Origin: Candidatus Pelearchaeum maunauluense
Lineage (GTDB): Archaea > Thermoproteota > Nitrososphaeria_A > Caldarchaeales > Caldarchaeaceae
Assembly: GCA_030059675.1 (NCBI GenBank)
Contig: JANVYQ010000004.1
Span: 96,001 to 160,000, forward strand
Direction of reading: 5' to 3'
DNA length: 64,000 bases
Part shown: in pieces, positions 1 through 64,000 of the stretch
How the letters are laid out: each line of letters begins with the position of its first letter
Position numbering within the stretch: position 1 is the first letter of the stretch
The notes under the pieces: model-generated
The model's database searches: none
What the model was told of the DNA's origin: nothing
The model's input: the letters and a program-made list of their open reading frames with translations, nothing else
Made by a program: the position numbers and the translations under genes

Positions 1-1665
1 GCTAACGCCCCCGCAGGAGCTATACTGGCTACAAACACAAGCACGCTACCAATAAGTGAGATAGCCTCCGCAACCAAGCGGCCAGAACATGTTGTTGGCA
101 TGCACTTCTTCAACCCACCACCCCTAATGCCACTGGTTGAAGTCATACGCGGCGAGAAGACAAGCGACGATGTGGTAAAGAAAACAGCGGAGCTTGCGAA
201 GAGCTTCGGCAAGGAGGTGGTGATATGCCATAAAGATGTCCCTGGGTTTATCGTGAATAGAATCGTAGGCCCACTCCTGAACGAGGCTTGCTGGATGGTT
301 CACCGCGGGGAGGCTACGCCTGTGGAGATTGACTCCGCTGTCCGCTATAAGGCAGGTCTCCCCATGGGCCTGCTTGAGCTTGCCGACTACACTGGGATAG
401 ATGTAACATACCTGGCTGGCGAGTCTGTCAGGGCGCGCGACCCAGCTAATGTTCTCCCATGCCCGCTCTTCAAGGAGTATTATGAGAAGGGTAAGCTGGG
501 CCAGAAGAGTGGTGAGGGCTTCTACAAGTATGGGAAGGGGATGTATGAAAGGCCTAGCATACCGCGCGAGGCTGGGGAGAAGCTTGACATAGTGCGCATA
601 ATGGCTGTGGGAATAAACGCTGCGACGTGGCTTGTTCGGAATAGCGTGGCGTCGGTGGAGGATGTGGAGCGGGCTGTGAAACTCGGATTAGGATTCCCGA
701 AGGGAATACTGGAGATGGCCGATGAGTGGGGGATAGACCGCGTGGTAGAGGTGCTCAACAACCTTCGCGAGAAATACGGCGACTACTACACTCCAGATCC
801 GCTACTCACAAAGCTGGCTTCCGAGGGGAAACTGGGCGTGAAGGCTGGCGCCGGCTTCCACAGCTACGCAACGGGAGAGAAGAAATACAGCGAGATACTA
901 GTTAGGAAGGAAGGCCATATAGCGTGGGTTATCCTCAATAGGCCGCAGAGGCTAAACGCCCTAACGCTCACGATGGCTGACGAGCTCATTGACGCGCTGG
1001 ACAAGCTTACGGCAGATAGCGGCGTCCGTGTTATAGTTTTACGCGGGGCAGGAGACCGCGCATTCTCGGCAGGGGCTGACGTAACAGCGTTCACCGAAGT
1101 CCCAGCACCTCACGCGGTTGTAGAGCTTTCCCAGAAATTCCAAGCCATGATGGACAAGGTTGAGGCTACACCAAAACCAGTAATCGCAGCTATAGATGGC
1201 TTCGCATTAGGTGGGGGATGTGAGCTTATACAGGCGTGTGATTTTAGAATCGCAACCACGCGCTCGGAGTTCGGCCAGCCTGAGATAAGGCTTGGCCTAA
1301 TCCCAGGAGCAGGTGGAACGCAGAGGCTCGTAAAGCTCGTCGGCCTAGCCAAGGCCAAGGAGCTGGTCATGCTGGGAGAACGCATAAACGCTGAGGAAGC
1401 CCATCGAATAGGGCTCGTCAACAAACTTGTACCCCCAGAAAGGTTTGAGGAGGAGGTGAGGAGCTTCGCCAACAAACTCGCAGAAATGCCGCCCATAGCC
1501 CTAAAGGCGGCCAAACTAGCCCTAAACTACGGCACACAGTCGCCGCTCTCAACAGGCCTAACACTGGAAAGAGGACTATTCAGCCTCCTCTTCTCAACAA
1601 AAGACTTCATGGAGGGGGTGTCGGCATTCCTATCCAAACGAAAACCAGAATTCAAGGGTGAGTAA
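1..1665 (+). CDS. 3-hydroxyacyl-CoA dehydrogenase / enoyl-CoA hydratase bifunctional protein (5' partial)
   Basis: Frame is open from base 1 (ILATNTSTLPISEIA...GMHFFNP), followed by PGFIVNR and a C-terminal crotonase domain (AFSAGAD, GGGCEL, GQPEIRLGLIPGAGGTQRL). Confidence 0.93.
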   Translation, partial: ANAPAGAILATNTSTLPISEIASATKRPEHVVGMHFFNPPPLMPLVEVIRGEKTSDDVVKKTAELAKSFGKEVVICHKDVPGFIVNRIVGPLLNEACWMVHRGEATPVEIDSAVRYKAGLPMGLLELADYTGIDVTYLAGESVRARDPANVLPCPLFKEYYEKGKLGQKSGEGFYKYGKGMYERPSIPREAGEKLDIVRIMAVGINAATWLVRNSVASVEDVERAVKLGLGFPKGILEMADEWGIDRVVEVLNNLREKYGDYYTPDPLLTKLASEGKLGVKAGAGFHSYATGEKKYSEILVRKEGHIAWVILNRPQRLNALTLTMADELIDALDKLTADSGVRVIVLRGAGDRAFSAGADVTAFTEVPAPHAVVELSQKFQAMMDKVEATPKPVIAAIDGFALGGGCELIQACDFRIATTRSEFGQPEIRLGLIPGAGGTQRLVKLVGLAKAKELVMLGERINAEEAHRIGLVNKLVPPERFEEEVRSFANKLAEMPPIALKAAKLALNYGTQSPLSTGLTLERGLFSLLFSTKDFMEGVSAFLSKRKPEFKGE

Positions 1666-1697
1666 TGGATATAGCATAGCGGGTAGCGTGGAGATAC

Positions 1698-2045
1698 GTG
1701 AGCGGAGAGGACGCATTACAGGTTTTGAGCACGATAGTGGCTAGGGCTAATGATATTCAGGAGATTAAGCAGAAGATAGCCAACTGGGATAAGGTCTTTC
1801 AGTTTAAGCCAAGCGATGCAGAGCCCTTCATACTACAGGCTGTAAACGGTGTTCTCAACGTTAGCAGGGGATTACACCCAAACCCGACAGCAACGCTTGA
1901 GGCGTCGCACCAAGACCTGCTGGCTATGATGAAGGGAGAACTGGACCCCGTCAAGGCTTTCTTCTCGGGGAGGCTTAAGATAAAGGGCGATGTCTTCGCC
2001 ACGCAGGAGCTAAACTCCATACTCCGGACAGTCCAGAAGAAATAG
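1698..2045 (+). CDS. SCP2 sterol/lipid-binding domain protein
   Basis: GELDPVKAFFSGRLKIKGD signature; follows the beta-oxidation gene. Confidence 0.85.
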   Translation: MSGEDALQVLSTIVARANDIQEIKQKIANWDKVFQFKPSDAEPFILQAVNGVLNVSRGLHPNPTATLEASHQDLLAMMKGELDPVKAFFSGRLKIKGDVFATQELNSILRTVQKK

Positions 2046-2063
2046 CAAGCAACAGAGGTGGCT

Positions 2064-2435
2064 TCATACCTTCCTTAGATAGCGGCCCAGCTCTTCTATC
2101 GTATTTATCCCTAAGCGTCTCGCTGCTGAGAGCTTGCGGTAGTAGAAGAGGTCTACATTTATTCCCTGGCTCGTTAGCTCCCTTACTATGTGCTTGGTCA
2201 TTTTCTCGCCTTCGCGGTCAAAGTCTAGCAACAGTATTACTCGTTTGTTGATGTGTTGTGTGAAGATTGTTCTCCTGAGCTCGCGGAGGAGTATTACCTT
2301 CCCAGCTACGCCCAGCATTGTTAGGGCGTGTCTATCCCGCTCTCCCTCCACTAGAATAACTGCTCCTTCATCCACATCAATTCTAAGCTTCTCCACTAGA
2401 CCAATCAACTCCTCTACTTTCTCATACCTCCCCAT
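2064..2435 (-). CDS. Small stand-alone Toprim-domain protein
   Basis: ILVEGERD and LLDFDREG Toprim motifs; start placed at ATG 2435 (ORF track extends to 2507). Confidence 0.85.
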   Translation of the reverse strand: MGRYEKVEELIGLVEKLRIDVDEGAVILVEGERDRHALTMLGVAGKVILLRELRRTIFTQHINKRVILLLDFDREGEKMTKHIVRELTSQGINVDLFYYRKLSAARRLGINTIEELGRYLRKV

Positions 2436-2697
2436 ATACCCAATAAACAGAAAACCAACCCCATATTTTAGCGGTTCAATCACCATATTGAAGCAATGGA
2501 ATACCACCCCATTCTTTTGAAAAATGCCAGAAACTGATTAGAACTATACTAGAATCTAGGTTTGATTTTCATTTTGCATGGGAGAGGTGGCTGAAAGTGC
2601 GGCTTCGGTATTGTTTTAGAGATACTGCGGTATTACCAAGCCTTATCCATAAGCGCGTGAGCAGCGTAGCCTCAAGATAGGAGGTGAGGACGAAAGG

Positions 2698-2844
2698 ATG
2701 AAGGTTGTAACAGTTCACCTGCCAGAACCGTACCTTGAGGCTATAGACGAGCTGGTGAGGCGGCGTCTTTATCCAAACCGAGCCGAGGCAATAAGGATGG
2801 CCGTAAGAGACTTCATACGCGAGGAGGTTCAGGTGAGTGAGTGA
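2698..2844 (+). CDS. cdrS: Ribbon-helix-helix regulator of cell division (CdrS-like), 48 aa, not in ORF track
   Basis: Translated by hand: MKVVTVHLPEPYLEAIDELVRRRLYPNRAEAIRMAVRDFIREEVQVSE; GGAGGTGA RBS upstream; overlaps the ftsZ start. Confidence 0.85.
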   Translation: MKVVTVHLPEPYLEAIDELVRRRLYPNRAEAIRMAVRDFIREEVQVSE

Positions 2845-3928
2845 GCCATACTACCCTGAACCTGAGTTGGAGGAAGTAAGGATAAGGCTGATCGGCGTAG
2901 GCGGCGCTGGCTGCAACACAATAAACCGCCTAGCAACCAACGGCCTACGAGGCGTCTTCACAGTCGCCGTTAACACAGACTTACAGCATCTTGACCTTAC
3001 GCGCGCTGATAAGAAAATCCTGCTGGGCAAGACCGTAACACGGCTACGTGGCTCAGGCAGCGACCCCATAAAGGGGAGGATGGCTGCCGAGGAAGCGATT
3101 GAAGACATAAGGAAAGTTGTGCAGGATGCGGATATAGTCTTCATAGCTGCCGGCCTGGGTGGAGGAACTGGGACAGGCGCTGCGCCCATCGTGGCTTCTG
3201 TGGCGCGTGAAGAGGGAGCTACCGTCGTAGGCGTCGTAACTCTGCCGTTTAAGTTTGAGGGTATAGTGAGGAAGCGCATAGCATTAGGGGGGCTTGAGGA
3301 GCTTAAGAAAGAATGTAACGCCGTCGTCGTAGTGGATAACAACAAGCTACTAGAACTATATCCGCAGCATGGGCTCAAGACAGCATTCAGCCTAGCTGAC
3401 GAGGTGATAAGCAACATGATTCAGAGCATAACAGAGTCAATATCAAGGCCAGGTCTAATAAACATAGACTACGCAGACTTTAAGACAATCGTATCACGCG
3501 GCAAGTTGGCATCGTTGGGTATGGGTAGGTCATCATCGCCCAACAGAGCTGAGGAGGCAACGTTCAACGCGCTGCAATCACCGTTGTTAGACGCCTCTTA
3601 CGAAGGCCTCTCTGGAGCCATAGTGCACGTTACAGGTGGCGAGGATATGCAGCTCGCTGAGGCGGCGCGGCCTGCTGAGATAGTCTCCGAGCTGATGGAT
3701 GATGAGGGCTTGGTAATCTGGGGAGCGCGTATAGATAACTTCTACTCATCAACAATGCAGGTATCGCTGATACTCACAGGGCTCTCCAGCACACCCCAGC
3801 TAGTTGAGATTAACGAGATGACAAACGAAGCGGCTGCAAGCTCCAAGAGCGGCAATGGTCATCAGGAAGAGCTAAACCGCCTATTGGAGGAGCTGGGGAT
3901 AAAGACGGTATACCCCAACACCTCTTAA
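2837..3928 (+). CDS. ftsZ: Cell division protein FtsZ (probably FtsZ2-type by context)
   Basis: GVGGAGCN, GGGTGTG signature, PFKFEG, T7 loop GLINIDYAD. Confidence 0.95.
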   Translation: MSEPYYPEPELEEVRIRLIGVGGAGCNTINRLATNGLRGVFTVAVNTDLQHLDLTRADKKILLGKTVTRLRGSGSDPIKGRMAAEEAIEDIRKVVQDADIVFIAAGLGGGTGTGAAPIVASVAREEGATVVGVVTLPFKFEGIVRKRIALGGLEELKKECNAVVVVDNNKLLELYPQHGLKTAFSLADEVISNMIQSITESISRPGLINIDYADFKTIVSRGKLASLGMGRSSSPNRAEEATFNALQSPLLDASYEGLSGAIVHVTGGEDMQLAEAARPAEIVSELMDDEGLVIWGARIDNFYSSTMQVSLILTGLSSTPQLVEINEMTNEAAASSKSGNGHQEELNRLLEELGIKTVYPNTS

Positions 3929-4011
3929 CAATCGTCATTTATTTTTTATTTTCTTATTTACGAGCATAGCTTATCTATAAGCGGCCAGCACGATAATCGG
4001 TCTGGTAGAAC

Positions 4012-4794
4012 ATGAGGCGTAGGCCTAGTCTTCTGCAGATAATCTACTCCAGGAGAACTGTTAGGCGTTTTAGCAAGAGTAAGCCTCTCTCTGAGGATGT
4101 TGTTAAGATGTTGGTTGAGGCTGGTCAGAGGGCTCCCTGCTACTATCAGGCGTATTCTGTTATATGGGTTAGGGATGAGGAGAGAATTAAGAGCTTAGCC
4201 GAGATATGTGATAGCGAGACTACACGCTCCATGATACTTAACGCCTCCGCAGTCCTGCTAATTTGTGTGGATTTCTACCGTCTTAGAGTGCTTTTAAACT
4301 CCCTCGGCCATCATCACATACTAAGCGAGGACAAGTTCCCCGTCGAGGCCTTCTATGGCGTATTCGAGACTGGGCTTATGGTTGAGAATATCTGCATAGC
4401 GGCCGAGGTTCTTGGACTCGGCTCTGCCTTGCTTGACTGCGCTCTCTTTGAGTGTGAGAGGATAGCGCTTCTCTTCCAGCTTCCTCACGGCGTTATACCT
4501 GCTGCTATACTTTGCGTGGGTGAGAAGGGTGAAAACCCGCCGCCACGTCCGCGCTGGCCGCTGGAGCACGTGCTCCATATAGATGCGTATAAGCCTGTGC
4601 AGGCCGAAGATGTAGAGGCCTATCTAGACCTATCAGAGAAAATTCTCGCCTCCGAGGGGTATCTGAGAAAATACGCGGAATGGAATGGTAGCTACACTGA
4701 ATATTTGATGGAACGAACATTATTGACGAAGGAGATTAAGAAAACCTACGACGCAATAGCTTCATTCTTGACGCGCAATGGCCTTAAGCTCTGA
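4012..4794 (+). CDS. Nitroreductase family protein
   Basis: SRRTVRRF, AGQRAP, AAEVLGLGS, PRPRWP. Confidence 0.85.
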   Translation: MRRRPSLLQIIYSRRTVRRFSKSKPLSEDVVKMLVEAGQRAPCYYQAYSVIWVRDEERIKSLAEICDSETTRSMILNASAVLLICVDFYRLRVLLNSLGHHHILSEDKFPVEAFYGVFETGLMVENICIAAEVLGLGSALLDCALFECERIALLFQLPHGVIPAAILCVGEKGENPPPRPRWPLEHVLHIDAYKPVQAEDVEAYLDLSEKILASEGYLRKYAEWNGSYTEYLMERTLLTKEIKKTYDAIASFLTRNGLKL

Positions 4795-4834
4795 AAAGTT
4801 ATAATTATGGAATTACATCAACGACGCGACATAC

Positions 4835-5899
4835 ATGCAACTAGAAGAACAGGTTAACGCGCTATTAGAAAGTTATAGCAAATTAATTGATGATGCCATA
4901 GGGAAGATAGTGCCACAAGAGTTTGATATCCGCTCATTATTATCATATTTGGGAGAGCCCAAATACGAGTATGAGCTGGTAGCGGTTAATGAGGGAATAA
5001 CAAAACCATTCTGGGACCTCATAACGCGGGGGGGTAAGCGCTGGAGGCCAGCTCTGATGCTGCTTACCTATCAAGCCCTCGGCGGCAAGTTGGAGCAGGT
5101 GATTGAATACGCGGCTATACCTGAGATAATCCACAACGCCACGCTAATAGTTGATGATGTTGAGGATAATAGCCAAATGCGCCGTAATAAGCCGTGCATA
5201 CATAGGATATACGGTGTTGATATAGCGATAAACGCTGGGAACACACTCTACTACCTACCAATATTATATATATTAAAGAATGTGGAGGAGGGGAAGAGGT
5301 GTAGGATACTTCAGGCATATGTGCGTCAGATGACGTATCTAAGCATAGGCCAGGCTATGGACATAGCTTGGCATCGTGGGCTGATGGGGGAGATAAGTGA
5401 GAACCAGTATCTCCAGATGTGCGCCTTCAAGACTGGTTCGGTCTCCAAGTTCGCTGTAGAGCTTGCATGTATATTCGCTGATGCTGACGCCAAGACCACT
5501 GCAGCGCTATCTGACTTTGGCGAGACTGTCGGCGTGGCTTTCCAGATACAGGACGACCTCCTCAACCTCGTTGGGGAGGAAGCCAAGTATGGAAAGGAGG
5601 TTGGCGGAGATATAACCGAAGGGAAACGAACATTAATGGTTGTTTATGCTCTTAGAAACCTACCCGCCGATGAGCGGGAGAGGCTTAAGCAGATACTTGA
5701 TAAGCATACGACAGATAAGCGGGAGATTGAAGAGGCTATATCGCTAATCAAGAAGTCTGGGGCTATAGAGTATGCGCAGAAGGTTGCGCGTAGATTGATG
5801 CTTGAATCGTGGGCTAGGGCTGATGAGGTTCTCCCACCTTCCGACGCAAAGAACAACCTAAGACTCTTAGCGGAATACTTGATTGAGCGTAGTAGGTGA
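4835..5899 (+). CDS. Polyprenyl diphosphate synthase (GGPP synthase family)
   Basis: GGKRWRP, VDDVED...RR, KT, FQIQDD, GGDITEGKRT. Confidence 0.93.
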   Translation: MQLEEQVNALLESYSKLIDDAIGKIVPQEFDIRSLLSYLGEPKYEYELVAVNEGITKPFWDLITRGGKRWRPALMLLTYQALGGKLEQVIEYAAIPEIIHNATLIVDDVEDNSQMRRNKPCIHRIYGVDIAINAGNTLYYLPILYILKNVEEGKRCRILQAYVRQMTYLSIGQAMDIAWHRGLMGEISENQYLQMCAFKTGSVSKFAVELACIFADADAKTTAALSDFGETVGVAFQIQDDLLNLVGEEAKYGKEVGGDITEGKRTLMVVYALRNLPADERERLKQILDKHTTDKREIEEAISLIKKSGAIEYAQKVARRLMLESWARADEVLPPSDAKNNLRLLAEYLIERSR

Positions 5900-5906
5900 G
5901 TAAAGA

Positions 5907-6569
5907 ATGACTATAACAGCGTTAAGCTTTGACTGCTATGGGACATTAATAGACTGGGAAAAGGGTATGCGCGACGCCTTTCAGCGAGTCATATCACGAC
6001 GCAGCTTAACGGTGGACGTTGAGCAGATGATTAGGCGATACATAGAGATAGAGCTTGAAGTTGAGGGGGAGACGTATAGAAAGTATAAAGATGTTCTAAG
6101 AATATCTACGCGTAGGTTGCTTGAGGAAATGGATATGGAGCCTTCAGCCGACGATGAGAACGTGCTTGTCGAGACCCTTCCGAGATGGCCGCCGTTTCCT
6201 GAAACTAGAGAAACGCTCAAAAGTCTTCGGGAGAAGGGGCTGAAGCTCATAATCCTCTCAAACGTGGATGACGATCTAATCAAAGGCTCCGTAGAGCTCA
6301 TAGGCGTGGAGTTTGACGATATAATAACCGCGGAACAGACACGCTCCTACAAGCCCGCCTATGGTCACTGGCTTAGGATGCTGGAAGCTCATAAGCTGGA
6401 GAAAGAACAGGTAATCCATGTGAGTGCGAGCTACGTACATGACATAATACCCGCCAGCAGGCTTGGTTTTAGGACTGTTTGGATAAACCGTAAAAACGAA
6501 ACACCCCGGGGCAGGCCTGTGCATAGCTACGAGTTCCCAGATTTGAGTCCTCTACCTACGCTCTTTTAA
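5907..6569 (+). CDS. HAD-superfamily hydrolase (2-haloacid dehalogenase-like)
   Basis: FDCYGTLIDW, LSNVD, SYKP, HDI. Confidence 0.88.
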   Translation: MTITALSFDCYGTLIDWEKGMRDAFQRVISRRSLTVDVEQMIRRYIEIELEVEGETYRKYKDVLRISTRRLLEEMDMEPSADDENVLVETLPRWPPFPETRETLKSLREKGLKLIILSNVDDDLIKGSVELIGVEFDDIITAEQTRSYKPAYGHWLRMLEAHKLEKEQVIHVSASYVHDIIPASRLGFRTVWINRKNETPRGRPVHSYEFPDLSPLPTLF

Positions 6570-6604
6570 CGCCTTTATACCTCCGATAACGCGTATGAGA
6601 ACTG

Positions 6605-7105
6605 ATGAGTCAGAACGGCTCAATAAAGCTGGATATAGTGGATATAAAGCCTCCAGAGGGCTGTAATGTGGTGCTTGGAATATCCCACTTCATAAAAACC
6701 GTGGAAGACATCTATGAGGCGGTGGTGAATACCGTCCCTGGAGCTAAGTTTGGGATTGCCTTCGCGGAGGCAAGCGGCCCCTGCTTGGTGCGCCATGAAG
6801 GGACTGATGAGGAGCTTAGGAAGCTCGCCGCGGAGACCATGCTACGCCTAGCTTGCGGGCATACGTTTCTAATAATAATGCGCGGTATGTATCCGATTAA
6901 TATCATGGGCAGGCTGAAGAGCGTGCCTGAGGTTTGTACAATACTCGCTGCAACGGCCAACCCCCTTCAGGTGATTGTAGCAGAGACAGAGCAGGGTCGC
7001 GGTGTGATAGGCGTGGTGGATGGCTACAAGTCTAAGGGGATAGAGGACGAGCAGCATATAAGGGAGAGGAGAGAGTTCCTGAGAAAGATAGGCTACAAGT
7101 TCTAG
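6605..7105 (+). CDS. Adenosine-specific kinase family (DUF355)
   Basis: [36 protein letters not shown]. Confidence 0.88.
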
Positions 7106-7129
7106 GAAACTCTCTTAAGAGGATTATTA

Positions 7130-7190
7130 TCAGCACGGGTATTTTTCTTCACAGCGCGGCGAAGCGCTCAGCAATACCCGCTCACATCAC
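7130..7190 (-). ncRNA. Candidate C/D-box sRNA
   Basis: Minus strand: GTGATGT (C) - 12 nt - CTGA (D') - hairpin - GTGAAGA (C') - 12 nt - CTGA (D). Confidence 0.6.
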
Positions 7191-7215
7191 CGAATAGCAT
7201 GCCTCTATGACACTA

Positions 7216-7359
7216 TTAAGGCTTTACGCCCTTCTTTAACTGGCCTCTCTCAACCATCACGCTATGCCCTCTGTCGCAGAACAGGATAACGCCTTGTGGA
7301 AGCTCCTTCATCATAACGCTCTCCTTCTCCACACGGCAGATAGGGCATGTGAAGCGCAT
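7216..7359 (-). CDS. Small Zn-finger protein, 47 aa, not in ORF track
   Basis: MRFTCPICRVEKESVMMKELPQGVILFCDRGHSVMVERGQLKKGVKP; CxxC...CxxxH; TTAAATA box 22 nt upstream. Confidence 0.65.
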   Translation of the reverse strand: MRFTCPICRVEKESVMMKELPQGVILFCDRGHSVMVERGQLKKGVKP

Positions 7360-7437
7360 AGATTAGACAGCTCCATATACGTATTTAAGTGATAATGGAC
7401 AATGCAAATAACCTGTATCAAATCCTAGGGGGAGGAG

Positions 7438-7899
7438 ATGGGTATGAATAGGGTTAAGGTTGGTGATTTGGCTCCAGACTTCACCCTCCCCTCGCATGAT
7501 GGCGGAGTAGTTAGGCTAAGCAGCCTGCGAGGCCATCATGTTGTCCTCTTCTTCTATCCTAAAGACGGCTCGCCTGGATGTACGCGAGAAAACTGCCTCG
7601 TTAGAGATAGGTTGGACGAGTTTAAGGAGCTTGACGCGGTGGTTATCGGTATAAGTAAAGACAGCCTAGATAAGCACAAGCGTTTCGCAGAGAGGTATAA
7701 GCTAACCCACCTACTCCTAAGCGATGCTGATGGAGAAGTTTCACGCCGATACGGGGCTTTAGGCTTCCTAGGACTGTTCACCAGGAGAATTACATTTGTA
7801 ATAGACAGGAATGGCGTAATAAGATATATCCATCAATCCATTAACCCAGCCTCCCACGTAGAGGCGGCTCTAAAAGCATTAAGAGAGATAACGTCTTAA
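7438..7899 (+). CDS. bcp: Peroxiredoxin, BCP/PrxQ family
   Basis: APDFTLP, FYPKDGSPGCTRENC, RITFVID. Confidence 0.92.
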   Translation: MGMNRVKVGDLAPDFTLPSHDGGVVRLSSLRGHHVVLFFYPKDGSPGCTRENCLVRDRLDEFKELDAVVIGISKDSLDKHKRFAERYKLTHLLLSDADGEVSRRYGALGFLGLFTRRITFVIDRNGVIRYIHQSINPASHVEAALKALREITS

Positions 7900-7957
7900 A
7901 GCTTATTAATAGTAAGCGTCAAACTTATTACAAAGACTTAATGCCTCTAGTAAGTGG

Positions 7958-8257
7958 GTGAGCCAACAAGAGATGCCTGATAAACGGGATGTCAAGCTCG
8001 CTAAAATTGTGATAGATATTTTAAAACCCCATATGCCTCCGCTGGTGGATTTCACCAAAGAAATCGCAAACGTAGATGGGCTTCTCCGCGTTGATGCGAC
8101 AATCGTTGAGGTTGATACAGAGACGGAGTCAGTCAAACTGACGGTAGAGGGAAACGACATAAACTTGGAGAAGTTGCTGGAGATTATAAAGAAGATGGGC
8201 GCCGCAATACATAGTATTGACCAGGTAGTGGCGGAGAGACCAATAAGACAAAGATGA
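7958..8257 (+). CDS. DUF211 family protein
   Basis: DILKPH, EVDTETE, GAAIHSIDQV; usual partner of the downstream VIT1-like gene. Confidence 0.85.
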   Translation: MSQQEMPDKRDVKLAKIVIDILKPHMPPLVDFTKEIANVDGLLRVDATIVEVDTETESVKLTVEGNDINLEKLLEIIKKMGAAIHSIDQVVAERPIRQR

Positions 8258-8282
8258 GATGACGCGGCTGGTGAGCGCATGA

Positions 8283-8888
8283 TTGTTAAAACTCATTAAA
8301 GCCCTCCTAGTACGTATCTCGCGTTTCCTAAAGTACTCAGGTAAGGATGTTATTGCGCGCCGCTATTTTGTCTTAAGCGTCTTTGACGGAACCCTAGCCG
8401 CCTTCGGGATAGTTGTTGGGGCTAACTTTGTGAGGGGCACAAGCCCAGCCACGATAGTGGCCGCTGGTATAGGGGCCGCCGTGGCCATGCTCATATCAGG
8501 TGTTACTGGGAGTTTCATGACTGAGACTGCCGAGAGTAAGAAGAGGTTGAAGGAGATTGAGGAAGCCATGTTGGCCGACATGGATGAGAGCATAGTTGCG
8601 GAGGCTGGAAGCTACGGCGCTATAATAGCAGCGCTCATCAACGGCTTGGCTCAATTCGCAGCGGCAACAACTGTGCTCCTACCATACATAATATCACTAT
8701 TCTACCCAACAATAGTGGGGATAGCGCTCTACGCCTCCTTCGCGATAGCTCTGGCCATGATATTCACTCTGGGAACGATACTAGCCAAGGTATCGCGCCA
8801 GAATATACTCGATATGAGTATAAAGATGCTCGCGGTCGGGCTTCTCGCCATAATGCTGATACTCCTACTACAGTTCTTCGCTGGCTAG
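8283..8888 (+). CDS. VIT1/CCC1-like membrane protein
   Basis: [24 protein letters not shown], multiple TM helices. Confidence 0.82.
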
Positions 8889-9962
8889 CCTGTAAGAAAT
8901 TTTAGAAGCTCACGCGGCTGGAAGACCCCTTTCTCCGTTATTATTGCGCTGACAAGCTCTGGCGGCGTGATGTCAAAAGCGGGATTTAACGCGTGTGCGC
9001 CGCGCGGCGTTATCCTTGTACGACCAACATAATGAACTTCATCCTCGGAACGATGCTCAATAACGACCTCGTCAACCCGCTTCCTGAGGTCAACCGTTGA
9101 CATGGGAGCAGCTACGTAGAAGGGAATTTTGAAGTAGTTCGCATTCACGGCAAGGGTTAGAGTCCCTATTTTATTTATTACGTGCCCCGTCTGCGCCAGT
9201 ATGCGGTCGGCGCCCACTATCACTTTATCCACCTTGCCCTGCGACATTAGAAACCCAGCCATGTTATCTGTTATGACTGTTGTAGGTATTCCGTCGCGCA
9301 TAAGTTCGAAGACTGTGAGGCGTGCTCCCTGGAGGCGAGGCCTAGTCTCACTGGCGTAAACCTCTATCCTCTTACCCTGCTCCACGGCAGCCCTTATGAC
9401 CCCCAGAGCTGTTCCATAGCCTACTGTGGCGAGTGCCCCCGCACTCTGCTGACCCAGCGGTAAACGGCTTGGGTCATTTACAGAGCGTGAGCACCCTATC
9501 GCCGTCGTTAAGCAGCTCGGCGCCAAACCTGCCTATCGCCTTATTCGTCTCCACATCCTCGTCAGCCATCTTTAGAGCTTCTAAGAGGACAGCTTGACGT
9601 ACGTCGTCAGCGTCTCCATCGGTTCTACGAGCCTTCTCCATCACCCGCTCAATAGCCCAGAATAGGTTAACGGCAGTAGGCCTGGTTGATGCTAGATACT
9701 TCGCAGCTTCCTCAAGCTCGTTAAGAATCTCTTCTCTGCTTTTTGCGTTGGACTTTACCGCGCAGAGGGCAAGTCCCATGGCGGCGGCAACGCCTATTGC
9801 TGGGGCTCCCCTAACAACCATGCGCTTAATAGCCTCACCAACCCCGCGGTAGTCTCTAAACCTTATAAAGCGAAACCTCTGGGGAAGGGCTGTCTGGTCT
9901 ATCATAACAACCTCAGACCTAGAGTCATCCCAGTAGATTGTTCGTATCTCCTTCTTCATCAT
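8885..9962 (-). CDS. mtnA: S-methyl-5-thioribose-1-phosphate isomerase (eIF2B-like family), two exons 9962-9478 and 9443-8885
   Basis: [46 protein letters not shown]; splicing 34 nt gives a 347-aa frame reading VLTLCNAGALAT. Confidence 0.88.
9444..9477 (-). other. Putative BHB/BHL-type intron in mtnA mRNA (34 nt)
   Basis: CUGU-AA^A-UGACCCA...UGGGUCA-GCAG-AG^U; contains the in-frame stop and accounts for the frame offset. Confidence 0.82.
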
Positions 9963-10020
9963 CAAAGAGATGAACGAAACCGCGGTGATTAAACATTTTC
10001 TCAGCATAGCGGGAGATGGT

Positions 10021-10992
10021 TCATGAGGAGGCGAGCGCCTCCTCTTCGTATGACAAGACGTCAACAGGTTTCCCAGTTTTAGCCGAGTGGAGTATGGCCT
10101 CCGCTACGAGCTCGGCGGTGTAACCATCACCCACCCCCACCAGCGGCTCTCTTTTACTCCTAACACACTCTATAAAATGCTCCAACTCAAGACGCAGCGG
10201 CTCACTATACTTTATCATAGGCATCTTAACCGCATCCGCTTTCTCTATGGTGAGCTCCTGTTCTATGAACTTTAAGCTAATCACACCATCATCACCAGTT
10301 ATGTGCATCTCCCTCTTCTTACGCGGCGTGAGCCAGTTAGCTTCTATGAGGGCGCTTCTCCCGTTGGTAAATGTGAGAGTAGCTTGTATGTGGTCTTCAA
10401 GTCTATGTCTCAAAGAGCCGCCGCGCGCATACACGTTGAGAGGTGTTGAGCCAAATATGTAGGTTGTTAAATCTATGTCATGTATCGCCGTGTCCTTGAC
10501 AACCCCCACGTCTCCTATCCTCTCAGGCCAGCTTCCAATCCTCCTACTATACGAGAGAATTATACTCCCTATCTCGCCCTGGTCAAGAAGCTCCTTAGCA
10601 GCTTTAACCACTGGGTTAAACCGCTCAAGAAACCCCACCATAACAACCGTATTACTGGATTTCGCGGCATCAACTATCTTTATAGAATCCTGTATGCTAG
10701 TGGCCATCGGCTTCTCAATCAATACCGATATTCCACGTTCTATTGCTTTTAGAGAAAGCTCGGCATGCGTGGTTGATGGTGTGCATATTGTTATAGCGTC
10801 TGGCTCCACTCTATCTAATAACGTATCATAGTCCGTGAAGTATTTTGGTATTTGGTACTTCTTGGCAGCGTTCTCTGCGCGTGTGGCGTCTATATCGCAG
10901 ACGCCAACTATAGTGCATCTTTCCAGCTCCCGAAGAATCCTCAAATGGTTTCTGCCCCAGAAGCCAGCGCCTGCTACGGCAACCCTAACCAT
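10021..10992 (-). CDS. Gfo/Idh/MocA oxidoreductase (UDP-GlcNAc 3-dehydrogenase-like)
   Basis: GAGFWG, EKP, ERFNP, DVGVVKDTAIHDID, WLTPRKKR. Confidence 0.88.
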   Translation of the reverse strand: MVRVAVAGAGFWGRNHLRILRELERCTIVGVCDIDATRAENAAKKYQIPKYFTDYDTLLDRVEPDAITICTPSTTHAELSLKAIERGISVLIEKPMATSIQDSIKIVDAAKSSNTVVMVGFLERFNPVVKAAKELLDQGEIGSIILSYSRRIGSWPERIGDVGVVKDTAIHDIDLTTYIFGSTPLNVYARGGSLRHRLEDHIQATLTFTNGRSALIEANWLTPRKKREMHITGDDGVISLKFIEQELTIEKADAVKMPMIKYSEPLRLELEHFIECVRSKREPLVGVGDGYTAELVAEAILHSAKTGKPVDVLSYEEEALASS

Positions 10993-11005
10993 GCCTCAGC
11001 CACAC

Positions 11006-12106
11006 CTAATCAATAAACGGTTTATTCAAATCTATCACGGTAAGCCTGTCCCTACACATCCTTGACATAGACTCCACCAAATAGCCAAACTCTGTGTAGA
11101 AGAGCAGTACGTCATAACCATGAATTATGCCATCTATGTCTTTTTCCTCCGAAAGCTCGTCAGACATCCTGTAGGAGACCCTGCATCTCTTGGATGGCAG
11201 AACCCCTGCAACTATATTCCTATCCTCCTTTGAGTCTATTACCGCCAACACGTTGATTTCCCCCTTTTTCTTGGCCAGCTCATTAACCCGACGCCTTGCG
11301 CGTATAAGTGTATCCTGGCTTAGAATCTTGTGAATGCGTATGGACTCCATCACAATTTTAGTAAGGCGGGGCTTGCTCCTCTCAAACCCAAATAGGTACC
11401 GCGTGGCGGCGAGCACCTCGTCATTATAGTTCTTGAATCCTGGGATGAGCCTTGACCCCCCAAGTCTAGCCGCTGCGATGAGCTCTAGGGCGACGGCGGA
11501 ACTAACGTATGTGTTTAGAAGGTTTAGGAGGGTTGCCATCTCCGCCTCCTCCAAGCTATCTAGATAAACTATCTCCCTGCCGAAGACATGCTTGACAAGC
11601 TGAGCGAGCCTGCTATCGTCGGTGCAGTAGGCTGGCTGCTTGCCAACTACCCTATGAGGGCATCCGAAGTATCCTATCTCCGCATCGTTAGCGAATTCAT
11701 AGAGTTGGATTCTCTCAATAAGCCTGACCGTAGAGCCGATGGGGTTGAGGCCGCTCAGTAATATACAATTACACTCTATATTCAGCTGTCCAAGCCCGCG
11801 TATGAGGTTCTCCACATCCCTGAATCTCTCCCCTTCGGGAGATAGTATGTTAGCGGAGACCCACACTACCTCAAACTCGCCGTCAACGGATGTCTTGCTT
11901 TTGAGCCTCTCGTCGGATACAAGCCTGATGAATTCGCGTCGTTTGATGAATTCACTCATTCGTGGATTGTATTTTAGTGCCTGTGATACTACGAATGGGT
12001 TTGGGGCGTAGAAAGTTGTTCGGAAGCCAGATAAGGCTGCTCTGCACGCTATCTCTACGCCGCCCACGTCAAGGTCTGCTACCAGTATATCGTTTTCCCG
12101 CGGCAG
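11006..12106 (-). CDS. Degenerate nucleotide-sugar dehydrogenase-like protein
   Basis: Remnants of the UDP-glucose/GDP-mannose dehydrogenase fold (ILVADLDVGG, CPHRV, SLEEAEMATLLN); start may be CTG 12106 or GTG 12067. Confidence 0.5.
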   Translation of the reverse strand: MPRENDILVADLDVGGVEIACRAALSGFRTTFYAPNPFVVSQALKYNPRMSEFIKRREFIRLVSDERLKSKTSVDGEFEVVWVSANILSPEGERFRDVENLIRGLGQLNIECNCILLSGLNPIGSTVRLIERIQLYEFANDAEIGYFGCPHRVVGKQPAYCTDDSRLAQLVKHVFGREIVYLDSLEEAEMATLLNLLNTYVSSAVALELIAAARLGGSRLIPGFKNYNDEVLAATRYLFGFERSKPRLTKIVMESIRIHKILSQDTLIRARRRVNELAKKKGEINVLAVIDSKEDRNIVAGVLPSKRCRVSYRMSDELSEEKDIDGIIHGYDVLLFYTEFGYLVESMSRMCRDRLTVIDLNKPFID

Positions 12107-12107
12107 C

Positions 12108-12359
12108 TCACTCCACCCTCAGCATTATCCTATAGAGCCAGAACTCGGTAAGTCTCTCCCATACAAACACCCAAACAGCGAAAGCAAACAACCCCACAAA
12201 AACTCTTGCAGCTGACATAAACATGTCGCCAGCCACCTGCCCCTCAGGCAACGTTATGAGCACGCTTAAGATAACCGAGACGCCTAGGAAGAGTGCCCAG
12301 ATTATCGTAAGCAATATAATTAGCATGAAAATCTTAACTCCTGGCTTATCTCCCTGCAT
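12108..12359 (-). CDS. Small two-TM membrane protein
   Basis: Two hydrophobic helices; tightly packed in the glycosylation operon. Confidence 0.65.
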   Translation of the reverse strand: MQGDKPGVKIFMLIILLTIIWALFLGVSVILSVLITLPEGQVAGDMFMSAARVFVGLFAFAVWVFVWERLTEFWLYRIMLRVE

Positions 12360-12363
12360 GATA

Positions 12364-13362
12364 TCACCCTATAAGGAGGAACTGGGTTATTAACGCTAGT
12401 ATAGCCGCGTACGCGGAGAGCATAGCCATGTAGCGCACCACCCTGGGCTCTGTCATGGGCTGTATGGCTGTTATAAGCCGAACAAGCGTAACGGGCGAGT
12501 CCCTGTCGCGGCTGGCGTATAGCTTGCCGTTCTTAACCTCAACAGGTCTCTTGGCCAGGTATCGCGCGCTCTTAAGGCCGCCGATGGAGAAGATTATGTG
12601 GAACTCGTTCATTATTTGGGGCATCAGCGCTATTATCGCCGCCACCTCCATCTTGCCCACTATGGCTATGGTCGCTATCGTCGCCCCCACGAAGAGGCTT
12701 CCCACGTTTCCAGCGAATATCTTGGAGGGATACTTATTCTGTGTTAGGAAGGCTATGAGAGAGCCAAGTAGTGTTAGTGATATGATGAACGCCTCATACT
12801 CGCCCTGCAGGTAGCTTATGAAGATCAGTGGAATGAGCGCTATGATGGACATTAACGCCATAGAGCCGTTTAGCACGTCTGTACTATTAACGGCGTTTGA
12901 CAAGACTGCGTAGCCAGCTATTATGAGGAGGGGATAAACTAGGAACATTCTAGTCTGACCTATGAATGGAAGCTCTGGAGTAGGTGAATAAACACCGAAT
13001 AGTATTATCGGCAGGCCAGCCAGAGAAATTAGAAGAGGCTTTAGTATGGGGTTAAGCTCGCGTAGGTCTTCAAGGAGGCCTATTGAGGAGGCTATGATCG
13101 CGGATAGGAGATAAGCTACAAATACTGTTGCATAGATATTGTAAATAATCGCCGCGGCCGTTAATGGTATTAGTGTGCCGAGGAATATTGCTAGGCCGCC
13201 CAGCTTGGGTATTAAGGGCTTATCGGGCTTATGCACATCGGAGCCCATGGCTCCTATACTTGATGATAGCCGTTTAACGAGGGGGATGAGAATTAGCGTG
13301 ATGAGGAACGCAGAAACAAAAATCATAACAACAAACAACACGTTAGGCTGTGGAGACAACAT
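12364..13362 (-). CDS. Polyprenyl-phosphate GlcNAc-1-phosphate transferase (GT family 4 / AglH/Alg7-like)
   Basis: GSDVHKP, GGLAI, GLLED, NAVNSTDVLNG, YPSKIFAGNVG. Confidence 0.88.
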   Translation of the reverse strand: MLSPQPNVLFVVMIFVSAFLITLILIPLVKRLSSSIGAMGSDVHKPDKPLIPKLGGLAIFLGTLIPLTAAAIIYNIYATVFVAYLLSAIIASSIGLLEDLRELNPILKPLLISLAGLPIILFGVYSPTPELPFIGQTRMFLVYPLLIIAGYAVLSNAVNSTDVLNGSMALMSIIALIPLIFISYLQGEYEAFIISLTLLGSLIAFLTQNKYPSKIFAGNVGSLFVGATIATIAIVGKMEVAAIIALMPQIMNEFHIIFSIGGLKSARYLAKRPVEVKNGKLYASRDRDSPVTLVRLITAIQPMTEPRVVRYMAMLSAYAAILALITQFLLIG

Positions 13363-13464
13363 CCCAACGTCCAGCCCTATGATGTTTGTTTTAGTCTTTT
13401 CTCAGTTTAGAAGGTTAAATTATGGTGTCGCAAGGTTCTAATGGTTTAGAATAAGGGTTGCGCT

Positions 13465-14529
13465 ATGCTGGTTTGGATTGATATACTTACACCAAAACAA
13501 TTCTGGTTTTTCACATCTCTGGAGAAGCGGCTAAAAGCTCTTGGACTTGATGTCATGCTAACTTCACGTAGATATGAGCAGGTCTTGCCGCTGATAGAGG
13601 CGGTGGGGAGGGATGATATAATTATAGTGGGCGAGTATGGAGGAGGTAGTCTGGAGGGGAAGCTCCGCGCCAGCATAGCGCGGAGTATGGAGCTGGCCGA
13701 GCATATTATAAACAGCGCACCGGCGTTGGCTGTATCCAGCGGGTCGCCAGAAGCGGCCAGGATAGCATATGGCCTGGCAATCCCCCATATACTGGCATCA
13801 GACACCCCACATTCTCCAGTGAATAGCCTCTGCGCACCACTCTCGCGACGCATATTCACGCCTTGGATAATAGGGAAAACCCCTTGGACGAAGTATGGTG
13901 TAAGGCCGCGTAGCATCACGCTATACAGGGGGCTTGACCCAATAGCATGGCTTGACGAGATGCCGCATGATAAAAGCGTGTTAAGACAATACGACCTGAG
14001 GGAAAATAACTACATAGTTATACGCGGCTCGGAGTTTAAAGCCGCTTATCTAGGAGAGGAGTATCTAACCCAGTTCATAGAGTTGGTGCGCAAGTTGGCC
14101 GAGGTAAGCGCTGGTTATGATGTTGTTGTTATGCCGCGCTATGGTGATGAGGTTAAGAGGCTTGAGGATGTTTTAGACTCTAGTGTTAAGATAGTTAAGA
14201 AGCCCGTGGTGGGCTCGGCAATTCTGAGATACTCGTCATCATTTATCGGAGGCGGTGGAACCATGACTCAAGAAGCCGCCCTGATGGGCGTGCCAGTATT
14301 TTCCATATATCCAAAAAAGCTGCCAGAAGTCATCTCATTCCTCATCAGACAGGGGCTTGTAAAAAGGCCTAGAAACGTGCCTAGCCTAGTCCAGGAAGTT
14401 AAGCGTATTCTCAGGGATGTGGATTATTTCAAGGAAAGATATACACGGCTCGCCAGACGGATTAGAGAAACTATGCGCAACCCTGCTGTTGAGATAGCGC
14501 ACCACATAAAGAGGAGCGAATTCACCTAA
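13465..14529 (+). CDS. DUF354 family GT-B fold protein
   Basis: VWIDILTPKQ, VGEYGG, SSGSPEAARIAYGL, GGGGTMTQEAALMGVP. Confidence 0.85.
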   Translation: MLVWIDILTPKQFWFFTSLEKRLKALGLDVMLTSRRYEQVLPLIEAVGRDDIIIVGEYGGGSLEGKLRASIARSMELAEHIINSAPALAVSSGSPEAARIAYGLAIPHILASDTPHSPVNSLCAPLSRRIFTPWIIGKTPWTKYGVRPRSITLYRGLDPIAWLDEMPHDKSVLRQYDLRENNYIVIRGSEFKAAYLGEEYLTQFIELVRKLAEVSAGYDVVVMPRYGDEVKRLEDVLDSSVKIVKKPVVGSAILRYSSSFIGGGGTMTQEAALMGVPVFSIYPKKLPEVISFLIRQGLVKRPRNVPSLVQEVKRILRDVDYFKERYTRLARRIRETMRNPAVEIAHHIKRSEFT

Positions 14530-16144
14530 GCTGACTACGTAGGATAGCTATCGCATCCCTCACACTACTCTCTGAAGATTTCAACGCTTTACGGTAGCTG
14601 CTAAACACGCGCTCATAGACATGCTTTGTAAGCCTTCCAGACCTGGCATCATCGTAGGAACGCTGTAATGCTTGCAACGTAGTAATAATATCATCAAACG
14701 CCGACTCTATACTCTTAACGGCGCCTATGGCATCTGGCACGGCCTTCTCAACTCTCCTCCTCATCTCCATTACTCTATCCCTAGCGCGCCTGACGCTGGA
14801 AATCTTCTCTTCAAACAATGCTCTCTGGGAGGAGCCGAAAGATGATGAATCAGGTCTTATATTTTCAACCAGGCGTTGATAGCTGGTGAGTGTTTCCTGG
14901 ACTATTGATACTATCTCCTGCAGCGTGTTTTTTACCTCTCCACTCATACGATACGCCACCTTTGATGGTGTTTTCATCTTCCTGACAACCGCCGTTACCG
15001 CCGCTGCGAGAATTATCCCAGCCCATATCGCTGGTGTCAGGGCTGACGGTATCGCGGCTGGCTTGAAGCTAAGTAGTATGCTTGTGTTTGGTAGGATAAC
15101 TAGGTTGGAGAGCTTAACGGTTATTTCTTTGCGGTCTTGGTACAACGGCTTCAACGCCCATTCCTCGCCTGTAATGGCCTTGACATCACCAGGGGGAGTA
15201 ATCACGGTTATGAAATAATCCACTATCGTAGCATTCAACAGTTTGGGCGGATGCACCACTATCCTATCCTGAAGAACATCCACCAACCCGCTGTACTGGA
15301 ATTGTATGTAAATTCCAGCCCTCTCACCAGACCTGAGAGGCTGTTTCAAGATAACCCGCAGCCTCTCAGCCTTCTCATTAAGCTGCGTTTGGAGAGGCTC
15401 TATCCCGTTGGTAACCCTTTTCAAAGATGCTCCAGATGGGAAGAAAATATCCACATCGTTGATCGTTCTCTCTCCATCGTTACGTACTTTGATGTAGAGG
15501 TTTGCCTGGGGCTCTCCCTGGAGGTCTATGCTCACTTCAGCTCTCTCAATAGTCAATAACTTCATGTCTCCTATGTCTATCGTTATGCTCCCTGCCTTGA
15601 CTTGGTTAGGTAGTATGTCGCGTAATGTTGCTGTGGCTGTTGTTTTCTCCTCATCCAACTTGAATTCGGCGCCGTTTGCTGCGGTTATTGTTGCCCCTTC
15701 TGGTACTTTCATGGATAGGCGTAGCTCGCTAATCCTCTCCTCCATCAGCGGCGTGAGCGACATTATGAGCCTATACTTGTTCGCCTCCTCTGTCTTCAAC
15801 AGCATATCACGCCAAACAGTAACCAACGACGCAGACGTGCCTGAAGGCCAGCTATTGACGGGCTTGAGGATGAAGTAGAGAGCACCGTTATCTCCTCTCT
15901 CTAGGCTTATTGAAGCCTCCGCGCCGCTTACGTAGTATCCTAGGAGCTTGTCAGCCATGTCTTCGGTAAAACCTATCCTAATCTCAGCCTGCGGGGTCTG
16001 CGGGGAGACGCTGTCGGTTACGTATATGAGGCCACTATCCACAAGCTCTATACTCCTACTAACCCCCTGAAGCTGAGGAACAGCAGTAGGGGTTAGGATG
16101 AGCGCAATAGCCATGAGGCCCAGAACTAGAAGCGCAGCCCTCAA
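14522..16144 (-). CDS. Type I membrane protein, ribophorin-I-like architecture
   Basis: Signal peptide, two beta-rich repeats, one TM helix (IWAGIILAAAVTAVV), C-terminal helical bundle. Confidence 0.6.
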   Translation of the reverse strand: MRAALLVLGLMAIALILTPTAVPQLQGVSRSIELVDSGLIYVTDSVSPQTPQAEIRIGFTEDMADKLLGYYVSGAEASISLERGDNGALYFILKPVNSWPSGTSASLVTVWRDMLLKTEEANKYRLIMSLTPLMEERISELRLSMKVPEGATITAANGAEFKLDEEKTTATATLRDILPNQVKAGSITIDIGDMKLLTIERAEVSIDLQGEPQANLYIKVRNDGERTINDVDIFFPSGASLKRVTNGIEPLQTQLNEKAERLRVILKQPLRSGERAGIYIQFQYSGLVDVLQDRIVVHPPKLLNATIVDYFITVITPPGDVKAITGEEWALKPLYQDRKEITVKLSNLVILPNTSILLSFKPAAIPSALTPAIWAGIILAAAVTAVVRKMKTPSKVAYRMSGEVKNTLQEIVSIVQETLTSYQRLVENIRPDSSSFGSSQRALFEEKISSVRRARDRVMEMRRRVEKAVPDAIGAVKSIESAFDDIITTLQALQRSYDDARSGRLTKHVYERVFSSYRKALKSSESSVRDAIAILRSQLR

Positions 16145-16302
16145 CAGCCACCAGCCCAGAGCCCATACTCCCTAAAATAATAACCTTTGACGCTCCCATA
16201 CCAAGAAAGAAAGGACATAAATCCCATCCATACACAGCCGACAACGTTAAGAAAGACCTTAACACCACACAGGGGGGTTGGAGGGCAGAGTACCCCATGG
16301 AT

Positions 16303-16417
16303 GGGCCCGTAGCCTAGAATGGATAGGGCGTCGGCCTGCGGAGCCGGAGAGGGACAGCATGAAAAAGGGAGCGCGGTCCCCCGCAAGTCCCGGGTTCAAG
16401 TCCCGGCGGGCCCACCA
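16303..16417 (+). tRNA. tRNA-Arg(GCG) with 37-nt intron at 45/46 (16350-16386) and encoded CCA
   Basis: GGGCCCG acceptor stem, anticodon arm TCGGC-CTGCGGA-GCCGG, T arm CCGGG-TTCAAGT-CCCGG; splicing restores the AGGTC variable loop. Confidence 0.9.
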
Positions 16418-16428
16418 TCACCGTTGGT

Positions 16429-19400
16429 TTAGGCCTGTTTTATGCTTATTTCTTCGGTCTGGGCTCTGAGCTGCTCAAGCACTTCTTGGTAGTCTTTCTC
16501 TCCTGCTTCTATCCTGTCCATCAGCTCTTCAAGTCTTCGTGTCGTCTCTTCGGATACGTACTTGCCGTAGTTTTCCTCAAGGTATTGGTAGATTGTTCTT
16601 CCTTTCTTGGTTGGTATTATGCGGCCGCGGTTAGCGAAGACATAGCCGCGTTCAAAGAGCACTCGTACTATCTTGCTGTATGTGCTTGGCCTGCCTATTC
16701 CCCTCTCCCGCATGAGCGTTATTATGTCTCCCTCGGTGTAGGGCCAGGCTGCTGGGACAGTCTTGACGCTGAAATCAACAACCCTATACCTGCCCTCCTC
16801 AACCCTCTTGGATACACTTATGGTTGGGAACACCTTGTTGAATCCTGGATGCAGCACCTCTACGACAGCATCAACCTCAAGCTCGTACGTGCTGAGTCTT
16901 GCCTTGTATTTCTGGCCTGCCACTACCGCGGCCTCCATCTGACTAGCTATAAACCTCCTGAATATCAGGTCATACAGCCTGAGATGCCTCTCTGTTATCG
17001 CCACAGTAGGCTTGATTATCCCAATCTGTATATACTGCTGGAGCTTATTCCTATCCAAGGGCCTTACAGGCCTTATACATTCGTGAGCGCCCTCACGGGC
17101 ATAGGTGCGTGCTATGAACTCGCCCAGCTTATTCGTCTGGATATACTCACGTGCTATATTCAAGCCTACGCTTGACACCGTTGTGGCGTCTGTCCTATGA
17201 TATGTTATGAAACCGCTCTCAAAGAGCTCCTGCGCTATCTGCATAGTTGTATCAACCGAGAAGCGTAGATAAGCAAACGCATCGCGTAGGAGTGTTGCCG
17301 TAATATATGGTGGATATGGATTGAGCTCGCGCACTTCCTCATGGACATCAGTAACCTCAACAAAAAGCGCTTCCTTATCCAAGTCTTGAGCCTCGGTTGG
17401 GTTTTCAAAGGATAGCTCCAACCCATTCTCCAAGACCGTTCTCAGTATTGTCTTCCGTTTTTTGGCCTCCTCCATGCGCTTAACTATCCACCCCAGAACT
17501 GGTGTCTGGACCCTCCCCGCCGAGTGGCCGCGAGAGCCGAACCTCTCCCAGAGCCGTCTACTAAGCTCAAAGCCAAGCCAGCGGTCTTCTATTCTCCTGA
17601 CAAGCTGAGCCGCCACCAAGTTATCCGAGACCTTACGCTTCTCAGAAAGCGCGCGCAGCAGGGCTTTCCGCGTAACCTCGTGAAACTCCAGCCGGTATAT
17701 GTTGGGGTTATAGGGCTGTAGGGCTGATGTTATGTCATACGCTATCTTCTCCCCCTCCGCATCTGGGTCGGTGGCTACGTAAACCTCATTAACAGAGAGG
17801 GCAGCCTTACGCAGAGCCTCTATTATATCCTGCTTAGAGAAGACATCTCTACTACCGCATGAGGGGCAGCTGTCCTCCTCCACGAATTGATACCCGCATC
17901 TTCTACATCTCTTGATGGGTGAGAAGACGGGTAAGAATCTTCCATCATCTATCAAGACGCCGTAGAAGCCTGGGGATATTGCGAGGTCTGTTACATGCCC
18001 CATGGTCGCTGCTATCTGGAGAACCACCCCACCGCTGCTCGTTGTATAGAGCGTTAAATCCCCCACACGACGCTTATACGGCTTACCGAAGAACTTGGCA
18101 AACGTCTTAGCTTTAGTAGGCGACTCAACTATCATCAAGGCTTCACGCGCTATGCTCGTCCGCGGAATTGTTATCTGGCCAGCCCTTATCTGGGCTATAA
18201 CCTCCCTCTCGCGGTCAACCTCGCCGAATTGGCGTCTGGCCTCCTCCACCGTGTATTCAATCCAGTCAAAGTCCTCCAAGACGAGCTTCAGACGGCGCGT
18301 TAAGCCCGTGAAGGTCTTCTCATCATCAACCAGTAATATGCTCACGCCGCGGCTAACTCCCGCAGCGTAGAGGCGGGATGTTCTTCCAGAGGCTTGCAAA
18401 TAGCCGTAGGTGTCTGGTATGATTATGTAAAACGAGTCGTCGCGTACGCGTATGGTTATGTCGGATGATTCCTCAACCCTCTCAAGAAAATCTGGAGTCA
18501 GCAAACCCTGTATAAACTCTGTCGCTTGTTTAACTATCCGAACCAAGTAGCCCAGCTGGCCGCCTGGTGTTTTCCCAGACTGGAGAGCCTCCCTAACCCT
18601 ATCCACAGAATCTCTACGCATGGGGACAATCCTTCTCAAGCTCTGAAGTATCTGCAGCGCCCTTGGCTTGACATCTTCATCTATTATGTCAATGACGTTG
18701 CTTAATAGAGCGAATAGCTTATTCGGGTTTGTTTCGTCTTTCTCCATTTTGACCTCTCTGCGCGGGACTCCGACGAAGATGGCGTATCTGACTGTTTCTG
18801 GCAGGTCTATCCCGCGTGCGAATGGGCTGCGGCCAGAAGATAGGCCGACTAGCGCGTCAAACTCGCCGGCCTTAAACCGATCAAGTATGCCCTCCTCCAT
18901 AGTCTCGTAGAAGTAAGCCCTTATCCCCTTCTCAACAAGCTTCTCTGTCAGACGTCGTGCAAAGCTCTTACCCCGCGCAACTGGTGTGTATACAAGCGCC
19001 CCCTTCCCATGCTCCTTTAGGAGCTCAACAGTACGCGAGAGGAGCTTCTCTTCCCGCAGATAAAAATCAGCTATGTTTCTGACGAATTTAGGACTGGTGC
19101 CAGGCTCGAAGTCAAGGAGCTCTGAGAAAATCAATACGCGACGCGTGGTTTTTGGTCTTAGTGTTGCACCAGCCACTATGAGCCTACCGTGCTTCTCCTT
19201 CTTAAGCCGCTCAATATAGCTACTCAACATATCATACTCATGTTCAAGCTTCCTATCATCTACATAGCTCAGACGCCGCCTAAGCTCTATAAGCCTCAAA
19301 GCCTTATCTACAACATCTGGCTCAAATCCCAAAACCATAACAACCCTATCAATATTCTTAGGGGACTTGAGGAACGAATCCACATCATCTACAAAGACGT

Positions 19401-20037
19401 AGTCAAAAGACTTGTTTTTGAGAAGTTCAAATTTATCAATCAAAAATCTGTCAGTGGTTATTAGGAGCTTGTAGTTGTCTTCTTCTATCTTTTTGAGCAT
19501 CTGATTCTTCTCTTTTCTCTTCATTCCCGTGTGGTAGAACGCTATATCATCGCCGCGTAGCCCCATGCGCTCTGCGAATTCTAGGCATTTGGAGGATACT
19601 TGGTCGACTAGTATGCTGTTGGGGAGTATGATGTAGCATTTGCTTTTCTTATGTTTTATGAGGTAGAGCGCCATGATTGCGCAGAAGACGGTCTTCCCCA
19701 CACCCGTTGGTGCTACTATGGCAATGTTCTCATCCAGCAGGACGCGGCGCGCCCATACTTCTTGGAGAGACCATGGCTCGTAGCCTAGAGCCCGCCAGAA
19801 CTCATGCCTAAACTCGCCTAGCCTCTTTTCAAGCTCAGCCACTATCGCGTATCTCTGGAGCTTCCCCCTCTCCTCCAACGCGCGCATTATCGCTTCTGGA
19901 GTAGCTGGTTCGGGAAGTACGCTAAGACACGCGCTACAGACTCCACCCCTAGCTAGACGCTCTGCCTCAATTCTCCCGCCACAATTGGGACATAGCTCAT
20001 CCAGTAATAGCATAACTTTCTCCTTGCTTATCGTCAT
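16429..20037 (-). CDS. rgy: Reverse gyrase
   Basis: N-terminal Zn finger, APTGVGKT, DDVD, QASGRTSR, IVESPTKA, SAGRVQTP, ITYHRTD, GIGRPSTY. Confidence 0.97.
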   Translation of the reverse strand: MTISKEKVMLLLDELCPNCGGRIEAERLARGGVCSACLSVLPEPATPEAIMRALEERGKLQRYAIVAELEKRLGEFRHEFWRALGYEPWSLQEVWARRVLLDENIAIVAPTGVGKTVFCAIMALYLIKHKKSKCYIILPNSILVDQVSSKCLEFAERMGLRGDDIAFYHTGMKRKEKNQMLKKIEEDNYKLLITTDRFLIDKFELLKNKSFDYVFVDDVDSFLKSPKNIDRVVMVLGFEPDVVDKALRLIELRRRLSYVDDRKLEHEYDMLSSYIERLKKEKHGRLIVAGATLRPKTTRRVLIFSELLDFEPGTSPKFVRNIADFYLREEKLLSRTVELLKEHGKGALVYTPVARGKSFARRLTEKLVEKGIRAYFYETMEEGILDRFKAGEFDALVGLSSGRSPFARGIDLPETVRYAIFVGVPRREVKMEKDETNPNKLFALLSNVIDIIDEDVKPRALQILQSLRRIVPMRRDSVDRVREALQSGKTPGGQLGYLVRIVKQATEFIQGLLTPDFLERVEESSDITIRVRDDSFYIIIPDTYGYLQASGRTSRLYAAGVSRGVSILLVDDEKTFTGLTRRLKLVLEDFDWIEYTVEEARRQFGEVDREREVIAQIRAGQITIPRTSIAREALMIVESPTKAKTFAKFFGKPYKRRVGDLTLYTTSSGGVVLQIAATMGHVTDLAISPGFYGVLIDDGRFLPVFSPIKRCRRCGYQFVEEDSCPSCGSRDVFSKQDIIEALRKAALSVNEVYVATDPDAEGEKIAYDITSALQPYNPNIYRLEFHEVTRKALLRALSEKRKVSDNLVAAQLVRRIEDRWLGFELSRRLWERFGSRGHSAGRVQTPVLGWIVKRMEEAKKRKTILRTVLENGLELSFENPTEAQDLDKEALFVEVTDVHEEVRELNPYPPYITATLLRDAFAYLRFSVDTTMQIAQELFESGFITYHRTDATTVSSVGLNIAREYIQTNKLGEFIARTYAREGAHECIRPVRPLDRNKLQQYIQIGIIKPTVAITERHLRLYDLIFRRFIASQMEAAVVAGQKYKARLSTYELEVDAVVEVLHPGFNKVFPTISVSKRVEEGRYRVVDFSVKTVPAAWPYTEGDIITLMRERGIGRPSTYSKIVRVLFERGYVFANRGRIIPTKKGRTIYQYLEENYGKYVSEETTRRLEELMDRIEAGEKDYQEVLEQLRAQTEEISIKQA

Positions 20038-20250
20038 CCATCAAAAACACATAATAAACATTCATGAGAAATGTAGTCGTTGGTTGTGGAGTGTGTCTGT
20101 TCTTTGTCAAGTATGTGCGGCAACTATTTACTTAACAGCATTTTATTTAGTCATTTAGACAATAAGAAAACCTGAAGCATGTTATTATGCCATACATGAT
20201 TTGGTCGGGCAGTATGAATGCTTATATTTCACGCAAGTTTTCGTTAGGGT

Positions 20251-21231
20251 ATGCTGAAACCGCCGATACAAGAGCTACAGACATATTACAAGACTATACG
20301 CACGCGCAGGATGCAGCTTATACTAAAAGTGCAGGCAACAACCTTCAGGGGAATACGCGACTACCTAGATAATAACGGCTTCACAGAGCTACTCCCACCA
20401 ATCATAGGCCCTGTAACCGACCCTGGAATACGGGGTGCTAAGCAGGTTACGATAGATTATTATGGGAAGGAGTATAAGGTGATGAGTAGCGCTATCCTGT
20501 ATAAACAGATGGCCGCAGCCTCACTCAATAAGATTTACTTCTTCTCACCCAACGTTAGGCTTGAGCCGCTGGAGACGGCTACCACGGGAAGACATTTGGT
20601 TGAGTTTGTCCAGGTGGATATAGAGGAGGCCAACATAACATATGAGGATGCTATGCGGACTGCGGAAAACCTTGTGGCGCATATAATCTCGTATGTCGTT
20701 GATGAGGCAGCTCCATATTTCGAGGAGCTGGGCAGAACTCTAAGAAAATTCAAGCCACCATTCAAGAAAATAACCCACAAAGAAGCTGTCGAGCTGCTAC
20801 GCTCAAAGGGTGAAAAGGTAAGCTACTACACCGAGATACCCTGGGAGCAGGAGGAGAAGCTATCACGCATGTTTGACGAGCCCTTCTTCATAATAGACTA
20901 TCCAAAGGGCGCGCGTGGTTTCTACGACATGGAGGACGACTCAAGGCCTGGCATTCTGCGTGATTTTGACATGCTTTATCCTGAGGGGTATGGTGAGGCA
21001 ATCTCGGGAGCTGAGCGGGAGTATCGTTATGAGAAAGTCATAGCTAGGATGCGTGAGAGTGGTGAAGACCCAGCGAAGTATGGCTGGTATCTTGACATGC
21101 TCCGTGAGGGAATACCTCCGACAGCGGGTTTCGGGATAGGTGTTGAGCGACTCACCAGATACCTATGCGGCCTATCAGCGGTATGGGAAGCGCGCCCGTA
21201 TCCAAAGATAGCGGGAGTATATTCCCCCTAA
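20251..21231 (+). CDS. asnA: Archaeal asparagine synthetase A (AsnRS catalytic-core paralog lacking the anticodon domain)
   Basis: GPVTDPG, SPNVRLE, RHLVEF, GEAISGAERE, GFGIGVERL; 326 aa. Confidence 0.85.
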   Translation: MLKPPIQELQTYYKTIRTRRMQLILKVQATTFRGIRDYLDNNGFTELLPPIIGPVTDPGIRGAKQVTIDYYGKEYKVMSSAILYKQMAAASLNKIYFFSPNVRLEPLETATTGRHLVEFVQVDIEEANITYEDAMRTAENLVAHIISYVVDEAAPYFEELGRTLRKFKPPFKKITHKEAVELLRSKGEKVSYYTEIPWEQEEKLSRMFDEPFFIIDYPKGARGFYDMEDDSRPGILRDFDMLYPEGYGEAISGAEREYRYEKVIARMRESGEDPAKYGWYLDMLREGIPPTAGFGIGVERLTRYLCGLSAVWEARPYPKIAGVYSP

Positions 21232-21247
21232 CCAACTCCTCTAATAG

Positions 21248-22627
21248 GTGTCCAATCTTTTGTCCTCCACCCTACTAAAGATATTCTTCAAGCTCTTTAG
21301 AGGTTCTGAGAAGATAGCAGCGGCCAGAGGCTTCATAGAGGCATACCCTGTTGATGAGATTACTCAGAAGGCGCGGAGAGGCAAGGAGGCGGTCTTCCCG
21401 TTTGGCGAGAAGGAAGAATTCGGCAAAGCGCTTCTGGGAGCACCCATCTTCGAGCAAGCTCCCCTAAGGTATGATACACTAAGTAAAGTATTGCTGGTTC
21501 CGCCGCTCTTCACACCTCTACGCCTGAAGAAGATGCAGGAAATACTGCGTGAACCTGTATTTACCGACGTAGATACACGCGTGGAAGTGGGAGGCTTCAG
21601 CTCGTCTATGCCAGTCTGCATAGCCTCTATGGGCTCAACCGATGTCTTCAACAAGGTGTCACTACAGGTTGCTAAGGCTGCCGCCGAAGCTGGAATACCC
21701 ATGGGCGTCGGTGAGAACGTGGCAACGGTCTGGGGATATGCTCAACGCCGCAGAGCCTCGCAGCCATGCTTCAAAGAGAGGGTAATGACATACTTACAGC
21801 ACGCAGAAGAGGGGAAGGGGGGAGTATTCATACAGCAGAGCGTGGAGGACGCGTATGACGAGCTGTGGAACAAGGTTTACTCAGACCCAGACATCACACC
21901 GTATATAGAGAAAGGGCAGGTGGCGTTTGAGATAAAGCTGGGCCAGGGAGCCAAGCCGGGAATAGGCGGGGAGACCTTCGTATCACGCGACATAGCTCTT
22001 AAGATACGTGATAAATACCATTTTGACGACGACCCAGCTACCGTTGTGAAGCAGGTTTATAGTAGGCACTCCGCTCCTGGAACGTTCACGGCAGACATAC
22101 TCCGTAGCATGCTTCGCCTGATGAAGAATAACTATCCGCGATGCAGGATTTGGGTTAAGGCGGGGCCTTATCGGGATGTTGAGGAGGTTGCGCAGATTGT
22201 CCATGAGCAGGAGGCGGAGGCTATGTGGATTGATGGGAAAGAGGGGGGAACTGGGATGAGTCCAGTCATAGCGTTGAAAGACCTTGGATTGCCTACGCTG
22301 GCCTGCCTCCAGAAGATAAAGAGGATGCGTGAGCGTGGTTTGCAGCTTGATACGATAGTCTCTGGCAGGATAATTAATGGTGGTGATGTGGTGAAATCAC
22401 TATGCATGGGGGCCAGCGCTGCGGGTATGGGAAGACCTATAGTGGTAGCAGCCTACGCCGCTGGGGAAGAAGGGGTTAGACGATTCCTAGAAGCTCTCAA
22501 GATGGAGATGCAGCTCCTCATCTCTGCGCTGGGCAAATACTCAATAAAGGAGCTGGGAGACGAAGACCTGAGAGCCGCGACACCAGAGCTAGCTAGAAGT
22601 CTAGGAATAAAGAGTGTGTATGACTAG
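21248..22627 (+). CDS. FMN-binding glutamate-synthase-like protein
   Basis: EIKLGQGAKPGIGG, IDGKEGGTG, DVVKSLCMGA. Confidence 0.8.
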   Translation: MSNLLSSTLLKIFFKLFRGSEKIAAARGFIEAYPVDEITQKARRGKEAVFPFGEKEEFGKALLGAPIFEQAPLRYDTLSKVLLVPPLFTPLRLKKMQEILREPVFTDVDTRVEVGGFSSSMPVCIASMGSTDVFNKVSLQVAKAAAEAGIPMGVGENVATVWGYAQRRRASQPCFKERVMTYLQHAEEGKGGVFIQQSVEDAYDELWNKVYSDPDITPYIEKGQVAFEIKLGQGAKPGIGGETFVSRDIALKIRDKYHFDDDPATVVKQVYSRHSAPGTFTADILRSMLRLMKNNYPRCRIWVKAGPYRDVEEVAQIVHEQEAEAMWIDGKEGGTGMSPVIALKDLGLPTLACLQKIKRMRERGLQLDTIVSGRIINGGDVVKSLCMGASAAGMGRPIVVAAYAAGEEGVRRFLEALKMEMQLLISALGKYSIKELGDEDLRAATPELARSLGIKSVYD

Positions 22628-23085
22628 CTCCTCATCTTGGCTAGGTTGATAATCATATTATAATCATCGTCGTTCAGCTCTCTTATGCTTCCGCGGAAAG
22701 CGCTGGGCCAGCGTTGCTTATTCTTTATGAACGAGAGCTGTTCTAACAGCTCCTCGGCTGGTAAGGACTTCTGCCAAATCTCAGCATCCTCCAGCTCTAT
22801 GGAGTAGTCAAAGTTCTCGGAGGGCTTGCCAACTATGTTAAACTTCTGCGCAGGCGTTATCGGGTGCGCTTTGCTCGCTATCCTAGCATGGCCAGCGAAT
22901 AGTCGGCCCTCACTACTGGAAACGCAGAAAATAACATTATCACCAGGCTGTAGTCTCTTGATGTTCCGAGCTCTGCTATTGAGAGACCAGAAGCGATGCT
23001 CAACACTATTACGCAAAATATCCCACGCGGGAATCCTAATCCCGCCATGAATATGGTCCTTAACTATGAAGAGCCAGTTAGCCAT
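22624..23085 (-). CDS. EVE (PUA-like) domain protein
   Basis: NWLF, LQPGDNVIFC, LSFIKNKQRW, IRELNDDDY. Confidence 0.8.
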   Translation of the reverse strand: MANWLFIVKDHIHGGIRIPAWDILRNSVEHRFWSLNSRARNIKRLQPGDNVIFCVSSSEGRLFAGHARIASKAHPITPAQKFNIVGKPSENFDYSIELEDAEIWQKSLPAEELLEQLSFIKNKQRWPSAFRGSIRELNDDDYNMIINLAKMRS

Positions 23086-23191
23086 AACACACTCTCAAGC
23101 TATTGATAACGCAGAAGGGATATATCGTTTAATTCATTGTTTGGGGCTTTGATAAACTTAGCCTCAGCGGCGTGTTTATATGTGGTGTTGT

Positions 23192-25009
23192 TTATAGAAC
23201 CGTAACAGATTTTGCCAGGTTTCTGGGCTTGTCGGGGTCGTAGCCCTTCAGAACAGCAAGGTGGTATGCTAGGAATTGGAATGGTATAGAGTATATTATG
23301 GGTGATAGTAGTGGGTTTATGTCGGGCATCCCCACGAAGTAGTCTGAGAGCTCTCTCACGTCATCGTCATCCTCGCTTGCCACAGAAATAATACGAGCCC
23401 CTCTAGCTTTCATCTCCATTATATTACCTATGTTCTGCTTTCTGCTCTCATCTCTGGGGACTATGAAGAATACTGGGTAATTCTTCTCTATGACGCTTAT
23501 AGGGCCATGCTTGCTCTCTCCAGCGGGGTATGCTATGCTGGGTATGTAGGAGAGCTCCATAACCTTGAGCCGCGCTTCTAGGGCTGTGCTGTAGCTTATC
23601 CCCCTTCCAAGGAAGAAGAATGACGAGCTATTCATAAGGTTTTCCGCTATCTCCCTCATCTGCCTATCCGTTGAACTCACCACCTTCTCGGCTATCGTTG
23701 GTATGGAGTGGAGCGTCTCGTAAAGCTCGTCCATCTCGTACTGGGCTAACTTACCTTTCAGGCGCGCGAGGCGTAGAGCTAGCTGGGCCAGCACCAATAC
23801 CTGCGATGTGAATGTCTTGGTCGCCGCCACACCTATCTCTGGACCAGAGTTCTGTACTATGTATGCGCGTGATATTCTGGTAAGCGTTGAGCCTACAGTG
23901 TTCGTGATTCCGAGTATCGTGGCAGCTCTCAGGCGTGCATACTCAAGAGCGTTGAGAACGTCAGCCGTCTCCCCCGACTGGCTCACGGCGAGTATCACAG
24001 TATCAGCGCTTATCGAGCTTCCATAATTGTCGATGAACTCGGAAGCTATTATAGGGTAGGTTGATGTTCTGGCTATCTTGGAGAATATGTAGGAACCAGC
24101 TATGCATGCGTTATATGATGTTCCAGCGCCGAGAAGGAAGATGTCTTTGCCCCTGTCTATGAGCTCTGCGAGCAGGTCTACGTAAATCTGCTGTAGGTGG
24201 AGGACGTTTCTCAGGGCGTTTGGTTGCTCGTAAATCTCTTTCAGCATGTAGTGCTCGTATTCCCCTTTCTTGGACATGCTGACAGCCCAGGGGATTAACG
24301 TGGGTGAGCGGTTCACCTCTGAGCGTGTGCCCAGCTTTATTATCCTATAACCATCGCGCCTTATTATCGCAGCCTCCCCATTATGTAGGAAGACAGCTTT
24401 CTGGGTGTATTCTAGGAAGGCGTTGGCGTCTGAGGATACTAGGTTAAACCCTCCCCCAACCCCTATTGCCAGCGGCGCCTCATTACGTGCTACATATATC
24501 GCTTCTGGGTTGCCTGCTATTATCATGGCAACGGCATAAGAGCCGCGTAGCCTTGATATGGCGTCCAAAAACGCTGTATCAGGCTCTGCGCCGCGCTTGA
24601 TGTTCTCCTCAACCAAGTGGGCGATAACCTCCGTGTCGGTCTTTGAGATTAGGCTGTGGTCTAGGTCTAGAAGCTCGCGCCTCAGCTCTATGAAGTTCTC
24701 TATAACCCCATTATGGACAACGGCTATCGTCTCTGTGCAGTCTGTGTGTGGGTGAGCGTTTATCTTGGATGGCGCGCCATGCGTCGCCCATCTAGTATGG
24801 CCTATGCCCACATTGCCAGGTAGGTCGTCCAGATTTAAGCGCCTGTGTATCTCCTCAATCTTCCCCTGGTCCTTCTTAACATAGAGCCTCCCTTTGAATA
24901 GCGTCGCAACCCCAGCCGAGTCGTAGCCCCTATACTCCAGCCGCGTCAGCGCTTTATGAAGAATCGGCGCAGCGTCCTCAGGACCTATGTACCCGACGAT
25001 TCCGCACAT
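23192..25009 (-). CDS. glmS: Glutamine-fructose-6-phosphate aminotransferase
   Basis: MCGIVG, LEYRGYDSAG, HTRWATHG, SQSGETAD, PRNLAKSVTV. Confidence 0.97.
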   Translation of the reverse strand: MCGIVGYIGPEDAAPILHKALTRLEYRGYDSAGVATLFKGRLYVKKDQGKIEEIHRRLNLDDLPGNVGIGHTRWATHGAPSKINAHPHTDCTETIAVVHNGVIENFIELRRELLDLDHSLISKTDTEVIAHLVEENIKRGAEPDTAFLDAISRLRGSYAVAMIIAGNPEAIYVARNEAPLAIGVGGGFNLVSSDANAFLEYTQKAVFLHNGEAAIIRRDGYRIIKLGTRSEVNRSPTLIPWAVSMSKKGEYEHYMLKEIYEQPNALRNVLHLQQIYVDLLAELIDRGKDIFLLGAGTSYNACIAGSYIFSKIARTSTYPIIASEFIDNYGSSISADTVILAVSQSGETADVLNALEYARLRAATILGITNTVGSTLTRISRAYIVQNSGPEIGVAATKTFTSQVLVLAQLALRLARLKGKLAQYEMDELYETLHSIPTIAEKVVSSTDRQMREIAENLMNSSSFFFLGRGISYSTALEARLKVMELSYIPSIAYPAGESKHGPISVIEKNYPVFFIVPRDESRKQNIGNIMEMKARGARIISVASEDDDDVRELSDYFVGMPDINPLLSPIIYSIPFQFLAYHLAVLKGYDPDKPRNLAKSVTVL

Positions 25010-25074
25010 TCCTACGCCCCCTTGGCGGCGGCTTGTTGGTGGTTCTTAAATATGGGCAATCACATTATTTTACC

Positions 25075-25093
25075 GGTCAAATATTATTTGACC
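25075..25093. promoter_or_regulatory. Perfect 19-bp palindrome, candidate operator
   Basis: GGTCAAATA-T-TATTTGACC between divergent glmS and an HTH regulator. Confidence 0.65.
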
Positions 25094-25105
25094 TGGGGAT
25101 GTTAG

Positions 25106-26038
25106 TTGGCTGATAATGCGGAGATAATAGCGCGGGATAGGAAGATAGGGACGTTGCTGGTTAATGACGCGGAGATTATCAGGATATTATCAACCAGGCG
25201 CGGCGCTAGGATAGCTAGGCTGCTCGCTGAGAGGAGTAGCTATCCTGCTGAGATAGCTCAAAAACTAGGTGTGAGCAAGCAGCTGGTCTACCACTATGTA
25301 AGTAAGATGGAGAAGAGCGGCCTTATAAGGCCTGTTGACGGGATGCGTGTTAGGGGAGGGCAGGCCAAGATATACAAGATGAATGTTGATGCTGTTAGTC
25401 TTGTTCTGAACCCGCGGGGGTGGAAGCCCGCCACCGCTAGGCACATACCTGAGAAGCTCGGCTCCTTCCTCTCGCCTATAGTGAGCGGAGGCCGCCTCAA
25501 CGGGCTTGTTGTCGTAGGCTCGCCACACCCACACGGCCCGTTTAGGGCTGTAGCCACAGACGGCCACTATGGATTCCAGCTCGGCCTCTTCATAGGGCAA
25601 TACGCAAAGATAGGCGACGAGTTCGCTGTACGTCTAGATGTTGATGTCAGGGCTGAGAAGCTATACGAGCAGAACATGATACTGCTGGGCGGCCCTGGGA
25701 CGAATATAGTGACATCCATGATGAACCCGCATCTCCCGATTAAGTTTAACGAGAGCAACTATTGGGCTGGTATAGTCTCGCCCACGCAGGTTTATACCTA
25801 CGAGTCATGCGGCTTGATAGCCAAGATACCCAACCCATTCAGGGAGGGTTGTAGTGTTATCGTCTTGGCTGGTCTTAGGGCTGTGGGCACGAAGGCTGCC
25901 ATAATGATGCTCACAACACGCTACGAGGAGTTGTTGAGGGAGTATGATGGGGAAGATAGCTGGGCTGCTGTTGTGATGGGGATAGACCTGGACGGCGATG
26001 GACGTATAGACGAGGTTGAGCTACTAGAGACGACCTAA
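25106..26038 (+). CDS. ArsR-like HTH transcriptional regulator with C-terminal alpha/beta domain
   Basis: YPAEIAQKLGVSKQLVYHYV helix-turn-helix; C-terminal VVGSPHPHGP and GGPGTN motifs. Confidence 0.8.
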   Translation: MADNAEIIARDRKIGTLLVNDAEIIRILSTRRGARIARLLAERSSYPAEIAQKLGVSKQLVYHYVSKMEKSGLIRPVDGMRVRGGQAKIYKMNVDAVSLVLNPRGWKPATARHIPEKLGSFLSPIVSGGRLNGLVVVGSPHPHGPFRAVATDGHYGFQLGLFIGQYAKIGDEFAVRLDVDVRAEKLYEQNMILLGGPGTNIVTSMMNPHLPIKFNESNYWAGIVSPTQVYTYESCGLIAKIPNPFREGCSVIVLAGLRAVGTKAAIMMLTTRYEELLREYDGEDSWAAVVMGIDLDGDGRIDEVELLETT

Positions 26039-26614
26039 GCGGCGCTCAGCCTTCTCAAGGTCTTCAGGCGTATCTATGTCAAGTAGCTCTTCCTCACCAA
26101 CCTCAATAAGCCCAGCATTATTGATGTGAGCCAGTATCACGCTCTTCGCTCCCGCGTCGCCAGCGAGTTTCATCAGCTCTGGGAAAAGTTTTCGCGAGAA
26201 TATGGCTGGGTTCATCGGCTCACGCCCACGCGAAGCAGCCACAACATCATAACCACCATCTAGAAACATGGCTAAGAGCCGTCTTAGGGTATTTCCCGAT
26301 ACCAGCGGCTGGTCTCCCAAGAGGAGGAGAAGCCCATCAGCCATCGGCTCAGCCCACCTAGCGGCGATTCTTATTGAGGAGGAGAGTCCCTCCCATGGAG
26401 ACTGGTTAACCAGCAGCGCGAAGCCCTCCAAGCTGGTGAAAAACCGTTCATAACCAGGCTTGACCACCAGAGCCTTATATCGTATATCTAGTGGAGACAG
26501 GCTATCTATTACCCAATCAACAACACGTTTCCCACGTAGTTTCTTGAGGAGCTTATCATCTCCAAACCTGGTTGATAAACCAGCCGCTAACACCGCAGCG
26601 GCAATGTTACGCAT
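26024..26614 (-). CDS. MocA/YgfJ-like nucleotidyltransferase
   Basis: LAAGLSTRFG..KLL, LGDQP, GDAGA, DIDTPEDL. Confidence 0.88.
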   Translation of the reverse strand: MRNIAAAVLAAGLSTRFGDDKLLKKLRGKRVVDWVIDSLSPLDIRYKALVVKPGYERFFTSLEGFALLVNQSPWEGLSSSIRIAARWAEPMADGLLLLLGDQPLVSGNTLRRLLAMFLDGGYDVVAASRGREPMNPAIFSRKLFPELMKLAGDAGAKSVILAHINNAGLIEVGEEELLDIDTPEDLEKAERRLGRL

Positions 26615-26659
26615 GCAAGGGAGTTGTTGGTGTGAGAAATATTTAAGATAAATCGCCTA

Positions 26660-27085
26660 TTGCTTGAGGTTATGCTGGGACATATCTCAAAGACTCAGGA
26701 GCCTGCTACTTGTGTTGTATGTAAGCGCGAAGGAAGGCCTGGGGAGCAGTTTCACTACATAACCGGCCTGGGCGCCGTCTGTATGCGCTGCGGCCTAGAG
26801 CTGGTTGATTGTAGCTCATGTGGTAAGAAGGTTAAGCGAATCACGATTACCGTTTTGAGGGGGAGAGCCTTGTGTCTAACATGCTATAAGGCCGAGCGCG
26901 AGCGTGGCGAGAAGCGTATCCTAAAAGAGGTGGTGGCGGACAGCCTAGAGGCGTTAATGAAGAAAGTTGCGGAATCAACACCAGAGGGCTTTAGGTTCGT
27001 TGGCGTCAGGCTGAAGACAAGCTCAAAAACAACATGGCAAGCCGAGTATGAACGAGAAGATATCTTTGAAATGAGATGCAGCTAG
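26660..27085 (+). CDS. Multi-Zn-finger protein
   Basis: Four CxxC pairs in the N-terminal half. Confidence 0.7.
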   Translation: MLEVMLGHISKTQEPATCVVCKREGRPGEQFHYITGLGAVCMRCGLELVDCSSCGKKVKRITITVLRGRALCLTCYKAERERGEKRILKEVVADSLEALMKKVAESTPEGFRFVGVRLKTSSKTTWQAEYEREDIFEMRCS

Positions 27086-27199
27086 AGTATATGGCCGTGA
27101 TATCTACGCTGGTATTTCCATAAGATTATGAAGCTTATGCTTTGGTTTGAAAGATATTAAATCGGAATCAGCGCAGTAGCGGCGGCGGAGAATTAAGTC

Positions 27200-28000
27200 T
27201 TGAGCGGGGGCTGGAAAAATATCTGGACGCTGTTCAGCAGGCCTGGGGAGCGCATAGAGGTAGTAGAAACAGGCTACGACATGGTAGATGACCGCGAGGA
27301 GTTCAGACTTAGGATAGAGAAATCCCTATCCCAGCTCAGAGGGCAGATTGAGCGGCTCAACAACAAGTACAGAGAACTGGCCGCGAGGAACAAGCTATAT
27401 TTCGAGAAATGTATCGAGGCACTGGTAGCTAGGGACGAGGAGAGGGCTAAGATATACGCCTCCGAGATAGCTGAGATTAAGAAGCTGGCCAAGATAATAA
27501 TACATAGCCAGCTTGTCCTGCTCCAGATAAGGATTAGGCTGGAGAGCATCCTAGAGCTAGGGGAGGTTCTCGTCCTAGTAAGGCCGCTCATAACCCTGCT
27601 GGAGAATGTGCGCACAGAGATAGCTGATGTAGTCCCAGAAGCTTCGGAAAACCTCCGCTCACTCGCCAACACGATAGAGAACTTCATAACCGAGTCCGAG
27701 ACGTATGTCGAGCCACCGCCCAGCCAGGCTCTTGAAGAACTCTCAGACGAAGCTAACTTCATCCTAAACGAGGCCAGGAGGATAGCCGCTGAGAAGGTGA
27801 AAGAACACTTCCCAGATATACCAACGCTCACAGAGGAGGAGAAGGCAGTATATTCCTACGTGATGTCCAACCAAAATGAGGAGCTGGACCTGGACGAGTG
27901 CGCATCGCAGCTGGGGATAAGACCCGAAAACCTACAGGAGATATTGAGGAGATTGCAGGAGAAGGGACTGATAGAGATACAGATAGGGGAGGTTAGCTAG
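27200..28000 (+). CDS. cdvB: ESCRT-III / CdvB with C-terminal winged helix
   Basis: Snf7 core (ERAKIYASEIAEIKK), MIM2-like FPDIPT, C-terminal wHTH. Confidence 0.88.
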   Translation: MSGGWKNIWTLFSRPGERIEVVETGYDMVDDREEFRLRIEKSLSQLRGQIERLNNKYRELAARNKLYFEKCIEALVARDEERAKIYASEIAEIKKLAKIIIHSQLVLLQIRIRLESILELGEVLVLVRPLITLLENVRTEIADVVPEASENLRSLANTIENFITESETYVEPPPSQALEELSDEANFILNEARRIAAEKVKEHFPDIPTLTEEEKAVYSYVMSNQNEELDLDECASQLGIRPENLQEILRRLQEKGLIEIQIGEVS

Positions 28001-29108
28001 TCCCATACTTCTCCTGCCATTTCAACAGCTTCTGCATATTCTCCAGAGCTATTGATGGTCGTCTCTTCTTCAGAACTTCCAGAAAATCATCCATGGTTAT
28101 TGGTCTTGGGTTTCCGTCGCCGCTTCCAGAGGAGAAGAGCTCATTAACCACACGAAGCTGTGCCTCCATGCATACGTCATGTATATCTGCCGCAGAATAG
28201 CCATCAGACATAACAGCGAGCTGATGTAAATCAACGCCAACATCAAGCTTCAAGCCACTCGTATACATGGTGAACAACTGCTTACGCGCCTCCAAGTCTG
28301 GTAAGGGAACGTAGATGCGCTTCTGGAATCTCCTGATGAATGGCTCGTCCAGATACCAGGGCTTATTCGTTGCTGCTATGACGTAGATATACTCCTTCTT
28401 GCCCTTGCTCAGTATTCCATCCATCTCCTTTACGAGCTGGTTTCTTACCCTAGCTTCTCCCCCAACTTCCAGGAACCTCTCCGCCGTGAGCGAGTCAACC
28501 TCGTCTATGAAGATTATCGCTGGCTTTCCCTTGCTGGCCACCTGCCTGGCCTGGCTGAAGAGGCGTGCCACGTTTCTCTCAGACTCTCCGAGCCACTTGG
28601 ACATTATCGTAGCAGCGTCAACGACGAAGTAATGCGCGTCAATCTCCTTTGCTACGGCAGCCGCGAGGAGCGTCTTACCGCATCCAGGGGGGCCGAATAC
28701 CAGAATCCCACGCGGCCAACCAAGCGGAAAGAGGTCTGGCCTCCTAACAGGAAACACTATGCTCTGCCTAATCGCCTTCTTAGCCTCCTCAATATTCACT
28801 ATGTCGTCCCACGATACCTGCGGCTTATGACGTAGTATAGTGTCGTTGAATGTTACTTTCTGCTGCTGTGTTACTGCTAGCTTATGCTGCTCAGCTACCC
28901 CCAGCTTCTCAATACGCGCCTCATACTGGCTTATCTTCTCGACGAAGACCTTACGCAGCGCCTGGTCTTGAGTTAGGTTATAGAGCTTCCACAGCAGGTC
29001 TATCGCTTCGCGGTATCTCTTTACAGCCTTAGCTGTCTGTCCTATCCTGTCATAATAAACAGCCTCACGGGCCTTGTATGCTGCTATCCTCTCCAGCTCG
29101 GCGAACAT
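27993..29108 (-). CDS. cdvC: Vps4 / CdvC AAA+ ATPase
   Basis: N-terminal MIT domain, FPLGWPRGIL, GPPGCGKT, SKWLGESE, IFIDEVD, ATNKPW, RRFQKR. Confidence 0.93.
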   Translation of the reverse strand: MFAELERIAAYKAREAVYYDRIGQTAKAVKRYREAIDLLWKLYNLTQDQALRKVFVEKISQYEARIEKLGVAEQHKLAVTQQQKVTFNDTILRHKPQVSWDDIVNIEEAKKAIRQSIVFPVRRPDLFPLGWPRGILVFGPPGCGKTLLAAAVAKEIDAHYFVVDAATIMSKWLGESERNVARLFSQARQVASKGKPAIIFIDEVDSLTAERFLEVGGEARVRNQLVKEMDGILSKGKKEYIYVIAATNKPWYLDEPFIRRFQKRIYVPLPDLEARKQLFTMYTSGLKLDVGVDLHQLAVMSDGYSAADIHDVCMEAQLRVVNELFSSGSGDGNPRPITMDDFLEVLKKRRPSIALENMQKLLKWQEKYGTS

Positions 29109-29232
29109 CTTTCACCTCCTTCCGCGGCCTATTCTGCTATCAGGGCTACGCCGAGAACGTTATATAGACTAGCCTCGCCCAACCAGATAGCATTATCCAG
29201 GTATTTACTGTATAATCATGATGAATCCAACC

Positions 29233-29730
29233 TCATAATTCTTCTTTCACCGCCGAGAAGGAGACGCATGTTACTGTCTTGCCCACACCCTCTATTGAAC
29301 GGAGCTTATCTATCACCAGGGAACCTATTGATTGCATGGACTCGCCGCGCACTTTCAGCAGTATGTCCCACTCTCCAGATATTAGGTGAACCTCCACAAC
29401 GTCATCCATGGCTGCTATCTCTTCTGCAAGTTTCTTCTGCGATATTCCTGAGCCAGGTACGAAGGAGACTAGGATGAAGGCGGTGGTCGGCTTTCCCATC
29501 TTGGCATAATCGAGTCTTACTGTGAATTTCTTGATTATTGACTGGCTTTTGAGCCGTTTTATACGCTCTTGCACGGTTGTTCGGGGCATCTTGAGCTTTG
29601 ACGCCAGCGTGGTTATGCTCTGGCTAGAATCCTGCAATAGCTCCTGCAAGATTCGTTGGTCCTTCTCATCTAATTTTGCCTGCATGCTCTCGGTGTTTCT
29701 GTTCCTGGAGGTCGTTAAACTTTCTTTCAT
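29233..29730 (-). CDS. Lrp/AsnC transcriptional regulator
   Basis: LDEKDQRIL, TTVQERIKRL, ISGEWDILLK; alternative start at ATG 29685. Confidence 0.92.
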   Translation of the reverse strand: MKESLTTSRNRNTESMQAKLDEKDQRILQELLQDSSQSITTLASKLKMPRTTVQERIKRLKSQSIIKKFTVRLDYAKMGKPTTAFILVSFVPGSGISQKKLAEEIAAMDDVVEVHLISGEWDILLKVRGESMQSIGSLVIDKLRSIEGVGKTVTCVSFSAVKEEL

Positions 29731-29807
29731 TCGTCATTCGTCTATAACGTGGAAGGCAGATAACTAAATACTTTTAAAGAATCCACCCCCACCACAAATG
29801 AGCAACT

Positions 29808-30854
29808 ATGCCGCAGATAAGGGACGCAGCTATTCACGGTTATGGTGGCTATGTGCCGCGTCTCCGCATAAAGGCTACGGAAATTGCACGTATCTGGGGT
29901 AAGGAGAGCGGCGAGGTTCCCATTAAGGAGAAGGCGGTTGCAGCGATTGACGAAGACGCTATAACTATGGCCATAGAGGCATCTCGCTACGCTATACGTA
30001 GGGCGGGGATAGACGCGGCTAGGATTGGCGCCGTGCATGTGGGGACTGAGTCTAAGCCCTATGCCGTGAAGCCCAGTGGGACGATAGTAGCGGAGGCGCT
30101 GGGAATAGGCTCTAACATAACCTCGGCAGACTACGAGTTCGCCTGCAAGGCTGGCACAGAGGCGATGCAGAGCATAATAGCTATGGTCTCTGCTAGGCGT
30201 ATAGAGTATGGCCTCGCCATAGGCTCCGACACGGCTCAGGGGAGGCCTGGGGATGCGCTGGAATACACCGCAGCAAGCGGCGCGGCCGCTCTGGTCATAG
30301 GGAGAGAAACAAGAGACGCCATAGCGAGGTTTGAATACTCGGTAACCTATGTAACTGATACGCCAGACTTCTGGCGTAGAAGCTATGAACGATTCCCCAT
30401 GCATACTTCACGCTTTACGGGAGAGCCAGCATACTTCAAGCATACGATAACCGCGGTTAAGAATCTCCTAGCGGAAAACGGCTACAGCATTAATGATTTT
30501 GATTATTTCATCTTTCACCAGCCTAACGTCAAGTTTCCACTAACCGCTGCCAAGATTCTCTCCATACCATTAGCGAAGGTTGAGCCTGGGATAGTTTCCG
30601 ATGTTGTTGGCAACACCTACGCTGCCTGCTCCATGCTGGGGCTTGTGAAGGTTCTGGACATAGCCAAGCCTGGGCAACGTATATTGATGACCTCATTCGG
30701 CTCAGGCGCGGGGAGCGATTCCTTCGTTATAACTGTCGGGGAGGGAATAGAGGAGAAGAGGGAGAGAGCTCCTCCATTAGCGGCGTTCTTCAGCAGGAAG
30801 AAGACGATAGACTACGGAATGTATCTGAAGATGCGGGATAAGATAAGGGTGTGA
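29808..30854 (+). CDS. Hydroxymethylglutaryl-CoA synthase (archaeal type)
   Basis: ESKPYAVKP, EFACKAG, HQPN, GNTY, SFGSGAGSD. Confidence 0.95.
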   Translation: MPQIRDAAIHGYGGYVPRLRIKATEIARIWGKESGEVPIKEKAVAAIDEDAITMAIEASRYAIRRAGIDAARIGAVHVGTESKPYAVKPSGTIVAEALGIGSNITSADYEFACKAGTEAMQSIIAMVSARRIEYGLAIGSDTAQGRPGDALEYTAASGAAALVIGRETRDAIARFEYSVTYVTDTPDFWRRSYERFPMHTSRFTGEPAYFKHTITAVKNLLAENGYSINDFDYFIFHQPNVKFPLTAAKILSIPLAKVEPGIVSDVVGNTYAACSMLGLVKVLDIAKPGQRILMTSFGSGAGSDSFVITVGEGIEEKRERAPPLAAFFSRKKTIDYGMYLKMRDKIRV

Positions 30855-30857
30855 GAG

Positions 30858-32012
30858 TTGAAGAAGGTTCTCATAGCAGGATATGGCCTTACGAAGGTGG
30901 AGGAGCACTGGGATAGGAGCTTGGAGAACTTGATGGCTGAGAGCAGTCTCAAAGCCCTGGAGTATGCTGGCCTCTCGCGTGTTGATGCTGTTTATGTGGC
31001 TAATGTGTATGGTGAGGTTTTGCAGGAGCAGGCCGTTCTCGGCTCTGTCTTGGCCGAGGAGCTGGGTATGAGCGGTGTGCAGGCTTACAGGATAGAGGCG
31101 GGAGCTGCATCTGGGATAGCTGCTGTGAAGATGGCTGCTAACGCGATACAGTCTGGAGAAGCCAACGTAGTCCTTGTAACTGGTGTTGAGAAGCTCTCAG
31201 ACGGTACGGCAGAGGAGCACTTAGCCCTCACCGCGATGGAGGAGCGCGAAGAATACACGGGCCAGATGGGTGTTCATCAAGCTGCTAGCGCCGCGCTACT
31301 ATACAGGCTCTACCTAAGTCGGTATGGTGCTAGGCAGGATGGTATAGCCCAGTTCGCCGTCATAAGCCATGAGAACGCCGTTGGTGTGTCTCACGCGCAA
31401 TACCCCTTCAAGGTGGGCTTGGATACGGTTATGAAATCACCCTACCTATCGGAGCCTCTTCACAGGCTTGAGGCAACGGCGGTAGCTGACGGCTCGGCAG
31501 CCATAATACTCTGCTCAGAAGACTTCGCAGCAAAGCTTGACCCGCCCAAGGCGAGGTTGGCCGCGTGTAGCCTAGCAACCGACTACGTTACACCATTTGA
31601 CAGGGAAGACCCCCTCCACTTCCAAGCCCTGGCGCGCGCTACTCACAGCGCCCTAGAGATGGCCGGCGTCTCAAGGGAGCAGATAGGCTTTCTGGAGCTT
31701 CACGACTCCTTCTCAATAGTTGCCGCCCTCTCGCTGGAGTCGTCTGGCTTCTTCCCGCGCGGGAAGGCTGGGGAGGCGGCTCTCGCAGGAAAGCTGAGCC
31801 TCAACGGGGAGCTACCCATAAACACCTTCGGCGGCCTCAAGGCGCGCGGCCACCCTGTAGGAGCTACGGCAATCTACCAGCTCGCTGAAGCTTATCTCCA
31901 GCTAACACACCAAGCTGGGAAGAACCAGCTAGACAACGCTAAACACGCCATGGTGCAGTCGCTGGCAGGCTTGGGATGTGCGGCGGCGGTATGCATTCTT
32001 GAGGAGGCGTGA
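30858..32012 (+). CDS. Thiolase-family protein of the HMGS-thiolase-DUF35 cluster
   Basis: GVEK, ELHDSF, GGLKARGHPVGAT; the nucleophile position reads EAGAASG. Confidence 0.88.
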   Translation: MKKVLIAGYGLTKVEEHWDRSLENLMAESSLKALEYAGLSRVDAVYVANVYGEVLQEQAVLGSVLAEELGMSGVQAYRIEAGAASGIAAVKMAANAIQSGEANVVLVTGVEKLSDGTAEEHLALTAMEEREEYTGQMGVHQAASAALLYRLYLSRYGARQDGIAQFAVISHENAVGVSHAQYPFKVGLDTVMKSPYLSEPLHRLEATAVADGSAAIILCSEDFAAKLDPPKARLAACSLATDYVTPFDREDPLHFQALARATHSALEMAGVSREQIGFLELHDSFSIVAALSLESSGFFPRGKAGEAALAGKLSLNGELPINTFGGLKARGHPVGATAIYQLAEAYLQLTHQAGKNQLDNAKHAMVQSLAGLGCAAAVCILEEA

Positions 32013-32016
32013 TACC

Positions 32017-32433
32017 ATGTTGGAGTTTGGAATCAGGATACCTAGGTATTGGCGCGGCAAGCCTTTTAGATATCGACTTGAAGGATTTAGATGCGAGGAA
32101 TGCGGCGAGTTCCACTTCTCCCCAAGGCTCGTGTGTAGAAAATGCGGTGGAAAGCGACTGCGCCGCGACAAGCTCTCCGAACGCGGGAGGCTCATATGCT
32201 ATACCGTCGTAAAGTCGGCTTCACCAAGCTTTGAGGCATACACGCCCTACATAGTGGGGCTAATCCAGACGGAAGACGGAACCATGATAGTGGGACAGCT
32301 TACAGACTGCGACCCCGAAGAACTACATGAAGGGATGGATGTTGAGGCTACGATAAGAAGGCTGCAAACCGATGGCGAGAGCAGGCTAATCGCTTATGGT
32401 TATAAGTTTAGACCCGCTATACAGCGCCCTTAA
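32017..32433 (+). CDS. DUF35 Zn-ribbon/OB-fold scaffold protein
   Basis: PRYWR, CEECG...CRKCG, YGYKFRP. Confidence 0.9.
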   Translation: MLEFGIRIPRYWRGKPFRYRLEGFRCEECGEFHFSPRLVCRKCGGKRLRRDKLSERGRLICYTVVKSASPSFEAYTPYIVGLIQTEDGTMIVGQLTDCDPEELHEGMDVEATIRRLQTDGESRLIAYGYKFRPAIQRP

Positions 32434-33253
32434 TCTTTTTCCACAGGAGTATTATGGCGTATTCGCGTGGTATGTTGTCGCGCTCCATTAGGCGCTGCAC
32501 ATCCGCGGTTAGCATGGCCTCTGCTCGCGTGCCGTGAGAGAGCACGTACCTCTTCTTCACCTCCTCCAAAATCCTGTCAGCCAACTCCCTAGAAGTGGTT
32601 ACGTCGTTAATCGTACGCGGCAGCTCTGATATCTCGTGAATCTTCTCCTCAAGCTCCTTAATCCTATTCCTAAGCATGCTAAGCTCCTGCCGAAGCTGGG
32701 GAATCCTAGCCTCCAACTCTTCTTTCAGACCAACATCGCCTTTACTAGAAGCAGTCTCATCTAGTTGGAGTGTGTTAAGTTCTAGGCTTGCCCAGTAGAG
32801 GTCTACCTCAACCTTGCTGAAGCGCTCTTCTAGCTGTGCCTTAGCCTGCTCTAGGATTTCTAGGGTTCTCCGCGAGTCATTAACTATCTTGGAGCGTAGC
32901 TCGTTTAGCCTGGTTAGTATCTCTCTAATGGCGCGTGGGGGGACGGTCTCACGTATGCATAGTTCCTGGAACTTGAAGTCCCGTTTCCTTACATTCTCTA
33001 TGTCTGACTTGAGCTTTTCATAGTGATTGATTGCGCTCTCCACCAAAGCCTCTTCTGGCTCTTCCTCCGACGCTACCTCAAGCTGCGGCTCAGCCTCTTG
33101 CTGCTGTTCTTCGCGAGTCTCTACAGCCTCGCTCACAGGCTCTATGACTGGCATATCCTCGCCAGTAGGGGGCTGGCTCTCCTGCTTCTTAGCCCCCTCT
33201 CCAGAGACTCTAACGATAATCTTACGCGGCATCCGCTCCTCACCGTTTGACAA
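32417..33253 (-). CDS. Coiled-coil protein with acidic N-terminus
   Basis: E/Q/P-rich N-terminal region followed by long heptad repeats. Confidence 0.7.
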   Translation of the reverse strand: MSNGEERMPRKIIVRVSGEGAKKQESQPPTGEDMPVIEPVSEAVETREEQQQEAEPQLEVASEEEPEEALVESAINHYEKLKSDIENVRKRDFKFQELCIRETVPPRAIREILTRLNELRSKIVNDSRRTLEILEQAKAQLEERFSKVEVDLYWASLELNTLQLDETASSKGDVGLKEELEARIPQLRQELSMLRNRIKELEEKIHEISELPRTINDVTTSRELADRILEEVKKRYVLSHGTRAEAMLTADVQRLMERDNIPREYAIILLWKKIKGAV

Positions 33254-33257
33254 GCTA

Positions 33258-33971
33258 TTACTCCTCCCGCATCTTCGGATACTTCAGCAGCTTTTTAGCT
33301 CTTTCAAAGAGGCTTGTACCAGATATACGGGGAGCTGATTCCAAGACATTCACGGTATTACCTTCATCACCAACCTCCTCAGGTCTAGCTGGCCTCTGGA
33401 GACCGAGCTTGGAGAGTATGCGCTTCTTCTCAGGGCTTGAATCCACATCAACCATGTGTCGTATGTTAAGCGTGTTGAGGCCATATATTGTGCTCTCCAG
33501 AAGCTTACCGCGCTGAATCCCTATAGAAACCCTAACCGAAACCACCCTACCATCCTTGTTAATCCTGAACACCTTAAACTTGAGGCTTGATATTTTATGC
33601 GTCTTCCCATACTCCACAGGGTCTATAACCAGAGCAACAGCCTTGGGGAACATTAGCTGGTATCTCTTCTGCGTATCTATGTCTGTTGTTGAGAGAAACA
33701 CGTCAAAGCCTGGGTGTGAGTGGTACCAGCCGACTATGTAAAGCCCTGAGTTTGTCTGGTGGAGCCACTCCGCCACCTCAGCCATAACCGCCTCATCTAG
33801 ATGGACGAAGACTGGAGTACCATGCTGCTCCCCTGTTACCGCGTCCCATATCTCAAGGACCTGGCTCTGCGCTCTCCCGACGAGGAGGCCTGCGACCTCC
33901 CTGTTAAGATTCGTGAGTGAGTGCTTAACTATCTTACCCAGAGCCAGCGGATATATGCGAGCTATCATCAC
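33258..33971 (-). CDS. JAMM/MPN+ metalloprotease (Rpn11-like)
   Basis: EVAGLLVG and GWYHSHPGFDVFLSTTD. Confidence 0.9.
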   Translation of the reverse strand: MMIARIYPLALGKIVKHSLTNLNREVAGLLVGRAQSQVLEIWDAVTGEQHGTPVFVHLDEAVMAEVAEWLHQTNSGLYIVGWYHSHPGFDVFLSTTDIDTQKRYQLMFPKAVALVIDPVEYGKTHKISSLKFKVFRINKDGRVVSVRVSIGIQRGKLLESTIYGLNTLNIRHMVDVDSSPEKKRILSKLGLQRPARPEEVGDEGNTVNVLESAPRISGTSLFERAKKLLKYPKMREE

Positions 33972-34079
33972 CCCTAGCCTAACCCCTTGCCGCAGCGCTA
34001 TGTATTAAAAGTTATGCTCATGTTATAAGCTCCTGAGATGACTAGAGCGTTCAGCCTGGTGATAATCCAGCAGTATCGC

Positions 34080-35003
34080 TCAGCCCATACCGCGTGTCTT
34101 AGCCTCATCAAGTATTCGCACAGCATCTACCGGGACGGATATGGGTAGCGGGAAAGCTGCTTCACTAAGCTCAAGCGTAATCTCGCGTTTAGGCTTATCT
34201 ATACGTATAACCTTACCGACCATACCCCTCAACGGCCCAGAGACAATCTCAACAACCTGGCCAGTGGTTATGATGTCTATCAGCGGCTTCTCAACCAAGT
34301 GCGCGGCTATCTCGTCAAACGTGACCGTTATGAGCGGCCTATTCTTAATATGCCTAATGCCCTGCGAGACGGCTGCGACAGCCTCCTTATTCTTGGCCTC
34401 TATTAAGACATAGCCCCGAACAGTGGGTAGAATCAATATTGATGCAACATCTATCTTCTCCCTAATCCTAAACAGGAAGTCAAAGCTCTGCTCAATCCAT
34501 CCATCATCTTTCCCACCTGTGAACGCCTTTCCTTCGGCGTATGTTTTGCTGGCGGTCTTATACCACAGATAGCTTCCAGACGCGCAGTCGGGGGCTGAGA
34601 GAACCAGGGCATAGGAGACGCCTCTCCTAACATCTATCATCGGCTCTATATTGACCTCATACCAGCCAGGCTCGGAAAGGAGGAGCGGGTCATACTTAAC
34701 GCCCGATATCTTGTTTTCTAGGCTCACCCCATACTCTCCCACTCGGTAGAAATCCGCGTGGAGAGGTGCTGTAAGCTCACCCTCACGCCCTAGATACAGG
34801 TAGAGCTTGGATATCGTCGTAGTCTTGGGTGCTGTGAATGTCTGGTAAGCCCTGCTCTCCGCGTTGATGCGCCAGGCCTCAAAAGGCTCGCCAGTCGTCT
34901 CAACGAGCACCTCAGTCAAACGCGCCTCAATAATACGCGCTACATTACGCTCCTGCCCAACCGTCGTCTTAACCGCGAAGTACCTATACCCAGCAGAAGA
35001 CAT
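34080..35003 (-). CDS. spt5: Transcription elongation factor Spt5 with a large internal insertion
   Basis: FAVKTTVGQE...RGYVLIEA NGN domain and KOW (VEIVSGPLRG); downstream of secE. Confidence 0.92.
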   Translation of the reverse strand: MSSAGYRYFAVKTTVGQERNVARIIEARLTEVLVETTGEPFEAWRINAESRAYQTFTAPKTTTISKLYLYLGREGELTAPLHADFYRVGEYGVSLENKISGVKYDPLLLSEPGWYEVNIEPMIDVRRGVSYALVLSAPDCASGSYLWYKTASKTYAEGKAFTGGKDDGWIEQSFDFLFRIREKIDVASILILPTVRGYVLIEAKNKEAVAAVSQGIRHIKNRPLITVTFDEIAAHLVEKPLIDIITTGQVVEIVSGPLRGMVGKVIRIDKPKREITLELSEAAFPLPISVPVDAVRILDEAKTRGMG

Positions 35004-35066
35004 CCAATAATCAGCCTACCCCAATCGTTTATTAATTATTATCCCCTGCTACGCCGCAGGCTCTAT

Positions 35067-35237
35067 TTAAACGCCTCCCAGTGCTATCGCCAGAAACCTA
35101 ATGATGAATGCTATAAGCCCTACGATGGCTACTCCCAGTAGCGTGATGCGCATCGAGATGGAGAACTCTTCCCATGTCGGCTTCTTAGCCAGCTTCAGCA
35201 GCGTGGCTGCGGACTTCAGGAAGCTCTTCAGCCCCAA
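35067..35237 (-). CDS. secE: Protein translocase SecE/Sec61-gamma, 56 aa, not in ORF track
   Basis: MGLKSFLKSAATLLKLAKKPTWEEFSISMRITLLGVAIVGLIAFIIRFLAIALGGV; secE-spt5 gene order. Confidence 0.9.
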   Translation of the reverse strand: MGLKSFLKSAATLLKLAKKPTWEEFSISMRITLLGVAIVGLIAFIIRFLAIALGGV

Positions 35238-35353
35238 GGGTCTCCAGCCTAGTGGGCTGGCTGGTCGTATATATGGTCATCCTAGGATCGTGCCAGCTAG
35301 CGCGGCCCTACTGTAAGGCTGCCTTACTGAAGAGACGCGGAGCGCGACCGCTA

Positions 35354-36307
35354 TTACCTAAGCCTGCCCATGAGGAAGAGTAGGAGCGCCGCCTCGGTGT
35401 GCATACGGTTCTCAGCCTGGTCGTAGATTATTGAGCTAGGCCCATAAGCCACATTAGCCGTTACCTCCTCGCCTAAATGCATGGGCATGCAGTGCATGAA
35501 CTTTGCATCTGGCTTAGCGTGCTTCATGAGCTCTGCGTTAACCTGGTATTTGGGTAGAAATTCTCTGAGCTTCTTCTCCCTCTCCTCTTCCTGGCCCATA
35601 GATACGAAGACATCGGTATATACGAAGTCTGCCTCTGCCACAGCCTCGGCTGGGTCGTCGGTTAATGTTATCTCCGCGCCGCTCTCCTCGGCCCATTTTA
35701 GAGCTTTGGATACCGTCTCGCTGTCTGGCTTGTAGCTTGGTGGTGTGGCGACTGAAAGCCTCAGGCCCAGCAACCCGCATATCTGAATTAGTGAGTTGCA
35801 CACGTTATTCCCATCACCCACAAACGCTATCTTGCTCCTGCTTGGTTTTTTGCTATACTGCATTACCGTCATGATGTCGGCAAGCGCCTGGCATGGATGG
35901 TGCTTGTCGCTGAGAGCGTTAATTACGGGTACTGCGCTGTGGGCGGCCAGCTCTTCTACCATGCTGTGCTGGAAAACCCGCGCAACAACAGCATCAACAT
36001 ATCTCGCCAATACCCGCGAGGTGTCTGAGACTGGCTCACCTCTACCCAGCTGGAGCTCTGACCAGCCCAGATACATAGAATCGCCGCCAAGCCGTGCTAT
36101 AGCTGACTGGAATGAGACCCTTGTCCTTGTTGATGGTTTTTGGAATATGAGTGCCACAACCTTGTTGCGTAGCGGCTTGCTGGCGGGGTAGCCGCGTTTC
36201 CTGAACAGCAACGCGGCCTTCAGTATCTTGTTTATTTCGCGCGCTGTGTAGCCATCATAATCTAGGAAATGCTTGACTCTCTGCATGTCGCGGCGCGCTT
36301 CCCCCAT
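35354..36307 (-). CDS. argF: Ornithine carbamoyltransferase
   Basis: STRTRVSF, HPCQ, GDGNNV, SMG, HCMP, QAENR. Confidence 0.95.
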   Translation of the reverse strand: MGEARRDMQRVKHFLDYDGYTAREINKILKAALLFRKRGYPASKPLRNKVVALIFQKPSTRTRVSFQSAIARLGGDSMYLGWSELQLGRGEPVSDTSRVLARYVDAVVARVFQHSMVEELAAHSAVPVINALSDKHHPCQALADIMTVMQYSKKPSRSKIAFVGDGNNVCNSLIQICGLLGLRLSVATPPSYKPDSETVSKALKWAEESGAEITLTDDPAEAVAEADFVYTDVFVSMGQEEEREKKLREFLPKYQVNAELMKHAKPDAKFMHCMPMHLGEEVTANVAYGPSSIIYDQAENRMHTEAALLLFLMGRLR

Positions 36308-36530
36308 GTTGTATTAATTATTAACATTATCTTAAAACGGTTAATACTAAAAAACTATAATGAAACAACCAATATTTGATAAAAATAATTAAAGAGAAAT
36401 CAGGTATGAGCCGAATGTTCCTTAAATATGCCTACCAAAAACCCAGCCATAACCACGTATGCATAAATCTCATGCTCCCAACTCGCTGGCGCGTATGCGA
36501 ATTCTTTAAATAGTCTAGTTATGTGAGCAT

Positions 36531-36607
36531 GGCCTTCGTATTACTGGACCCCGCTACGCGAATAATCCAATAAAATAGGTGAGCATAGCGGTTCTCCAGT
36601 AAGGTCT
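36531..36607 (+). promoter_or_regulatory. Structured 5' leader hairpin downstream of a TTTAAATA box
   Basis: TTACTGGA/TCCAGTAA and CCGCTA/TAGCGG arms; the stem closes 5 nt before ATG 36608. Confidence 0.45.
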
Positions 36608-38359
36608 ATGGCTATCAGAAGCTTGGATGAGGCTGCTGTGCTAGACGCCCTAGCGTCGCCCAAGAGGCTAGCTATTCTGAGGACGCTCGCGCAGCAGCCT
36701 ATGAACTATACCGAGCTTATGAAGTCTGTTGGGATGACCAAGCAGAGGGATGCGGGAAAGTTCTCCTACCACCTGAAGAAGCTCCTCTCAACAGACCTTG
36801 TCCGCGTTAATGAGAAGACTAAGCTCTATGAGCTCTCCAAGCGCGGGCACGCGGCGCTTGCCCTCATTTCAGACATGCGCAAAAACTTGGAAGCCCTTGA
36901 TATGCTGATAGTCAGGAGAACCGAGCTGACGGTGGAGCCTTTTGACAAGAACAAGATAGTTAATGTGCTGATCAACGAGGCCGGCGTCCCTCCCCGACTG
37001 GCTAACCGCGTCGCCTCCCTAGCTGAGGAGAAGCTACTAGACCTCAACGTGGAGTATCTATCAGCTCCCCTGATAAGGGAAATCGTAAACTCCATACTGA
37101 TAGATATGGGGCTTGAACGCTATAGGCATAAGCTCATAAGGGTTGGTATGCCTCTCTACGATGTTTCCCGCCTCCTTAACGATTCTGTGAAGAGGCGCGA
37201 TCCGTATGGTTTGATAGTTAGTACCTCGCAGGCCGTCATAAGGGAGTTTATACTCTTTGACGTATTGCCCAGAAATGTAAGCGACGCCCATATCACGGGG
37301 AACATACATCTTGACAACATAGGTAGCTGGCCGTATGGTGAGTATGCCAAGTCATACAGCTATCATGATGAGGTCATAAACAGTATAGTGGATGAGAGCC
37401 TCTACATAGATGCCGAAACTGGGATAGAGATTGAGCTGAAGAACAGGCGGGAGCTGGAGAAGCTGAGCAGGACAGTACAACAGCTGGATAAGATAGACAT
37501 GCTGAAGAAGAAGCTGGTGTCGCTGATTATAGAGTACGACCCGGTGCTGATTCGCCATATACATGAGAAGACGGCAAACGCTAGAGTGAGCATAGTAGCC
37601 TACGCCGACAGCGACTTGAATAACGACGAGAATATGATTGATGAGCTTGTGCAGAATATTGGGCAAAGAATATCGCTATCCCTCGCTGGTGTAAAGTTCT
37701 TCGCCTCAGGATATAGCATTAACGATGGCCACCCAATCTCTGGCGTCGCGGCCATAAACCTACCACGCCTAGCCATATCCTCCGAGGGAGACGAGAACAA
37801 GCTCTGGAGCTCTTTAAGAAACTGCTTTGAGAACATAGCCCAGGCTTTCATAAAGAAGTATGAGATGCTCCGCGAGTTGCGTGGTAGGGAGGCTGGGGGA
37901 TATTTCGTCGTGTCTGGCTGCGGCGTGGGTGAGGCGCTCAGAATACTTGACAACAAGTCGGAGAAGCCCAACATAGAGGTTCTCAAGGAGCTTGTCAGGA
38001 GGATGGAGAGGGAAGCTAGACGGGCTGGCCGCGATAAGGTGAGCATAGTCATCGGAAGCGTCTGCTCATATGATGCTGCGCGTAGGATGTATAGGATAGA
38101 CTCTTCCGAGTTTGGTCATAAGCGGTTGTCAGAGCTCGTTTCGGGTAGGTATGAGCATTATACAACATCGGTCTATGAGCTTTTCAAGGAGATGAGCCAG
38201 CGCGAAGTGCTTGATGCTCTCGCTGAGATGCTACAGTTCTTCACTGGCGGGTTTTTGGTAGGCGTATCTGGTAGGCGCGAGGCTTGGGCTCGTCTAATCC
38301 CAGCGCTGTTTCAATGTGTTGAGGAGCGTAAGGGCAGGGTCATGATACAGCCAGCGTAG
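36608..38359 (+). CDS. wHTH + ATP-cone + degenerate class III ribonucleotide reductase fusion
   Basis: ArsR-like N-terminus; ATP cone (VRRT...EPFDKNKI...LIREIV); NrdD-like DAHITGNIHL, INLPRLA, YTTS, TGG. Confidence 0.8.
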   Translation: MAIRSLDEAAVLDALASPKRLAILRTLAQQPMNYTELMKSVGMTKQRDAGKFSYHLKKLLSTDLVRVNEKTKLYELSKRGHAALALISDMRKNLEALDMLIVRRTELTVEPFDKNKIVNVLINEAGVPPRLANRVASLAEEKLLDLNVEYLSAPLIREIVNSILIDMGLERYRHKLIRVGMPLYDVSRLLNDSVKRRDPYGLIVSTSQAVIREFILFDVLPRNVSDAHITGNIHLDNIGSWPYGEYAKSYSYHDEVINSIVDESLYIDAETGIEIELKNRRELEKLSRTVQQLDKIDMLKKKLVSLIIEYDPVLIRHIHEKTANARVSIVAYADSDLNNDENMIDELVQNIGQRISLSLAGVKFFASGYSINDGHPISGVAAINLPRLAISSEGDENKLWSSLRNCFENIAQAFIKKYEMLRELRGREAGGYFVVSGCGVGEALRILDNKSEKPNIEVLKELVRRMEREARRAGRDKVSIVIGSVCSYDAARRMYRIDSSEFGHKRLSELVSGRYEHYTTSVYELFKEMSQREVLDALAEMLQFFTGGFLVGVSGRREAWARLIPALFQCVEERKGRVMIQPA

Positions 38360-38361
38360 CG

Positions 38362-38742
38362 CTATTTCCTAGTTTTAAGCAGTAGTATAGCCCTAGCCAG
38401 GTCGCCGCGTGCCTCTTGAAGGGCTTTACGCGCTTCTTCCTCGCTCGCGCCCGACTGGGCCATGACCAGCATCACATCATCGTCGCTGGGGGTGTATTCC
38501 TCCACCTGCTCCTCACTAGGCGCTGTAGGGGCTCTTTCCTCAGCCTCGCCGCCAACAATCTGGAATATCCTCTCCTTCTCAACCTGAAGCGCGACGACGG
38601 AGGGGCTTCGGACAACAATCTCCTTATCGTGGAATCTTATCACAACCTCTTCTGCCGTACCGAGCTCTTTTAGGTCTAATCCCAAACTGCCCAACATGCG
38701 TGCCTGCATACGCCGGAGCTCGCGCGGACTAAGCCTCTTCAA
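38362..38742 (-). CDS. nac: Nascent polypeptide-associated complex protein
   Basis: SPRELRRM, EEVVI, FQIVG, UBA-like DDVMLVMAQ...GDLARAIL; start placed at TTG 38742. Confidence 0.92.
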   Translation of the reverse strand: MKRLSPRELRRMQARMLGSLGLDLKELGTAEEVVIRFHDKEIVVRSPSVVALQVEKERIFQIVGGEAEERAPTAPSEEQVEEYTPSDDDVMLVMAQSGASEEEARKALQEARGDLARAILLLKTRK

Positions 38743-38853
38743 GGAAATCCTCCCCTTTAGCCCATGCTCTCTCCCTAAAAACATTATACCGCACAAAACT
38801 ATATACACCCCAACGGTGAGAGAAGTATTGAAGAAGAAAGTATACGTGCTATC

Positions 38854-39399
38854 GTGGAGGTAATCGTCCCCTCGCGTAAGACTGTCCTAATCTTCCTAGG
38901 CCTATCGTTCCTCAGCATAGCGGGGGCGGTTCAGAGCTACGCTTTCGGGGATGATGTTCCATGCGTGGAGAAGCCTCCTCTCTACGATGCCTTAAGACCT
39001 TATGGCTTCTGGTTTCCGTGGATAATCTTTACAGCTCCGCTGCATGTTGCAGCAGCTTTAATCTGCGGCTCTGGCGATTTATGCATCCAGCTCCTCTCCA
39101 GCTTCCCATCCATGGGTGCCGTAAAGTTCCCGCTAGCCAGCGTCTTATACTCCTCCGCTGCGGCGTGCTGGGTTGTTTATAGCTGGAGACGATGGTGCGT
39201 TGCTGCACCAAGAGATACGCGCATACTACTATTGTTAGTCCCACTAGCGCCAGCGCTCTTTCTCGGCAGACCTTCCATACCAACAATTATAGTATTTCCC
39301 CTATTTGTGGTCTCTACATTCCTCCTACTATACGGCGTCTTCATAGTATATTCTGTGGCTATTTACGGGCTATTCAGGGGCGTGCGCGCCCTCTTCTAG
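38854..39399 (+). CDS. Hypothetical membrane protein
   Basis: Several hydrophobic helices; no recognised motif. Confidence 0.5.
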   Translation: MEVIVPSRKTVLIFLGLSFLSIAGAVQSYAFGDDVPCVEKPPLYDALRPYGFWFPWIIFTAPLHVAAALICGSGDLCIQLLSSFPSMGAVKFPLASVLYSSAAACWVVYSWRRWCVAAPRDTRILLLLVPLAPALFLGRPSIPTIIVFPLFVVSTFLLLYGVFIVYSVAIYGLFRGVRALF

Positions 39400-39855
39400 A
39401 ATCCCCTGCCTGACCTTCACGGCCACGCCTCGCTTGAGCAGCCCCATCTCAAGACCAGAGATTACAGCCCTCCCCACAGCTACCAACTCGCCGCGCAAAT
39501 CTTCAACAATCACCTCCTCGCGCGGGACAATCTGAGGATCGCGCTGCACGACATGCTTTGAGAAGACGTCGCCTCCTCTCTTGATGAACTCCACAGCCTC
39601 ATCCGCAACTCTAACACGCAGCCTATCCGCGGGGAGTGCTAGACGTAGCCGCCGCGCCCCTTCTAGGGTTAGTGCCAGCATCCCGTCGGATGGTCTTAGG
39701 GTGGCTAGGAGCCTCCCGTCGTGGTAGACTCGGCGTACCCAGCCTGTTCTGCTGGACAGCTCAAAGACTACGCTGTCTGGGAAGAGTGCTGCGCCGACAC
39801 CAGCCCCGAACTGGAAATCAGCTATGAGGCGGACTGTTTCCAGCTCATACCGCAT
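39370..39855 (-). CDS. PUA-domain protein (resembles the archaeosine TGT C-terminus)
   Basis: IADFQFG, LATLRPSDG, GDVFSKHV, GVAVKVR. Confidence 0.85.
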   Translation of the reverse strand: MRYELETVRLIADFQFGAGVGAALFPDSVVFELSSRTGWVRRVYHDGRLLATLRPSDGMLALTLEGARRLRLALPADRLRVRVADEAVEFIKRGGDVFSKHVVQRDPQIVPREEVIVEDLRGELVAVGRAVISGLEMGLLKRGVAVKVRQGILEEGAHAPE

Positions 39856-41131
39856 GGCCGTCCACCACCCTAAAGCCGCTGGCAACCTTGCGTATCTTCT
39901 CAGCTATGTGGATGGGTGCTTCAATATCCATATCCACATGACTTCCGTCAAACTCAAGTTTTATGACGTGGCAGTTCTCCTTGACCTCTGTGAGGAGCGG
40001 GTATATTGTTGTCCCGTTGTCTAGACGGGCTTCAACCCTTATGTAGCCGCCCATCATCTCCGCTATGCTCCTCTCCAGCTCGTCTATGTTCATCCCACAT
40101 AGGGCTGATACCGCCACATAACGCAGACCAACCCCAAGCTGCGAGATTTTCTTCTCCAGCTCATCGTTTGAGGAGAGCTTGTCAATCTTGTTAAAGACTA
40201 GTAGTACAGGAACGTTATCAACCCCTATATCGTCAAGAACATCAAGCGAGGAGTTTATCTTATTCCCCATAACGTCTGTAGGCTCCGACGCATCAACCAC
40301 CAGGAGTATGAGGTCTGCGTATATGAGCTCGCTTAGGGTTGAGTTGAACGCATCAACCAGTAGTGGGGGTAGGTTTTTGATGAATCCTACGGTGTCTGAG
40401 AGATACGCCTTCTTCCCAGCCACCCGTACTATCCTAGTGGTTGTGGATAGTGTTGTGAAGAGCTGCGGGCTTACTGGCACTGACTCGCGGGTGAGCACGT
40501 TGAAGAGCGTTGATTTCCCAGCGTTGGTGTAGCCTGTCAGGGATACCGCTGGTATCCCATGCTCAGCCCTTCTCCTCCTGAAGAGGTTTCGCCGCCTCTT
40601 GATATCCTCCAGCTTATCAACTATCGTGGATATCCTCCTGCTGACCTCGTCGTAGTAGATGTCCGCCTCATAGGCGCCCAGGCCGTGAAAGCCTGGCTGC
40701 TCGCCCTTCTTGGCCAGCCTAACCTTCTCCTTAGCCCTGGAGAGCTCATACTTCAGCTCAGCGAGCTTAATCTGCAACTTAGCCTCGGTTGAGGCTGCGT
40801 GCTGCGTGAATATCTCAAGAATGAGCTGTGTGCGGCTTATCACAGGAACGCCGAGGCTCTTAGCCAGGTTATACTCCTGGACAGGCTTTATCTCATTCTC
40901 AAAAATAACCTTCTGAATACCCAGGTTCTTCACGGCCTTTCTAAGCTCCTCAACCTTCCCAGGGCCTATGTGGTATCTGGGATGCGGGTGCCTCACCTGG
41001 GTTATTGAATAGACAGGCTCATAGCCAGCTGTCTTGCAGAGCTCCTTCAACTCATCTAGGTTATACTCGCTTTTGCTGAGCATCCGCTGTACTACGGCAA
41101 CCTTCACCCGCTCACCTGCCACCTCTAGCAT
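39845..41131 (-). CDS. hflX: GTPase HflX
   Basis: LILEIF, GYTNAGKST, LFTTL, DTVGFI, NKID. Confidence 0.95.
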   Translation of the reverse strand: MLEVAGERVKVAVVQRMLSKSEYNLDELKELCKTAGYEPVYSITQVRHPHPRYHIGPGKVEELRKAVKNLGIQKVIFENEIKPVQEYNLAKSLGVPVISRTQLILEIFTQHAASTEAKLQIKLAELKYELSRAKEKVRLAKKGEQPGFHGLGAYEADIYYDEVSRRISTIVDKLEDIKRRRNLFRRRRAEHGIPAVSLTGYTNAGKSTLFNVLTRESVPVSPQLFTTLSTTTRIVRVAGKKAYLSDTVGFIKNLPPLLVDAFNSTLSELIYADLILLVVDASEPTDVMGNKINSSLDVLDDIGVDNVPVLLVFNKIDKLSSNDELEKKISQLGVGLRYVAVSALCGMNIDELERSIAEMMGGYIRVEARLDNGTTIYPLLTEVKENCHVIKLEFDGSHVDMDIEAPIHIAEKIRKVASGFRVVDGHAV

Positions 41132-41184
41132 GGAGAATCGCTAGGCATCGTTTAAATCTTGAGCCTGCTCTAACGTTCTAGAAG

Positions 41185-41535
41185 CTATAACGTCTGGCCG
41201 CTCTTCTTCAGAACGTCCTCCAGCGTGTATCCCGTCTGTTGGGGCTTTGAGGCTTTGGGCAGGCTTGTGGCGTATTCCTCTGGGGCTTCCTGGACTATTG
41301 TTATCTTGAGAGCCTTCTCAAGCCTGCGCGCCAGCTCTATTGGAGGGTGGAAGACGCCCTGCTCTATCTTCCTAATCACGGTAGCCTTTTCCTTGACGAG
41401 CGCGGCCAGCTCTTCCTGCGATAGGCCCATTTTCTCGCGCGCCCGCCTCACCTGCTCCCCAAAATCCTCAACATACTCATACTCCTCTGCCAGTAATCCC
41501 TTATTGCGGGGCTTTCTCCTCAAAGGCTGGGGCAT
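41185..41535 (-). CDS. Archaeal MBF1 (HTH) protein
   Basis: EYVEDFGEQVRRAREKMGLSQEELA...IEQG, C-terminal TLED. Confidence 0.85.
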   Translation of the reverse strand: MPQPLRRKPRNKGLLAEEYEYVEDFGEQVRRAREKMGLSQEELAALVKEKATVIRKIEQGVFHPPIELARRLEKALKITIVQEAPEEYATSLPKASKPQQTGYTLEDVLKKSGQTL

Positions 41536-41572
41536 AATAGCAACACCACACAACTAACTATGTAATCCTACC

Positions 41573-42268
41573 TCATATTCCTTTCCCAATCATCGCAGCC
41601 TCCACGCTACATAATGTTCTGGATACCGTTATCCAGGCTTCAAGTGGAGTATCGTGTATCTTTATCTTCATGTCAGCCAGTCTTTCTGTATCTCTGGAGA
41701 AACCGCCGTGTGGGAAGCCGCCTATCAAGACCATGGGCTTCTGCGTTGATATTATCTCCAGGCCAAGTCCCCTCACATCTCTATACTCCCCATCCTCGCT
41801 CAGCAAGTAAATCCTTGTTGGCGATAGCTCGTTGACCAGCTGCTGGATGGATGCCCGTCTAATTGCGAGTAGCACGCCACCGTCTTCAGACCTTATCTCG
41901 CCGAGCTGGTATAGCTGTTCAATAAGCCCCTTAAACCGCTCATAGACGCGCGGCAGCCTAACCCATGGTTTCACGTCTATTAAGTATCCATCCAAGGTGG
42001 AGATATACACGCTGAGGAGTCCGCGTTTATTGAGGGGGGAGCCCAGAGCCTCTAGTAGGGAGAAATGCGCTATGTCTGGCCTGCCGCGCTTATGGGCTTG
42101 GGGCAGGTTCTTCATGGCTGCATGGTGGTAAGACCTGTCCAGCAATAGCTCGCCAGGCTTCTTCCCACGCTGCCTGGCGTAGTTAGCCACGGCAGGATGC
42201 CGCCAACACTCGCGCGGCACAAGCTCAAGAGCAGCCTCAACCAAGACTAGGGTAAGCTTCTCCAACAC
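41573..42268 (-). CDS. nep1: 16S rRNA pseudouridine N1-methyltransferase Nep1
   Basis: LLDRSYHH, KRGRPDI, RLPRVYERF, GGFPHG. Confidence 0.93.
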   Translation of the reverse strand: MLEKLTLVLVEAALELVPRECWRHPAVANYARQRGKKPGELLLDRSYHHAAMKNLPQAHKRGRPDIAHFSLLEALGSPLNKRGLLSVYISTLDGYLIDVKPWVRLPRVYERFKGLIEQLYQLGEIRSEDGGVLLAIRRASIQQLVNELSPTRIYLLSEDGEYRDVRGLGLEIISTQKPMVLIGGFPHGGFSRDTERLADMKIKIHDTPLEAWITVSRTLCSVEAAMIGKGI

Positions 42269-42339
42269 GCCTACCTGAGATAAGAGACCATAAAAAGGAG
42301 CCGATAACCATTAATCCGACGAAGCCACATAATATCTGG

Positions 42340-43455
42340 ATGCGGATAACGGGTATTGCAGACCTGCCACTCCACGGGGGCCATGCGCCCTCCTGGCTTG
42401 TCCGTAGGATGAAGCACCTAGCATCTGCTATAGTCCGTGTTATAGTTGATGACTATGGTGAGCGGGAGGTTTTACGCCGCTTGGGCGACCCCTTCTGGTT
42501 TCAGTCATTCGGCTGCGTGCTGGGCTTTGACTGGCACTCAAGCGGGCTCACCACGGTAGTTACAGGCGCTCTCCGCGAGGCGCTGAGCCTTGAGGAGCAT
42601 GGCGTGGCGCTTGCTGGTGGTAAGGGTAGGATGAGCAGGACTGTTCACGAGCAGCTAAGCGCGGCCCAGCTAAGCGGTGGTGTGGCTGAGCAGCTTTATA
42701 GGGCGAGCAGGCTCACCGCCAAGGTGGATAACGCTGTCCTACAAGATGGATACAGCATATACCACCACGTAATAGCATACACATCCTCTGGGGAGTGGGC
42801 TGTAATCCAGCAGGGCATGAATGACGCTAACGGTTATGCGCGGAGATACCACTGGCTATGGGAGGATGTGGCGAGCTTCGTGGTAGAGCCTCATAGCGGG
42901 CTGGTCGGAGACAAGGTTGAGATGCGGGTCATCAACATGACATCTAAGGGGAGTGAGGAGGCGCGCCGTGTTTCGCTGGACATAGTTAGGGAGAGTCCCC
43001 AGAAGCTTATAAGACTCATAAACATAGCTTCATCAAGGCAGGAGACGCTAACAGCATTTACTTCATCACAGGACGAGCAGATAAAGTTGCCAGCGCATCT
43101 ATCCATGCCGCGGAGGATAGACTGGGACACAGTGAGAAGAGCATATGACATGCAGCCCACCAACTACGAGGAGCTGGTGGATGTGAGGGGTATGGGGCCA
43201 GCAACGATAAGGGCACTGGCGCTTGTAGCTAGCATAATCTACGGCGCCGAAGTAGATTGGCGCGACCCAGTAAAGTATAGCTTCGCCCACGGTGGTAAGG
43301 ATGGTGTTCCGTATCCCGTTGAGAGGCGGAGGATGGATAAGGTTATAGGCTTCCTCCGCGAGGCGGTTGAGGCCTCGGAAATAGATGCGCGCGAGAAGAA
43401 GGACGCATTACGGAGGTTGCTAAGCCTTGAGAGACGTCTCTACGGTAGGGGGTGA
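42340..43455 (+). CDS. DUF763 family protein
   Basis: ADLPLHGG, DWHSSG, AKVD...QDGY, QQGM, AHGGKDGVP. Confidence 0.9.
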   Translation: MRITGIADLPLHGGHAPSWLVRRMKHLASAIVRVIVDDYGEREVLRRLGDPFWFQSFGCVLGFDWHSSGLTTVVTGALREALSLEEHGVALAGGKGRMSRTVHEQLSAAQLSGGVAEQLYRASRLTAKVDNAVLQDGYSIYHHVIAYTSSGEWAVIQQGMNDANGYARRYHWLWEDVASFVVEPHSGLVGDKVEMRVINMTSKGSEEARRVSLDIVRESPQKLIRLINIASSRQETLTAFTSSQDEQIKLPAHLSMPRRIDWDTVRRAYDMQPTNYEELVDVRGMGPATIRALALVASIIYGAEVDWRDPVKYSFAHGGKDGVPYPVERRRMDKVIGFLREAVEASEIDAREKKDALRRLLSLERRLYGRG

Positions 43456-43461
43456 AGCGCT

Positions 43462-43773
43462 CTGCGCAGGCCTAGTAAAAAGGCTCTGAGGGAATTCGCC
43501 CTCCAGAGGATAAAGAGAGCCCTGGACTTCGCGTTTGAAATATACCCAGAATATCCTGAGTATGCCGTAAGGGCTGTGAGGCAGGCGCAGCGCCTAGCCC
43601 AGAAAGTACGGCTGAGGCTCCCTACCACGTTGAAGCGGCGTTTCTGCCGTAAGTGCGGCACGCCATTCATAGGCTCGCAGACATTCTCGGTGCGCGTAAG
43701 GCAGAACCGCGCTACGCATGTGGTTGTCCGCTGCAAGCTATGCGGCCACACGAGGCGCTTCTACGTCTCCTAG
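43462..43773 (+). CDS. rnp4: Ribonuclease P protein component 4 (Rpp21)
   Basis: KRRFCRKC...VRCKLCG; homology extends upstream (ALQRIKRAL) to a probable CTG start at 43462. Confidence 0.88.
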   Translation: MRRPSKKALREFALQRIKRALDFAFEIYPEYPEYAVRAVRQAQRLAQKVRLRLPTTLKRRFCRKCGTPFIGSQTFSVRVRQNRATHVVVRCKLCGHTRRFYVS

Positions 43774-43842
43774 CTGAGAAGCCTATAAATTATTGCTTTA
43801 TAGGGAGGCGGGGAGAGGAAAGAAGCTCAGCGGCGGTGTAGC

Positions 43843-44268
43843 ATGTCGCTTACAGTAATGCGGGCAGACGCGCAGAAGCTCATAGAGAGGGTAGCGGAGT
43901 ATCTCAAGACAAACCAGCTGGTAAAGCCCCCACCCTGGGCTATGTTCGTAAAGACGGGCGTGCATAAGGAGAGGTCTCCCACAAACCCTGACTGGTGGTA
44001 TATACGGGCTGCAGCGGTTCTACGCAAGCTCTACGTTAAAGGCCCGCTGGGCGTCTCGCGGCTGCGCAAGATGTATGGCGGGAGGCATAGGGCCAACCAG
44101 CATCCGCCGCACTTCGCGCCAGGAAGCGGCGCAATAATAAGGAAAGTCCTACAACAGCTGGAGAATGCGAACCTGGTTACGAAGGCTGATAAGAAGGGGC
44201 GAACCGTAACCGCGAAGGGACGTAAGCTTCTGGAGGAGGCCGCCCGCGGGGTAATAGCTAGGAAGTGA
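43843..44268 (+). CDS. rps19e: 30S ribosomal protein S19e
   Basis: PPWAMFVKTGVHKER, DWWYIRAA, GSGAIIRK. Confidence 0.96.
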   Translation: MSLTVMRADAQKLIERVAEYLKTNQLVKPPPWAMFVKTGVHKERSPTNPDWWYIRAAAVLRKLYVKGPLGVSRLRKMYGGRHRANQHPPHFAPGSGAIIRKVLQQLENANLVTKADKKGRTVTAKGRKLLEEAARGVIARK

Positions 44269-44704
44269 GAGCCAGCCTCATGATGTAGGCGTCCTCCCCA
44301 TCCTTATAATACCTGGGTATCTTCCCTACCTTCTCAAAACCATGCTTCTCGTAGAAGCTTATCGCAGCGCTGTTGGATACTGCCACCTGCAGGTCTAGAT
44401 ACTCCACTTCCTCTGGGAGTTGTCTGATTATGCTGCGTAGCAGTAAAGCCCCTACTCCGCGCCGCCTGTGCTGGGGATGAACCGCTATAGAGAGGAGTAG
44501 GGCATTCCTCTCCTCAACCCTAGCCACAGCGTATCCCACGACCCTACCAGAATCCTCGGCTACTAGGAACAAAGAGCTGGGGCTGGCTAGTAGTGTTAGG
44601 AACACGACGAAACCATAGGGATGGTTGAAGGACTTTCGCTCAATATCATATATCGCCAGCAGGTCGTTTAACGCTGCTCTCCTAATGGTTGTTGCCCCGC
44701 TCAA
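44258..44704 (-). CDS. rimI: RimI/Ard1-type N-acetyltransferase
   Basis: IAVHPQHRRRGVG, N..AISFYEKHGF, YYKDGEDA. Confidence 0.88.
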   Translation of the reverse strand: MSGATTIRRAALNDLLAIYDIERKSFNHPYGFVVFLTLLASPSSLFLVAEDSGRVVGYAVARVEERNALLLSIAVHPQHRRRGVGALLLRSIIRQLPEEVEYLDLQVAVSNSAAISFYEKHGFEKVGKIPRYYKDGEDAYIMRLALTS

Positions 44705-44937
44705 CTCCTCAGTGCCAAGAGTATGAGATAGATGAGGAGCAGCGCTATTATGAGTATGGGCGACGTGCCTATGAAGAAGCCATCAACCCGCGTACCCCAT
44801 ACCAATAGTGGGTGAATCTTGTCAAGTCTATCAAACAGGCGCGATAGTATGGGGAGTGCTACGAGTATTATGCCAAGGATTATGAGCAGTATCCCCAGGA
44901 ATGTGAATGGGGCGAAGATGCTCTGATTCTGAGCCAT
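44701..44937 (-). CDS. Small membrane protein
   Basis: Two TM helices; tightly coupled to both neighbours. Confidence 0.65.
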   Translation of the reverse strand: MAQNQSIFAPFTFLGILLIILGIILVALPILSRLFDRLDKIHPLLVWGTRVDGFFIGTSPILIIALLLIYLILLALRS

Positions 44938-45597
44938 CTACGTACCAGCCTCCATCCGCGCTGCTGCAGCTAGTAGTTTTATCACCTCCTCATCGCTCGT
45001 CTGCTCAAACTCTTCGTAAAACTGCCCTATGGCATAGAACTCGCTGGGTGTTTGTAGGCAGTACACCTCATCAACCTCAGCGCGTATCTTTGCGACGGTC
45101 TCTGGCGGCGCTACTGGAACTGCGACGACTATCTTACGCGCACCTAGGCCGCGGACGTATTTTATCGCAGCCCGCATGGTGGCGCCTGTCGCTAGGCCGT
45201 CATCAACGAGGATTACCGTCTTGCCGCGTATATCCACTGGCGGCCTACCGCCGCGATAGCGTTCAACTCTCCGCTTTATCTCGCGTATCTCCATCTCCGC
45301 CGTCTCCCTGATGTATTCGTCGGACGCTCCGACGAGTTGGGCTATGTTTTCTTCAACAACCAGCGAGCCATCTTCAGCCACAGCGCCCACGGCCAGCTCA
45401 GGCTGGTATGGTGCTCCTATCTTCCTAGGAACGACCACATCCAGTGGGGCGTTTAGGGCTTTAGCCACCTCGTAGCCTACTACGACGCCTCCCCTAGGGA
45501 TAGCCAAGACCACCGCATCCCCTAACCCGGCCTCACGAAGCTTAGACGCCAATAAGCGCCCAGCATCGGTCCTACTCCTGAAAATCATCCAAAACAT
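44938..45597 (-). CDS. Phosphoribosyltransferase family protein
   Basis: IPRGG, RKIGAP, VDDGLATGAT, AIGQFYEEF. Confidence 0.9.
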   Translation of the reverse strand: MFWMIFRSRTDAGRLLASKLREAGLGDAVVLAIPRGGVVVGYEVAKALNAPLDVVVPRKIGAPYQPELAVGAVAEDGSLVVEENIAQLVGASDEYIRETAEMEIREIKRRVERYRGGRPPVDIRGKTVILVDDGLATGATMRAAIKYVRGLGARKIVVAVPVAPPETVAKIRAEVDEVYCLQTPSEFYAIGQFYEEFEQTSDEEVIKLLAAAARMEAGT

Positions 45598-45707
45598 AGC
45601 TATGGTCTATCATGCTATTAGCCTTTTCATCGGCAAAATGCTAGAACCAGCCCCTACGGAATAGCTTTATATTCTCAGACAGCAACCACCGTTTCAGAGA
45701 GGCTGTT

Positions 45708-45911
45708 ATGAGCGAGCACGTGATGGAGGGTAAGATTCTATACCAGTGTGTAAGGTGTGGTAGGCTGTTTGAGAAGGAGAAGATGCCCAAGGTGGCTGAG
45801 ACACGCTGCCCTGTGTGCGGCTATAACGTGATAAAAAAAGCCAAGGCGCCTGCTGCCAAGCTCATAAAGACCTCAGAGCTGGGCAAGGACATTGTACGGA
45901 TGTCGGTATAA
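45708..45911 (+). CDS. rpoP: DNA-directed RNA polymerase subunit P (Rpo12)
   Basis: YQCVRCG...RCPVCGYNVIKK. Confidence 0.85.
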   Translation: MSEHVMEGKILYQCVRCGRLFEKEKMPKVAETRCPVCGYNVIKKAKAPAAKLIKTSELGKDIVRMSV

Positions 45912-46011
45912 GGCCATCCAAGCGTAGGCTGGTGGAGAATACCCGAATAATCTTCACAGAGCCGAGTCTTGTGAAGATTTAAGATGCGCTGGGCTGGGAT
46001 AAGCCTCGTAG

Positions 46012-46812
46012 ATGGCTTTAGAGCTGCCGCCCGAGCTAGTGAAAGCGGTACCGCTGCCAGCATACATAGCGGAGCCGCTGCTGGCCATAACGCTCACAGC
46101 AGTAGCCATAATAGCTGTGCGCAAAATAGCGGCACCGCTAATCGCGATAATCTCATACAGGATAAGCGGACTCGTAAAGCTGGTCGGAACAATATCCTCA
46201 ATCATCATAGGCTCAGTAATGGCCCACTCAACGCTCAACCCAACATCTGGAGAGACAATAGTAATGGCCGTAGCACTAGGCGGCGCGATAGCGCTCCTCT
46301 ACACACCACTAACAAACATGCTCGCCGGAGACATTCTAAGAATGACCAGAACAGTGAGAGAAGGGGATGTGATAAGCGTCTCCAACCAGCTCTACAAAAT
46401 CCAGAAAATAGGCGAGGTGCATACGCTCCTAGTAACCCCAGACCTACGCTACGAGTATCATCCAAACATGATGTTCCTCAAGGAGCGGATACTAAACTAT
46501 ACCAAGTCTGGAGCAGGTCTGGTAACGGTTAACGTGGTTGTTAATGGTAGGAGTGTTAATCTGAGTGATGTTAAGCTGATGATGCTCAAGGTGGGGACTG
46601 ACGTTGCCAAGAGTGAGCTGGCCGCTGGGCGTGCTGCTGATGTCCGCGTTGTGTCTATAAGAGGCGACGAAGTAGAGCTTCAGCTAAGGCTCTACATACA
46701 AACGCCAACCAAGGCCGAGTCCCTGGCGTCGCTCATACTGGAGAGAATATACATGAAGCTGGCTGAATCAACCAGCAGGGCTTATGTGGGCGCTCATACG
46801 CGGGCTACTTGA
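46012..46812 (+). CDS. MscS-family mechanosensitive channel protein
   Basis: Three TMs, LTNMLAG, VREGDVI, PN...ILNY. Confidence 0.8.
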   Translation: MALELPPELVKAVPLPAYIAEPLLAITLTAVAIIAVRKIAAPLIAIISYRISGLVKLVGTISSIIIGSVMAHSTLNPTSGETIVMAVALGGAIALLYTPLTNMLAGDILRMTRTVREGDVISVSNQLYKIQKIGEVHTLLVTPDLRYEYHPNMMFLKERILNYTKSGAGLVTVNVVVNGRSVNLSDVKLMMLKVGTDVAKSELAAGRAADVRVVSIRGDEVELQLRLYIQTPTKAESLASLILERIYMKLAESTSRAYVGAHTRAT

Positions 46813-47488
46813 TAAGCGGAAAAACATGCTCCACAACATAGTCCATAAACTTGTCCTCAGATATTCTTGAGAAAGAGGTTACCACGCAGTTCCTAGTAAG
46901 CCCCAGAACAGCGCTACTACCCTGAACCGTGAAGACAAGATACCAAATCTTCCCATGCATTAGATACTCCTCATACTTTCCCGTCGTCTTGAGCGAATCG
47001 CCGTAGAGGGCAACCTTATCCACGCCTGGGAAATCCAAGTTATCAAAATAAATCACCTTCGTAGCTTCTGGATTCCTCTCGTGGAAAGCCCTGAGGTTAT
47101 CTGCTGGAATCTGCGCCTCCACAACCCCTCTATATGTCAGGAATAGGTGGTGCGAGAGTATAGAGGCGACAGCGTTAGCAAAATGCTTCTTCTGAAGCAC
47201 GGTAAGAAATATCCTACCACCAACATCATGAAAGTAAATACGTGCTGAAGCCGTCTTCAGAGTGGGAACCACTTTCCCGCGCTGATTTATGAAAATAATC
47301 TTATCGCGATAAAAGATGCATGTAAGTATGTTCCTCTTCGTATCAAGGTCATCAACACCCGTAATAAGCTCAAACTCATGGTCATCAACCTTCTCGTTCT
47401 CAACTCTCCTGAAGTCGCGTAGCTTATCGGCAATCTCCTCAAGCGACGTTGGAGTCTTTACCTCAAATATCTTGGCAGCGAGAACCAT
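46805..47488 (-). CDS. Hypothetical protein
   Basis: Long ORF with normal composition, operon-linked to the epimerase; start placed at ATG 47488. Confidence 0.7.
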   Translation of the reverse strand: MVLAAKIFEVKTPTSLEEIADKLRDFRRVENEKVDDHEFELITGVDDLDTKRNILTCIFYRDKIIFINQRGKVVPTLKTASARIYFHDVGGRIFLTVLQKKHFANAVASILSHHLFLTYRGVVEAQIPADNLRAFHERNPEATKVIYFDNLDFPGVDKVALYGDSLKTTGKYEEYLMHGKIWYLVFTVQGSSAVLGLTRNCVVTSFSRISEDKFMDYVVEHVFPLIK

Positions 47489-48422
47489 CCATGCCCGACC
47501 CCCTTGTCTGCTGCGGAAACTCAAATAGCCATCTCTTAAGCTCGACTTTGGGCCAAAACCCCAACAGCGAAGATGCCTTATCTATCCTAGCCGCGCTGAA
47601 GCCTATATCACCCTCTCTGGGCGGAAGCATCTCCACCATATCCAAACCCAAGCCATAGGCGTCCAGAACCAATCTGGCAAGCTCATAGATGCTCACTGGC
47701 TTGCCTGAAGCTATGTTAAATATATCAAAACTAGAGCTGGAGCTGATATTTCTCAACGCGGCTTCAAAGCCCTGTATCACGTCTGAGATATGTACGAAAT
47801 CACGGGTCTGATTGCCGCTTCCATATATCTTGAGCTTCTGCTTGTTTGACGCAGCCTTTAGAAACGCGGAGATTACGTCATCTCTAAATCTTCCATTCCT
47901 CTCAAGGCCGTAGACGTTAAAGAGGCGTAGAACGATGCATCTAAGCCCGTAGAGCCTTGAATACTCCTCAAGCACCTTCTCAGAAACCAGCTTACTATAT
48001 CCATAAAACGACACAGGCCTACATTCCTGCTCCTCTACCGCTGCGCTTCTAATATCTCCATAAACCGCCGCGGAGGAGGAGAAGATTATCCCTTTGACAC
48101 CACAAGCCAGGGAGGCTTCGGCTATGTTGTATGTGCCTACAACGTTGGAGGCGAATGCAATATCGTGATTAGCCTCACATGCGGGAACGCCTGCAACGGC
48201 AGCCAAATGAAAAACATACTCAACATCCCGCAAAACATATCCCAAGCCGTCAGGCCTTGATATGTCCAGTCTGAAGACCTTAAGACTTGATAGGTCTCTC
48301 AGATTATCTACACTGCCCGAGGAGAAGTTATCAATAACCAATACCTCGTGACCTAAGCGTAGAAGGTGTTCGACCAAGTATGCGCCTATGAAGCCACCCC
48401 CGCCTGTTACAGCTATCCTCAT
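47463..48422 (-). CDS. NAD-dependent epimerase/dehydratase (GalE-like)
   Basis: TGGGGFIG, SSAAVYG, YGYSK, RDFVH. Confidence 0.92.
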   Translation of the reverse strand: MRIAVTGGGGFIGAYLVEHLLRLGHEVLVIDNFSSGSVDNLRDLSSLKVFRLDISRPDGLGYVLRDVEYVFHLAAVAGVPACEANHDIAFASNVVGTYNIAEASLACGVKGIIFSSSAAVYGDIRSAAVEEQECRPVSFYGYSKLVSEKVLEEYSRLYGLRCIVLRLFNVYGLERNGRFRDDVISAFLKAASNKQKLKIYGSGNQTRDFVHISDVIQGFEAALRNISSSSSFDIFNIASGKPVSIYELARLVLDAYGLGLDMVEMLPPREGDIGFSAARIDKASSLLGFWPKVELKRWLFEFPQQTRGSGMDGSRCQDI

Positions 48423-48449
48423 AATTCCACTACTGCCTTTGATGGCATT

Positions 48450-49499
48450 CTAATAAGTTAAGACCCGCTCATATAGCTCCAGATATTTTCCAATGACCAC
48501 ATCCCAGCTATACTCCCGTAAGATTAGGCTATACGCTTCTTCAGCCATCCGTGATGCCAGTTCCTTGTCATCCAGCAGCGTGTTTATCGCTTCCGCAAGC
48601 TGTTGGGGGCTGTCTGGCTCCACCAGCAGGCCTGTCTTCATGTGGCTCACCAGCTCCACGTTGCCGCCAACATTCGTAGCTACTACTGGCGTTCGCATGG
48701 CCATGGCCTCAAGGAGTGCTGTGCTAAGCCCCTCAGCCCGCGAGGGGAGGACGAAGATGTCAGAGCCTCTAATTATTCTCTGAGCCTCCCAACGGCTCAT
48801 CGCGCCCAAGAATGTCACATTATCCAGATTATGCGCAGCTCTCCGTAGCCCCTCCTCAGCGGGGCCCGAGCCCACGATTATGAAACGCGCTCTACCAACC
48901 AGCTGCGCCGCTTTTATCAGAGTATCGACACCCTTCTCCCTTGATAGCCTACCCACGTAAGCAACCTGAGGTGCGCCCATCCTAATGCCATCGCTGGGGA
49001 GCTTCTTTAGGTCTATCGCGTTCGGTATATGCGCTACCTCAAACCCCATCGCGCTATAAGCCTCTGCAGCCTCCCTTGAGACAACAGTTACCGCGTCAGC
49101 CCATTTGATAGCCCTTCTCTCCAACCAGCCCGCTGCGCGGCCCACGGCCCCGCCGTGAAGCAGAATAACCTGCCGCGAGTAGATTCCATGGATGGTTAGT
49201 ATCCTGCGCCCAGACGCTAGGCGCATAGGTATGGCTGACGGAATATTATGCGCATGGATAATATCGTATTTCTCACCTAACACCTTAAGCGCCGCGAATA
49301 AAGCGAAAGAGGGGTTGGCGAGCCTCCTAACACGCAGGACAAGTGTGTTATTGGATGTTACATAATAAACCTCAAACCCCCGCTCATGAAGCTTCTCACC
49401 AAGCTCCTCTACGTGCTGGGCTATACCACCCAGCCCACCCATCGTCGGTGATATTAGCAGGATACGCATACCACGCACCCTCAAACACGCGGAGACCAT
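48450..49499 (-). CDS. Glycosyltransferase family 4
   Basis: VGRLSREKG, PSRAEGLSTALLEAMA. Confidence 0.92.
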   Translation of the reverse strand: MVSACLRVRGMRILLISPTMGGLGGIAQHVEELGEKLHERGFEVYYVTSNNTLVLRVRRLANPSFALFAALKVLGEKYDIIHAHNIPSAIPMRLASGRRILTIHGIYSRQVILLHGGAVGRAAGWLERRAIKWADAVTVVSREAAEAYSAMGFEVAHIPNAIDLKKLPSDGIRMGAPQVAYVGRLSREKGVDTLIKAAQLVGRARFIIVGSGPAEEGLRRAAHNLDNVTFLGAMSRWEAQRIIRGSDIFVLPSRAEGLSTALLEAMAMRTPVVATNVGGNVELVSHMKTGLLVEPDSPQQLAEAINTLLDDKELASRMAEEAYSLILREYSWDVVIGKYLELYERVLTY

Positions 49500-49573
49500 G
49501 AGTTAAGTATATGGCGGGACTAGCAATACGTTTAAATCCACGAGCATAAAACGCGGTTCGTAGGTGATTACCG

Positions 49574-49819
49574 CTGGGCAAAGTGAGGACGCGGAAAGTA
49601 AAGACACTCGCCAAAGAAATACTCGAAACATACAGCTCCCAAGTCTCAACATCATTCGAGCAGAATAAACTACTCGTGAGACAGGTGCTTGAGGGGAGGT
49701 TCTCTAAGAGGCTTGCCAATAGGATAGCGGGCTACCTTACGACACTAGCCAAGAGGGAGGCAAAAGCTAAAGAAGCAGAAGAAGAGAGCATAGTCGAAGC
49801 CGCGCCAGAGCAAAAATAA
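49574..49819 (+). CDS. rps17e: 30S ribosomal protein S17e
   Basis: (M)GKVRT, FEQNK, NRIAGYLT; probable CTG start 6 nt after AGGTGAT. Confidence 0.93.
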   Translation: MGKVRTRKVKTLAKEILETYSSQVSTSFEQNKLLVRQVLEGRFSKRLANRIAGYLTTLAKREAKAKEAEEESIVEAAPEQK

Positions 49820-49833
49820 GGATAATACGTATG

Positions 49834-49897
49834 GTGATGAGACTGACCTGCACCGAGAGCCCAGCAGGGCTCTATGACGAGCATACACCCTCCCTGA
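49834..49897 (+). ncRNA. Candidate C/D-box sRNA
   Basis: GTGATGA (C) - 12 nt - CCGA (D') - GAGCCC/GGGCTC hairpin - ATGACGA (C') - 13 nt - CTGA (D). Confidence 0.78.
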
Positions 49898-49900
49898 GTT

Positions 49901-51067
49901 TTAGGGAGGTGGCCTAACTCCCAGAACAACATCAACGTTAAGAATCTTATCATCCCTGCTTATCGTTAACGTAACAACATCGTTGGGGCTTGTCTTTTCT
50001 TCCAGATAGGTTAGTATGTCGTCTATTGATTTTATTGGCAATCCATTTATCGCTATGATTATGTCCCCACCAGCCAGTATTCTTATGCCATCTACTATGA
50101 TTTCTTTTTCTCCTCCCCTTATTCCAGCTTTTGCCGCTGGGCCTCCTGCTACTACGCTCTCCACGAGGAAGCCGCGCTTAACGGATACTCCGAGGGCTTC
50201 TGCTATGAGCTGGTTCATGTTCCGGCCCGCTATGCCGAGCCAGCTATGCTCATACGTGCCCTTCTCGATTAGTGTTGGAACTACCCGCGCTACTATCGTG
50301 GAGGGTATGGCGTAGCCTATTCCGACAAACCCGCGTATGGGTGATTCTATGGCTGTCGTTACCCCAACCACCTCGCCGCGCATGTTAAGTAATGGCCCCC
50401 CAGAGTTCCCTGGGTTCACCGCCGCGTCTATCTGTATGACTCCTGGGATGGAGAAGCCGCGCTTGGTTGGGAGGAGCCTATCTTTCTGGCTAACCACGCC
50501 TGTTGTTAGCGTTCCCTCCAATCCGAATGGGTTTCCCACAACTATTATCCTCTCTCCTATTTTCAGCTCCGAGGAGTTTCCCAGCTTAAGCGGCTTCAGG
50601 CTAATCTTGCTGGCATCAACCTTGAGCACGGCCAAATCGCTATACGGGTCGCGTCCCACCAGCTCGGCCTCCAGAACAGCCCCATCAAGAAACGATACCC
50701 TAAACACGCTACCGTCTTCAACCACGTGATTATTGGTTACTATATGCCCAAGCGTGTCGTAGACGAAGCCAGAGCCGGAGGACTCGCCGAAGGGTGTGAG
50801 AACCCTAACCATAACCACAGAATCCTTGACACGCTCATAAACACTCGCTATATCAGCTTGAGTAGCCTCTACAATCACTGTTGATACTATCGTCTCAGCT
50901 TGATTCGCACCGTTAATAGATTCCTTGAGGTTCTCAATAGTGAGTGCGAGCTGTTTAACGTTAGATTGGAGTTGTTGTATGTTTAATGAAATTGAATAGA
51001 GCTGAAAACCCATTATTGCCAGGAGTGAGAAGACCGTTAAGACCGCGAGAATGCTTAGCCTTGACAT
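49901..51067 (-). CDS. HtrA/DegP serine protease with PDZ domain
   Basis: TNNHVV, SDLAVL, GNSGGPL, N-terminal TM anchor. Confidence 0.93.
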   Translation of the reverse strand: MSRLSILAVLTVFSLLAIMGFQLYSISLNIQQLQSNVKQLALTIENLKESINGANQAETIVSTVIVEATQADIASVYERVKDSVVMVRVLTPFGESSGSGFVYDTLGHIVTNNHVVEDGSVFRVSFLDGAVLEAELVGRDPYSDLAVLKVDASKISLKPLKLGNSSELKIGERIIVVGNPFGLEGTLTTGVVSQKDRLLPTKRGFSIPGVIQIDAAVNPGNSGGPLLNMRGEVVGVTTAIESPIRGFVGIGYAIPSTIVARVVPTLIEKGTYEHSWLGIAGRNMNQLIAEALGVSVKRGFLVESVVAGGPAAKAGIRGGEKEIIVDGIRILAGGDIIIAINGLPIKSIDDILTYLEEKTSPNDVVTLTISRDDKILNVDVVLGVRPPP

Positions 51068-51172
51068 ACGCCATGACGAGGCTCTCCGAGTACCATTTAA
51101 TAAAGGTTATTCATAATTCGCAGAGATGCTGGATAAGTAGTAATATAAGCGCAGGTGTTGGTGAGGTTGTCT

Positions 51173-52471
51173 ATGTTTGAGCCGCCGCGGGGCATGGATG
51201 ACCTACTGCCAGACGAGATGCGCGTCAAGAGGAGGATAGAAGAAACCATACGCGAGGTCTTCCGCCTATACGGCTATGACGAGATAGAGACCCCCACGCT
51301 GGAGTATCGTAGCCTCTTTGAAGCCAAGTCGGGCGACGAGATACGGCATAGGATGTTCACCCTACAGGACATGCATGGTAGGGTTCTGGCGCTCAGGCCT
51401 GAGGTAACCGCCTCTGTTGCGCGTGTTGTGGCTACTAGGATGAAGTCCGCGCCCACGCCTATACGCCTTGGATACATCGCGGACTGCTATAGGTATGATG
51501 AGCCACAGTGGGGGAGGAGGAGAAGGTTCTGGCACGGCGGGTTTGAGATATTCGGAAGCACAGACCCGCTGAGCGACGCGGAGATAATGATAGCCAGCAA
51601 CGAGGTCTTCAAAAGGCTGGGACTCACCAACATAAGATTCAAAACCGGGCATGTCGGCATAATGCGAGGTATATTATCAGAGCAGGGTGTTGATGAGAGG
51701 ATACAAGACTCGTTTCTAAACATGCTGGACAGAAAAATGGTTGATGAGGCTTTCAGCTTATTATCAGAACACTGCCACGACGCTACTGTGATTGGCGCTA
51801 TACGTATGCTCTCCCAACTGAGTGGTGATGAGAAGATTTTCAGCTCCGCGCGTGATGTTGTTGCTTCATGGCCAACCGCCGCGAAGGCTCTTGAGAACTT
51901 TGAAGAAATAATAGGTATAGCTAGGGATTTAATAAAAGATGAATCGCGTATAACCATAGATTTTGGATTTGCGCGTGGGCTAGAATACTATACGGGCTTC
52001 ATTTTTGAACAATATGTTGATGGTCTTGACATAGCGTTTAACGGTGGTGGGAGATATGATAAGCTTGTTGAGATATTTGGTGGGAAGCATACGCCTGGCG
52101 TGGGCTGTGCCATCGGCATAACTAGGATTCAGACATACTTGATGCAGAAGGCTGTAGGCTCTATACAACAATCAGCAAGGATTTTTGTCTCTGTACTATC
52201 CGACAAGGTGAGGAGCTACGCGTTTAAGGTTGCGCAGATAGTAAGGTCTCGCGGTATGGCTGCGGAGCTTGACGTAACGCGTAAGCGCCTCTCAGCGGCT
52301 TTTGAATACTGCGAGAAGAAGAGAATAAAATACATGCTGGTCGTAGGTGAGAAGGAGGCCGCGGAAGATAAAGCGGCTCTGCGCAACCTTGAGACGCGGG
52401 AACAAATAGAGGTCCCGCTAAGCCAGTTGGGCGAATTCGTGGAGAATCTACTCCGTTCGGGCCTGAGTTAA
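51173..52471 (+). CDS. hisS: Histidine-tRNA ligase
   Basis: PPRGMDD, LRPEVT, YRYDEPQ, RGLEYYTG, GGGRYD. Confidence 0.95.
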   Translation: MFEPPRGMDDLLPDEMRVKRRIEETIREVFRLYGYDEIETPTLEYRSLFEAKSGDEIRHRMFTLQDMHGRVLALRPEVTASVARVVATRMKSAPTPIRLGYIADCYRYDEPQWGRRRRFWHGGFEIFGSTDPLSDAEIMIASNEVFKRLGLTNIRFKTGHVGIMRGILSEQGVDERIQDSFLNMLDRKMVDEAFSLLSEHCHDATVIGAIRMLSQLSGDEKIFSSARDVVASWPTAAKALENFEEIIGIARDLIKDESRITIDFGFARGLEYYTGFIFEQYVDGLDIAFNGGGRYDKLVEIFGGKHTPGVGCAIGITRIQTYLMQKAVGSIQQSARIFVSVLSDKVRSYAFKVAQIVRSRGMAAELDVTRKRLSAAFEYCEKKRIKYMLVVGEKEAAEDKAALRNLETREQIEVPLSQLGEFVENLLRSGLS

Positions 52472-52535
52472 TCCCTTTTAATAGGCAGACCAGCGGTATT
52501 GGGCTGAACAGCCTAGATGGAGGGAAGAGACTGTA

Positions 52536-53342
52536 TTGATAGATATGCTCTTTCTGGAGGCTTCTATAGTAGTTATAGCATTAACGTTAGTAGCGTATTT
52601 TGGGAGGTTCCTAGACCTCAGGGGGGCTTTGGCAGCCACCTTGGTCGGCTATATAATCTACCTCTTCGGAGGCCGCTTCCTCTTCATAATAATGCTGGTC
52701 TTCTTCGTTGTCGCTGGCGCTTTAACGCACTACCGCTATGTGGAGAAGTATGGTGCTGGGGGGCGCGGTGCTAGAACATGGAGCAACGTGCTGGCTAACG
52801 GCTCTATAGCGTGTATAGTCTTGGTTATGGGGCGTCTGTATGGTGTGGGCTCTCCAGCCACTACCGCGGCCTTCCTCGGAGCAGTATCGGCTGCCTTCTC
52901 AGACACCATGGCAACAGAGGTTGGTATGCTCAATAGGAGAAAGCCCCGCCTCATAACGAATCTAAAAACGGTAGAGACAGGAACACCTGGGGGAGTCAGC
53001 ACGTATGGCATAGCGGGAGAGCTACTAGCGATAGCGATTTTGAGCGCCGTAGCGATGATGCCTTGGCTCTCACCATCATTGAGAATAGAACAGTGGAGAA
53101 TACCTGCTATAATCGCTATAGCAGGCATCGTAGGCTCAACAGCAGACAGCATAATCGGCGGGCTCTTCCAAGCACGCTACACATGCAAAAAATGCGGCCG
53201 CGCAGTAGAGGTTAAGCAACACTGCGGAGAGAAAACCCTACACCTAGGAGGCCTACCATACATAAACAACGACATAGTAAATATAATAGCCACAGCAATA
53301 GGCGCGCTCACAGGCTACGCAATACAAGTAAGCATCCGCTAA
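52536..53342 (+). CDS. DUF92 (TMEM19) membrane protein
   Basis: NVLANG, SDTMATEVG, GGVS, DSIIG, NDIVN. Confidence 0.9.
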   Translation: MIDMLFLEASIVVIALTLVAYFGRFLDLRGALAATLVGYIIYLFGGRFLFIIMLVFFVVAGALTHYRYVEKYGAGGRGARTWSNVLANGSIACIVLVMGRLYGVGSPATTAAFLGAVSAAFSDTMATEVGMLNRRKPRLITNLKTVETGTPGGVSTYGIAGELLAIAILSAVAMMPWLSPSLRIEQWRIPAIIAIAGIVGSTADSIIGGLFQARYTCKKCGRAVEVKQHCGEKTLHLGGLPYINNDIVNIIATAIGALTGYAIQVSIR

Positions 53343-53412
53343 AGGGGGGAGGATATGGTTAGGAATTTAAATAGAGCTAACAGCAGCCCAAAAATGAAGA
53401 GAAACCAGCGCT

Positions 53413-53487
53413 GGGCCCGTGGCCTAGTATGGATAAGGCGGCGGCCTCCTAAGCCGCAGATCGCCGGTTCAAGTCCGGCCGGGCCCG
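53413..53487 (+). tRNA. tRNA-Arg(CCT)
   Basis: Complete cloverleaf; anticodon arm GCGGC-CTCCTAA-GCCGC; no intron. Confidence 0.95.
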
Positions 53488-53492
53488 CATCT

Positions 53493-54824
53493 TTATAGCG
53501 CTGATTTGGTGAAGTTGGCTTCTTCCACTACTACTGCTGGTGCTAGTACTGGTGTCTCTACTTCCCACCAGCTTATCCAGTAGCGTTCGTTTCCGATGTC
53601 TCTTATTTTGGAGAATAGTTTGAGCATGTTGTCGCTTAGTCTAAGCTCTTTGAGTGATTTTTCTATGCTTCCGTGCTTTATGAGGAAGAGGCCGTCTCTG
53701 GGTATTGTGGAGAAGTCTCCTGTTCTGTGGTTTTGGTAGCGTAGATACCAGTCGTTGGTTATCCATATTCCGTTGTCTATGCTGGATATTAGCTTGTCAA
53801 GGCTCTTGCTTCCCTGCTCCACCACTAGGTTAAATGGGTGTGGGACTATTATCCCAGCGTTAGCCGTCGTCTGCGTATTAAATTTCTTCGCGGTGGTGCT
53901 GTTATGTAGGTAGGTCTTGAGAACACCGTTCTCAATTATGGTGTTTCGCCTAGTCGGGACGCCCTCGTCGTCAAAAGCCCGCGCCCCATAGGTTTCCGCG
54001 AGCGTCGGGTCGTCTATCAGAGTGAGGTGGCTTGAAGCAACTTCCTGCCCCAGCTTCTCCGTCAAGAATGATATGCCCGCATCTACGTGGAATGCTGAAG
54101 CCGCCTCCCCAAGCTCCTCCACCAAGTTTGCGAATGTCATAGGCCCTATCAGCGCCTCGTAAACTCCAGGCTCTCCGCTCACGGGGTTGGCCGCCATCTT
54201 AGCTATCTCACCAGCCCTATAACCAGCCTCATACGGGTTGAACAGCCGCTCCGCAGCGGCTATGGATACAAAATGCCCCGTAGCGTCATCGCTAACAAAC
54301 GCGCGTGTAGATATCTCTATACCTCTGGAATGTTCTATGGCCTCAACGCCGCCAGTAGTTCTTAGATATGTTTTGTTATCGTCATAGACTAGTGTCCCAG
54401 CTACGCGTGTTGCCCCAGCGTTGAGAGCGCCGTTTATAGTGGATTCAACATGCTTAACAAGCTCGTCAGGCTCGCCGCTGACCTCACCAGGCTTAAGGAG
54501 CCGCTTATCATACTTATACGGCCCTCTCGGCAGCGGGGAATAAACATCCGCTGGGGGGCTGTTCTTAGCCATATAGACAGCCTTCTCAACCATCCTCTTC
54601 AAAGCTTGGCTTGACGTATCGGTTGTTGAGGCCACTGCTCTCCTCTCCTTTATGCAGACATACAACATCACACTGGTGTTGTTGAATGTCTTCGTTACTG
54701 TTATCTCGTTGTTGGCGTACCGTATAATCCTGCGGATACCGCTATCAATCATAACCGCCGCGTCGGTGGCGCCTAGGCGCCTAGCCTCCCTAATCAGCCT
54801 GGAAGCCATCTTACGCGTCTCCAA
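53493..54824 (-). CDS. TldE/PmbA family protein
   Basis: IRYANNEI, FDDEGVPT, ENGVLKTYL, WYLRYQN, GDFSTIPRD; start placed at TTG 54824 because the ORF-track extension overlaps the next gene. Confidence 0.9.
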   Translation of the reverse strand: METRKMASRLIREARRLGATDAAVMIDSGIRRIIRYANNEITVTKTFNNTSVMLYVCIKERRAVASTTDTSSQALKRMVEKAVYMAKNSPPADVYSPLPRGPYKYDKRLLKPGEVSGEPDELVKHVESTINGALNAGATRVAGTLVYDDNKTYLRTTGGVEAIEHSRGIEISTRAFVSDDATGHFVSIAAAERLFNPYEAGYRAGEIAKMAANPVSGEPGVYEALIGPMTFANLVEELGEAASAFHVDAGISFLTEKLGQEVASSHLTLIDDPTLAETYGARAFDDEGVPTRRNTIIENGVLKTYLHNSTTAKKFNTQTTANAGIIVPHPFNLVVEQGSKSLDKLISSIDNGIWITNDWYLRYQNHRTGDFSTIPRDGLFLIKHGSIEKSLKELRLSDNMLKLFSKIRDIGNERYWISWWEVETPVLAPAVVVEEANFTKSAL

Positions 54825-54903
54825 AAACGCTCCACCTAGATAGCTTGACAAACAGAGTGAGATAAGAGTTTTGTTGAAGTAAATCATCATAACTGGGGAT
54901 AGT

Positions 54904-56487
54904 ATGGAAGAGCAGCCTGCAAAACAGCTTTTAATACAGGCTCTAGAGAGCCATAACGTTTCTGATAAGCTTGTTTTAGCCTTTTTGGAGGAGCTGGGCA
55001 GAAGCCCAGAGATTTTCGCTGTCGTAAAGGATTTTGAGCCGCTGATAGACGCGTCAGAGAGCGTAGCCAACGGCCAAAAGTATAGAATAACTATGGTAGA
55101 TGAGGAGGTCTTCAGACGTGATGTTGAAGAGTTTGCCCTAGCAGAGATAATGGCCAGCAAGCTACTCCTATCCTACACACCGCTAATCAACGCAGACGAG
55201 ACTGAGCGCTACGGACTAACATATAGGTCTAGGATAATCGTTGAACTTCTCAAATCGCTGGTGGCTGAGCATAAATTAGCTGCCCTCGCATTAAGGATAA
55301 AGCCAGCGTACTTTCTGTATGAGAAGTTGAAACGCTTCGCAGCGGTATTCCCGCCAGCCAGATATAGGATATGGAGGGCTCTCCGAACAAACGTGGTAAA
55401 AAACGCGATAAACCGCTTCGTTGAAGCCGCCCACACCTTGGTTGAAGCTGGAATAATGGAGCGCGACGGTGAGTTCTTTAGAATAACCAGGCAGGGATAC
55501 GACTCTCTACATGAGCATCGCCTAATAGATGTGCGGAAGCTTGAGGACACGTTGAGAAACTATCTCTCGTGGCCCTTCCTGACTAAGGCGGCTGTAAAAG
55601 TCTTCCTAGAGCAGGTCTCACAAACTATTCAGTCGTCCAAGTTTTCCGACGAGCTAAAGCTGCCCGACCCATCCTCATACATTTACATGCAGACATCGAA
55701 GGGGTTGCAGCCCTTAAGCGAGCAGCACGATATCATGGACTTGGCTAAGTATCTCTATGGGGATTGTCGGGCTGAGATAAGCCATATAGGGGGAGCGCTA
55801 AACTCCACATACCTCCTGAAGGTCTATACGCAGCATGGAGAGTCAATCAAGATATTTGTGAAGAAGTATCTAAACTGGACTGATGTAAAATGGATAATCG
55901 CGAGAGTATGGACGCTTGGTGTAAAGAACTTCTCGCTAAGCTCTGGCTCGCGTATGGCTAATGAGATATACTTCATAGACCTACTGAAAAACTATGGATT
56001 CAACACTGCTGAGATACTTCACGTAAACTGGAGAAGGAGAATACTTTTCCTAAACTATGTGGAAGGCATTAACCTTCTTGATGCTTGGATAAAGTCAATA
56101 GAAGGGCGTGAGAGGTTTGCTTTTGATGTGGGTAGATGCCTTGCTGAGATACACGCGCACGACATAACCATAGGGGACTGCAAGCCCGAGGTATTCATCA
56201 AGACCAGCGGCTCGGAAATCTACATAACCGACTTGGAGCAGGCATCGTTGCACGGCGATAAAGCGTGGGACGTGATGGAGATAATCTTCTATCCAGGTCA
56301 TTACCTAGATGTTAAAGAAGCTCAGGCCGTTGCTTCTGCGATAGTTGAGGGATACCTAACTCTGGGTGATATGAAAATAATACAAGAAGCGCTTAAGGCT
56401 AAGTATATCAGGACTCTAACTCCATGGACTCCTGTGTGGGTTCAGCGTTCAATTATTGAGGCCGTCAAGCCTCTTTTAAGAGCCTGA
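54904..56487 (+). CDS. Protein with C-terminal protein-kinase-like domain
   Basis: IFVKKY, NE, GDCKPE, DLEQA, AWD. Confidence 0.75.
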   Translation: MEEQPAKQLLIQALESHNVSDKLVLAFLEELGRSPEIFAVVKDFEPLIDASESVANGQKYRITMVDEEVFRRDVEEFALAEIMASKLLLSYTPLINADETERYGLTYRSRIIVELLKSLVAEHKLAALALRIKPAYFLYEKLKRFAAVFPPARYRIWRALRTNVVKNAINRFVEAAHTLVEAGIMERDGEFFRITRQGYDSLHEHRLIDVRKLEDTLRNYLSWPFLTKAAVKVFLEQVSQTIQSSKFSDELKLPDPSSYIYMQTSKGLQPLSEQHDIMDLAKYLYGDCRAEISHIGGALNSTYLLKVYTQHGESIKIFVKKYLNWTDVKWIIARVWTLGVKNFSLSSGSRMANEIYFIDLLKNYGFNTAEILHVNWRRRILFLNYVEGINLLDAWIKSIEGRERFAFDVGRCLAEIHAHDITIGDCKPEVFIKTSGSEIYITDLEQASLHGDKAWDVMEIIFYPGHYLDVKEAQAVASAIVEGYLTLGDMKIIQEALKAKYIRTLTPWTPVWVQRSIIEAVKPLLRA

Positions 56488-57511
56488 TATACTCGCGGCC
56501 CATCGCCGCTTGTGAGCCTATTAGAATGTTGAGATACTCTTTGTCTTGACGCCTGTCTTTCACTAGTTCAATCTTGCCCAATACTTCAACAACATCTCCG
56601 GCGTGAAACAGTGAGGAGAATGTGGTATCGTAGCATGTTAGCGTCTTGATTTCAACCCGTCTCCCTCCTATCTTCTCTTCTCCCTCCACCTCATATACGG
56701 CTGGTGTAAAGCAAGAATCCTTGGAATTGATGATGGTTAGCTTGGTTTTTGCTACGCCCATGCTCTTATAGAGCTTATCCCCATACCTCTCCGTTATCTC
56801 CTCCACAAACTTTACAGCATGTACCGAGTATAGAGTGCCGCTTACTATCCCCCTGTTCCTGAGCCGCGAAGCCAGTAGCTGAGCATCTTCCAGCGTTAGC
56901 GGGTAGCGTTTTAGTAGAGACTTGGTAAAGGCTGAGACTATAGATTCCCTATCATGCTGGCTTTGCAGCTCGTTTATTCCCGATGCTATGCGCCAAAAGT
57001 TATCTCCACCATACACTATTAGGTCTATATCCGCGTGCGGGTTGTGGAGCCCGACTAAGAGAGAGCCCGTCAAGCCTAGGAACTCCCTTCTAACGTCTAA
57101 GCTGGATTCAAGAATGTTTGCTAACTCCCTGCATTTCGCCGAGAAATAAAAGTCGTTGTTTTCTAATATCTCGGAAAAACGTTCCTCACACCTATAATGT
57201 CTCTCAACGGCTCCGAGTGGTATGTATGTGAATGTCTCCCCTATCGTCTCGTCATAATGCACGTATCTCTGATTCACCTTCTTAAGAAGGTCTATTGAAT
57301 ATACGATCTCTTCCATAGTGTAGCTCTTCACAACACGCGTATAGCGCTGGCCGTCGCGCGACCATTTACCATCTCCAGGCATATACTTGAGGAATGCCAT
57401 CACCCGTCCTGGGGGGTGGTTATCAGATACTACGCAGAATATCCAGCCTTCAGGGGTTTCTATATAGTCGTGGTCGCGATACTCGTGGTCTTGGTCTCTA
57501 ATGGTTGGCAT
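56465..57511 (-). CDS. Archaeal nucleotidyltransferase (COG1665-like)
   Basis: HPPGR, GLTGSLLVGL...ADIDLIVYG, FTPAVY. Confidence 0.8.
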   Translation of the reverse strand: MPTIRDQDHEYRDHDYIETPEGWIFCVVSDNHPPGRVMAFLKYMPGDGKWSRDGQRYTRVVKSYTMEEIVYSIDLLKKVNQRYVHYDETIGETFTYIPLGAVERHYRCEERFSEILENNDFYFSAKCRELANILESSLDVRREFLGLTGSLLVGLHNPHADIDLIVYGGDNFWRIASGINELQSQHDRESIVSAFTKSLLKRYPLTLEDAQLLASRLRNRGIVSGTLYSVHAVKFVEEITERYGDKLYKSMGVAKTKLTIINSKDSCFTPAVYEVEGEEKIGGRRVEIKTLTCYDTTFSSLFHAGDVVEVLGKIELVKDRRQDKEYLNILIGSQAAMGREYIRLLKEA

Positions 57512-58511
57512 GTTTGTCGTCTCGCTCCGTGTTTTGGGGGAGAATATAGTCATGAGGCTCGTTGCCCACGAATATACGGTAGTAGTGGGTGTTTGGCAGG
57601 ATTACTTTCTCAAGTCGGCCACATACCTTGATTGTCTCACCACGCCTACCCATCTCGGCGAACCTACTCCTCATAGAAATCACCTCGCGGACGTTCCATA
57701 ACCCGCTCAGCCTGGAGCTGGCCGATAAAACCTCCACGCCCAGGCGGTTGGGCGTGAATACCCCGAAAGCATCGTCTAAAACCCTGAACAGCCCAACAGC
57801 TACGCCAAGGCTTATGCAACGCCTATCCCCATACCTCTCCCAATACTCACCTAGCTTGGGGACGAGCTTCATCGTGTATAGTCTCCCATTAAAATAACCT
57901 GTAAGAAGCTTCCGTCTCTCATGCTTCCTCCAATCTTCCGCTGTGAGTAGCGTATCTCTGCGGCTTGATAGTAGGCGGGGCGGCGGGCTGTTTATGGGTT
58001 TGGTCTCTCCCCTAGAGCGCATCTCCAGCAAGGCGCGCAGCACAGCACGGCTCTCTTCAACGCCATAAACCACCAAATCCATGTCTGAGCCTGCATCAGC
58101 GAGTCCTAAGAGAATGGAGCCGCTTAGCCCTAGCTCAACATGAGAGCCAGCGTAGTCGGTTATTGCTAATATGAACCGCCGCGCATCCCTAGCAAGCCCG
58201 CGCGGCACGCTGGATGGAATCTCGGTGGATGGTCTTATGTATCTCCTGACCGCGTAAGCGGGTATTGCTGGGATTGTCTGGCCAGCATACTCGTCATAAA
58301 CCAGGTAGCCAGGCCTGCGCTGCCTCATGAAGTCCATCATCTCTTGAAATCCTTCAAGCTTGACATAGCCTGCGCCGCTCCTGACGTATTTCGGGACTGC
58401 CACAACCCTCCCAGGGGGATGCACTAAGCCCTTGACAGCATATATGTCGCCGTGCTCATCCAGTATAAAGCCGCCCTCCATGGGGGACTCTTCCAGCATC
58501 CATCGGAACAA
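57498..58511 (-). CDS. Archaeal nucleotidyltransferase (COG1665-like), tandem paralog
   Basis: KGLVHPPGR, GLSGSILLGL...SDMDLVVYG, FTP. Confidence 0.8.
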   Translation of the reverse strand: MFRWMLEESPMEGGFILDEHGDIYAVKGLVHPPGRVVAVPKYVRSGAGYVKLEGFQEMMDFMRQRRPGYLVYDEYAGQTIPAIPAYAVRRYIRPSTEIPSSVPRGLARDARRFILAITDYAGSHVELGLSGSILLGLADAGSDMDLVVYGVEESRAVLRALLEMRSRGETKPINSPPPRLLSSRRDTLLTAEDWRKHERRKLLTGYFNGRLYTMKLVPKLGEYWERYGDRRCISLGVAVGLFRVLDDAFGVFTPNRLGVEVLSASSRLSGLWNVREVISMRSRFAEMGRRGETIKVCGRLEKVILPNTHYYRIFVGNEPHDYILPQNTERDDKHANH

Positions 58512-58562
58512 GCGCCCAAGAGCATTAAAACCTTATAGATTCTCACTAAACCGTTAGAATAC

Positions 58563-58877
58563 ATGACGCAGGATTTCCTAACATCATTTTTGGGGCTAAT
58601 CTCGTCAGCGGATACGCTAACTCAGCAGGTCATACTATTCTTCATAGCCGTAGTTATAGGATTCTTGCTCGCTAAGGCCTTGAAGGTTTTGATAGTTGTG
58701 GGGCTCGTGATCCTTATAGGCTATTACTTCGGCTTCATAACCATAAACCGCGAGAAGCTAGAAGCCCTAGCCACCCAATACGGCTCCCAGATACTACACG
58801 GCACCCTCCTAGCTACGTCATCGGCAATACTGGTGGTAGGGCTCTTGATAGGCTTCGTGGTAGGCATGCTTAAGTGA
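58563..58877 (+). CDS. Small membrane protein, FUN14-like
   Basis: IGFLLAKALK...GFITIN pattern with three hydrophobic segments. Confidence 0.6.
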   Translation: MTQDFLTSFLGLISSADTLTQQVILFFIAVVIGFLLAKALKVLIVVGLVILIGYYFGFITINREKLEALATQYGSQILHGTLLATSSAILVVGLLIGFVVGMLK

Positions 58878-58926
58878 TGGAAGAAGCTAAGAACGCTGTA
58901 GCCCCAACAGGAGGTTAAGAAGGGAG

Positions 58927-60261
58927 TTGTCCCAGCTCCAAGGCTACGCGGGCAAGGCAAAACAGTTGTTGGAGAAAGCTGGCGTAAAGATAGGCGATGA
59001 AATCAAGGTGGTGAGCGGAAAAGGGGAGATTCGCGGTATTCTAATGGCGCGCTACGAGCTCGCAGACCCAGATTATATCGTGATAAAGCTCAAGAACGGA
59101 TACAACGTGGGCATAAGGGTTGTTGATGGCGTGAAGGTGGAGAAGATAGCAGACGCGGAGGCCCCAGCATTCAGGCCGCCTCCGCCGCCAGCGATGAAGC
59201 CAGACCTGCCGCGTGTGACTATAGTGAGCACAGGCGGAACAATAGCAAGCCGCGTGGATTATAGGACAGGCGGGGTTAGGGCAGCGCTCTCCGCGTCAGA
59301 CCTATTAAGCATGGTCCCAGAGCTAGCAGACATAGCGCAAATCTCGGCAGAAATACTCTTCAGCGTATACAGCGAGAACCTAACCATAAGCCACTGGAGG
59401 GCTATGGCTGAAAAGGTTAACAACCTAATACGGAGCGGGGAGGATGGTGTCGTTATAGCTCATGGCACCGACACGATGGGATACACGGCGGCCGCGCTTA
59501 GCTTCGCCCTCCAAAACCCGCCCATACCAGTGGTTCTAGTAGGCGCCCAGCGCTCCTCGGACAGGCCGTCAAGCGACGCTGCGACCAACCTGATAGCAGC
59601 CGTTGATACGGCCGCAAACGCGCCGTTTGGAGAGGTGGTGGTATGCATGCATAAGTGGCATTCCGACGACACCATAGCTATACACCGAGGCGTGCGCGTG
59701 GTAAAGCTTCACACAAGCAGTAGGGACGCGTTCAAGAGCGTAAACGCCGAGCCCCTGGCTTTCAGGACAAAGGCCGGGCTTGTTCTCAACGATAGCCGCT
59801 TCAACAAGCGGGGCGGCGATAACTACCAGTTCTCCCCAACATTTGACGACCGCGCCATGCTGGTCAAATTCTACCCAGGGATGCCGCCTGAGACGCTCCA
59901 AATACTTAGGGAGAAGTTGCGGATACGTGGGTTTATACTAGAGGGAACCGGGCTTGGGCATGTAAGCTCCAGCTTCATCCCAGTAGCGCGGCAGCTGGTG
60001 GAGGAAGGAGTGTTCATAGGCATGACATCGCAGTGTAAGTTTGGGAGAGTGAATATGCACGTCTATGATAATGGCCGTGATTTGATGCGTGCTGGGATAA
60101 CACCGCTTGACGACATGCTCGCTGAGACTGCCCTCGTCAAGCTTATGTGGTCTTTGGGAAAGCTGGGCGAGAACGCTGATAGGGAAGCGGTGGAAGAGAT
60201 TATGACCAAGAACCTAGTGGGCGAGATGAACAACAGGTCCCTGCCTACTGGGTGGTGTTGA
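58927..60261 (+). CDS. gatD: Glu-tRNA(Gln) amidotransferase subunit D
   Basis: KLKNGYNVG, TGGTIASRVDY, HGTDT, QRSSDRPSSD. Confidence 0.96.
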   Translation: MSQLQGYAGKAKQLLEKAGVKIGDEIKVVSGKGEIRGILMARYELADPDYIVIKLKNGYNVGIRVVDGVKVEKIADAEAPAFRPPPPPAMKPDLPRVTIVSTGGTIASRVDYRTGGVRAALSASDLLSMVPELADIAQISAEILFSVYSENLTISHWRAMAEKVNNLIRSGEDGVVIAHGTDTMGYTAAALSFALQNPPIPVVLVGAQRSSDRPSSDAATNLIAAVDTAANAPFGEVVVCMHKWHSDDTIAIHRGVRVVKLHTSSRDAFKSVNAEPLAFRTKAGLVLNDSRFNKRGGDNYQFSPTFDDRAMLVKFYPGMPPETLQILREKLRIRGFILEGTGLGHVSSSFIPVARQLVEEGVFIGMTSQCKFGRVNMHVYDNGRDLMRAGITPLDDMLAETALVKLMWSLGKLGENADREAVEEIMTKNLVGEMNNRSLPTGWC

Positions 60262-60262
60262 T

Positions 60263-62161
60263 GTGATAGACTATAAGGAGGTTGGCTTAAAGGTCGGGCT
60301 TGAGGTCCACCGCCAGCTAGACACGTCAAAGAAGCTCTTCTGCGACTGTCCCACGGAGGCTGTGGAGGGAGGCAGGGTTATTGAGTTCCGCAGATACTTG
60401 AGGGAAGCCCAGAGCGAGCTGGGAAGGGTGGACCCAGCAGCCCTCTTTGAGGCCAAGAAGCGGAAGGAGATAATCTACCAAGCTAACACTGGTAATGTCT
60501 GTCTTGTTGAGATGGATGAGGAGCCGCCCCACCCAATAAACAGGGAGGCTGTGGAGGTTGCTCTAATCGCAAGCCTCCTCATGGGCGCGACGCCCGTTGA
60601 TGAGGTTCATGTAATGCGGAAGATTGTCATAGACGGCTCCAACACTACCGGCTTTCAGAGGACGTGCATAATAGCTGTGGGTGGTTCTGTAAGGGCTGGA
60701 GAGAAAGAGATACCCATACAGACCATCACGCTGGAGGAGGATGCTGCGCGTATAGTTGAGGCGCGGCGGAGGGAAGCTGTGTATGACCTCTCCCGTCTAG
60801 GCGTCCCGCTCATAGAGATATCCACAGCACCCGTGATACAGTCGCCAGAGGAGGCTGTGAAGGCTGCCAAGGCGATAGGCGATATACTGCGGGCAACTGG
60901 GAAGGTGAAGCGGGGTCTCGGCACGGTGAGGCAAGACTTGAACATCTCAATAAGCGGTGGAGCGCTAATGGAGATTAAAGGAGTTCAGGAGCTAGACCTT
61001 ATAGCGAAGGTGGTGGAGAACGAGGTTAAGCGGCAGCTCCACCTCCTAGAAATAGCCGAGGAGCTGCGGAGACGCGGGGTCAGAGAATCCGACCTGGCCT
61101 TCAACCCCGTTGATGTTACCGAGGTCTTCCGCAATACCAGCTCTAAGGTCGTCAAACGTAAGCTCGCCGAGTCTGCGCATGTCTTTGCACTACGCCTGCC
61201 AGGGTTTGCTGGCTTCCTATCGCTGGAGAAATGGCCTGGCATAAGGCTCGGCGCAGAGCTGGCTGCCCATGCGAAGGCCTGGGGAGATGTTGAGGGAATA
61301 TTCCATACCGACGAGCTTCCAGCATATGGAATCTCACCCGAGGAAGTGGAAGGGGTCAAAAAAGCCCTGGAATGCGGCGGGGATGATGCAGCCGTACTAG
61401 TGGTGAGCGACGAGCACTCGGCGATAGAGGCGCTTAGGGCTGTGCTGGAACGCGCGAAAGAGGCAATTAGAGGAGTTCCCGAAGAGACCAGAGCTGCACG
61501 CCCAGATGGGACGACAACATACATGAGACCAAGGCCAGGCGCCGCGCGTATGTATCCAGAGACGGACATACCCCCCATGACAATCACGCAAGAATACATA
61601 GAGAGCCTACGCCGCAAACTGCCTCCAACCCTAGAAGAGACCGCGAAGAGATTACAGCAGAAATACAACCTAAGCAGGCAGTTAATTCAGCAGCTCATAG
61701 ACCAAGAGGTCAACGATATCTTTGAACATATTGTTGAGAAGTATGGTGTGCAGCCGTCGGTGGTTGCTGCTACGCTTACAGAGACTCTAACGAGCCTACG
61801 CCGCGAGGGTGTGGCTGTTGATGAGCTGCCAACCAGCCTGTTTGATGAGCTCTTCCAACTCTTGAAGGAGGGCGTCTTCGCCAAAGAAGCTATACGGGAC
61901 ATACTCGCGTGGGTTGCGGCAAACCGCGGCAAGTCAGTAGTAGATGCGGTTAACGCGCTTAATGTGCGTGCCCCCTCGCGCGAAGAGCTGGAAAAGACAA
62001 TAGACGAGCTTATCGCGAAGAATCAGGACATGCTTAATGATAAGAAGATAGTGAGTAGGCTTATGGGTGATTTGATGAAAGTTTATCGGGGGCGTGTTGA
62101 CGGGGCTGTTCTCAATAAGTTGTTGATGGAGCGTATAGAGGCTGCTAGAGCACGTGGCTGA
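60263..62161 (+). CDS. gatE: Glu-tRNA(Gln) amidotransferase subunit E
   Basis: GLEVHRQL, DEEPPH, DGSNTTGFQRT, RPGAARMYPETD. Confidence 0.96.
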   Translation: MIDYKEVGLKVGLEVHRQLDTSKKLFCDCPTEAVEGGRVIEFRRYLREAQSELGRVDPAALFEAKKRKEIIYQANTGNVCLVEMDEEPPHPINREAVEVALIASLLMGATPVDEVHVMRKIVIDGSNTTGFQRTCIIAVGGSVRAGEKEIPIQTITLEEDAARIVEARRREAVYDLSRLGVPLIEISTAPVIQSPEEAVKAAKAIGDILRATGKVKRGLGTVRQDLNISISGGALMEIKGVQELDLIAKVVENEVKRQLHLLEIAEELRRRGVRESDLAFNPVDVTEVFRNTSSKVVKRKLAESAHVFALRLPGFAGFLSLEKWPGIRLGAELAAHAKAWGDVEGIFHTDELPAYGISPEEVEGVKKALECGGDDAAVLVVSDEHSAIEALRAVLERAKEAIRGVPEETRAARPDGTTTYMRPRPGAARMYPETDIPPMTITQEYIESLRRKLPPTLEETAKRLQQKYNLSRQLIQQLIDQEVNDIFEHIVEKYGVQPSVVAATLTETLTSLRREGVAVDELPTSLFDELFQLLKEGVFAKEAIRDILAWVAANRGKSVVDAVNALNVRAPSREELEKTIDELIAKNQDMLNDKKIVSRLMGDLMKVYRGRVDGAVLNKLLMERIEAARARG

Positions 62162-63926
62162 GCGATTGCAGGAGCAGCTCCTCGTTATTTGGTGTCTTAA
62201 GGAAGACTGGGACGTTCTTCTGCTTAGTGGCCTTGTAGGAGACGAAGAGCCACTCACCCGTGTCAAGCTCCGTAGTTCGCTCAACTACGCCATAGCTGAG
62301 CGAGAAAGCATCTGCTATAACCATCCTATCGTAGAAGCGCGGCAAGGTGCTTACAAAATAGCTGTGGAGCTGCTGTAGAGCATTAACGTTAAGATGAGCA
62401 ACACGCTGGGTAGCAAGCCAGCAGTGCGCCCTATACTTACGCCCCTGCCTCAAAAGAGCCTCAACCGACTTGTTGGAGCTAGCCGAGTAGTCAGCATCCT
62501 TAGCCCTATCAGGAATATACTCATGAGCCTCGTCAAGGACAACAAGCACCTTCCTCCTAGCGCCGCGCGTCTTCTTAAGAAGTAGAAGACTATCTATAAA
62601 GCGTGAAGTAGCAAGACGCGCAGTATCAGGCTCGGGAAGGTAGCATATAACGAGCTGCTCCGCCTCTCCAGAAAGAACATACTGGGCAAGCCCCTCAGGC
62701 GTCATTACCTTTCTCTCAGAACCGCCGCGAGAGGGAGCCATCTCATCAATTTTCTCTATGTAATTCAATAGTGCGGATACCTCTCCATAGAGGCTTGAAC
62801 GATCATTAACGGTGTTCTTAGCCTCTCTAAGAACGTCTGCTAATATGGCGAGGTCTCTCTCCGAGAGTTCATGTAATGGAGTATTCTCGCTATAGCGATT
62901 ATCGTTTAACAACTTATTCTGTATGTGATTCATTATCATAAGGGCTTGTGTTTTGCCAGATTTGCCTTCGCTCCAAATACTCTGCAGGACTTGGAGTATA
63001 TGTTCTATTGTAAATATTCCCCTCCCTCTGCTTTCTTTGGTTAGAAGCTTGATTTTATCTTGTCTAAATAATGCTCTGGCTATCTGTTCCAGCTTATCAT
63101 TACCTAGCTTGTCTTCAAGTGTTTCTGGTACTGTCTGGGAGTTTAGGAATCGTTCAACATCTTCTTCATAGTTTTCTGTTGAGTAAAAGACGCCGCTCTC
63201 TAGTAGGATGTCCGCTAGGTGTATAGCGTATTCGCCTGCGATATCTAGTATAACCACCCGCAGGTCTGGGATTGCCCTCCACGCCTGCCTCAGTAGGTAT
63301 GATGTCAGGTTGGACTTGCCTGAACCCGTGAAGCCGAAAACCCCTGTGTGATACCTAACTAGGCTCTCCATGTCTATTGTGAGGGGCATGTTGAAGCCGA
63401 GTAAAGTGCCAGCCACAGCGCCCCCATCACGGCATAGGAACTTCCTCACAGCATAGCTTGAGAGGAGACGCGCGGGAGAGCCTATGAGCGGGACAAGCTC
63501 AGACCTACTAAATACTGGCTCACCATCCTCGGTGAGGTCCATCCTGTACCTAGTTGGAACAGCTATGACGTCAATCCAAGTCTCGTCGCTCCCCTCCCAG
63601 CTTGAGTGAATCGTCTCCAGATACTCGCGCCTAATCACGGTTGGCATAGCAACATCCATGCCGAGCATCTGGAAGTGCATCGGCTTAACACCCACAACCT
63701 CATAAACCAGGTATGTCTTTCCATCTGTTGTTGGCCGTTCAATCGCCGCGAAACACGGCTCGTGTAGCCTGTCCAAGACATCCAGGTCAAATCTCACTTC
63801 TAGTATGGCTTCTGTGCTTAGTAGCATTACCTCGCCTTCCCTGGTTCTTGATGTCTTTGCAGATATCCTATGGTCTCTCAGCCTTGCCTGAAACTTACCA
63901 TCCAAATCATCAAACACGCTGCTCAA
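62145..63926 (-). CDS. HerA-like ATPase/helicase
   Basis: N-terminal HAS-like barrel, HTGVFGFTGSGKS, VLDEAHEY, RQGRKY, ATQR. Confidence 0.85.
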   Translation of the reverse strand: MSSVFDDLDGKFQARLRDHRISAKTSRTREGEVMLLSTEAILEVRFDLDVLDRLHEPCFAAIERPTTDGKTYLVYEVVGVKPMHFQMLGMDVAMPTVIRREYLETIHSSWEGSDETWIDVIAVPTRYRMDLTEDGEPVFSRSELVPLIGSPARLLSSYAVRKFLCRDGGAVAGTLLGFNMPLTIDMESLVRYHTGVFGFTGSGKSNLTSYLLRQAWRAIPDLRVVILDIAGEYAIHLADILLESGVFYSTENYEEDVERFLNSQTVPETLEDKLGNDKLEQIARALFRQDKIKLLTKESRGRGIFTIEHILQVLQSIWSEGKSGKTQALMIMNHIQNKLLNDNRYSENTPLHELSERDLAILADVLREAKNTVNDRSSLYGEVSALLNYIEKIDEMAPSRGGSERKVMTPEGLAQYVLSGEAEQLVICYLPEPDTARLATSRFIDSLLLLKKTRGARRKVLVVLDEAHEYIPDRAKDADYSASSNKSVEALLRQGRKYRAHCWLATQRVAHLNVNALQQLHSYFVSTLPRFYDRMVIADAFSLSYGVVERTTELDTGEWLFVSYKATKQKNVPVFLKTPNNEELLLQSLSHVL

Positions 63927-64000
63927 TACTCACCACCACGGGCAGCCCTAATCCTAGCATACTCGGCTTCAGCTCTAATATCGCGGAAGCGGCGCACAAT
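63923..64000 (-). CDS. C-terminus of upstream gene, possibly NurA-like nuclease (partial)
   Basis: IVRRFRDIRAEAEYARIRAARGGEY*; its stop overlaps the HerA-like start. Confidence 0.5.
   Translation of the reverse strand: MVRRFRDIRAEAEYARIRAARGGEY

Follow-up and report, generated by a model that had tools for sequence, protein, structure and literature searches.

The mtnA gene on the minus strand of the 64,000-nt stretch of DNA analysed here (the window) is interrupted by 34 nt, at 9477..9444, which can be read, with a probability of roughly 0.87, as an archaeal endonuclease-type intron in the mtnA messenger RNA. In all likelihood the insert is a true messenger-RNA intron, and only one other gene has to date been described with an intron of this kind. 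This reading is carried by the anatomy of the insert, its conservation with covariation in other archaea, the exact restoration of the reading frame upon its removal, the selection acting on the gene and the presence of the requisite enzymes in the genome.

The interrupted gene and its product

At the break the minus strand reads ...TGT AAA TGA. The upstream open reading frame, 9474..10064(-), terminates in LTLCK*, and a second one, 8885..9526(-), contains the continuation of the protein in the other frame. The preliminary description had held that mtnA is split between these two frames and that exact removal of 34 nt would yield one continuous product. Removal of positions 9444-9477 by script confirmed this, leaving a single open frame that is 347 codons long without its stop, and the profile coordinates of the two halves agree. 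Both halves of this IF-2B/MtnA-family gene match the MtnA NCBIfam models as well as PF01008, and in each case their coordinates abut: they cover positions 1-155 and 157-331 of NF004700, 2-158 and 160-334 of TIGR00512, and 2-114 and 117-280 of PF01008. One position is absent between the halves in each NCBIfam model, and excision of the 34 nt regains this sole missing position, the Asn of the motif T-x-C-N-A-G. Homology of exon 1 to solved MtnA chains begins at residues 2-8.

Scored separately, the halves reach 136.1 and 245.7 bits with TIGR00512 (cut-off 279) and 161 and 264.9 bits with NF004326 (cut-off 271), values whose summation is a rough procedure. The corresponding figures for NF004700 are 175.8 and 245.9 bits, under the cut-off of 528. 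TIGR00511, the model for ribose-1,5-bisphosphate isomerases of the same family, gives weaker matches of 79.9 and 141.4 bits. By this full-length match to family models, the predicted product is S-methyl-5-thioribose-1-phosphate isomerase.

The final residue of exon 1 is a Cys whose counterpart in the alignment with chain 5yfj_A is residue 135, the Cys135 of Pyrococcus horikoshii PH0208; the matching catalytic residue of Bacillus subtilis is presumably Cys160. The motif T-x-C-N-[AT]-G is found in 125/125 intronless homologues. Cys135 is reported as catalytic in PH0208, a paralogous isomerase (PMC5789824), and its alignment with the exon 1 Cys bears out the earlier identification of T-x-C-N-A-G as the active-site motif of MtnA.

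Predicted fold of the splice region

The coordinates of the gene parts and of the predicted structural elements are collected in Table 1.

Table 1. Parts of the interrupted mtnA gene and elements of the predicted fold around the insert, in window positions
Feature	Position	Strand	Remarks
mtnA exon 1	9478..9962	-	from ATG 9962 to AA, the first two bases of the split Asn codon
Catalytic Cys codon TGT	9482-9480	-	in exon 1
mtnA intron (predicted), 34 nt	9444..9477	-	unspliced frame meets UGA 9476-9474, one codon past the 5' splice site
mtnA exon 2	8885..9443	-	U 9443 completes AAU (Asn), then GCG GGG ...; stop 8887-8885
Outer exon-exon helix h, 5' strand CGC	9485..9487	-	pairs with GCG 9440-9442
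Central helix H, 5' strand CUGU	9480..9483	-	exon 1; pairs with 9446-9449
5' bulge AA/A	9477..9479	-	predicted cut between 9478 and 9477 (after the second base)
Intron stem h', 5' arm UGACCCA	9470..9476	-	7 bp with 9456-9450
Intron loop, 13 nt	9457..9469	-	length and sequence differ among lineages
Intron stem h', 3' arm UGGGUCA	9450..9456	-	pairs with 9476-9470
Central helix H, 3' strand GCAG	9446..9449	-	intron
3' splice-site loop AG/U	9443..9445	-	predicted cut between 9444 and 9443; opposite U 9484
Outer exon-exon helix h, 3' strand GCG (Ala codon)	9440..9442	-	pairs with 9485-9487

In the transcript, the last four bases of exon 1 before the Asn codon, CUGU, would base-pair with GCAG, which lies close to the insert's 3' end. 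The resulting 4-bp central helix would be flanked on one side by the AAA bulge and the 7-bp intron hairpin, and on the other by the AGU loop, closed by the exon-exon helix CGC/GCG. Cleavage and ligation themselves are envisaged as follows: the two-paralogue endonuclease of crenarchaeal type would cleave each loop 3' of its second nucleotide and RtcB would ligate the exons. AA and U would then make up the invariant Asn codon next to that of the catalytic Cys, allowing synthesis of a 347-residue enzyme. Unspliced mtnA RNA would deliver a truncated N-terminal fragment only.

Each helix named in the preliminary description, including a distal exon helix, is found in the window. The two-bulge geometry put forward there stands in part: in minimum-free-energy folds the AAA bulge at the 5' site is clean, but the 3' site is relaxed and is not a strict 3-nt bulge, as AGU faces the single base U 9484 in a 1x3 internal loop. 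The distal exon helix, GUGCUC/GGGCAC, is unconserved, its pairs 9-68 and 10-67 being unpaired in 11/13 and 10/13 aligned variants, and is not supported as part of the motif. As modelled, the mtnA element is a relaxed (HBh'-like) bulge-helix-bulge (BHB) motif that does not match the strict form.

The minimum-free-energy fold of the window region has an energy of -37.6 kcal/mol (z = -3.35; 2/200 shuffles are equally good) and contains the intron stem, the AAA bulge and a competing 8-bp helix that buries the 3' splice site. This helix had given rise to the idea of conditional splicing, whereby masking of the 3' site would gate MtnA by temperature or by endonuclease level. The 8-bp helix is indeed the preferred fold in the window and in its nearest relative, exceeding the open form in stability by 3.1 kcal/mol, and an intron placed beside the catalytic codon would act as an all-or-none switch. 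Masking, however, needs U 9484, and this base is U only in the three nearest variants and A in 40/43; for the majority of lineages, the energy penalty of the open form is about 1.1 kcal/mol. The helix is therefore a feature of the window's genus and, as the masking base occurs in 3/43 variants, conditional splicing is no conserved property. Gating of this kind is an improbable, if not quite negligible, addition to the proposed splicing.

Covariation and the position of the predicted cuts

An alignment of orthologs had been suggested as a check on the stem, and it disclosed both same-site inserts and compensatory stem changes. In a model-based alignment of 43 variants, which was fitted to the structural model and is biased towards that structure, the central helix is paired in 100% of 172 cells and the intron stem in 96.8%, with 6/6 modelled pairs compensatory (96 cells). 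The covariation score of this alignment is reached by 0/500 shuffles, a count that exaggerates significance as the sequences are related, and slid registers pair only 23-43%. A MAFFT alignment of 13 variants shows the central helix paired at 100% and the intron stem at 96.3%, with 5/7 stem pairs changed on both sides and a score matched, again among related sequences, by 0/500 shuffles. A model-free, anchor-based count finds the central helix fully paired (4/4) in 41/42 distinct contexts as scripted; the 42nd, L192, was misread by the script as 3/4 and on re-reading has a true insert of 24 nt and CUGU/GCAG at 4/4. In the 41 correctly parsed contexts the intron stem spans 3-11 bp. The outer exon helix is paired in 30/43, 32/43 and 43/43 variants at its three pairs (81.4% of cells overall) and is down to 1 bp in some lineages.

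The asymmetry between the two splice sites extends across the variants. The 5' bulge (AA/W) is open in the minimum-free-energy folds of 37/43, whereas all three nucleotides of the 3' site are open in only 5/43, an A-U pair usually narrowing it to 2 nt. Adopting the strict 3' bulge form costs a median of 1.1 kcal/mol over the variants, as against 3.1 kcal/mol in the window.

A cut after the second loop nucleotide, the placement originally assigned to both sites, produces AAU or AAC, both Asn codons, and leaves a single open frame in all variants. Applied to the cbf5 insert of this genome, the same rule gives the G/AU Asp boundary, which is the assignment reported by Yokobori et al. (PMC2738675); the rule itself derives from the canonical 37/38 tRNA site (PMC4090602). 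The exon bases that pair in the motif are also biased at synonymous sites. The wobble base before the Cys codon is C in 19/20 intron-bearing contexts versus 48/82 intronless ones, the lone exception, L092, having a misparsed 5' site, and the Ala codon ends in G in 13/20 intron-bearing versus 9/82 intronless contexts.

These comparisons bear on two readings that dispense with splicing. In phage T4 gene 60 the ribosome bypasses a stretch of messenger in which a stop and a hairpin lie directly after the last decoded codon, and matching take-off and landing codons are required. By analogy, a ribosome translating mtnA could leave at the codon after the Cys, skip the hairpin and land before GCG. Many variants do have a stop right after the take-off codon and a hairpin beginning at that stop, and 14/42 contexts carry the same triplet, AAU, at both borders. 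Unlike gene 60, however, the borders differ in 28/42 contexts; the window has AAA and AGU, such that a hop would add Lys or would not re-pair, whereas Asn is invariant in the 125 intronless homologues. There are, moreover, lineages whose stem starts with CAG without a stop directly after the take-off codon, and the 4-bp helix between exon 1 and insert, with its covariation, has no role in hopping. Bypassing is accordingly a very improbable source of the full-length enzyme. (Border contexts and products after removal were counted over 181 loci with an exon-2 match from residue 1-2 and at least 120 nt upstream, a filter that left out L006 and L038, among others.)

Just as little credence can be given to a naturally split enzyme, whose two open reading frames would be translated apart and then assembled, with the insert as an intergenic spacer. 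Gene callers would report two open reading frames, and the exon-2 frame of the window is open from TTG 9526. Against this, the exon-2 frame of 32/43 variants offers no ATG, GTG or TTG from the preceding stop up to the Ala codon, and the first ATG within exon 2 appears at 19-65 codons, past the conserved AGALAT motif. Separate translation would also leave the invariant Asn absent or substituted, and a spacer would not retain a paired structure with compensatory changes.

Distribution in other archaea

Inserts at the identical site and phase occur in 41 genomes and nine metagenome contigs, the sequence having been inspected in all, and range from 19 to 41 nt. The carriers belong to the Caldarchaeales, a Bathyarchaeota-labelled lineage and two further families. 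In the window's family the insert is present in 9/16 genomes holding mtnA, among relatives of the Bathyarchaeota-labelled metagenome-assembled genome in 17/30 loci, in the two further families in 6/6 and 9/9 of the loci obtained, and among metagenome loci in 9/70. A related metagenome-assembled genome from an independent assembly, L033, has a 33-nt version.

The gene trees imply at least 4 and at least 8 gain or loss changes, of which well-supported branches force 3 and 2; the second tree left out the bacterial and distant loci L050-L091 and L116-L161 (four outgroups were kept) as well as identical duplicates. Their backbone is unresolved, so that one ancient gain and several gains of the intron are inseparable. 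The putative intron is a conserved feature in several Thermoproteota lineages that has been precisely lost in some.

Selection and integrity of the gene

Once the insert is removed, a full-length protein is obtained from 55/56 loci, the remaining locus stopping at a contig end. Inserts whose length keeps the frame (24, 27, 30 and 33 nt) all bring in a stop within 1-5 codons and the other lengths shift the frame; removal of the insert is thus required in either case. Both exons are under purifying selection, with pN/pS values of 0.02-0.33 in 10/10 intron-bearing pairs. Relaxed selection on the halves and an assembly artefact had been named beforehand as findings that would overturn a functional gene; the former was looked for and is absent, and the latter is contradicted by assemblies and samples independent of one another, in which the insert recurs at exactly this base. 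The original view that mtnA is functional and not a pseudogene is hence upheld by intact products, purifying selection on both exons, same-site inserts and the compensatory stem. Although 34 nt that break a reading frame of a metagenome-assembled genome can resemble an error or a dead gene, a decaying pseudogene or a sequencing or assembly artefact can be set aside almost entirely, for the same reasons and because the loci bear no further lesions and, with exon 2 as query, the two other IF-2B-family matches in the window's genome both fall short of E 1e-45.

The best 120 full-length database proteins matching exon 1 share at most 67.8% identity with the spliced product of an intron-bearing locus, and so include no cDNA-derived copy; this neither supports nor opposes splicing.

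Splicing machinery and other candidate introns in the genome

The genome encodes two EndA paralogues (PF01974), which on the basis of their motifs we take to be the alpha and beta subunits. One matches chain 3p1z_B at 4e-49 and lies near other crenarchaeal EndA chains; the other is divergent. RtcB is also encoded (575.9 bits). The host appears to be equipped with a two-paralogue, broad-specificity endonuclease of crenarchaeal type together with an RNA 3'-phosphate ligase.

The cbf5 gene of the same genome contains the classic insert, here 23 nt long (G000:C9:2441-2463). Separately, a tRNA with a non-canonical insert is located in the same window. A genome-wide scan for the motif combined with an open frame returned 240 loose candidates, the mtnA site among them. 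Eight of the 240 have an intron stem of at least 5 bp and a loop of at most 20 nt, and within this group the maximum of 7 Watson-Crick pairs is attained by the mtnA site and one other. The scan filter missed cbf5 and is therefore blind to relaxed motifs, and a motif-only scan is too unspecific. As a search for further BHB-split genes, the scan recovered mtnA, but none of the three stringent candidates (of eight) put to Pfam was confirmed: two on contig C14 have no Pfam family match, and C20:90896-90923, which falls between unrelated genes for a PGI SIS domain and a SpoIIM-like protein, was rejected as an intergenic hairpin.

Relation to known systems

Work on the cbf5 pre-mRNA intron was reportedly published by Watanabe in 2002 and by Yoshinari in 2006, and non-canonical tRNA introns with relaxed HBh'/hBH motifs are said to have been described by Marck and Grosjean in 2003. 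Like mtnA, the cbf5 gene of Crenarchaeota harbours a short insert in a protein-coding sequence with a relaxed BHB motif (PMC2738675). The cbf5 hosts possess a hetero-oligomeric endonuclease and the mtnA host two EndA paralogues. Both inserts are found at the codon of a catalytic residue, that of cbf5 inside the Asp codon and that of mtnA two bases after the Cys codon; in both genes some frame-keeping lengths still need removal, and the distribution is patchy, with secondary losses. The differences are equally clear: cbf5 is an RNA modification gene and mtnA belongs to methionine salvage, the mtnA hosts are Caldarchaeales, the Bathyarchaeota-labelled lineage and further families, and the mtnA element, unlike that of cbf5, forms a regular hairpin within the intron that shows abundant covariation. 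Splicing of cbf5 has been shown experimentally, whereas that of mtnA is deduced from sequence.

Non-canonical tRNA introns with relaxed HBh'/hBH motifs (PMC4090602, PMC6379350) share with mtnA the 4-bp central helix and cuts after the second nucleotide. One well-formed bulge and one relaxed site, a length compatible with the 19-41 nt seen here and the need for a broad-specificity endonuclease are further points in common. In mtnA, by contrast, the host RNA is a messenger, and the coding sequence limits what the motif's exon strands can be, as seen in biased synonymous sites.

In the HAC1/XBP1 system a messenger is cleaved by protein alone at two stem-loops and joined by tRNA ligase or RtcB, which changes the reading frame. 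There the nuclease is IRE1 and splicing responds to stress, while the candidate nuclease for mtnA is the tRNA endonuclease. Another messenger that is a substrate of the archaeal endonuclease is HVO_1309 of Haloferax volcanii, with a BHB intron in its 5' untranslated region (Schwarz 2020, PMC7714728). That intron is untranslated, leaves the reading frame intact and resides in a euryarchaeal host, whereas the mtnA insert interrupts the frame. The same 2020 study gives cbf5 as the sole reported additional BHB intron in archaea (PMC7714728), and papers to 2025, judging from a reference list (PMC12397907), still cite the cbf5 work only. A literature search on archaeal mRNA introns that covered main texts found no description of an mtnA intron.

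Implications

A broader reading joins these strands together, although it is rather doubtful as a whole. The mtnA intron would either be ancient, preceding the split between Caldarchaeales and the Bathyarchaeota-labelled lineage, or be capable of re-entering this one site. The introns of mtnA and cbf5 would then form a class of their own among archaeal introns, one retained at the codons of catalytic residues. An active enzyme would depend on splicing by the tRNA machinery as an obligatory, and possibly regulated, step, and more such genes would lie hidden among 'frameshifted' open reading frames of Thermoproteota.

A second intron-bearing gene, with dozens of natural variants and evident covariation, would offer a comparative data set for the rules by which broad-specificity endonucleases act on messengers. 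mtnA would also represent a clean case for how splicing fits coupled transcription and translation, and its intron may provide evidence on intron gain and precise loss. Annotation turns an intron-bearing mtnA into either two fragments or a pseudogene, and the capacity for methionine salvage is therefore under-called in the genomes of Caldarchaeales and of Bathyarchaeota-type archaea.

A split gene with its break at the active site

The mtnA gene of the window falls into two frames, and at the end of exon 1 the minus strand reads ...ACG CTC TGT AAA TGA.... The exon 1 and exon 2 halves match, respectively, positions 2–114 and 117–280 of PF01008, 1–155 and 157–331 of NF004700, 2–158 and 160–334 of TIGR00512, and 2–126 and 128–303 of TIGR00524. 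As the halves abut in profile coordinates, exactly one residue is absent between them. Scripted removal of the 34-nt insert joins AA to U and restores a single frame of 347 codons, the length stated in the preliminary description, whose named helices are likewise all present in the window. Mechanical ORF calling pushes exon 1 up to a TTG at 10064, overlapping the neighbouring gene at 10021..10992(-), with homology beginning at the ATG at 9962; exon 2 gains 28 codons at its upstream end, back to a TTG at 9526. An automatic annotation will therefore list two fragments, of 196 and 213 aa, both of plausible appearance.

The residue that closes exon 1 aligns with residue 135 of chain 5yfj_A; in several MtnA chains of solved structure its partner is the terminal Cys. 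Cys135 and Asp204 are described as the catalytic residues of the 5yfj_A isomerase (PMC5789824), and the alignment places the predicted start of the intron two bases 3′ of the catalytic Cys codon.

Coordinates of the features discussed; C numbers are contigs of the genome of the window (G000), and ↓ marks a predicted cut
Feature	Location	Strand	Remarks
mtnA insert, 34 nt	window 9444-9477	-	
ORF, upstream half of mtnA	window 9474..10064	-	ends LTLCK-stop
ORF, downstream half of mtnA	window 8885..9526	-	different frame, overlaps upstream ORF
tRNA gene with ~38-nt insert	window 16303-16414	+	Rfam 52.3 bits; anticodon loop CUGCGGA
cbf5 insert, 23 nt	G000:C9:2441-2463	-	inside catalytic Asp codon (G↓AU)
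Near-perfect BHB-like hairpin	G000:C20:90896-90923	+	8-bp stem, 4-bp central helix; between phosphoglucose-isomerase-like gene and SpoIIM-like gene
Motif-plus-open-frame candidate	G000:C14:186671-186692	-	
Motif-plus-open-frame candidate	G000:C14:128658-128694	-	

Distribution of the insert

The family of the window comprises 18 genomes here, 16 of which hold the gene at E <= 1e-40. Nine of these 16 carry an insert at exactly the same base, with lengths of 34 nt (G000), 33 nt (G001), 29 nt (G002, G011, G012 and G014) or 27 nt (G004, G005 and G007); the other seven (G003, G006, G008, G009, G010, G013 and G015) read ...TGY AAY GCN... without interruption. G016 contains a C-terminal fragment only, and no mtnA match was obtained in G017, which is 76% complete. 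The nearest public contig, from an independently assembled 'Candidatus Pelearchaeum' MAG, has a 33-nt version.

The insert is also present in 9 of 70 metagenome loci. Outside the family, an insert of 28 nt occupies this site in L047, a contig titled 'Candidatus Bathyarchaeota archaeon', and 60 relatives of that genome furnished 30 loci, 17 with the insert and 13 without. In a phylum sample of 401 genomes, split frames appeared in families f13, f22, f35, f42 and f59 as well, among the best 150 of 370 matches; the fetched loci bear the insert in six of six cases for f13 and nine of nine for f35, and loci L217 and L218 are devoid of it. When 151 genomes, drawn evenly from the phylum, were searched with a covariance model of the intron element (R1), 11 full-length matches scored 56–80 bits: two in the window's family f1 (G000 included), 7/8 in f13 and 2/2 in f22. 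Five further matches of this search, each of 48 nt, fell on intronless junctions, and in G000 it matched mtnA only. Altogether the insert sequence was inspected in 41 genomes and nine metagenome contigs: it is neither an artefact nor private to the genome of the window.

RNA structure and a relaxed 3′ site

The comparison of orthologues proposed in the preliminary description thus turned up same-site inserts of differing length in the family and beyond, and their stems covary. An anchor-based count, fixed on the two splice sites only and free of any model, drew on the 181 loci whose junction could be read. The insert is missing from 125 of them and present in 56, which collapse to 42 distinct contexts. 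All four pairs of the central helix are standard in 41 of the 42 as printed; the last, L192, was mis-parsed and printed as 3/4, its true insert being 24 nt, and re-reading gives CUGU/GCAG. In the 42 contexts the loops read AA↓A or AA↓U on the 5′ side and A-N↓U or A-N↓C on the 3′ side, and the stem adjoining the 5′ bulge measures 3–11 bp in the 41 parsed correctly. Stem sequences differ wholly among lineages, starting UGA..UCA, UGG..CCA, CAG..CUG, UAA..UUA or UAG..CUA. All variants read have A as the first base of the 3′ loop, followed by A, G or U; in two lineages, at L192 (genome G054) and L214 (G303), exon 2 begins with C, not U, and the rebuilt Asn codon is AAC.

When 13 variants are aligned with MAFFT, pairing is 100% in the central helix and 96.3% in the stem, with two-sided changes at five of seven stem pairs and a covariation score matched by none of 500 shuffles. 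A model-fitted alignment of 43 distinct variants, biased towards the model as the anchor-based count is not, gives 100% and 96.8%, two-sided changes at all six stem pairs (96 cells) and again 0/500 shuffles; registers slid by 1–3 columns pair just 23–43%, and the short exon–exon helix is 81.4% paired. The distal exon helix GUGCUC/GGGCAC of the preliminary description is not conserved among the 13 variants. Its suggestion of conditional splicing rests on a competing 8-bp helix that is confined to the nearest relatives of the window.

The minimum free energy fold of 9420-9500(-) reaches -37.6 kcal/mol (z = -3.35; 2 of 200 shuffles as good) and combines the AAA bulge and the 7-bp stem with this continuous 8-bp helix. 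Across the 43 variants, such folds form the central helix in 33 and leave the 5′ bulge open in 37; all three 3′-loop bases are open in only five. Opposite these three bases stands a single exon 1 base, which is A except in the window and its two nearest variants, where it is U. The strict form, when forced, costs a median of 1.1 kcal/mol; in the window the cost is 3.1 kcal/mol. Modelled in this way, the 3′ site appears relaxed and the motif HBh′-like. Reviews assign relaxed motifs of this kind to hetero-oligomeric and epsilon-type endonucleases (PMC6379350, PMC4090602; also PMC5829648).

Coding consequences and rival explanations

The cut is placed after the second nucleotide of each loop because of the geometry of the tRNA 37/38 site, in which anticodon bases 34 and 35 are described as ending the central helix (PMC4090602); every variant then yields AAU or AAC. 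Removal of the insert gives a full-length homologue from 55 of 56 loci, the remaining one ending at a contig end. Inserts of 24, 27, 30 or 33 nt all introduce an in-frame stop within 1–5 codons, and other lengths shift the frame. In all ten intron-bearing gene pairs pN/pS lies at 0.10–0.27 for exon 1 and 0.02–0.33 for exon 2. Exon bases of the motif show a synonymous bias, inflated by the relatedness of the sequences: among the contexts as printed, the wobble base before Cys is C in 19 of the 20 with an intron, the exception (L092) being a mis-parse, against 48 of the 82 without one, and the Ala wobble base is G in 13/20 against 9/82.

Translational hopping over the insert fails on two grounds: only 14 of 42 contexts have matching border triplets, and in the window the invariant Asn would give way to another residue. 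A split enzyme of two chains fails since exon 2 has no start codon available in 32 of 43 variants. A pseudogene, already set aside in the preliminary description, and an artefact fail on three counts: the insert recurs, the products are intact after its removal and both exons are under selection.

Splicing machinery and other candidate introns

G000 encodes two PF01974 paralogues (EndA family), whose motifs suggest a catalytic alpha and a structural beta subunit; one matches chain 3p1z_B at 4e-49 and is close to other crenarchaeal EndA chains, and the other is divergent. RtcB scores 575.9 bits. The tRNA gene, which was absent from the ARAGORN output, has its insert outside the anticodon loop, between the anticodon and T arms; this position is non-canonical for an intron.

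At the cbf5 insert the exons pair over 7 bp, the central helix is CUCU/GGGG and the loops read AG↓A and AA↓A; removal of the insert restores ...GGTLDPAVSGVLP.... Yokobori et al. placed the cbf5 intron at the same site (PMC2738675). Judged by its sequence, the insert is a Caldarchaeales example of the classic archaeal mRNA intron. One paper states that, apart from the 5′-UTR case it describes itself, the cbf5 intron was the only one on record (PMC7714728).

A genome-wide scan of G000 for further introns was unspecific and missed cbf5. The C20 hairpin was rejected as a coding intron, since the flanking ORFs belong to unrelated families and it is intergenic; it might serve, for example, in polycistronic RNA processing. 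The ORFs flanking the two C14 candidates gave no match to any Pfam family.

Gain and loss of the probable intron

Across the whole tree, built on 101 archaeal MtnA rows of which 45 have the intron and 56 lack it, at least eight intron changes are needed, with just two forced by well-supported branches, and the backbone lacks resolution: one ancient gain followed by many losses, gene transfer and repeated gain at the same site cannot be told apart as origins. The family of the window forms one supported clade (SH-aLRT 98), with intron-bearing rows at its base and an intronless clade of eight nested inside. This nesting, found also in an earlier 60-row tree, indicates precise loss. In intronless Caldarchaeum genomes of the nested clade (L009, L010, L012–L016), the exon codons whose wobble bases pair in relatives with the intron (ACG Thr, CAC His, GCG Ala) have given way to synonymous ones, a pattern that fits release from the constraint of RNA structure.
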